Source of the DNA: Licmophora abbreviata
Taxonomy: Eukaryota
DNA: 39,894 nucleotides
Reading direction: 5' to 3'
Assembly (NCBI GenBank): GCA_900291995.1
Contig: OLMU01000707.1
Span: forward strand, 1-39,894
The position numbers were made by a program, and so were the translations under genes. Within the stretch, counting starts at the first letter, position 1. Each line of letters opens with the position of its first letter. Under the pieces are notes generated by a model that saw only the letters and a list, made by a program, of their open reading frames with translations, made no database searches and was not told where the DNA came from. Below, in pieces: positions 1 to 39,894 of this stretch.

Positions 1-567
1 TTTGACGTGGTGCTGGGTAGTACACCACACGTGGCTGCACCGAATAGCGACTTGTTTGGAAGCATGACTATCAAAGAAAGCAAACCAGTCTCCGAAGCGG
101 GAGCAAAGGAGACGCCACAGGACTCGTCAGGCCCGGTCCCGCTTACGGGAGCCTCGGCGTTCGGATTCATGAATGACGGAGCGAAACCCGCCCCCATGGA
201 AACACATCCGCCACCTCCGTCGAAGGAGGCATTTGATCCACTGATGAACATGTCGCCCAATTCGGCCAAAGCTGTGAGCAGTTTGCCCCCAGCGCAGATG
301 CAGGCGATGGCATATCAGATGATGTTGCAGCGACAGCAGCTTCAAATGCAACAGATGCAAATGGCGCTTGCCATGCAGCAGCAAGGAGGTAGACCCATGA
401 TGCAAATGTCGGCGCGTCAGGGAAGCAATCCTAACGTCATGGCAGCGCACCCGAACGCCGCAGCCTCGAACTCGTTCTCGTTTCTGGATGCGCCGTCCCG
501 GGCGAGTGAAGACAAGACCTTTGACTTTGTAAAGGACGCGATGAAGGACGAAAACCACAAAAAATAG
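1..567 (+). CDS. 3' end of a probable tepsin/MTV1-like AP-4 accessory protein (partial, starts before the window)
   Basis: The frame is open from base 1 to TAG 565-567. The low-complexity Q/M/P tail carries DLFGSMTI, SAFGFMN, NSFSFLD and terminal DKTFDFV, resembling the tepsin AP-4-binding motifs LFxG[ML]x[LV] and S[AV]F[SA]FLN and the plant MTV1 C-terminus. ENTH/VHS domains are outside the window. Confidence 0.55.
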   Translation, partial: FDVVLGSTPHVAAPNSDLFGSMTIKESKPVSEAGAKETPQDSSGPVPLTGASAFGFMNDGAKPAPMETHPPPPSKEAFDPLMNMSPNSAKAVSSLPPAQMQAMAYQMMLQRQQLQMQQMQMALAMQQQGGRPMMQMSARQGSNPNVMAAHPNAAASNSFSFLDAPSRASEDKTFDFVKDAMKDENHKK

Positions 568-702
568 CCACGCAACCGTGGACTCGTGCAAACCAACCAG
601 TACTAATATAGGTATGGAAATTTCGTTTCCCACACTTATTACTTTAGCTTTGTTACAGACGCAACTACACATTCTCGTTCACATCCCGTCCCCGTGCCCT
701 TC

Positions 703-3700
703 TCACTGCTTGGTCCCAACCGCTCCAAAGATTGACGACCAGAAGGAGGGAGCAATCCAGTTGAAAGCGCTTCCGCGTAGGTACTTGCTGGCGCCTTCGT
801 GAAGCTCCTCCATAGTAACTTTGTCGTACCTGGCAATGCTCTTCACCAGCTCGTTCTTGGAGCCGTACTCCGGCTTCTTCTCGAGCTGATCGCAGGCATG
901 ATTCACGTCGAAAAGGGAATCGAGATACTTGAGCTGGTTGTGAACGGCTCGTTCAGTACAGACAGGATGCACCCGACCAGCGCAGCCGCGAGCAAGGCAT
1001 GTGCTTGGACCAACAACGGAGAGCTGGCGAGTGGGACTTGAATGAAGAGTGCAGCTGGGATCGTCACATTGCACCACGCCGAAGTAGTACTCCTTCATTT
1101 GACGGTGCACCATCACGGACACAGCATTCGAAATGCGCGCCATCACGTCCAGGTGACTGTCGGTTCCCCAGAACTCTGGGTGCTCACAGTTCGGATTAAC
1201 GCACTGCAGTCCCGATGTGACAACGTTGGATCCATTTGTGTCCTCTTTCGTGGTGAAAAACACGCCAGGAAATTCGCTCTTGACCCCGCATGACAGGCAC
1301 GTGAGCTGGAGCTTCTCTACGTCTTTGAAACGCTCCTCATCGGACAAGCATGACGCAGGGGTGTAATCCACAAGGTTGTCGTCGTCAATGTCTGCACCTG
1401 GAGCTTTCATCAAGTGGTTGTACTTGGCTGAATCCAAACCCAACTTCTCCGCGACGACGGACTGCGACATGCCTTCGATCGGCTCGATGAGACGGGACAC
1501 AGGCGGAAGGATCTGCTGCGCCAAGTACCATTCGACATCTGGCTTGAGGACTCCCCCGCTACGTGCAATTTCTTCTGGGTGCCGTGCCCGATCGACCACC
1601 GACTTGCTCTTGGATGGAGCCTCGTCTCCGAGCGGCTCCGTTATAACGTAAGGAATGTGGTCTCCAGTATTAACGGGGCGGTTATTCTTGAGAAGCATTT
1701 TGGCCACATGGACATGAGGCTGCGACCGGGCATCCGGATAGTCGTTCGGGTGTTTGCTCAAGCCCTTTGTAATGACATATTTCTCCACGGGCAGCTCTCC
1801 GTCGCGCATCTTCTTCGCGAGCTCCTGGAGGTGTTCGTAAATGTTGTTCACGACGCAATCCTTGTCGCCACGGGAGAGAATCTGGTCTAGCACGTATCGT
1901 CCTGTATCTTTAGACTGGACGCACCAATCTCGGCGAACTTGGTCGAGTCCCTTGGTTTCTTTGCCGTAGATGGGATCACCCGCTGCGTTCTTGCCCTCGA
2001 CGGTAACAGCCGCGTACTTTTTCTTCTTTAATAGCAGCATCGACTGGAAGACACCATCGATTTCTAACTCGAGCGTCCTGTAGAGACGATTGACTTCTCG
2101 TTTCACTTTTTCTCCGAGGTTGTACACTTTATCCAATTCTTTCGGTTCAGTGATGCCGGTGTTGATCATGATACTATCAGTATCACCGTAGATCACATCC
2201 AGTCCGACGCTCTCCTGGGCAATGTCCACTGTACGTTGAAGCGTCTCTCTACCCATGGCCGTGATTAGAGCAGCGATCGGTTGTGCATAGAATCGAGAAT
2301 GGGAGAAGCCGAGGCAGCCATACATGGAGTTGGCGGTCAGCTTCAGAGCTTTCTGGCGAATATCGAGCTAAATGCAGAGCATCAAACAGGATTAGAAACG
2401 GGTTTTCCGGATTGCACAAAGGGTCTCGTACTTCTTACCTCATCTTTCTTGTCACTATCTTTCTCGTTCTTCATCAGCTTCTTCACGGCGCGACGGCGTT
2501 CCACGAGACTCTTAATCACGCGTGGAAGAACACCTCGCTCGACCGACTCGTCCGGTACCGGTGGTAGGACGCTTGACGAGTTGCCATCGTTTCCAGACGA
2601 GACTTGCTCTTGGAATTGAGACCACTCCATCGTGGTAAAGCAAAGATTGTACTCCTGAATCAGAGACGGATATAGACTGTTAAAGTCGAGGAGGAGTATG
2701 AAGCTGTCGTACAGTCCTTTCTTCGGTTCCAGGACCAGTCCACCACTGTACTTGGCCTTGCCGCTTTCCCCCTTCTGCTTTCGTCTTTTCTCGGGAGGAA
2801 TGAACTTCAACTGGTGGAATTCATGAAGCAGCAAATACTCGTTGCGCTCTGCTCGATTTCCTTTCATGGTGTGAGACCAAATATTTCCTGCTACACAAGT
2901 GAGCTGCTTCGTCAACGGAAGAATTTGCAACTTGAACATGAGACGCTGGACAAGTTGGGCGTCGTTGAGGGTGTGACTGGACAGCTGCACGATCGACTTG
3001 CTGCTGTTGAACCACTGAGGAACGTCTACTGGCTCGATATCGGTGCGCTGAGTCCTCAGTTGGGTTGCAGCAAGATTCGTAAGGGAATACGTCGTCTCAC
3101 GGAGTAGCTCCTTAGCACTAATATACGTATCGCACAAGAGACGGCCGGAAAGGGCGTCCACGATAGCCCAGTCCTTGCCGGCAGAGAAGTGCGTCTTGGA
3201 AGGAAGCTGCATCTTGCGACGGCGTCCGATCTTCGACCAAGCCGAAACCTTGTGCTCGATACATCGCGACAGGAGCACTTCCATGTCGAAGCCGAAGGCA
3301 TTGTGGCCGACGATGACGTCCGGATCCCACAAGCCAATCTGCGCGAAAAGACGGCTCAGAAGAGCCCGCTCGTTCGGCATACGCTGAAGCTGGGGCATGG
3401 AACACTTGATTTCTTGATCAATGTCTCTCGGGAATTGCGGAAGAACGTTGGTCGCACTTGCCGTACCAGCGCTTCCCAGGGGTCGGATGAGAGAAATTTG
3501 AGTCATGTGACGCGTCGACTCATCTGATGCAGTATCGAGAAGCACCTGCTTGTGGCAGATCGCACTAACAGAAACGATTTCTGACTTATGAGTCTTGGGA
3601 TTCACAATAGTCTTGAACTTTAGCGACATGCTGACAACGGGCGGTGGGGGGCGGGGAGTGCCAGTCTCAACGAGATCTAGTCGAGAGATACTTTTCGGGG

Positions 3701-5622
3701 TATCCAGCTGCACTTCCAGCTTGCACCAGGAAAGAGGAGTTCTGGCAGCAGCTGGGTCGCGAATGCGGATCCAGCACGGACCCATGAGCTTGCGCTTCAT
3801 GATAAAGTTCTCCAAGGTTGATGCACCAGCGCCCAGGATCTTTTCAATGTACTTTCCACCCTCTGCACACACCTCATGTGGAGGCACGGGGTACTTCGCG
3901 TCGTAGACGACTTTAAGATACTGCGTGTCATTGCGAGGAATCGACTGGTCCTCGAACGCATATTTCCGACTGACGACCTTTCCGGCCCAAGAAGCGCCGG
4001 CGACGTGCGGAATGCAAGACGGCTGGAGAATCGACTTGACTTCGCTGTGCACGTCCATCATGTCGACGTATTCATCGGAATTGGCTTTCTTCTTCGGGAG
4101 GAAAAAGAGATTACGAAGGTTGTTCGTCACTAGTGCACAGCAGCTCACGTAGGATGTCAAAGACTTGTCGCCGACGTTCTGATCGACGGCGACCTTTCCA
4201 AAGAGGAGAATGTCGCCACTGCGTTCGACAGCATCAATCCAAAACATGTCCAGGAACTTCTCTCCGTCCTTCTCTTTTAAGACGCCCTCAAGATTTGCGG
4301 CAGCAGTAGCACCGGTAGACTCCTTCCTCTCGACGGCGATATTGTCGGGCTTGAAAGAAGCCGAGGATGTATCGACATTGGTGGGCGCAGTTGTTGCAAG
4401 AATCCGATTGTTCGCTTCAAGTGTTTCCGATTCTGCGACAGCCTTTTTTTGTTGCTCAAGAGCCGCCTTGGCTGGGGCAGAGATTCGTCCGAGCTTGTTC
4501 CTTCCAAAACGCTTCCTGGTGGTTGGGGCGGGCGTGACTTCTTCCGCAGCTCCAATTGAGCCGATGGCCGTCTCGGCTGTGGGAGATTCGTCATCGACTT
4601 CCATCGTCCCCTCCTCCGACGTCTCGGCTTGGAGTTTCATCTCGGTGGCGGTAGAATCATCAGGAACTTCTGAAGCAGACATTGTCTTCTGGGGGCTCTT
4701 GTCTTCCGCTTTGGCTAGCGAGGTCGCGGCTTCATCCTCGTCGTTGGCCCAGTCCGCATTGAGTTCGTCATCATGAAAGCCACCATCGTAGCCATCGTCG
4801 TCCTCGTACGTCGGCTCAAGTTCCTTAATACGTCGAGGCTCGCGGCGCTTTACTGGATGATTGACGGGTGCTCGAGGTTTGCGTTGACCCTGTGCTACGA
4901 CGACCTGCGCCGCCATATGTGCCACGCACACCTCGCCGACGGGAGGTTGGAGCCCGCGGTGTGCTGATAGAATCGAGTCCATCGAGGAGCGAATCCAAGC
5001 CACAAGCAGCACCACCAGAGGCTCCGATGGAGTGTGTGCGCCTAGCGGTAGACGATGAGCCGGCTGTGGCAGAAACTGCTCCGCGCTGGACGAAATCCCA
5101 CATGGACGCATTTTTGTGCGGAGAGTTGTCCTCGGTAGTGTCGTCACGCTTCCCTTTGTTGGCACGCATTGCGTTGGTTTTGCGCGCTTTACGAAGGGCG
5201 GCGTTCGTGAGATTTGCGGTCGCAGCAGAACGCTTCTTGGGTCGGCTGTCTTCCTCCTCGTCTCCAAGACGTTCCTCGCCGTCGTCGTAGTATCCGAGTC
5301 CGTCTGGGGAGGTGGAAACCAAATTTAGAAAAGTTTAGTTGTACATCGCCGAATTCGACGGGGGAAATTTCCAGCCTCTCAATCATCACATGGATGACAA
5401 AGAAATTAAATGGGACTCACCATCGTCGACTACAAAGTCCTCACGCTGGCGACGAGACTCGACCAGCTGCTGATACTCGTCTTCGTCGACGTACTCATAA
5501 ACGTCGGCTTCCTCCTTTACTTCGTACTCGTCGGTTCGCGAGACGCCTAGTCCTTGCTCTTGGCGAGAGCGCGCTTCTCGCATGGCTCGGAGCGCAGCTG
5601 ATTTCTGTGCTTTCGACGACAT
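703..5622 (-). CDS. POLA1: DNA polymerase alpha catalytic subunit
   Basis: N-terminal [30 protein letters not shown] motif; family B motifs [22 protein letters not shown] and YGDTDS; C-terminal CysA/CysB. Introns 5420-5304 and 2438-2368. A frame change near 4850-4930 is either a 79-nt intron (4931-4853) or a 1-nt indel. Confidence 0.97.
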
Positions 5623-5709
5623 GGTCACTGTCCATACATTTGCCGAATGCAGCAAAAGTGCAGTCTCACTATGTGTGCGACCTGTGACTTGCGATGGGGC
5701 AGTGGAGAG

Positions 5710-5734
5710 TTCGAAATGCTGTGCGCGCCAAAAA
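5710..5734 (-). promoter_or_regulatory. E2F-like site plus CHR-like element upstream of POLA1
   Basis: The minus strand reads TTTTT-GGCGCGC-ACAGCAT-TTCGAA, about 90-110 bp upstream of the ATG. Confidence 0.6.
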
Positions 5735-6169
5735 TTTCTCGCACTGGGCGAGCGCGCACATCTTCCATAAGTAAGAACTGTCATTGGTCCTGACTCGACT
5801 CGACTGACTCTCACACTCTCTTCATTGAGCGATGATACATGATACTGGTACCAGTTATGAGAGTTAACCACCATGCCGCTCATAAGAAGATGCATTTAGA
5901 CCTTAGGTGACGGTACGACTTGCTGCAGCACCGGTGTAGATCTCTAGAAGCAAGCTGATTTTGAAGCAGAGTCCGATCTTGCAAGACGAAGACCGGAGAG
6001 ACCGTACAAGACGATGGTGTCGTACGAGTACAAAATCGCCGACACAGACATACATAGATACTAGATTTGATAGATTTCTGTCATCATATTCAGGTCGTCT
6101 CAAAGCAGAACGCGGCTTCTCGCACCGTCACATCATAGCGCGCTACGATTACACTCAGACTTGACCAGT

Positions 6170-9100
6170 TCAGCTTGCATTCGCAGTCGCTTGTGTTCCA
6201 AACTCAAGAGTCTGCTGGGATGGCCCACCAACTTGAGCCCCCTTCGCGGGTGGTTTCATGCGGTGAATCTTCAAGGTTGGAGACGGCGTCAAGCTCGAGA
6301 CGTCCTGCGGGGTGATAAAGATGAACTGACGATGCTTCATAGTCTGTGCCGTCTCAATCTGCATGCCGTTGGCGACGAATGGAGAGTTAGACACGGTTTG
6401 GGAGCGTCCGCTCGAATCAAAGCGCTGTCAAAAAAGGGCAGCGCAACGTGCTTACCAGTTGCTTCATGGCGATCTTACGGGAAACCGGATCAAGAAAGAC
6501 ATCGAACTCGTCCATCACACGAAAAGGTGTCTCAAGCCTTTCCCCGAGGGCAAGGAGCAGTGCGAGTGTTGTAAAACTTCGCTCGCCGCCACTGTGGTGA
6601 AAATCAAGAGCACAGTGCGAATAGTTAGTCAAAAATGCAGTCGGCAGGCACACCAGAATCCTAGAAGCGAACCAACCTGAGCGCCTTGACGTCCTTAGTC
6701 TGGCTCGATTCCTGCGTATTGTCTTTTTGGACGACGAGATCAAGGGCACCTGCGACGTGGTCGAATTCCAGCTCTCCGGAACTGCCCTTCGTGTTGAGAA
6801 TTTCGTCGAATGTGGTGTTTGTCATCACCGAGATGTGCTCCTGAAACTGTTTCCATCGGCGCTTGCGATCTCTGAGATCAGAAGTCAAGAGTTTCTCGTT
6901 CTCTTCAATCTGCCCAATCTGGTCCATCCTGCCTTGCAAGATTGTCTTCGCTCGACTGAACTTCTCGTACGCAACCGCTGGGTCAGTTTCGACGAGCTCA
7001 CGCCTCACCGTTTCTTTCTCCAGCTGCTTCTTCGCACGTTCGGCCTTGGTCTTGTAGAATGACGACTCCTTGGGATGATACACGGGCTCGATGGCCGCGA
7101 GCTCCTCCACGGTTGGCCCGTCCTTTTCTTCTCGCTCACTGTCGTGGGTCGTTTCGCCTGCTTCCTCCGCTTCCTTCTTTTTACGATCGGCGTCGCGTAC
7201 GAAATGGAGCAGCCTAGCCTTTCGAAGAGCTTCGAGACTTCCCGTGCGAGCCTCCTGCACGTTTGCTTCTTGCTTGGAGATGATCTCATCGATTTGCTGG
7301 ACTTTCGCGCGCTTTTTCTGAATCTGGACCTCCCGCTGGGACATTACACGCATATGTTCCTCCAACGATTCCTCTGCCTCCTTCATGTCAGCGAGCACCT
7401 TCTCGTTTCGTGCCGTCACTTCCTCCAAGCGAGCTCTCGTTTCGTCGACAGCTGGTGAAAGGTTTTTCATTTCCTCATTGATCTGAGCGGCCCTTTCTTT
7501 CGTCGCCTCCACGATCTCCTCCGCACTGCCAACGTCGGCCTCAAGTTCCGTTGTGTCAATGTCGACATTGGCCGACTCTTCCGTCTCGGCCCTCAAATCC
7601 GAGATCTCCTGCTCCAAGTGCTCTAGACGAGCTGTCGACTCGAGATGTTCCTTTCGCACTTTGTTCCATGTAACTTTGTGCGCCCTCTGCTCACTAAGAA
7701 CTGACTTCTGGTCCGCCTGTCGCTCTTTCAGTTCATTTTCCAACTGAGCAAGCTCGCGCTTGGCCGAGTTAAGCGCTGCCGTTTTGTCGGCGCCAATTGT
7801 CGTCCTCAAAGGGTTCCTGCTGTCGCGAGAGATCATGGAGCGAGATCCCCTGTTGACCTTCCAAAAGTCACCGTGCGGCAAAAAGTACACCTCCTTGATG
7901 TTTCCGCGGATGGCCTCGCGGCCATGGCTGTCTCGGATGAGAAGACTTCGTTCGCCAGAGTCCTTGGAGTCGGCAAGGGCACGTTGGTCGATACGACATT
8001 GATCGACAAGGACGTTGAAAACGAGATCATTAGCAACATTGAGGCAACTGGCGACAGTTTCAACATCTTCAGTGGGCGGAGGCGGAACGCTGTATCGAAG
8101 CGCGGTGGCCGTCTGATAGACGCTGCATTCCCCACGCCTGCAGCCAACATCCTGCCGCATCTTCATAAACAGCTGACGGTCGGCATCGTTCGTTACGATG
8201 AAGCGATCCAAGCTTCTGCCGCCCATTGCCAGCTCCGCAATTGCAGCGAACTGTTCCTTGCCGTCGGCCACCTTGACGTGCGCGCCAATGGGACCAATAA
8301 CCTTTCCACTCCACTTTCCGTTCCGACGAGCCGCCTCGACGAGCTTGTGCAGCGCAGCACATTTCGGCCCAAAAATAGCGAGCGAGTCATTTCCACTTGC
8401 ATTGAGATCTCGAACCTTGTGTTCGACAGCGGTGACCTGAGACTTGAGCGAGCCAACTCGCTCCTTCGCGCTGTCGACGCGGGGTTCGAATTCTTCGTAC
8501 CTGCGGTGGCTCTCGCTGATGGTCTGTCGTCGGAGCTGATCCGTGCTGCGAAGCTCCTCGAGTTCTTTCTCGCTCTCTTCCAGTTTAGCCGCACGCTCTG
8601 CTGCGACGGTCTGGGCGGAGCCAGCGGCCGCACGGATCTTCTCGCGTTCCTCCTGCAAATACCCCTTGGCGCCCTTCAAGTTGGCCTCGGCCTGGCGGAG
8701 CTCCTTCTTGACCGCATCGAGCTCACGCTGCTTATGTTTGACGGGTGCCACGGCACGCTTGAGCTCCGACTCCAGATTTTTCTTGTCGTCCGCCGCCGCT
8801 TTCGACTCGTCAATGAGCTGGTCAATGCGATCCTTTCGGCGTTCCTTCTCGTCGTCGGGGCCGTTCGTGAGGCTCTCAACCTGCGTCATTTCCTCGATGC
8901 GTTTTTCGCGCTTCTCCTTGAATTTTTCTAGTTTCTATGGATGATGTAGAGCGAAGGAGTGTGTTGGAAAGGTCGAAGGGAACCAGAAGCACGAAATCGA
9001 CACCGGTTGCAACTTACCGTCTCCTTATCGGTCGTCTCCTCCTTGAGCTCGCTGTAGTACGCCCACGCGTAATTCACTTTGAGATCTTCTACTTTATCCT

Positions 9101-10106
9101 GAAGCTTTTCGAGTTCCTGAAATTGCTTCCACTCGTTCTTGAGTTCTTCAACGTTCTGGACCGCCTCCTGCATGGAGTTCTGCACCTTGGTCTTGAGAGA
9201 GATGAGGTCGTTTAGATTGTCAGTGACGGCGGCGTAGGATCGGTCAATGCGTTCGAGCTCTGTGGCCTTCATGAAGAACGTGTACTTGTCTTCGGCCTTT
9301 CCCGTGAGAAACTTCTTGGCTTCTTCCTGGTCCAAGACGGCCACCGGATTCTCCACTTGAATGTTGAGCTGGTCGAGCATGGCGTCGAGATCCTTTTTCT
9401 GGCGGCTTACTTCCTTGCCATCTTGAGACAAGAGCTTGTATCCGTTGTAGCCGCTTCGAAGAGAAATCGTTCGTTCGATAGTAATCTCATCACCGTACCG
9501 GTCGTGTTCATAAGCGTCGTTTCCCTTGTTAAGAATAGTCACGCGGACCTTGGCTCCGCTACAGTTCTCGCCGGCCTCCTTGCGAACTAGATCTTTCAAG
9601 TTTCTGGCTCGGTGTGTACGACGAGCACCCGCCCCGAGGCAGATCTGAACGGCAGCAAGGATCGCTGATTTCCCGCTGCCATTTTGGCCGTGAATAAAGT
9701 TGACGTTCTCGCACAGCTCCACCGTCAACTGAAGATATCAGCAAGAGTGACGGCAGTGCGATACAGTACGTGAGTTCCAGTATTCAAATTGGGGCAAAAT
9801 TCGCATCATCTGGTCATTTCTCAAGTCTTTCTTTACCTTGCGATGGCACATGAAGTTTTCAACATAAACTTTGGAGATAATTCCAGCTTCCGGAGAGCGG
9901 CCTTGATGGTTGAGGCGTTTGAGGGGGGATCGTACTTCTTCTTCGTCGTTCAAAGCCCCGTCGTCCTCGTCATAGTCCACAGTTTCTCTGTTTTCCTTGT
10001 CTTCCTCGGAAACTCGAGGGCGTCGGGCCGCAGGGGGACTCGCACATGCGTCTTCTACCCCTCCCGCGGTGGGGCTGTCTGCTTCGGAAGGCCGTTTGCT
10101 TCCCAT
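6170..10106 (-). CDS. SMC6: Structural maintenance of chromosomes protein 6
   Basis: VENFMCH, Walker A GQNGSGKS, coiled coils and hinge, signature LSGGERSF, Walker B PFRVMDEFDVFLD, QFIFITPQD. Introns 9836-9729, 9017-8935, 6676-6592 and 6455-6359 give one continuous frame. Confidence 0.95.
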
Positions 10107-10181
10107 CGTCGTGTACAAGTGCGCCGTGAATGACAATGCGGAATGCGGCAAAGTTCCAAGCGAGATACCTGTATCATACGG

Positions 10182-10257
10182 GGCGCGCCAAAATCTGAGA
10201 GGAAAACTCCGGGTTTCATGTGACGTAGATGATTAATTTCAAACGCGATATCGCGCC
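10182..10257 (-). promoter_or_regulatory. E2F-like site and GGCGCGA-N7-TTTGAA composite element upstream of SMC6
   Basis: The minus strand has GGCGCGA-TATCGCG-TTTGAA (10257-10238) and TTTTGGCGCGCC (10193-10182). Confidence 0.6.
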
Positions 10258-10392
10258 TCTCGGAAGAACCAGCTAGTCTACTCTATGCTCACATGTTCAC
10301 AGTATCATACCGGGACCAGGTAACACGATGTCTACCAATTTTTACAAGCCTTACCCAACCGCTACCTAGCGACGCCTCAATTTTGGATATTC

Positions 10393-12839
10393 TCACATGA
10401 TTGGCCGATTGGAAGAGTACTCGCGAACTGATCCGTCGGCAAGTGTCAGTCGCAGTGTGCCCAGACTCTCACTGTCCATGTCGTCGTCATTCCAGTTCCC
10501 TTCCCATTGGTCTCCAGATGCAAACATGCATGTTCCAGTTCCCTTCCTCCTACCATCTTCAAATGATCCAACGTATACATTGCCATTGGCGTACTTTTTC
10601 GTACCGAACCCGTCTGGAAGCACAATTACGTGGAGGTCTCTCTGAGACCGACGCTCGTTCTCCGAAAGCACACGAGATTGCCCGGAGAAGATACTGCCGT
10701 CACTATAACATATTCTCCACTTTCCATTCAGGGGGTCGTCGTTGCTAAACATGCCTTTGCATAGTGTGCCCTCTGACTCGCACTTGACGACGCCGAATCC
10801 GTGCCGTTTCCCTTGTGAAAACGATCCTTCATAGCAAACCGTATCTAGCGGGTTTGAATCGTTTCGAGTCATCAATATGCCTTCTCCGTGGTACATCCCG
10901 TTCTTCCACGCACCCCGATATATGACTTTGCCTCCCGCCTTGTCAAGCAATGTCCCTATGGAGCCATCTTTCTGTCCATTGAAGAAACTCCCTTGGTATA
11001 CTCGACCGTCACTCATGGTTTCCATTCCTCCTCCGTGCCGAAGCCCACCACGCCATAGGCCAACATAGACAGTCCCGTCGCGTTCACAAAGCGTTCCTTT
11101 CCCTTCAAAGACACCTTTCCGAAAACTGCCATGGTACGAACTGCCGTCGCTCAAGATGAGTGTCCCTAAGCCATGCTTTCGATCGTCCCAGAATTCGCCA
11201 GCGTACTTGCCATAGTCCGCGTGAATAAGAATACCATATCCAGAACGAAGACCCTTGTGAAACTCGCCAGTATACGTACACCGCGATCCCTTGGAAACGT
11301 ATACACCATACCCTATCCGCTGGTTGGTACAAGAATCCAGTGCTCCAAGGTACGTGTCGCCGTTGGCGTAGGTATGAAGCTCGGCTCGAGTGTCCTTGGA
11401 ACTCCGATCTGTTGGCATGCTATTTTGACGCGGTCTTCTACGAGACTGCCCTGTGTCTGGCATCTGTCCATATTCGGTGTCGCTCGTCCGGTGAGCAATT
11501 ATGTGGAGTGACGTCTCGAGTGACTTTGCCATAGCCTGCTTGAGAAAGAGGAGTTGTTTATCACGCTTGTTCCCTTCCTCGTCGTCTTCGTCGTCATCAA
11601 CTGAAGCTTCTACTCTCAGTGTCGTCGCGATCTCGCAGAGCGTGCCATCGGTCTCCTCGAGAAGACTCATGCTCACGTTCATGTCTTCTGACCACGTCCC
11701 TGAGAATTCGGTTCCATTGGCGTCCGATAAGATCCCATTACCGTGTCGACGTCCTTCAACAAAGTTTCCTGAGAAGGAGTCGCCGTTCTTGTGCGTGTAA
11801 ATACCATAACCGTTTGGCTGGTAGGTTTGCACTTCGCCGACGTATGTGTCACCGGACGGATAGAGGAAGCGCCATCCGTTACCATCAACAGGCTTTCCCA
11901 CGAGCCACTGTCCCTCATATGTTATGCCATTACTCAACATTTTAAGTTGTCCATGTCCATGGCGTTCGTTGGCAGCAAACGCTCCCGTGTAAACTTGCCC
12001 AGTGGGCGTCCACTCGGTCCCTTCACCGTGCTTGAGACCCCGTCGATAGAAACCAGAATGAACGTATCGATTGGTCCAGCCGTCGTCTTCGTTTTCGACA
12101 CTTCCTGCGTTACTAGACGTGTCCACGTCGGTGTCTTCTACGTCAACATTCCGTTTGAATGTCCCGTAGCCATCCCTCGCCCCGAGCCTGAACTCCCCCT
12201 GAAACTCTCCAACGTCTGGTTCTAGCTCTCGCCCCGTTCCATGCATGAGCCCTTCTCGGAACTCTCCGGTATATTGATATCCGCTAGAATGAACCAGTTC
12301 TCCGCTTACGTCATGAAACAGCCTGTTTTCAAAGTGTCCCCGGTACGTGAATGTATCCGTGACCAGCGTACCGTACGCGGGTCGGTCGTCTACATAGGAC
12401 CCAAAATAGTTGGCTCGGAGAACGAGAGGTTGCATGTCAGTTTCGAAGGACCAATGAGTTCTCCCTCATCGCTCGATGACTGTTCCTGTATGCCTGGCGT
12501 GGGATGTGATAACCTTATATTCTTGACGAGCGCACCGTCTCCATGTCGATGTCCATTGTTGCAAAACGGCCCTTCGTAGATCTCGCCGGTCAGCACGTAC
12601 TTGCGCGTCCCATGGAGCGGCTCTCCAATGATACCATCAATCAACCCTGTGAATGAATCAAACTTTTCCTCGACGATCAAGTTGGTTTCGGGATCTTTTG
12701 CTGGCAACTTCCTGTCCACTACTTGTCGGACGGGCACACCGAACTCTTCGGCATGAAACGAGTTCGTCTCAGCGTTGTACGAAGGCGTGAGACCGAGTAG
12801 CTCAAAGTCGGATATCGCATTCTCCGCCAGTCCTTCCAT
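10393..12839 (-). CDS. Large MORN-repeat protein (frame discontinuity near 12460)
   Basis: Many YxGxF/WxxGxxHGxG repeats lie in two blocks separated by an acidic/low-complexity linker. Upstream ORF 12390-12839 also has a MORN unit (YEGPFCNNGHRHGDG) and overlaps the main ORF in a different frame. The start is uncertain. Confidence 0.8.
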
Positions 12840-13357
12840 TTTAGTAGAGAGTACTTCAGGGGCAGTCTGGGCAATTCTACCGGAACTGGTAGCTCATACC
12901 GTCGTCGCAAACGGCCCACACAGGTATCGAAATCCCATCGGCCACTTTCAATTTTGACACTTCTTCGAACTTATTGACATTTTCTACGGGTCATTCTGCA
13001 GTGACCCTGTCGGCGCGCCAAAACTGGATGACGGAAGGACGCCAACTTTGGACTTGCGAACCAAATCACAAATCACGAACTCCACAAAACTTACTCGTAC
13101 ATACTCCGATAGTACACAAAGTACGCAACAGGACCACATACTTCGTAGTAATTGACCACAGCCCACATCGCAAGATAACACCTGCATGTGATACGATACC
13201 TGGTATCATACCCGTCTGTCTTCCATAAGGGACAAAGAGTAGTGCGATAAGCTTTTGGACTGCAGAGGTCTTGCTCGTTGACAGTAATAGTCTTGGATTG
13301 TACAATCGCATCGAATTGAATCGAATCGGCTACTTCGCTTATCGATCCCCCGGCACC

Positions 13358-14455
13358 ATGGCAAAAAAGAAGGTGCTCTTGATGGGCGAAGCCCACAGTG
13401 GCAAGACGAGCATGCGAAGCATTATTTTCGCCAACTATTTGGCGCGGGATACCACGCGCTTGTCTCCCACACTCGACGTCGAGCACCACCAAGTCCGCTT
13501 TCTGGGTGGACTCGTCTTGAATCTATGGGACTGTGGAGGACAGGATGCTTTCTACGAATCGTACTTTGAGCGAGACCGCGAAACCATCTTTCGGTCCGTC
13601 GAACTCTTGATTTACGTTTTTGATATTGAATCCAATCAGCCCGAGAAGGACTTTGAGCATTTCGAGGGAGTCCTGCGAGCGATCGCTGAGTCTTCGCCGG
13701 ACGCCCGTGTCTTTGTCCTGATCCACAAGATGGATCTCGTTGCGCAGGAGGAGCGGGAGCCGATTTTAGAAGAGCGACGGGCCTTGATTGAAGACAGCTG
13801 CACTCGTTGTGGCGTTGAGAGCTTTGAAACCTATGGAACTTCGATTTGGGACGAAACTCTCTACAAGGCGTGGAGCGAGATCGTCACTAATCTCATTCCC
13901 AACATTAGTTTGCTGGAGACGCACTTGAACAATTTTTGCCGTATTTGTGAAGCCGACGAAGTCGTTCTCTTCGAGCGTGCAACCTTTCTCGTTATCAGTC
14001 ACGCCCAAGCCAGTGATGGGTCCATTGAGGAAGGGGGATCTGGCGACCAGATGGAAGATACCGAGACGGCAGATGCAACTACGGGAGACGATGGGACAGC
14101 TGCCGACAAGCCGGCGACGCTTGCCGACTCTGGTACACTGACGACTGCTCCGTCGACGACCGTCACCGTCCGCACACCACCGCGTCATGTGAGACGCACT
14201 CCACACTTTGATGCACATCGCTTTGAGAAGATAAGCAACATTGTCAAGCAGTTCAAGTTGAGTTGCGGCAAGGCACAGTCACAGTTTCAAGGCATGGAGG
14301 TTAGGAACAGTCGTTTCACTGCGTTCATCGATGCCTTTACGGTGAACACATACATCATGGTGATTGTTTCGAATCCCAACGTGCACACGGCGGCGACTCT
14401 TTTGAACATTCAGAATGCACGGCCGCATTTTGAGCGCTTCATTCCGAGAATCTAG
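13358..14455 (+). CDS. RRAGA: Ras-related GTP-binding protein A/B (Gtr1), TORC1 amino-acid signalling
   Basis: [67 protein letters not shown]. Intronless. Confidence 0.95.
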
Positions 14456-14534
14456 TGTATATATGTGGTAAAACGAAATAATGTAGTTTGCATGTTACAG
14501 TTACCAAGGATGGGTCGACGCCCCATTGCATATT

Positions 14535-14927
14535 TTAAGTTAGATTCTTCCAGTTGCGCCCTTGCTTATCAGACTTCAGTCCAGTCGCCGTTGGGTATCG
14601 TACATCTTGCATGACAGGTTCTGGAACTGGGGACGAGATGCCATAGGCCTTTACTTCCTTGCCATTCTCTCGAAATCCCATGAGCCGTCCACGTGTATCT
14701 TGCAAAACGACGAAGGAAGCAAAGGTGAATCCGATTGCAGATGCGACCGACGCGGTTGGTCCGCGTAGCGGTTTGCCCATGATGTAGCCATAGCCCCAAC
14801 TGGCAGAGGTGATACCAGCGGCGACCGCCCAGTCCCTGAAGCGCATTGAGCGCAAGCAATCATCGACGGAGGGATCCGGTTTCACTACTGGATACTCGGG
14901 ATCACTATACTTTCGAAAGGGCTGCAT
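14535..14927 (-). CDS. Mitochondrial complex I accessory subunit (NUXM/21-kDa, plant MNLL-like family)
   Basis: YPVVKPDP, two hydrophobic segments and the QDTRGRLMGFRENGKEV motif typical of the family. Confidence 0.8.
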   Translation of the reverse strand: MQPFRKYSDPEYPVVKPDPSVDDCLRSMRFRDWAVAAGITSASWGYGYIMGKPLRGPTASVASAIGFTFASFVVLQDTRGRLMGFRENGKEVKAYGISSPVPEPVMQDVRYPTATGLKSDKQGRNWKNLT

Positions 14928-15666
14928 GCTGTAGGGTGTGAAGCGGGAAGAAGGCAAAAAGAATTAGGGTGGCGATACAGACGGCGGCGTACAGGTGCCC
15001 ACACGGGTGGCATAGTGTTCGCTCACACAGAGGCTCAAAGATTTCCCATTTCTGATGCTTTTTCACTGTTTCTTTCGCCGCCAGTATTTCAATCAGCGAG
15101 ATAGAGAGTATAGCAACACTTACATGAACGAAAGCGACCAAATATCCTTCAAATACCACAGCAATCTTCGGCACACACTCCTTCGACGACTTGCTGCGTT
15201 TCTCTGCGACGCATTTGCCCACAGGTACGCCTGATGGCGTAGGAATCAGTACAAGTTCTACGTCACATGGCAATATGCGGACGACAGACAGGCAGAAAGT
15301 CCGTCCATACACCCCTCAACCTCAAAACCTACCTTGGGTGGGATGCGTTTCTGTTTCCCTCTTGGCGATCACTTGTGAAGCATCTACTGGTCTACTCCAG
15401 TAGGACATGCTCAATACAGTACGCGATTGTGTCTTTCCCTTAACCTTAGGTTGGGAAATCTTCGGGATTCCACTACGGTCGCGACATTGGTAGAGACTGT
15501 TTCGAAGACTAGAGATTATCGAACTCCGTCGACTACAAGTAAGAGGCAATACCAACTGGTTTGACCATTTATTTATATTCTAACGGTAAGGTACGGTTGA
15601 ACAGTACTATCTAGGAAGTAAAAGAAGCTTTGCATCTTGTCGCGGCTCATCTTCAGTTGGACGCGC

Positions 15667-15969
15667 TCACTCGAGTCCAGGAGCCAGCAGAAAAGTTGCG
15701 TCTGAATACGGTTCTCGAAGCTTGATGGCCGATTGGTATTCCTCGGACTCGTAAAAGGCCGTGGCTGCTTCAAACGACTCAAATTCGATTACCACTGCGG
15801 CGCTACCACCAGCAATACCGTTGACGCTTTCGGGAATACTCGGTGTTGGACACTTCACGAGGAGCTTGCCGGGGTGATTTTTGAGAACTGAGGCGGCAGC
15901 CTCTTGGTAAACATTAAAGTGGGCTGGGTCGTGGACCTTGACGAACGCGAAAAGGTATCCCTTGGACAT
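15667..15969 (-). CDS. DUF1330 family dimeric alpha-beta barrel protein
   Basis: 100 aa, intronless. VHDP..F..Y and VVIEFESFEAATAFYESEEYQSAIKLR match the DUF1330 pattern. Confidence 0.85.
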   Translation of the reverse strand: MSKGYLFAFVKVHDPAHFNVYQEAAASVLKNHPGKLLVKCPTPSIPESVNGIAGGSAAVVIEFESFEAATAFYESEEYQSAIKLREPYSDATFLLAPGLE

Positions 15970-16367
15970 GGTGTTGTTGTGATGGTTTCTTTGCGGAAAG
16001 AGTATATATGATATTATCAGAGTGTTTGGAATTGTGGGAACCTGCGCTCAAAAAATAATGTATGTCGGTGGAACAACATTGAATAGTGTAGAAGCCACGC
16101 ATCGGTTTCCCGCTTCTGCGAAGCCCCAAGAACTGCACCTCTCAAAATGCCTAAGCAAGATTTCAGGAAATTCCAGATGCTTCAACGGAAAGCCATCATG
16201 TTCTTTCTGTTGTAGCAAGGAGGTGATCGAGCGACAGTTCGGTGGGTACTCCTACATCAGGAAGCACTTGTCTTACGTTGATGGTGCTGTGACATGGCCT
16301 CAAGTCATGTAAACAGGTCGAGTTGAAACAATCGTTAAACGCTCTTGAGTCCTTCGTCAGACCTGCT

Positions 16368-16994
16368 TCAATAAGAAAGTCGAAGTCTGGCAGAATCTAC
16401 TCCGCCATTGCATTGCTCCATTGCTCGCAGAGCGGCCAAGAATCCTAGATTTGGGTTTGCCTGGGGTCGCACTCGTCGAATGGTGTCCATCGCTTGGCCG
16501 AGAGTGCGTTCCTTTCGTGATATAAGCCATGCGGCCAATGCAGCAGTCGAGCGGGAGACACCTTTTGCGCAGTGGACCAAACATGCGTGAATATCAGTAG
16601 AAGGTTCATTATTTGCTTGCTGGCCACCATTGTCAGAGTACCCTTGACTTTCGTCGATTGCGTCCAAGACGCAATTCAGTTCCGGTGACAAGAAGTCTTC
16701 GCCTACCTTGTCGGACAGTCTCCAAACAATCTGCTCAATCCATAAAGCTGTGGATCGAGCATCAGCGATAAAGTCTCGAGAAATCTGAATCAAACGTTCA
16801 TCAGAGACTATCGTAATTACTGACAAACGTATCGTCTTCGCATCAGAGCCGCCGTCGCCGCTGTACACCGAGGCAAGATGCGACAGCGCTGCCAAGCTCC
16901 CGATCCACAAGCCTGGAATCACTTCGCCCATGCTCGACAAGCGAGAGGCGCTTGAACCGAGTTTTGGGGTCTCCTCGACACGAGATCTTTCCAT
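16368..16994 (-). CDS. Dual-specificity protein phosphatase
   Basis: EVIPGLWIGS, catalytic loop LVHCAKGVSRS, and RPQANPNLGFLAAL. Confidence 0.9.
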   Translation of the reverse strand: MERSRVEETPKLGSSASRLSSMGEVIPGLWIGSLAALSHLASVYSGDGGSDAKTIRLSVITIVSDERLIQISRDFIADARSTALWIEQIVWRLSDKVGEDFLSPELNCVLDAIDESQGYSDNGGQQANNEPSTDIHACLVHCAKGVSRSTAALAAWLISRKERTLGQAMDTIRRVRPQANPNLGFLAALRAMEQCNGGVDSARLRLSY

Positions 16995-17398
16995 GGTTGG
17001 GCGTGTTGGGCAGCTTGCCTTGGATCAAAGAGAAGTAAGTCAAAAAGAACATGCAGGAAGCATCAAGTCGCGTGTTGCGCGACGTCTGAGATACGATGAC
17101 TCTTCGAGTACCGGTTTTTTAAACCAATAGGCATTTCGAAATGTCTTGAAGTTTAATTGAAACTGTCACTCGGATATCACAGTCCGATACCACGTTTTGT
17201 GACTCAAATACCATCAAAATTCGATCCGGTGTGTTCCACTAAGACGCGACTAATACAATGCGAAGCCCATGTCTCACCCACAACCACATTCACGCAATCA
17301 AATCCCACCTACAACACTCACTGACTAACTATTCTAAGCCAAGAGCAAGCACACTTTGACCCCGCAGTACATAAAGAAACTGACCAAGGCACGACAAC

Positions 17399-18355
17399 AT
17401 GTCTCAAAGTGCAAACCCATGCTGCGAATGTCGGCCGTGTTGGTAAGCTTGTTGTATCGCTGACTGGTTCGTCTCATTCATCAACATATGACTCATTTCG
17501 CAGTACTCCTTCTGTCCTACTAGCTCCTATCCGAACGGCAATCGCAACATATTTGCGACCATCACTGTCATCCTGTCGTACATTCTAACATTGTTCACAA
17601 TCTATGGCTGCCACTACGTCGATGTAGATCCGAGTCAAGTTGTCGACCGTAATCTTCCCACCGAGAGGAACTTCGGATTTGGACTATATACTCGAGAGCA
17701 TGACTTCAACTTCGATGACTTGGAGAGCGAATGGGAAGACTGGGACAACTATGCGTGCTATTCCTGGAAAGACGTGGAGCAAGACGCTTTGTTTGACTCC
17801 AAATGGCGAGCGGCACGCGCCATGGGACAAATAAGTGCGGTCCTCGGTTTCATCCTGATGATACTGACGCTAGCCATGGCGTGCACGAGCTTTTCGTCTC
17901 TTGTCGTGCGACTCATGGCTTTGGCGGCGTTGCTCGCCAGCGTGTCAGTTCTGCTCACCTTGGTCGCCTTCGCCTCCGACATTTGCAACGACTTTCACTG
18001 TGATTTCAGCGACAGTGCCGGTACATCAATTGCCGCTAGTTTCCTCTTCTTCGTCTCGGCCTGTTTACTGGCTGCGATTTCTACAACCGAAGCTTTTGAC
18101 GGTCCTCAAGCGCCTGCTACTCCAACCGGTCGGCCTGTCGCTGCTGTAGTGGAAGGGAGTATCCAGCCTCCCGCCGGATCCGTCACCGTGACAGAAACAG
18201 TACTCCCAGATGGCACAAAAAAGTTTTCTAAGGTCATATACAATGTGGACGGATCCAGGACGGTGCAACAGACTGTGGAAAGGCCGAATAGTGTGGTCGT
18301 TGACGTTGACCCCGAAGATGATGAACCATGGATGGTCCCCAACAAAGTCGTCTAA
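17399..18355 (+). CDS. Four-TM claudin-superfamily-like membrane protein, paralog 1
   Basis: Micro-exon MSQSANPCCECRPC, then intron 17443-17523 (GTAAGC..TAG). Four hydrophobic helices, a first loop with FGLY and a Cys, a WRAARAMG motif and a second loop C-x3-C. Confidence 0.7.
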
Positions 18356-18699
18356 GTCAAAGCGTTGCCATGAAATCGGATGTGATAGTATCGGCTAAAT
18401 TGTAACGACTTAAAGGGAGAATGTTACGAGTGCCGGGGTACCAGAAGTGTCATAACTTTAACTTAAATATGATAGCTGCCAGGGGTTTGCTGAAGCCTTT
18501 GGGCATTCGCGATGATATTCTGAACGCACATTAGGGACAAGAATCTTGAATCTTGCGAACTCGGACCCAATCTTGTGAAATTGAAAATCGCGCACACACC
18601 ATCCGTTGGGAAGTTGAGAGTTGACACCGAAATAGACCGCGTGACTCGAAAGTTCGATAAAGGTTGCTGCTTTCTGGTCGAGGAAGACTACATTTGACC

Positions 18700-19701
18700 A
18701 TGACAGAACGCTACGGATGTCAGGGATGCTGGTAAGGGTCCAAGCGAGCCAGGGCTAATAAATTTTGATTGTTGTTTTGAAAAGCGACTGGGCTCACTGA
18801 ACACTGGCTCAATCCTGCGAATTCTCTTGTCCTTTGTCAACACCAGCTCGTTTCCCAACGGAAGGATGGCCGTTATCGGCATGCTTTTCGCTCTAGTTTC
18901 TTATGGAATGACGTCCAGTGCTGTGTGGGGCTGCCGTTATGTCCTACTAGAGGATGTGGATGTTGGTTTCGGACGTGTAAACGGCAAGATAGGCTTGGGA
19001 CTTTACTCAGTCGAAGACGTCTTTGATGACAGGGAATGCAGGGTTTGGTCTGACTTTGGAAATGAATTTATTGTGGATGCGACCTGGAATGCCGCGCGTG
19101 CAATGGGAACAATTGCGGGCTTCTGTGGTCTCTTTTGTCTGGTATGTGTATGCTATTGAGAATATGAATCGCCAATCATCTCATCGGTTCTCACGCACAC
19201 GCTTCTCCCCACTTTTACTGTAAAAAGGTTGCAACGATTTGCTCTGCGTGCATGGGGCTTCGAGTTTGCTTTCTTAAAATCCTTGCGGCCTTCGCCGCTT
19301 CAGCGGGAGTCTGCGTCATACTCACGGAGATTGTGTTTGCCTCCAACGTCTGCAACCAGGACATCTTCGGATCTGGCTGTACGTTTGACGTACACGCCGG
19401 TATTGCCATTGGTGCGTCAATCTTGTGGTTTTTTACGACTTTTATCCTTATGAAAGTGCCTCCTCCTGCAGAGATTGAGGATGAGTACCCTCGTCCCTCA
19501 AGCGCGCCCACGATGGCGACGGCCGTTGCTGGCAGTGTCGCTCCTCCCCCTGGAACTGTGACTACGACCGAGACAGACCTTCCGGATGGCACCAAGAAGA
19601 TCACGAGGACGACGTACAATTCCGATGGGTCAAAGACGGTCGAAGAGACGATTGAGACTCCCAATATGGCGATTCCGACCGCGAGTGCAAAGACGTACTA
19701 A
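18700..19701 (+). CDS. Four-TM claudin-superfamily-like membrane protein, paralog 2
   Basis: Micro-exon MTERYGCQGC; introns 18732-18846 and 19142-19227. Shares S[YF]PNG, GLGLY, WNAARAMG, FASxxC and the C-terminal LPDGTKK..YNxDGS motif with paralog 1. Confidence 0.7.
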
Positions 19702-19978
19702 AAACTGTGCGCGATTACCAGGTCGCTTGTCCAACTCGCGTTGTGCAGTGTTCCTGTTGTTTTCCGTGGTAGGGCTTTGTCTTGAGCTTAAACTGTAGGG
19801 TAGACGTATAAGCATGGCCAAAGGTACCAAGTACGAGTACATTACGAGTATAGTAGTGCGAATATGAATTGGGTGGGTTCCAGGTAGACCGACTTTTTCA
19901 CGTTCGCGTGGAGTTCGCGCAGACAGAAGAGTGAGATCTCGATAGACACAGACTTGCTTTCTCACAAACAGCAGAAAT

Positions 19979-19998
19979 GGCGCGACGCGAGATTTGAA
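19979..19998 (+). promoter_or_regulatory. GGCGCGA-N7-TTTGAA composite element upstream of POLD3
   Basis: GGCGCGA-CGCGAGA-TTTGAA lies about 130-150 bp upstream of ATG 20126. Confidence 0.55.
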
Positions 19999-20125
19999 GA
20001 TGAGCAACACCGGCTGCGCCGTGAAAAACGAAAGTCACACCATCAGCCGAGAATGAACGTTGCCTGCCACGACGCATTGTTTCGCGTTTTTGCAGGATTC
20101 CTTCGCTTTGTTCTCTGATCCTACC

Positions 20126-21589
20126 ATGACTAGCTACAGTAGCGACCAGGTGGAAGAAGTATGGAGCTGGATTCACGACGAGAGGCGCTGTGTGACGACA
20201 CAGACGGTCTCTCTCACGATGGGCCTACCGAGGACGGCAGCGGCGTCTTTGCTCCAGAATCTTCCGAGCTACAAAGAGAATGACTCTATATATGAGTGCA
20301 CCAAGTGCTGTCTAGCCAAGGAAGACGGTGCAACAGGTGAGAGAAGTGGGAAAATGGCCTGAACTAGCAGAACTTGAGTTTTTGAGGCTCGGCAGTTTTC
20401 GTCTACCAGGTACAGCACTGATGTATTCACTTACGCCCTCTTGTTCCCCTCTGCGCTCCCCCGCCTTGCAGTAGTTAAGCTAGTCAAGTCGACCGTAGAT
20501 GCCAAGGACACCGTTGACACGTCTGATGGCCCGATTTATTCCATCGCGCTCGTCCAAGCCGAGACACTCCGTGCCGCACATCAAAAGGACATGGTCATGT
20601 TTCGCGACATGCTGCAGTCCGACACGAACCAGGCCCTAGACAGTGCCTTGCACACGCACGATGTTGTGCCATCTGTAGTCGATCAGATTCAACGCTTGGA
20701 TCTAGAAACGAGTCGCGAGCAGCGGGGTACAGTCGCGGCGCCTCGGGCCTCGGGTACTAGTGTAAGCACGGCCGGCAAGATGCAAACGAAGCGCAAGGCC
20801 ACGTCCGCCGCGTCATTTTTTCAAGCAAAGAAGACCAATAATGCGGATGCAGCAAAAGAGGAAAAGGCGAGTAGTGTCTCGGCTAGTAACAGTCTAACCG
20901 TCGGCACCAAGAAGGCCGGTGCGACCAAGCCGGCTGCCAAGAAGGAATCGTTGGGCACAAATTCCAAGTCGGCTATTCGCAATCCGGTGACGTCCAAAAA
21001 GGCGGACGGCGTTGAGGAGCCCCCGCAAGACGATGCTAGTGATAACAACCCAGTCGACTTTTCTGAGAAGGAGAACCAGACAAATGGGTCTGCCGATGGC
21101 AAGAAGCCTGCGGCTGTCGGCAACGCCGACGATTTCGTCGGAGACGAAGATGAAGACGAAGAGTTCCTGGTCGAAGAGGAAGAACGCAAGCGTCGCAACG
21201 AAAAAAGCGAGAAACAGGAGGGGGAATCGAAGAATGAAGCGAAGCGCGTACCGGCTCGTCGCGTCGTAGTCGCTGATGATGCCGACGAGGATGAAGAACC
21301 GAAAGTCATGGGTGCCATGGATGCTTTTGCAACCGTAGTGAAATCTCCTCCCAAGGCTGAAGCAGCCACGACTCACCGGAAGCGTCGTAAGACTCTAGTT
21401 GATAGGACGACAACTGACGCTCAGGGTTATCTACACACCGAGACGATTGCCGTATGGGAGGATGTACCGTCGGACGAGGAAGAAACGGAAGCAGCAGCGG
21501 AACCGGTGGATCGGAAGAAGGTCGCAGCCAAGAATACCAAGAATATGAAGCAAGGAAATCTAATGGGCTTCTTTCAAAAGAAAAAGTAA
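20126..21589 (+). CDS. POLD3: DNA polymerase delta subunit 3 (Cdc27/Pol32/p66)
   Basis: Winged-helix-like N-terminus (WIHDERRCVTTQTVSLTMGL); intron 20337-20471; charged disordered middle; RKRRKTLVDRTTTDAQGYLHT (DPIM-like); terminal PIP box QGNLMGFF. Confidence 0.88.
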
Positions 21590-22036
21590 GCGCATGGTGT
21601 TATCGGGAAGATAAACGCAGACGATGGGACATGCGAGAGCAGCGTGGCTTGCGCGATTGTAAATCCCTCTTCCGGTACTACTAGTCTAGCCAGAGAGAAT
21701 AAGTTTCTGGTGTTAGCAAGAAGCTGTTATAAGATGGATCGCGTACAGGTCTGCTTGTGGGTCCCCTCTCAATCGCGGGAAGGTGCTGTTAGGTCTGCGT
21801 TTCCTACCATGGTTGAGAGTTGCCGGAAAGGCGAAGAGACTTTGGGTCCGCCGAAAAGTCTCTCGAGCTCTCGGGTCAAAATTTGAAACGTGAGATATGT
21901 ACATCTATACATCATTTCAATACTGAAACAAAAGATACGGCAACACGCAAAGATACCATAAATAAGAGCTCATGAGTTATCAGCCGTCAACAACTGTGAA
22001 GCCGATCGACAACCGAGCAACGTGTACGATACCAGG

Positions 22037-22519
22037 ATGAACCCGGGGCGCACACTTGCGTTGATCTCGCTTGTATGGACGCTTTGTGACGGCTTCTGTC
22101 TAAAAGAAGTGAAACGGTCTTACAAGGATCGGAAGGAAAAAGTGGAAATGAGTGCGACTCGAAAAAAGAAACTCTACTCGTTTACCGAGGCACGCCGAAT
22201 CGCACGCGGCCACGGCTTTGATTCTCGACAAGAATTCATCGACTACGAGTGTGCGGGTGCGTACCAGCTGCCCAAGAATCCTGAAGTCATATGGGACCGC
22301 GACTGGAGCGGATGGGACGACTTTCTGGGAGTCCCGTTGTCGTTTGAGAAAGGGCGTCAGGTGGGACGTTCGTTGGGACTCAAAAGTCAAACGGAGTACA
22401 TGAATTTCATGCGAGAAAAGCAAATGGACGACACTGATTTGTCCAGTCGACTACCGTATCGTCCAGACTTAAAGTACAAGACTGACTGGAAGGGATGGAA
22501 AGATTGGCTCGGTCTATGA
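22037..22519 (+). CDS. Signal-peptide-bearing protein with two phage-integrase-type repeat units (INT_rpt-like)
   Basis: Two ~55-aa repeats of the form SF..[AG]R...R..G..S..E[FY]...LP..P...[WY]..DW.GW.D[FW]LG. Hydrophobic N-terminus ends in CDG-F. Confidence 0.7.
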   Translation: MNPGRTLALISLVWTLCDGFCLKEVKRSYKDRKEKVEMSATRKKKLYSFTEARRIARGHGFDSRQEFIDYECAGAYQLPKNPEVIWDRDWSGWDDFLGVPLSFEKGRQVGRSLGLKSQTEYMNFMREKQMDDTDLSSRLPYRPDLKYKTDWKGWKDWLGL

Positions 22520-22544
22520 ACGTTCCTCTGCACGATACGCGTCA

Positions 22545-23531
22545 CTACGATGAATCCTTCCATTTGTGCCGTTGGTAGATCTGCCGCTTGTTTTCCTGTG
22601 CTTCGAATTGAGTATAAGGTGCAATACGGACATATCCAAACTGACCGTGCATCCAGACAATTAGGTTGCTTCGCTCACTCTTGATGGGCGAGATGGCATG
22701 CCTGTGGCCTCCCAAATGCAGCAATGCCATACCAGGTTCGCTCAGGTCCACATATGATGGCGCCGTCTTCGCCGCCTTCGATTCCTCTGAATACTGATAT
22801 CCTCGAAAGTACAGCGGCGACGGACCTTGGGAGGGCAGCAGGCAGATGTTGGTTGTCACGGTCGAAGCGTCCGCGTGCTCTGCAAGTTCCACGTCCTGGT
22901 CTGGTTTGTAATTCACGACGAATCCGTAATGATCGTCAAGGTCTTGCGGGCCAACGTAATCAGGAAACATCAGGAATGCCAACGGTCGCAGGTACTGCTC
23001 TACAAGGCTTTCAAAGGAATCGGTGAATCCGAGATCGTCCAGTATCGCGCCATATCGATTCATTCCGTTGGGGCGACGCATCGGAATACCTGAATTCTCG
23101 TGGTGCTGAACCTCTTCGCGAAAGCGTTCGGCAAACAGAGGGGTCAGCAGCCGAACTTGATAAACATTGGGAATATTGGTGTCCCGGCAAAGTGCGCGGA
23201 TTCGGGATGGGTTCCTGGAATCGATGGCGTCAACCATTTCGCTATCGATGAAACCTAGCTTGGTGTACGCCTTAAAGTCGTAGAGCTCGGGATGCAATCG
23301 TCCATATTCGCGCCGTGCGTCTAACAATAGCTTGCGATGGCATTCCCACCATTCGTGATCTTCGTATTCCCCTCCGTATGAGGACCTTGCAACCGGGGCT
23401 TGCAAGGAACGAGCACGTCGGAGAGCGCCTGATCCGTCCGTATTCATAACAACCAGCGACACTATCCCCACCAGCAAGGTCGTCGTAGGCACCCACCACA
23501 TTGCAGTGTCCTTAGATACAAGTACGAACAT
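22545..23531 (-). CDS. 2OG-Fe(II) oxygenase, OGFOD2-like, with an N-terminal signal/anchor
   Basis: RRPNGMNRYG, HADASTVTTNICL (HxD), GMALLHLGGHRH, RSNLIVW. Confidence 0.85.
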   Translation of the reverse strand: MFVLVSKDTAMWWVPTTTLLVGIVSLVVMNTDGSGALRRARSLQAPVARSSYGGEYEDHEWWECHRKLLLDARREYGRLHPELYDFKAYTKLGFIDSEMVDAIDSRNPSRIRALCRDTNIPNVYQVRLLTPLFAERFREEVQHHENSGIPMRRPNGMNRYGAILDDLGFTDSFESLVEQYLRPLAFLMFPDYVGPQDLDDHYGFVVNYKPDQDVELAEHADASTVTTNICLLPSQGPSPLYFRGYQYSEESKAAKTAPSYVDLSEPGMALLHLGGHRHAISPIKSERSNLIVWMHGQFGYVRIAPYTQFEAQENKRQIYQRHKWKDSS

Positions 23532-23950
23532 GCATGATCTTTATAACCTCTCTATCTCATTTCCTTCTTTCGCGCGCTGTCAAGCAATCAATGCGACGAA
23601 GGTGTCGTTCGCGTCTTCGCTTTTCCCAATCAATCCTCTATCGTGCATTAGCCGGTAGCTGCCACGCGGAAGTCAATTTGCCATTTTCAAATTTCGTCTG
23701 GCCGACAATAAGACCTTAAGCCTTAACGCTGACACCTGATGACACGATGTGATGTTTTGACGATTCGCGAATGTTTCAAAGTTTGACATCGTTGCTTGGT
23801 CTACATTGACACAACACCTGCGGTTGCAGACTCGGGAATGGCATTCCATTGACGGTCGCCGCGCTACGAGAACTGGATCTTCCGTTTGACATCCTAAAAC
23901 TTCCGAAGAACGCGGCTTTCGAAAATTGGTGGTTGAGAGCTACAAGCAAC

Positions 23951-25675
23951 ATGCGCTCAAGTCTCAGTAGATCTCTGGCCTTTGTGCCCGACTTGCGCAG
24001 CAACCAGCTGCGTCGTCGGATAGACTGTCCGCAGGCTGACCTATTCGAAAATCGTGCCCATTCACAGCCACATGGACGCGCTCGGGCGCTGCATGCACTC
24101 CCTTGGTGCATTGAACGAAGTGCCGTCAAAGTTCCAGGGCCAGCTCTAGTGGTAGGGCTCGCCGCGTTGTTGATCGGCTTCGTTGCCGGACGTATCTCTT
24201 CTGGTAGGAAGCCACAACGTCTATCAAACGTAGAAGAAGGATCCTTTACTATCATCGACACCGACGTATTGGCGCAAGAAGAAGGGGCTACGCCGATGTG
24301 GCTGAACTTTGCGTTGGGTAGGATGTGGGCTTTGTTCCAGAAGAACACAAAACGATTGATACAAGACGTCATTCAACCTGTTCTGGACGACTCGGAAAAG
24401 CCTGATTTTGTCAAGGGCGTACGTGTAACGAAATTCGTCCCAGGGCGTCAGTCACCCTTCTTCCGGGGTCTCAAACGCCTTCCATCTAGAGCACTGGCGG
24501 AAGTGCAGTATTCGCTTCAAACGATATTCCCCTCGTCGTCTAGGACCGAGTTCGAGGTTGATCTCTCCTTTGGCAAGTTTAACTTCACGGTTCCTGTCGT
24601 AATGAAAGATTTGGATGTTGATGCGCGTTGTTGGGTGGCCTTGACGTTAGCGCCATACGATCCTTTCGTAACGAGTGTAAGCTACGCACTTTTGGAGACC
24701 CCCAAGATTGGCTTCGACATGACCGTGGCGGGCTTCATCCCCATCACCGCTTTGCCCATTCTGAAATCATTCTTTTTCCGTGTCGTAACCGAAGGTGAGT
24801 ATTCGAGCACGGAGCGTTGCTTTCAGGAGACGGTTATGTTTTTGTGATTCTCACTGGAACGTGCTCACATATTTCGTCCTTCAGAGATCCCAAAGGAGTT
24901 CTTGTTCCCCAAGTCGGTGCAGCTCGACTTTACACCCACGGACGTTAGCGCTGAACGAGCGAAAATACACCACGAGAGTTCGCGACAGATTGAAAACATG
25001 ACTGACGAACAGCTGGCAGCCAAACATCCCGAACTATGGTCTCTCTTTGATGCGATCGACTTGGATAACTCAGGCGCTTTGTCTGGCGTCGAGCTTTTTG
25101 CCGGTTTACAGGATTGGGGGTATACAGCTGAGGATGCCTCGCATTCTTTTGCCAAGCTCGATCAAAATGCCGACAACCAAATCTCCTTTCGTGAGTTTGT
25201 TCAGATGTGGCCGAAGTTGGCTAACGAATTTGTGCCTAGCAAGTATCAGGGCGCATTGACTGTGTACCTTCAGCGCGGCGAAAAGATCCCAGAGCCACGG
25301 TTTGGATTGTCGGATCCGTATGTTAGTTTCCGTCTCGGCGATCAAGTTACCCATAGCAAGCGCGATACTGAGAGTTCTGGAAATGGAGAACCAGGCAATC
25401 CTGTCTGGCTGGAGGCATTCGACATGAACTGTGTAGATCCAATGACTGACGAACTAGAAGTAGTTGTACTGGAAGGGTCGCGATGGCAGTTTCCTCCTCG
25501 CAAAGACAAGGAGATTGCTAAGACCACCATGTCGCTAGCTGGGCTTCTGAAGAGACCGACACAGAAGATGAAGCTTAAAATGGAACCCGAAGGAACCCTA
25601 AGGTTCGACCTGTCGTATGCCGATTTTGTCACCAGTGCTCCAGAGGCCGTAACTATCGTCAAAGCGGCTCACTAA
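23951..25675 (+). CDS. Synaptotagmin-like protein: TM + SMP domain + EF-hand pair + C2 domain
   Basis: TM segment LVVGLAALLIGFVAG; SMP entry motif WLNFALGRMW; intron 24795-24884; EF loops DLDNSGALSGVE and DQNADNQISFRE; C2 motifs SDPYVSF and NPVWLEAF. The start codon is uncertain. Confidence 0.8.
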
Positions 25676-25841
25676 AGTTTTACTTGGTAACGCAATTTGC
25701 TACATATTCTATCCGCATCCATTTTGTAGCGGCGGCCTAGGGCATTCGGCGCACTTGGAACAGTCGTTTGCAACCGACCTACATCCACCTTGCCTTGCTC
25801 CGACCTTGTCTACCGATGCGGGGCACCAGGTTGGCCCATTC

Positions 25842-27452
25842 CTACAAAGTTCCCATCTGTTGCATCATCTGCACTATCGAATTCATGTCGGGCGTGCCGT
25901 CACCCATTGGCCTGCCACCTTCATCCATCTGCTGCATCATTGCATTCATGTCGGGACCATTGCCACCTGCTGCCACGGACTGTATCGCCTGCATGAAATT
26001 GTCGGCGCCGCCCAGCATCTGCAAACTGCGCGGATCCATCTGATTGATGCGTTGCATCAGTTTCCTCGGATTGTTGCGCACCTGAGCCGCAATCTGCTTT
26101 CGTTTCTCGGCGCCCTGCTTGCCTTCAAATTTGTTTCCCCCGATTTTCTGTACGACGCTTTGATATTGCTTGTGTGCCTGCAGTAGTATCAGGACTTCCT
26201 TCGGGTGTCTTCCGCTACCGCGAGCGATTCGGTTAATTCGCGATAGAATCTTGGTATCCGTCTTGTACTTGTGCAAATCGACCTTGCCATCGAGTTCCGC
26301 CTCATTCATGGAATCCATCATGTGGACGAAAGAGCGAAAAGGCTCCGAACTTTCGTCATTCCCATCTTTCGGAATCATGTTCGCCTGGATGCCTGGCATC
26401 ATGCCCATCATCTTGTTGATGGCCCCAGTCTGTGTCGTCGATTCCATCTGACTGTACATGTCACGAAGCGTGAACTGTCCCTTGACCATATTTTCCATGA
26501 CCTCCTTTTGTTTCTTTCCTGACGTTAGCTCTTTCATTAAGCCACGCATATCGCCAAATCCAAGCAGCTTGCTTACAAACGATTGCGCATTGAAGGGATC
26601 AAAGTCGTCGAAGTGTTCCCCGATTCCGAGAAAGATTATGGGGGCGCCGGTCGCTGCAACCGCCGACAAGGCACCACCGCCCTTGGCGTGTCCATCGAGC
26701 TTTGTAACGATGACAGATCCGACTTCTACGGCATCATGAAAGCCCAGAGCTTGATCGTAGACAGCCTGTCCTTGTGTGGCGTCCATGACGAACACAGTGT
26801 TGTCAGGCCTGACGGCGGCTGAGATTTCCTGCATTTCGTCAAAGAGAGCAGCTTCCTGCTTGTGTCGTCCCGACGTGTCGACAATAATGATTTCGTACTT
26901 ATCTTTGCGAAATTGTTTGACGCCTTGTTCAGCAATCAAAACGGGGTCGGCTTCGGTGTAGCTCCCGTAAAAGGGAATGCGTAGTTTGGTAGCATTCTGT
27001 TTCAATTGATCGAAAGCACCGGCACGAAAGGTATCGGCACACACCATGGCCGTCTTCCATCCCTTGCGCTGATAGTATTTGGCGAACTTTGCGATAGAGG
27101 TCGTCTTTCCAGCGCCCTGTAAACCAACAAACAAGATAACATTGGGCTTGCTTCGCTTCAATTTGTAGGGCGGAGCTTCGGGAGTGAGCATGGCTACAAG
27201 CTCGTCGATGACAACTTTCTGGACGAGTTTTGAGACATTTGGGTTCTTCGCGTCCTCCAAGAGGGAGTTGACCTTGATTTGGATGTTAGTTCGAAGCTGC
27301 ATGACGAGTTTGACGTTCACGTCGGCTTCAATCAAGGCACGACTGACTTCAGAGAGGAGCGTGCTGAGCTGCTTTTCATCGACGCGTCCGGACGAGCTGT
27401 GCAGCTTTCGCAGCGACTCGCGCAGCTTGCCGCCGAGCTCTGCCAGCACCAT
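25842..27452 (-). CDS. SRP54: Signal recognition particle 54 kDa subunit (cytosolic type)
   Basis: MVLAELG, GLQGAGKTT, DTFRAGA, DTSGRH, TKLDGHAKGGGALS, RIARGSG and a Met-rich tail. Intronless. Confidence 0.97.
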   Translation of the reverse strand: MVLAELGGKLRESLRKLHSSSGRVDEKQLSTLLSEVSRALIEADVNVKLVMQLRTNIQIKVNSLLEDAKNPNVSKLVQKVVIDELVAMLTPEAPPYKLKRSKPNVILFVGLQGAGKTTSIAKFAKYYQRKGWKTAMVCADTFRAGAFDQLKQNATKLRIPFYGSYTEADPVLIAEQGVKQFRKDKYEIIIVDTSGRHKQEAALFDEMQEISAAVRPDNTVFVMDATQGQAVYDQALGFHDAVEVGSVIVTKLDGHAKGGGALSAVAATGAPIIFLGIGEHFDDFDPFNAQSFVSKLLGFGDMRGLMKELTSGKKQKEVMENMVKGQFTLRDMYSQMESTTQTGAINKMMGMMPGIQANMIPKDGNDESSEPFRSFVHMMDSMNEAELDGKVDLHKYKTDTKILSRINRIARGSGRHPKEVLILLQAHKQYQSVVQKIGGNKFEGKQGAEKRKQIAAQVRNNPRKLMQRINQMDPRSLQMLGGADNFMQAIQSVAAGGNGPDMNAMMQQMDEGGRPMGDGTPDMNSIVQMMQQMGTL

Positions 27453-27808
27453 GGTGTGTCTTTACTGGAGTACGTGCTGTAGTGAGTCGCTCTTTTCCAT
27501 GTACGATATCACACGTCGGTCGCCGCGGCTTTTGCCATTGTTCAATGTGAGGTTTGGATCGAAGGAGCGACGGCTGTTGTGCATACGTATCATGCAACTA
27601 GTATACATATACTCGTAGGTTATTATCGTCGTATGGGCGGCGGCAAGACGGTATCGGAGCTCTGTCATTGCTTCTGTCACTGCGACACGCACTGACATTT
27701 CGCTCCATCTGGTCCGGGATCTGTTTCGTGTCTTCGGCAATCCGTGTCACAAATCACATCAGTCCTGTATGATACATACCATCACATTCGCATCCAAGCT
27801 CAGCCACC

Positions 27809-28528
27809 ATGACGACTCGTTTCGTTGCTATTCTGCTTCTTGCTGCCTCGTCTGAGGCCTTTGTGTCGCAGTCAGGGCGTTCCTTTCGTCCCCGCACGGC
27901 TCTGAACCTCGAAGACCGCATTGCCAACATGTACGTGTCGAAAAAGGCCGACGAGCGCTCCGAGTGCACACAGATTTCGGGACTGAATCGACTCTATACG
28001 AGTAATGATGGAAATCTGACTTGCTTTCTCGCTTGCTCTCCTCTCTGTTCCGTAGGATCGACAAGGAACTCGATCGCTTGCTTCACAAGGACGAATTGGA
28101 ACGCAAGTGGATCGAAAAGAATGCGAAAGTTCTTGAAACTCACGTCCCGGCTGGGTTCGACTTTGACGACAATTCCATGATGGACGAAGTCCTTTCTCCC
28201 TTACAGAGACGGAAGGATCGCAAAATGGCCAAGAACGATCCACAGAAGTATTGTGCGGATCGATGCCTGACCACTGGAAACTGCGATGTCTACGAAGAGT
28301 TGTAAGTCACGATGTAGTGCGAGTTGCTGACAGAGTGCGCGATATGTCGCTTGTAACATCTGCTTCCGCTTCTGCTCATTTTTCTCACACACCGTTCTTT
28401 ACAGCTTTGAAATGTCTCCCAGCGACGTCGTCAAGTTCTGCAGCGAGTGTGTCTTGTCGGAGGATGAAGAGCCGTGTGACGTGCCCGATGCCATGTTGGA
28501 GGGCGGATTCAAGAAGCTGCTTCCCTAG
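27809..28528 (+). CDS. Small plastid-targeted protein with a six-cysteine C-terminal domain, function unknown
   Basis: Signal peptide ..AASSEA-FV followed by a basic transit peptide. Introns 27931-28055 and 28302-28404 join three exons in frame. YCADRCLTTGNC..FCSECVLSEDEEPC. Confidence 0.8.
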
Positions 28529-28734
28529 TTCCTCCCAAGCTTGGTGCAGCGACACATGGTGACGTGTGAATGAAAGGGTACCTGGGACATCGAAACACTG
28601 ACGAGACTTGAGGTGGAATGCCGAGCTTTGTGCCGCACGACGTAACGTAGATACAGTAAACTTAACTACGTATAGATACAGGACTACTACGCCGTACCTC
28701 CCTCTCGCCCGTATTCTCTACCCGGAAAATCGTA

Positions 28735-31310
28735 TCATAAGAACTGGTCAGCCGGTAGAGACCCAAACTTGGACGACATGTCTTCTTCTCGGCTCAGATC
28801 TTTGGATTTTTGTTTCGTTTTGGTCATGTAAAAACTCTTGTTCAATGCGTCGGGGTCCATCAAGGCGCTCACGCAAACTTGCGCTACCTCGTCTCGCGAC
28901 ACAGCTGACAATGACTCATCGTCGTTCGACTTGAGTAAGCAACAAGACATGGAAATTGACACATGAGCGGGCATTCAAGAGAGTTACAGGTCATCAACTA
29001 TGGACAAAGCTGCAAAACAACTTGTACTTACCGACTTCAGGTCGATGGTGCTGGCTTCCCCTGACGGCGACTCGTTGTATCCGCTTACACGGACTATCGC
29101 ATAGCTACGTTCGACGCGTAACGAATCAAGAGAAATGCAATAATCGTCAGCACATCAATACATGTACGACTCAGTGCTGGTACACTCCGTATACTACATC
29201 AGAGCACTCACCTCAGTCCACTGTTCCTGAGAATCTCTTCGCCGCGAAACTTGTAATACGTCTCTTCGGTGCTTCGCCCATTGCGATTGGCACTCTTGAG
29301 CGTAGCCTCGTCTAGCAAACTGACGGGGGCGTCGTCGTCATTCGCCGAGGGCGCAAGTACCAACTGTCTTGCTCCATGCTGAACCATGCTACGATGGACG
29401 ACCGGTGGAATACGAGCATCGCTTAAAAAGACAAACTCGGGCTCAGGCTGTGATCGATACACCTTGATGTAGCAGAATGCAAGGTAGAAGCTAGTCAGTT
29501 CACCTGGTTCCAGCTTCGATTTCTGATTGTTGCTCTCGCTGCGATATCGGAACCCGATCTGCCGCACGTCTTGTCCCCGAAACGGTGGCACAGAGTGGGG
29601 CTCGTCAGGACGTCCAGCGTTTCGTCGTGTCGGAACGAAATTTTCAAAGGGAAGTCGGACAGTCGTAAATCGATTCTGTGACTGCCCTTTCTTCTTTGGC
29701 TTGGTAGGAGTTCGGAATTCGCACACGTACTCGATTCCATCAGTCTCATACTTCTCAGATCGAACAAACGCTTCGTAGGTGCCTCCATCCGCACACAAAC
29801 GACAAACGAGCCCAGCAAAGCCGTTGCTAAGGTCGATACCTTTCTCTGGGTCTTCCCGTGCCCGCAGACGACTGCTCACTACCGTTGCCTCGCCACCCAG
29901 ACCACCAATCTGTTTGGGGACTTTTCCGACAAAGACGCCATGCTCGAACTTGTTCTTCATCCACTGGACCTGTGCTTTGACGGCGGCGCCCTTTCGAGTA
30001 GCAGTGGTGGTGTAGGGCTGCTCGCGTAATTCTGCTTCGTCCTCGTAGTTTCTGTATGGATCGTCCGTCTCGGCATATTCATCAATCATATCTGCATAGG
30101 AATCCTCGTTATTGCCGTATTCAAAAGCGTCATTCTTGTCCGTGACAAACGACTTTGACGATTCGCCAAGAATTGATGCGGTGGCACCAGCGCCAGCATC
30201 GGTCTCGTCGTCGTCGTCAATGGCGAACAGATAGAAGTCTTCTGGGCGATCCTGAAATTTGAAGAGCGATCGCTTCGCAGCCTGTGATGTGCCGTAGTCG
30301 GCAAATCGCACGTTCTGGTATGCACATACCAAATTCTGCATGCCGACGCAGTCCACCTGCTCAGCCAGTCGCGCTCGGAGCTCCAGGATAGACTCGAGCT
30401 GCTCCCATTCTATGTCACTCTGCGACTGTTCCTGTTTGACTAAAGGCTCTTCTGCTGCTAGATTTTCCTTGACGAAATCTTCGAACTTGCTGGAAAAGTC
30501 CGCCTCGTCAGCCCGGGGTGCCCCAGCGCAAAAGACAATCTTGTCGACGTCCGTGACAGCGTATTCCAAGCTCTCGATGTTTCCCAAATCACCTTGACAG
30601 TATGTTACGCCTGTTCCCAACATATTCAGCGTTTTTGAGTACAAATCTCTTACCAAGACACGCACGCGAAATCGGCCATCCAACAAGAGTCTTCGCACTA
30701 CCAATCGGCCGACAGTTCCCGTCGCGCCGACTACCAATACTTCGGGAACATATCCATCTGCCTGCATGCGATCAAACAGAGGATTGCGCTCTGAAAAAAG
30801 AGCCCCGCCAGGCTCCAGAAACCGATCGTCGGCATAGTAGACTGAGCGTCGTTCTGGCGATAATTGGCCACCAGAACCGAGAGTCGTCAGGGCCGTATCG
30901 ATCGTCTGGCGAAACTTCTTGCCGGCCTTGAACGGATCCAGTACATTCAACAGATTTCCAGCGTCATCGTTGACAGATTTCTCTGTAGCCTTTAAGCTGT
31001 TTAATTCAGCTGCCGCCTTGGCTACTTCCTTCTGCTTTTGTTCCTTGCTTTTGCCGTCCGACTTTGATGTCGACTTGATCGGAGGTCGCTTCCTGTTCTT
31101 GGTGGCTTTTCTTGGTCGTTTACTAGAACCAGATCCTTCGTTTGCATCTAGTTTCGCATGCAGGTGGGATGACGACGGTTGCGAGAATCGATGGAGGGTC
31201 GAAACACTAATAGATCTCACCGCTCTTTGTGGAGTCCAGGCCAATGTGAACCAGGCAAATTTTCTCGAAACTAGGAGCGAAATCAAAACCGAAAACACTC
31301 TCCGACTCAT
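28735..31310 (-). CDS. HCF173-like atypical SDR: NAD(P)-binding Rossmann fold interrupted by a CIA30 domain, likely plastid-targeted
   Basis: VLVVGATGTVGRLVVRRLLL, CIA30-like ATVVSSR..FTTVRLPFENF, KFRGEEILRNSGLSYAIVR and VSRDEVAQVCV. Introns 29211-29105 and 29031-28930. Hydrophobic leader ends in TLA-W. Confidence 0.8.
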
Positions 31311-31682
31311 TCTGGTGAGTATTAGGAGCGCAAGAACATGTAGTGTGTAAGAAAAGGGTCGATTCGAGGTGAGAAACCAATCGTTCGTTTCATATGGTCA
31401 ATGATGCTGCTGACATGATGTTGTGTTCATGGATTTTATGAACGCAATCTTGAATGAATCAATCTGCTCGGCGTCGTTTCGCTCTTTGTTTCAGAGGCTC
31501 ATAACCGTTGTGGGGCGCGCACATTGCTCGCTCACAGCCACGAAAAAGTTGCGCGCGCCAAATATTGCATTTCGAATTTCGATTCGCGATGTTGTTTGTG
31601 TGATGACGAAGAGATTGATCACAGTCGACGCGTCGGAACACCTACAAGCTGTCGTGCAAGGCTTTTGTGTCTGATAATCACC

Positions 31683-32164
31683 ATGAGATTACTGACGCAC
31701 AATACATTGAGAAACAATAGCGAGGCGGCGCAGGGAAAAGGATTTCCGCTCAAGATTGTCGCCACCGAAATTCATGTGGATGACCCGGTGGGTGATGACG
31801 ATCAACAGATAGCCTTTGTTCGAGGGGTCCTGGGAATGCTTGAGTGGCCTGCTTTGGTCCAGGTATGTTTGTTGTCATATGGGGCGGGCGAAATCTTGAA
31901 AAGTTTCTGAACTGCGAAGTTTCAATCCAATAACTCTACTCACAGGCGGCATCGGAAATGGGTCTTTCGACGTTACCTCCTACTCTCACAGAAGCTTTGG
32001 CCAAAGACCCCACTTTTCTCAAAGCTCTTTACCATGTGTTGATGAATGTGCATCTAGTGAAGGGTGTGCTCACATGCCCGGTCTCTGGACGAGAGTTTCC
32101 CGTACGCGACGGGATTATGATGATGATGCTTGATGAGGAAGAATGTGAGCGTGTACGGATATAG
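31683..32164 (+). CDS. TRM112: Multifunctional methyltransferase activator subunit
   Basis: MRLLTHN, GFPLKI, LEWPALVQAA, GVLTCPVSGREFPVRDGI. Intron 31863-31945. Confidence 0.93.
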
Positions 32165-32809
32165 GAGAGGAAAATTCGTGTCTGGAATGGCGTTGCAATC
32201 GTTGCCACCGAGTATGCAACGAACGGCACATGCACTCCCAGGTGTAAGAACAGAGGTTGTAATGCCAGAAGGCTCATGTGACTTCATCCGCGGTCGCCTG
32301 GCCAACTTTCAAGGCTTGTACAACAATACTCTCGATACCGGCAACGTCAGGGTTCCAACGCCCTGTTTCGACAGCATCGAAATTTAAGGTTTCATATTGC
32401 CTTAGGCTCTATGCGTTTGATTATGTTCTAGTGTGTCGTTGGTCGTCTCTATGCTCTGAGCACTGGAGCGACATCAGAGTGGCTAACAACTTTGAAGCCC
32501 GTCGAATGCAAAAGTGCGCCAGCAAACCAAGTCACCGAACACCGGCCCGAACTCTGTGCCCCGCGCACGCGACCCGCGACAAAATGCATCGCATTCGTCA
32601 ACAGTATGATATATCATACGAACTTCGGCACGTCGGCGCATGGATTCTTTCATTCTTTCGTCGCTTTGTGTGAACACACAACTTGACTCAAATCAGCTAG
32701 AATACAGAATACGTCCAAGCGCTGCAGCCCTATCTATCGAAACTCTCTGCTGATACGGTGATCGGACTTTCATCCGGCCTTCTTGTTTCGACGTGATCGG
32801 ATCGAAAGG

Positions 32810-34121
32810 ATGGCGACGAGTGGCGACCCCTTTCTACCTCCTACAGCCGTTGTCCTGGGAGTGCTGCAGTCGAGCGCGCCCTACGCCGATGAAGCTGAGA
32901 AGGAAGCATGCATGGTGAGAGGCAGGAACCACTTGACCGCGCACGTGTCGTACTCGCAAAGAGAACCCGTCGTCGCTGTCGTGACTCGGTTCAAGCCGTA
33001 TGTATTGATTGGCTCAACATTACTCTCGAATATCGATTGCAGAAACTCGTCGATGAACTCACAGCAGAAGAACAGGAGATGGCTGCAAGAACGTCCTACG
33101 CGTACTGGGTCGCCTCGACCACTGGTTTGTTCTCGGCGGGCAGTGATCTTGATCCGGTGGTCGTGAAGCAAGCCATGGCCATGCGGGAGGCCCGACGACA
33201 CCTTGTCGGAGAGGACGGTGATCATGAGAAAGCTTTCAAGCGATTACGTGAAACGTGTCAGGATCGAAAGGTACTGTACTAGCAGTTGTAGTTTGAGCGA
33301 ACGAGCCGGACCAGAGACTCTCGCAGGGATATATCCCGAAATGCGTGCTCACCATGTGTTCGCCGACACCCGTATCTGTTGTATCGACACAGGAGCGCCG
33401 AGTGGATGTCTTTCGTACTTGCTTCAGAGAGGATGTTGAACATGAGTCCGAAGAGGGATCGAAGATTGCTAAGAAGTATCGAGATTTGCTTTGGGATGAC
33501 ATGCAAAAGCAGGCAATGGTCGTGCGGGGCATGGACCGCGACTTGCACGCCATTGTCGTCAAATTCCCGCGATTGGCTAGCGATACCACTCAAGAGCCCT
33601 TTTTCGCTGCGCAGACCTACATCGCGGAGCGAGTCATTGCCACTGCAGAAATCTTGTCTGTAGGAAAACTGGAGAAGGTCACGGCGATATTTGATTTCGC
33701 TCAATACAGCAGAAAAAATGCTCCTCCGAGAAGTGCTATTAAGGAAGTTATTCGTGTTCTACAGCGAAACTACCCGGAACGACTGAAGATATTACTCATC
33801 ATGAACGCCTCGCTCGCGATGAGGGTTCTCTTTAAGATACTTCGCCCATTCTTGAGTCCTGCCACGAGGGAGAAAGTGCGGCTTGTATCGAAGGTGAGCA
33901 CAGTTGAAGCGTGTTGCTTGTTACTTGTTACTTAGGAAGCCTCTCCATTCGAGCGTAACCCATCGCTTCCTTCCTGCGGCCCACAGGACGAACTCGAGCC
34001 TTTGGTTGCTGATGGGCATGTGGAAACGGTCACTTCGCCGGTCGATCTGGAGCGATTCTTCACTACGCCATTTCACCAGTTATATGAGCAGCCTCCACTG
34101 CCCGATGGCAACGATGAGTAA
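32810..34121 (+). CDS. CRAL-TRIO (Sec14-like) lipid-binding protein
   Basis: VRGMDR, AIFDFAQYS, LQRNYPERLK, LRPFLSPATREKV. Introns 32915-33042, 33271-33392 and 33894-33986 give a continuous frame to TAA 34119-34121. Confidence 0.85.
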
Positions 34122-34563
34122 AAACCAACAAGGCAACTTGTATGATATCAGAAATCCAGAGCTGCGCATCGTTGCTCAGCAATCACAAGCACGAACTCGG
34201 TACCGCTTACCGGTACTGCTTGAAGATCCAAGCTCTCTAGCCCATAGAATAGAGTTATTCTCTTTCGAATCTGTCGTCCTCTCGGAGAACGCCCTCAGAG
34301 CTATCATGCCTGTACGAGTATGACTGTTCGTCGCCATGGTCTCAATTCGGAATCTGGAATGTGGAATCTAGAAGAGTCGAGTCAGTCGGATATGTTTGAT
34401 TGACGCCACCCGCGATCACCGTGAGAGATCTTTTCTCTTTCCCAGACTGAAGATGCAATGCCACCCTCATCAGTCTTCACTGATGATGTCTGGTATGCCT
34501 CGTTGCTCTTTATACAGAGCGTCGAACGTCTCCAAAGCGCATAAAGGTCGAGCCTCTTCCAGG

Positions 34564-35620
34564 ATGATAGCCCAAGCTTGTTTCTTGACGGCACTCGTTG
34601 CGAGCGTCGCGGCATTTGGCGTGCGTAATCCGTTGACACGCCCTGGTGCTTTCGTTCCGTCTGGAATCCACCTCAGCGTGAGTGGTGGTCTCGTGCCATC
34701 TCGCAAGTCGCCGTCACTATTCCTGAGCCCAACAGCTATGCCACGTATCCAATCAAATAATTTGAATGAGCTGGCGACTCAGGGATACACGGTGATACAG
34801 GACTTCATCCCCGATAGCCTTCAACAGACGCTACGAGACGACGTATCACTGCTGCGAGAGAAAAGCAAATTCCAAGTTGCCAAGGTTGGTCAGGATTCGA
34901 CCAATACGCTAGATGAAGACATTCGGGTGGCTGAGACGTGCTTCATAGGCAATGGCAAACTTCAGGATGTTCCTAGCAGTGCACGGTCAGAGCTCTACAG
35001 CGTGCTTGGTCAACTTCGAGACGATCTCTCCGGAAATCCAATACTGAACTCCGATGCCGCCGTCACAAAGGGAACTCCTCCATTGGACAAACGTCTAGAT
35101 GAGACTTTGTACGCCTACTACCCTCAGGGTGGCTTCTATCGACGACATCTAGATGCGGTTTCGGAGTCAGCGTCTTATCTTAGATGCTATTCGTTGTTAT
35201 TGTACCTTAACGAGGCCTGGCAGACTACTGACGGCGGTCAGCTCCGCCTTTATGGGTGAGTCGCTCAAATGCGAACTGCAAGTGCCATCCTCCGTGTTGT
35301 GTCGTACTTTGGCTGACATGATTCCCCTCTGTGCGCTCGTGGCTCTCGCCTCGCCTTCGGAAAATAATAGCGATCGAGGAGGCTATGATGACGTGTTGCC
35401 GCACGGCGGAACTCTCGTGCTGTTCAAGTCTGACATGATTCCGCACGAAGTCCTCGATACCAACAAAGAGAGGGTTGCCGTCGTTGGCTGGTACAATCGT
35501 GGGGTGTCGCCAGCGGACATTGCATCACTGGCACCCGACGGAGACAAGACGCGTTCGGTCATGTTGGTCGCCTCTGCGGCGTTGGTTTCGGTTGGCATTG
35601 GCATGATACTTCTCCAGTAA
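34564..35620 (+). CDS. Plastid-targeted 2OG-Fe(II) prolyl-hydroxylase-like oxygenase (EGLN/SM-20 type) with a C-terminal TM anchor
   Basis: Leader ..ASVAA-F; YYPQGGFYRRHLD, LLLYLNEAW..DGGQLRL, LVLFKSDMIPHEV, RVAVVGWY. Intron 35256-35370. Confidence 0.85.
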
Positions 35621-35699
35621 ACGTAACAGTATTAAAGCTGATTCGAAAATCTACAATACACTCGCATCTCGCAGATGATTCACTTGTACCCACGAGAGA

Positions 35700-37120
35700 T
35701 CATGAATCTTCTTCCTGTAGCACACCATCCGTCCACTTTTCTTTACGAAGGATGCCATCAGGAAGGTGAAGATAGCCAACGCCGTGTTTTTCGTCGGAAC
35801 GAAATCGCCCTTTCCACACGGTTCCGCCAGCATGCAGCAACGAGCCTCGCCCATGTCTCCAGTTTCGATGCCAGTCGCCAATATAGGAGTCACCTCCAAC
35901 ATACGTCATCTCTCCGTGCCCTTCTCGTAAGTCCTTCTTGAAGGAGCCCTGGTACAGACTGACAAGATCATAGTAAGCATCATGGTCGGTGAGTGTGGCG
36001 GCGGGTATACTCAGCGAGCAAAAACAGGAGGGACAACTTACCTTCCGTCTGCAAACTCGTACCTGCCGGAACCGTGCAGCTTGCCTTTCTGAAACCCGCC
36101 GTCGTACTGACCACCTCCTGCAAACTCGAGCTTTCCTTCCCCGTCCCACTTGTCATCGAGCCATTGTCCGGTATACACTTCGCCGCCATGCTTGAGCTGG
36201 CGGCCAATGCCGTACCCTTGTCGCTTGTCGTGCGCCCATTCACCCTTGTAATGCCACCCCTGTGGCCATTCACACTCTCCGTATCCATGCGCTTCCCCTC
36301 GTACGAACGATCCTGAATATACACATCCGTGCACATCGCGATACGTTCCTATCCCATGAAAAAACCCGGCTTTGCATTCTCCCTCGTATACGCTGACCTT
36401 TCCTCGGTGCTCTCGCCCTTTGTGAACATGGATGAATTTGCCGCGCCCCTGCTGGTCAGTACCTTCAAGTAGACTTCCCGAAAATTGAACGCCATCTGCA
36501 TCCTGAATAGTGACACTGGCGGAGGGTCTGCTCGGTTTGCGAGCTTGTGATGAGTCCGAAGTCAATCTTGTCTTTTTCCTAGAAGGCCTCATGGACGACA
36601 CGCGACCTTCGACATGATGGGCATCGCCCTCTTTTTCATTGAAACGAGCCGCTGCATTCATTGACAATTCGTCGCATTCCAGCTGAGCTGCGGCGGCGGC
36701 ACCACCACTTCCGGCTCGTCTTGCATGATGGTCGCCCGTACCCACATCGAACATCTCGAGTTTAATTTCCCCGACAGCGGCGGTCACCTCTCTATTGGAC
36801 GCGGCGTTTGACATGGACGACACATCATCTTCGGTGACCGAGGCGTCGTTGTGCGGGAGGGGCCGAACATTGGGCTCGCCTGGGTAGCAAAACAAGCATC
36901 GTCCCATCGCGACGACGCCCGGCTCATTGCGAGGAACCAGTCGGCCAGCTCCTCGCTCGTGTGTCGTGTCATAAATGCTCGTTCCGCACCTGTGACACAT
37001 ACCGTGTTTGAGACGATACTCCACCACCATATCTAAGGGATTCCGTTGTCGTACCGGTACCGAGATCTCGGGGGCAGCGCTATCATTGAACGAATCAGTG
37101 TCGCTCGGGGCACCGTCCAT
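35700..37120 (-). CDS. MORN-repeat protein with an N-terminal CxxC..CxxC module
   Basis: About 8 MORN units; intron 36041-35959; N-terminal CHRCG..GRCLFC. Confidence 0.85.
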
Positions 37121-37396
37121 CGTGTTGATTCAATTCGGGAGATTCGACACAGTGTTTGCCGGATAGTGCGCGCTGGACAACTCTTCTGACAAGAAGCGCT
37201 ACTCAGTCTCTCCGTTTAACAATTTAAGGGCGTTCTAGGCTGTAGAAAAGGCCGTAAGGCGAGAGTGCAGTGGCCTCGAATGAACAAGATGGTAAGCAGA
37301 ACATTGCCCTTTCGCCCCACCTTCTTGTGGCCGGGTCTCTCTGTCACAAAATAATGTGCCACAACGTTCGGCTATAGTAGCAGATAAGGGATTTAT

Positions 37397-37447
37397 GTAC
37401 CAGGTACTCGTAGTATGAGGTACTCGTATAGTACCAGGTATAGTACC
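37397..37447. repeat. Interleaved short repeats in a divergent promoter
   Basis: GTACCAGGTA at 37397 and 37431; AGGTACTCGTA at 37402 and 37418; TAGTACC twice. Confidence 0.7.
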
Positions 37448-37538
37448 CGCAGTAGCAAGTCGACGTAGAATCAACGTGAATACGCGTAGATTGCGCGATC
37501 CAGAGTGCCTCTTTTTTACCGCGTGAATACCGAGCACG

Positions 37539-39894
37539 ATGGTCCTAGAGCCGTCGATTCCCCTTGCAGAATGCCTTGAGGGGCTCATCACGCACTTATC
37601 GCATTCAGGGAGTACAAAGGACACCGCGCCTCTTTTCGTCTTTTCTGTTGCATTTCTCTGTCACCTCAAGCGAGATCAAGCCTTTTTGCACGGACTAACA
37701 GTGACTGGGTACGTCTGTCATGCATTTCCTTATTGCATGCATGACGGAATATAAAAACTATGTCCAATACAATTGAGAATAATGTCGTCATCTCAAACTG
37801 CGCTCACATTTTGGTCGTCGCAGGGCCGACGACAAGAAGTTACAACTACGGGATGCGGCGTTTCCTTCTGCTCAGCAAATTCCTGCCATCAGTTCGGTGC
37901 TGCAAAATCCCCGCCTCTTTCATGCTCTCCTCGCTTGTCTAAGACAGCCACGGGTGGAAGGAGCTGAGTTTTCCGATGGTATGATACAAACTTCTGGCTC
38001 GGTAGCCAAAGGTCGCAAGAGGAGCTACTCCTTCCAAGCCGCCGACAGAGAAGCCAGCAAGCACCAGAAGTTGCAGCGTTCGCCTATGGTTAAAACGACA
38101 TCACATCAGCCGGCGACCGATGCAAGCAGCACTGTTGTGGCTGTCCCCGTTCACGTCGTCGCGTCAACCATATTGTACGCTTCTTTCCAGCATCTCGATC
38201 ACTGGCCGGCCCCCTTAGTGCAGGCGTACGCGGAAGACTGCTTCGGCTCTCGATCCTGGGTGGACGACACGCGATGCGACCTCTTGGTACAAAACCTTGC
38301 TCTTGTTCACGCGACACCGGAGGACGAGAGCGATAAGTCGGGCAACGAACCGAGCACATTAGAGGCGGCGCAGCTTGTGGCACATTATTATGCGCAGCGT
38401 ATGAAGATCCCACCGAGTACTGCGCTACTTGAACGACCGCGTCATGAGGGGACCCCAAGCTCTCCTCTGTCGTTGTCAGCGGGACGTCCACGCTCGCAGT
38501 CGACTGCATCAGACCCATTTGGCTTCGAGCCTGTCAACCATGCCGACTCGGATTCGGGAGACAACGATGGGTGGGTCGAAATCTCGGCAGGTACCTTGGA
38601 AAGAGCAGGGAATGGCGAAAGCGATGCATCCTCTTCGTCGTCTTCAGGAGAGGAAGATGAAGAAGTTCTTGGGACAGCTGAATCGTTTGGAAATGCCGAC
38701 GGCGCATTGGGCGTTGTAGATGAAGCCGGTCCGAACCGACACGAGGCCGATATCATCTTTCCCTTCACTCCGGTGTCCGTCAATTTACGTCGTGTGCGTC
38801 ACCGATATTATGGAAACAATCTGAAGCATGCACGTAGTGCCATCGGCACCGCACTTTCGGCTCGGCTCGAAGCTAAACACAAGCAGAACTCTCGTCTCTT
38901 AGTAGCGTTGTTGTCGTTCCTGTCGGTACCTGAAGTCCGGTGTTTGGTTGCGCAGTCTCTCGAACAGTGGCTGCAGTCACCGGCTTTATCAGGTCAAGCG
39001 CGAGCGCTGTTCACCGAAACGGTGCAGAGCCTGGAACGCACCGATCCGCCTCTTCCGTTAGACATTCAGGCTATTGACAGTCTGCTGGCGATGCGACTGA
39101 AGACGAATCAGCAGAACATCTATATCGAGAAGATCACGAAAATTGCTTCGCGCATACCTACCATGGCTGTTGCAGGGCAGATTCTTCGGAGAATATTGCA
39201 GGCTGAGATAAGTATGATTGAGACTGCTCCTGGCACACAGCAATCCTCGTCCTTGCTGATGGTGGCGGCGCTTCATGGGGTACTTCCACCAAATTTGTTT
39301 GCGGAAGCGTTTGCAAGGGCAATTATGGCCTTACTTGTGGATGAAAAAGCACGTGAAACGGCGAGGTCGTCGGTGGACGAAGCGAACGCAAGCCGTTGTG
39401 TCCACCGGATTCGGCACCTTATGAAAAGCGTGGCAGCGACTCTTGCGTCTCGTTTTGATGCCTCTACTGTCCTCGACGCCCTAGCATCCTTCTCTACCCC
39501 AGAGGCGTGGTCAGTATGCGACGAGGAAGATAGGGCACGACTTCTATTCGAATGTGCATTGCGTGTCGTGCCAGAGCCAGCAGACGACCGATCAAAAACA
39601 CAGCGCCAGGTGAAGCCAGAGAAGTGGAATTTGGAGGACACGAAGGGATTCCGGGCGAGACTCACAAACGCCCGAAAGATATTGCTAACGTGGTGCTGTG
39701 CAACGTATGCGCCGCTGTTTACATCACGGAAGGACAAGTTTCACCACTCGGACAGGAAGCAACGACTAAAAGCTGAACCATTCGGGGCGGGTCCGCCTGA
39801 TTTTACCAGTGTTTTGTCCGGTCAGAACTATGCCTTGTCCCCGTGTCCTGATGTTATGAGATGCATTTTATTCCTGGAAGAGACGGAATCAGCA
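37539..39894 (+). CDS. INTS1: Integrator complex subunit 1 (5' part, runs off the window)
   Basis: Exon 1 from ATG 37539, intron 37709-37823, then a frame open to the window end. It is absent from the ORF track because there is no stop. WPAPLVQAYAEDCFGSRSWVDD..C..LVQNL and LEQWLQSPAL resemble conserved INTS1 N-terminal motifs. Confidence 0.8.

Follow-up and report, generated by a model that had tools for sequence, protein, structure and literature searches.

Does the pairing of an E2F-type core with a CHR hexamer in three promoters of a single diatom contig mark a genuine regulatory element, and if so, which proteins might read it and which genes might it serve? The stretch of DNA analyzed here (39,894 nucleotides from Licmophora abbreviata, hereafter the window) had been described in an earlier note as carrying the two motifs, separated by seven nucleotides, upstream of POLA1, SMC6 and POLD3. 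A sequence check of the window found all three 20-mers at the coordinates and on the strands claimed for them, and the gene names also held up. The POLA1 product contained the domains DNA_pol_alpha_N, DNA_pol_B and zf-DNA_Pol (PF12254, PF03104, PF00136, PF08996), and the best relatives of the SMC head were diatom proteins, several of them named SMC6, with 72% identity to an Odontella protein. The sites indeed lay upstream of the inferred ATGs, at distances of 87 bp (POLA1), 131 bp (SMC6) and 127 bp (POLD3) when measured from the 3′ end of each element.

Genes and candidate promoter sites in the window
Feature	Position	ATG	Strand	Basis
POLA1 (catalytic subunit of DNA polymerase alpha), several exons	703..5622	5622	-	Pfam
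SMC6, 5′ and central exons	6661..10106	10106	-	Pfam SMC_N and diatom SMC6 homologues
POLD3/Cdc27 (two exons, inferred)	20126..21589	20126	+	Pfam CDC27, E = 3.4e-16
POLA1-promoter composite (E2F core, 8 nt, TTCGAA)	5710..5729		-	matrix score 16.2 bits
SMC6-promoter composite (E2F core, 8 nt, TTTGAA)	10238..10257		-	matrix score 20.6 bits
POLD3-promoter composite (E2F core, 8 nt, TTTGAA)	19979..19998		+	matrix score 16.7 bits; intermediate member
T5-GGCGCGC, alternative reading of the POLA1 core: T-tract E2F site of the stand-alone class	5723..5734		-	sequence
SMC6 promoter, second E2F site (stand-alone), TTTTGGCGCGCC	10182..10193		-	sequence

The exact pattern matched three times in the window compared with 0.01 matches expected from 100 dinucleotide shuffles, an enrichment that is inflated because the pattern had been drawn from these same three sites. 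Freeing the spacer to 2–14 nt gave four matches, and the fourth (positions 1127–1141, with a 3-nt spacer) was rejected as a promoter element because it fell inside the POLA1 coding sequence.

Across the whole genome, the pattern GCGSSAA-N6-TTYRAA had 179 matches, whereas its reverse had 15 and the other 14 spacers averaged 25.6 each, which amounts to an excess of ~150 composite sites. Among the first 100 of 537 matches in a variable-spacer scan, 41 had a spacer of 8 nt, with 5 and 7 at the neighboring spacers, and those same 100 matches had no peak at the spacings used in animals (3, 3 and 8 matches at spacers of 2, 3 and 4 nt, respectively). Likewise, 22 of the 42 matches to the query GGCGCGAA shared one spacer. 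The fixed spacing proposed from the three window sites was therefore borne out as a sharp peak at a single spacer, although the pattern itself needed revision: the genomic consensus, (T)GGCGS(G/C)AAA-N4-R-TTYRAA, extends to AA(A) beyond the core, and the like-for-like spacer, counted from the GGCGSG hexamer, is 8 nt rather than 7.

The composition of the sites agreed with the proposed identity of both halves, even at degenerate positions. For this analysis we examined 106 of the 179 sites. Positions left free in the query were biased (T at −2 in 47%, G at −1 in 64% and A at +7 in 69% of sites), and a purine preceded the CHR, again at a free position, in 79%. The upstream half was of the E2F type (TTTSSCGC or its reverse) and the downstream half was a TTYRAA CHR, found as TTCAAA in 46 sites, TTTGAA in 40, TTCGAA in 19 and TTTAAA in 1 (one further TTTAAA site was listed beyond these 106), unlike the background frequencies of these hexamers, which were nearly equal. 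LIN54 has a measured consensus of TTYRAA and a lower affinity for an all-GC center (PMC4974476), and the hexamer mix of the composite fits both of these properties.

How well do the three window sites represent this class? A scoring matrix trained on the 106 other genomic sites (training range 17.7–28.9 bits) placed SMC6, POLD3 and POLA1 at the top of the window, ahead of a next-best score of 13.7 bits, a ranking that was partly built in because the sites had been picked for the same two halves. The AA(A) that follows the core in the informative part of the consensus was complete in none of the three. One might suppose that the window sites are ordinary E2F sites with a TTYGAA that happens to lie 8 nt away, and that only the AA-bearing sites elsewhere are genuine. 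Sites lacking AA, a subclass that includes all three window sites, numbered 23 genome-wide compared with ~17 expected (P = 0.09, or P = 0.25 once the three were removed), the POLD3 and POLA1 sites scored below the lowest training site, and the POLA1 core bears a T-tract, as is typical of the stand-alone E2F class discussed below. Against this, the SMC6 site scored 20.6 bits and agreed with the consensus at four further, unselected positions (A at +5, A at +7, G at +12 and A at +19), and all three replication-gene promoters in the window shared the very spacer that is enriched genome-wide. We regard coincidence at the window sites as a minority possibility, albeit one to be taken seriously; it is confined to these sites and is compatible with a DREAM-like complex as the best explanation of the composite as a class.

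Judged individually, the SMC6 site, the best of the three, is quite likely to function as a composite, the POLD3 site has slightly better than even prospects of doing so, and for the POLA1 site, the weakest member, which has neither the AA nor a purine ahead of the CHR, such a function is doubtful. POLD3 and especially POLA1 would be weak or chance members of the class, and the SMC6 promoter probably carries both a composite and a stand-alone E2F site. Contigs from four sequencing runs covered positions 5300–10500 only in short and scattered stretches. Both SMC6 sites are spanned by a single contig of low depth whose few differences fall elsewhere, a basis too slight to draw on.

The check for E2F/DP and CXC-domain genes suggested by the earlier note turned up these and more. 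The genome encodes an E2F with a CC-MB domain, a DP, an RB-related protein with A and B pockets, and LIN9 (DIRP), as well as a two-domain DEL (C3586) and seven TCR loci, of which one has three CXC repeats. One TCR protein aligned to human LIN54's DNA-binding domain (5fd3, E = 1.9e-21), with its tandem CXC repeats retaining both minor-groove tyrosines (KLYC/KxYC) and the RNPxAF hinge. In our assessment, the composite is likely to be where a diatom DREAM-like complex binds. DEL and the six further TCX proteins offer alternative pairings.

A real motif might instead be read by non-canonical partners, such as a monomeric two-domain DEL/E2F7-8-type protein or a lineage-specific TCX paralogue (for example, the one with three CXC repeats) that acts cooperatively at a fixed spacing with no RB/MuvB bridge, or by a single bipartite factor that recognizes both halves. 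The genome does supply candidates in its two-domain DEL and its seven TCR loci, including the one with three CXC repeats; atypical E2Fs favor TTTCCCGCC-type sites; and the GGCGSGAAA half of the composite is unlike the palindromic T-tract site found at replication genes. Yet the same GGCGGGAA half lies beside the CHR in worm DREAM peaks, and E2F and TCR domain types occurred together in none of the 20 reading frames scanned from 13 loci, so we consider non-canonical reading of the motif unlikely.

The proposal that fared worst was that the composite defines a DNA replication and repair regulon. It had seemed attractive that three such genes in one 40-kb window carry the composite, when 0.06 sites are expected per window and the chance of such a trio genome-wide is ~0.03, and RAD51 and a Ku subunit bear it too. 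However, the targets of the 106 sites were mostly housekeeping genes. Roughly 55 targets were annotated, with about half of all targets having no Pfam name, and RAD51, the Ku subunit and alpha-tubulin were the only repair or cell-cycle genes (3 of 106 sites). No gene of the polymerase, PCNA, RPA, RFC, RNR or ORC families lay downstream of the examined composite sites outside the window, and in a hand tally no kinesin, cyclin, APC or kinetochore gene was among the ~55 annotated targets. When the divergent neighbors of the first 45 sites were scanned, to allow for an element acting in the opposite direction, SPT16 was the sole replication-related gene. These are not the late-cell-cycle and repair targets of a DREAM tandem element.

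Replication genes were enriched instead at a stand-alone E2F site, TTTTGGCGCGSC, where they accounted for 7 of 29 sites, as opposed to the 3 of 106 composite sites (P = 0.0008 when counted by site and 0.011 when counted by gene). This site has 143 copies genome-wide, an excess of ~130, and its T-tract class is the type found at MCM/SMC promoters. Among nine MCM/SMC promoters outside the discovery set (one of them only 124 bp long, and with three more MCM loci left out because contig ends cut their promoters), eight had an E2F core with no composite, and none of the nine carried the composite. The target list largely refutes the regulon, which we now consider very improbable.

Sense-oriented coding sequence lay downstream at 74 of 91 composite sites and at 32 of 35 strict ones, compared with 306 of 600 random positions, placing the composite in proximal promoters in the usual order of E2F half, CHR half, gene. 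A repeat origin was rejected: transposons can give rise to motif pairs of fixed spacing, but all-against-all blastn of the flanks (~320 bp, 106 sites) detected similarity only over the motif (≤37 bp), spacer bases were near random with zero information outside −2..+19, and if each element had been positioned on its own with respect to the transcription start, the peak would be broad rather than the 1-bp peak observed, which makes a relic of a dispersed repeat (such as a MITE terminal repeat) or independent placement hardly credible. A tRNA/pol III reading, with the halves as A box and B box, was rejected as well, because the spacing is far too short and protein-coding genes lie downstream.

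We looked for the element in other diatoms using SMC6, for which there were 65 related loci (46 clusters), many of them short or transcript-like. We tried 24 and kept the 21 in which the first in-frame ATG was preceded by 200 bp or more. The composite was present in 1 of these 21 promoters (L151) and E2F sites in 13, in a comparison that covers one gene in distant diatoms with crudely inferred ATGs. In the full set of dereplicated loci from diatom metagenomes (309 kb), both of the two peak-spacer matches were in SMC6 coding sequence by position, a count that is uninformative because ~2 would be expected even at the density of this genome. Our literature searches brought up no paper that describes the composite in diatoms.

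From the motif, its spacing and placement, the target mix and the genes present, we infer a model of the binding proteins and their geometry in which the composite is probably a DREAM-type site with a new geometry and broad targets, serving either repression or activation. An E2F/DP dimer would read the (T)GGCGS(G/C)AAA half and a tandem-CXC LIN54/TCX protein of the MuvB core would read the TTYRAA half, with a rigid bridge, probably an RB-related protein together with MuvB, fixing the spacing at 8 nt from the core. This spacing is 4–5 nt beyond that of mammals and 6 nt beyond the worm's, a difference of about half a helical turn, and would therefore put the two DNA-binding domains more or less on one face of the helix, not on opposite faces. 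The composite would serve at least ~150 mostly housekeeping or growth genes from their proximal promoters, and replication genes would depend mainly on the stand-alone T-tract E2F site. More tentatively, a DREAM-like complex of this rebuilt geometry, with E2F/DP and TCX on the same face, might be a feature of diatoms or of this lineage and, at a few hundred housekeeping genes, act as a general promoter mark or as a switch between growth and quiescence, leaving a separate E2F/DP site for replication and chromosome genes; two types of E2F site would then split 'growth' from 'S phase'.

In diatoms, the cis-regulatory code is described as largely unknown in a 2026 preprint, and the present analysis offers two defined promoter elements, the composite and the stand-alone E2F site, which also provide ready-made parts for engineering diatom promoters. 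Binding of the composite by DREAM, if it occurs, would show the complex at the level of DNA in stramenopiles and would demonstrate a half-turn shift from the animal CDE-CHR spacing, the closest sterically allowed. Such a shift, if true, would have a bearing on the bridging of MuvB and E2F/DP.

Among known systems, plants offer a likeness in target: TCX5, which binds TTCAAA, is a repressor of the recombinase gene DMC1 (PMC13674478), and in the diatom RAD51 carries the composite. In Cylindrotheca, CPP-type motifs predict meiotic and gametogenesis expression (bioRxiv 10.64898/2026.03.25.714157). The accessible text of these two sources describes no fixed-spacing composite of E2F and CHR.

The mammalian DREAM element likewise has an E2F-type site upstream of TTYRAA at a fixed spacing near the gene start (PMC4176359, PMC5716687, PMC4974476), with the CHR found in both orientations, and mammalian S-phase genes have E2F sites with no canonical CHR, as do the diatom MCM/SMC promoters. 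It differs in its spacer of 4 nt from the CDE (3–4 from the core), which is 4–5 nt shorter than in the diatom depending on the limits chosen for the CDE, in that E2F-DP and LIN54 are modeled at opposing faces of the DNA, and in its targets, which in animals are late cell-cycle genes (PMC4176359, PMC5716687) as opposed to the mostly housekeeping genes downstream of the diatom composite.

In C. elegans, the CDE-CHR motif of DREAM (DRM) is given as TTKRAATTCCCGCCAA and TTTGAATTYCCSCC (PMC8552245 supplement) or as BSSSSSNNNTTYRAA (PMC10113156), and DREAM peaks contain ~2,000 motif sites with halves 2 nt apart (PMC8552245). The worm spacer from the GGCGGG core to the CHR is 2 nt, whereas that of the diatom is 8 nt with a purine preferred before the CHR, and ChIP data support the worm site whereas the diatom site is known from sequence alone. 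The two nevertheless share their halves, TGGCGGGAA and TTYRAA, their polarity, and one fixed spacing repeated at many promoters.

The earlier note had proposed that an E2F-type half and a CHR-type half (TTYGAA there, TTYRAA in the relaxed form) lie at a single spacing, and a sharp peak at one spacer was indeed present throughout the assembly (29.2 Mb in 7,734 contigs, of which the window is contig C707). The composite GGCGCG-N8-TTYGAA had 45 matches, compared with 8 for the reversed pattern and ~18 for each other spacer, and in many of the 45 the core continued with AA. When we searched for GGCGCGAA-N{0,18}-TTYGAA, a single spacer took 22 of the 42 matches. With both halves relaxed to their known consensus, GCGSSAA-N6-TTYRAA had 179 matches versus 15 reversed, and GCGSSAA-N{0,14}-TTYRAA had 537 in total, leaving ~25.6 per spacer other than the peak. 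Among the first 100 of these 537 matches listed, with the spacer counted from the end of GCGSS, 41 had spacer 8, 5 had spacer 7, and 7 had spacer 9, with the animal-type spacers 2, 3, and 4 accounting for 3, 3, and 8. We regard the fixed-spacing promoter element as almost certainly real.

We examined 106 of the 179 sites in detail, all among the matches listed, leaving out four GCGGC variants and one TTTAAA. Their matrix, t-G-GCG(C/G)(G/C)AA-A-N4-R-TTYRAA-a, was biased also at positions left free by the query. The flanks shared nothing outside the motif, and the composite is therefore not a repeat. According to a codon-bias classifier (9 of 10 held-out loci called correctly), 74 of the 91 composite sites with enough flank are followed by coding sequence in the sense direction, versus 306 of 600 random positions; in the strict subset the figure is 32 of 35. 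We conclude that the element belongs to promoters and has a favored orientation.

Within the window, the three 20-mers reported by the earlier note were confirmed in place and strand, with distances to the inferred ATGs in keeping with the ~90–150 bp claimed (see table). The gene names also held: Pfam agreed for POLA1 and POLD3 and detected an SMC head in the third protein, whose closest relatives are diatom proteins, several of them called SMC6, and this marks the organism as a diatom. The exact pattern was expected 0.01 times in the shuffled window versus 3 times present, a figure that overstates the surprise because the pattern was derived from these very sites; leaving the spacer free added one match, within the POLA1 coding sequence. 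None of the three sites has the full AA after the core, and only the SMC6 site scores inside the matrix training range (17.7–28.9). Genome-wide, the subclass lacking this AA was only weakly enriched (23 versus ~17 expected, P = 0.09; P = 0.25 without the three window sites). The right architecture was thus reached from marginal examples. Elsewhere in the window, 31551–31592 contains a palindromic E2F core with TTCGAA close by, upstream of a NAD-binding/CIA30 gene, and on the minus strand a spacer-8 composite with one mismatch (12.3 bits).

Composite and stand-alone E2F sites in the window and at a metagenome SMC6 locus (L151)
Feature	Location	Strand	Position	Matrix score
POLA1 composite	5710-5729	-	3' end to inferred ATG 87 bp	16.2
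SMC6 composite	10238-10257	-	3' end to inferred ATG 131 bp	20.6
POLD3 composite	19979-19998	+	3' end to inferred ATG 127 bp	16.7
Stand-alone E2F site	window 10182-10193	-	SMC6 promoter	
Stand-alone E2F site	window 13012-13023	-	between MORN-repeat gene and RagA	
L151 composite	L151:9579-9598		~176 bp before first in-frame ATG; diatom contig, 41% GC	

Pfam scans of neighboring genes covered, for the first 45 composite sites, 119 of 128 downstream frames (the omitted nine being window genes) and 126 of 131 upstream frames; at another 84 sites, 143 of 161 frames (short alternative frames omitted); and 12 of 86 extended frames. A manual count gave a named neighbor at some 55 of the 106 sites; these neighbors include NMD3, RPC82, RPS3, ThrRS, eIF2A, PRP19, TAF12, MED31, Nas2, LAMTOR5, SIR2, and several transporters, methyltransferases, and metabolic enzymes. 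The only repair or cell-cycle neighbors were RAD51, a Ku subunit, and alpha-tubulin, with a SUN-domain gene as a borderline case. Nor was the composite found in any of nine replication and chromosome promoters that had played no part in its discovery, namely those of MCM2, three further MCM genes, and five SMC genes (apart from MCM2, the subunits are presumed from N-terminal signatures). With 3 of 106 sites at repair or cell-cycle genes and 0 of 9 MCM/SMC promoters, the replication/repair regulon that the earlier note had envisaged is very unlikely; the genes that carry the composite form a wider group, most of them housekeeping. Its replication-specific look reflects a replication/repair gene cluster in the window (703–21589), where POLA1 and SMC6 are adjacent and POLD3 lies 10 kb off. 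A few composite matches in GC-rich overlapping frames (loci L041 and L045) may stem from contaminant contigs, which are probably present given a bacterial-looking dnaN/recF-type locus (L258, contig C1053).

An E2F core was nevertheless present in 8 of the 9 MCM/SMC promoters, mostly with a T-tract. This stand-alone E2F site, TTTTGGCGCGSC, had 143 matches in the genome versus 15 reversed. Pfam searches of 121 of 123 frames around the first 29 distinct sites of those listed placed seven next to an MCM, two SMCs, a MutS homologue, RPA3, a SNF2 helicase/REX1-B pair, or a cyclin, one of the seven being SMC6's own site. Replication, repair, or cell-cycle neighbors were therefore more frequent at stand-alone than at composite sites (7/29 versus 3/106; P = 0.0008 per site, 0.011 per gene). 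Together with the MCM/SMC promoters, this enrichment indicates that replication genes rely mainly on E2F alone and that the composite is found at a broader set, making the stand-alone site the better candidate for a replication regulon. It also lies upstream of the DP gene and two TCX genes, which suggests feedback, and close variants occur at an E2F gene and a third TCX gene. Another stand-alone site adjoins a diatom frame that strongly matches the HopJ family of Pfam (L263, contig C64; E = 1.2e-40).

Querying with the SMC6 head alignment yielded 65 metagenome loci in 46 clusters, with 21 usable promoters. An E2F-type site was found in 13 of the 21 versus 3 of 23 coding controls, and judging from these promoters the control of SMC6 by E2F appears to be shared across diatoms. 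In this set of distant diatoms with roughly placed ATGs, the spacer-8 composite occurred in 1 of 21 and does not look conserved at SMC6, the one gene at which orthologous promoters were checked.

The E2F/DP and CXC-domain genes anticipated by the earlier note were found. Of five E2F_TDP loci, two are E2Fs that match CC-MB (one of them under the family threshold), and the others are another E2F-like frame, a DP, and a two-domain DEL. Also encoded are an RB that has both pocket domains, LIN9 (a DIRP gene), and seven TCR loci. The protein on contig C1413 matched the DNA-binding domain of human LIN54 (PDB 5fd3; E = 1.9e-21) and retained both tyrosine motifs and the RNPxAF hinge. One TCX/CPP protein (L060, contig C3012) has three CXC repeats, the usual number being two.

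We found no description of such a composite in diatoms in the literature searched, which mostly excludes subscription journals, nor one of this kind in PMC11267843, in PMC4392632, or in a preprint on oomycete motifs. In a Cylindrotheca preprint (bioRxiv 10.64898/2026.03.25.714157), CPP motifs predict meiotic expression and the diatom cis-code is called largely unknown; its logos and supplements might include the composite. In plants, TCX5 recognizes TTCAAA and represses DMC1 (PMC13674478); LIN54 binds TTYRAA through two tyrosines, and the mammalian CDE often lies 4 bp upstream of the CHR, with E2F-DP and LIN54 modeled on opposite faces and 3–4 bp as the closest clash-free spacing (PMC4974476). 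Further mammalian work (PMC4176359, PMC5716687) sets out the 4-nt rule and reports CHRs in either orientation and late cell-cycle genes as targets.

Because of its spacer and target set, the diatom composite is outside the canonical DREAM CDE/CHR class, and a CDE/CHR-like function would, from sequence features, be its fairly probable role. Replication genes here, like mammalian S-phase genes (PMC5716687), mainly use E2F alone. The worm DREAM-peak motif TTKRAATTCCCGCCAA (GGCGGG core, AA, then CHR; PMC8552245, PMC10113156) has the same core, and the diatom element is 6 nt longer. The spacing is also longer than in mammals, as the earlier note had said, although its '7 versus 4' mixed two ways of counting: the mammalian CDE/CHR is 4–5 nt shorter, and at about 34 degrees per base the extra length would correspond to roughly half a helical turn.
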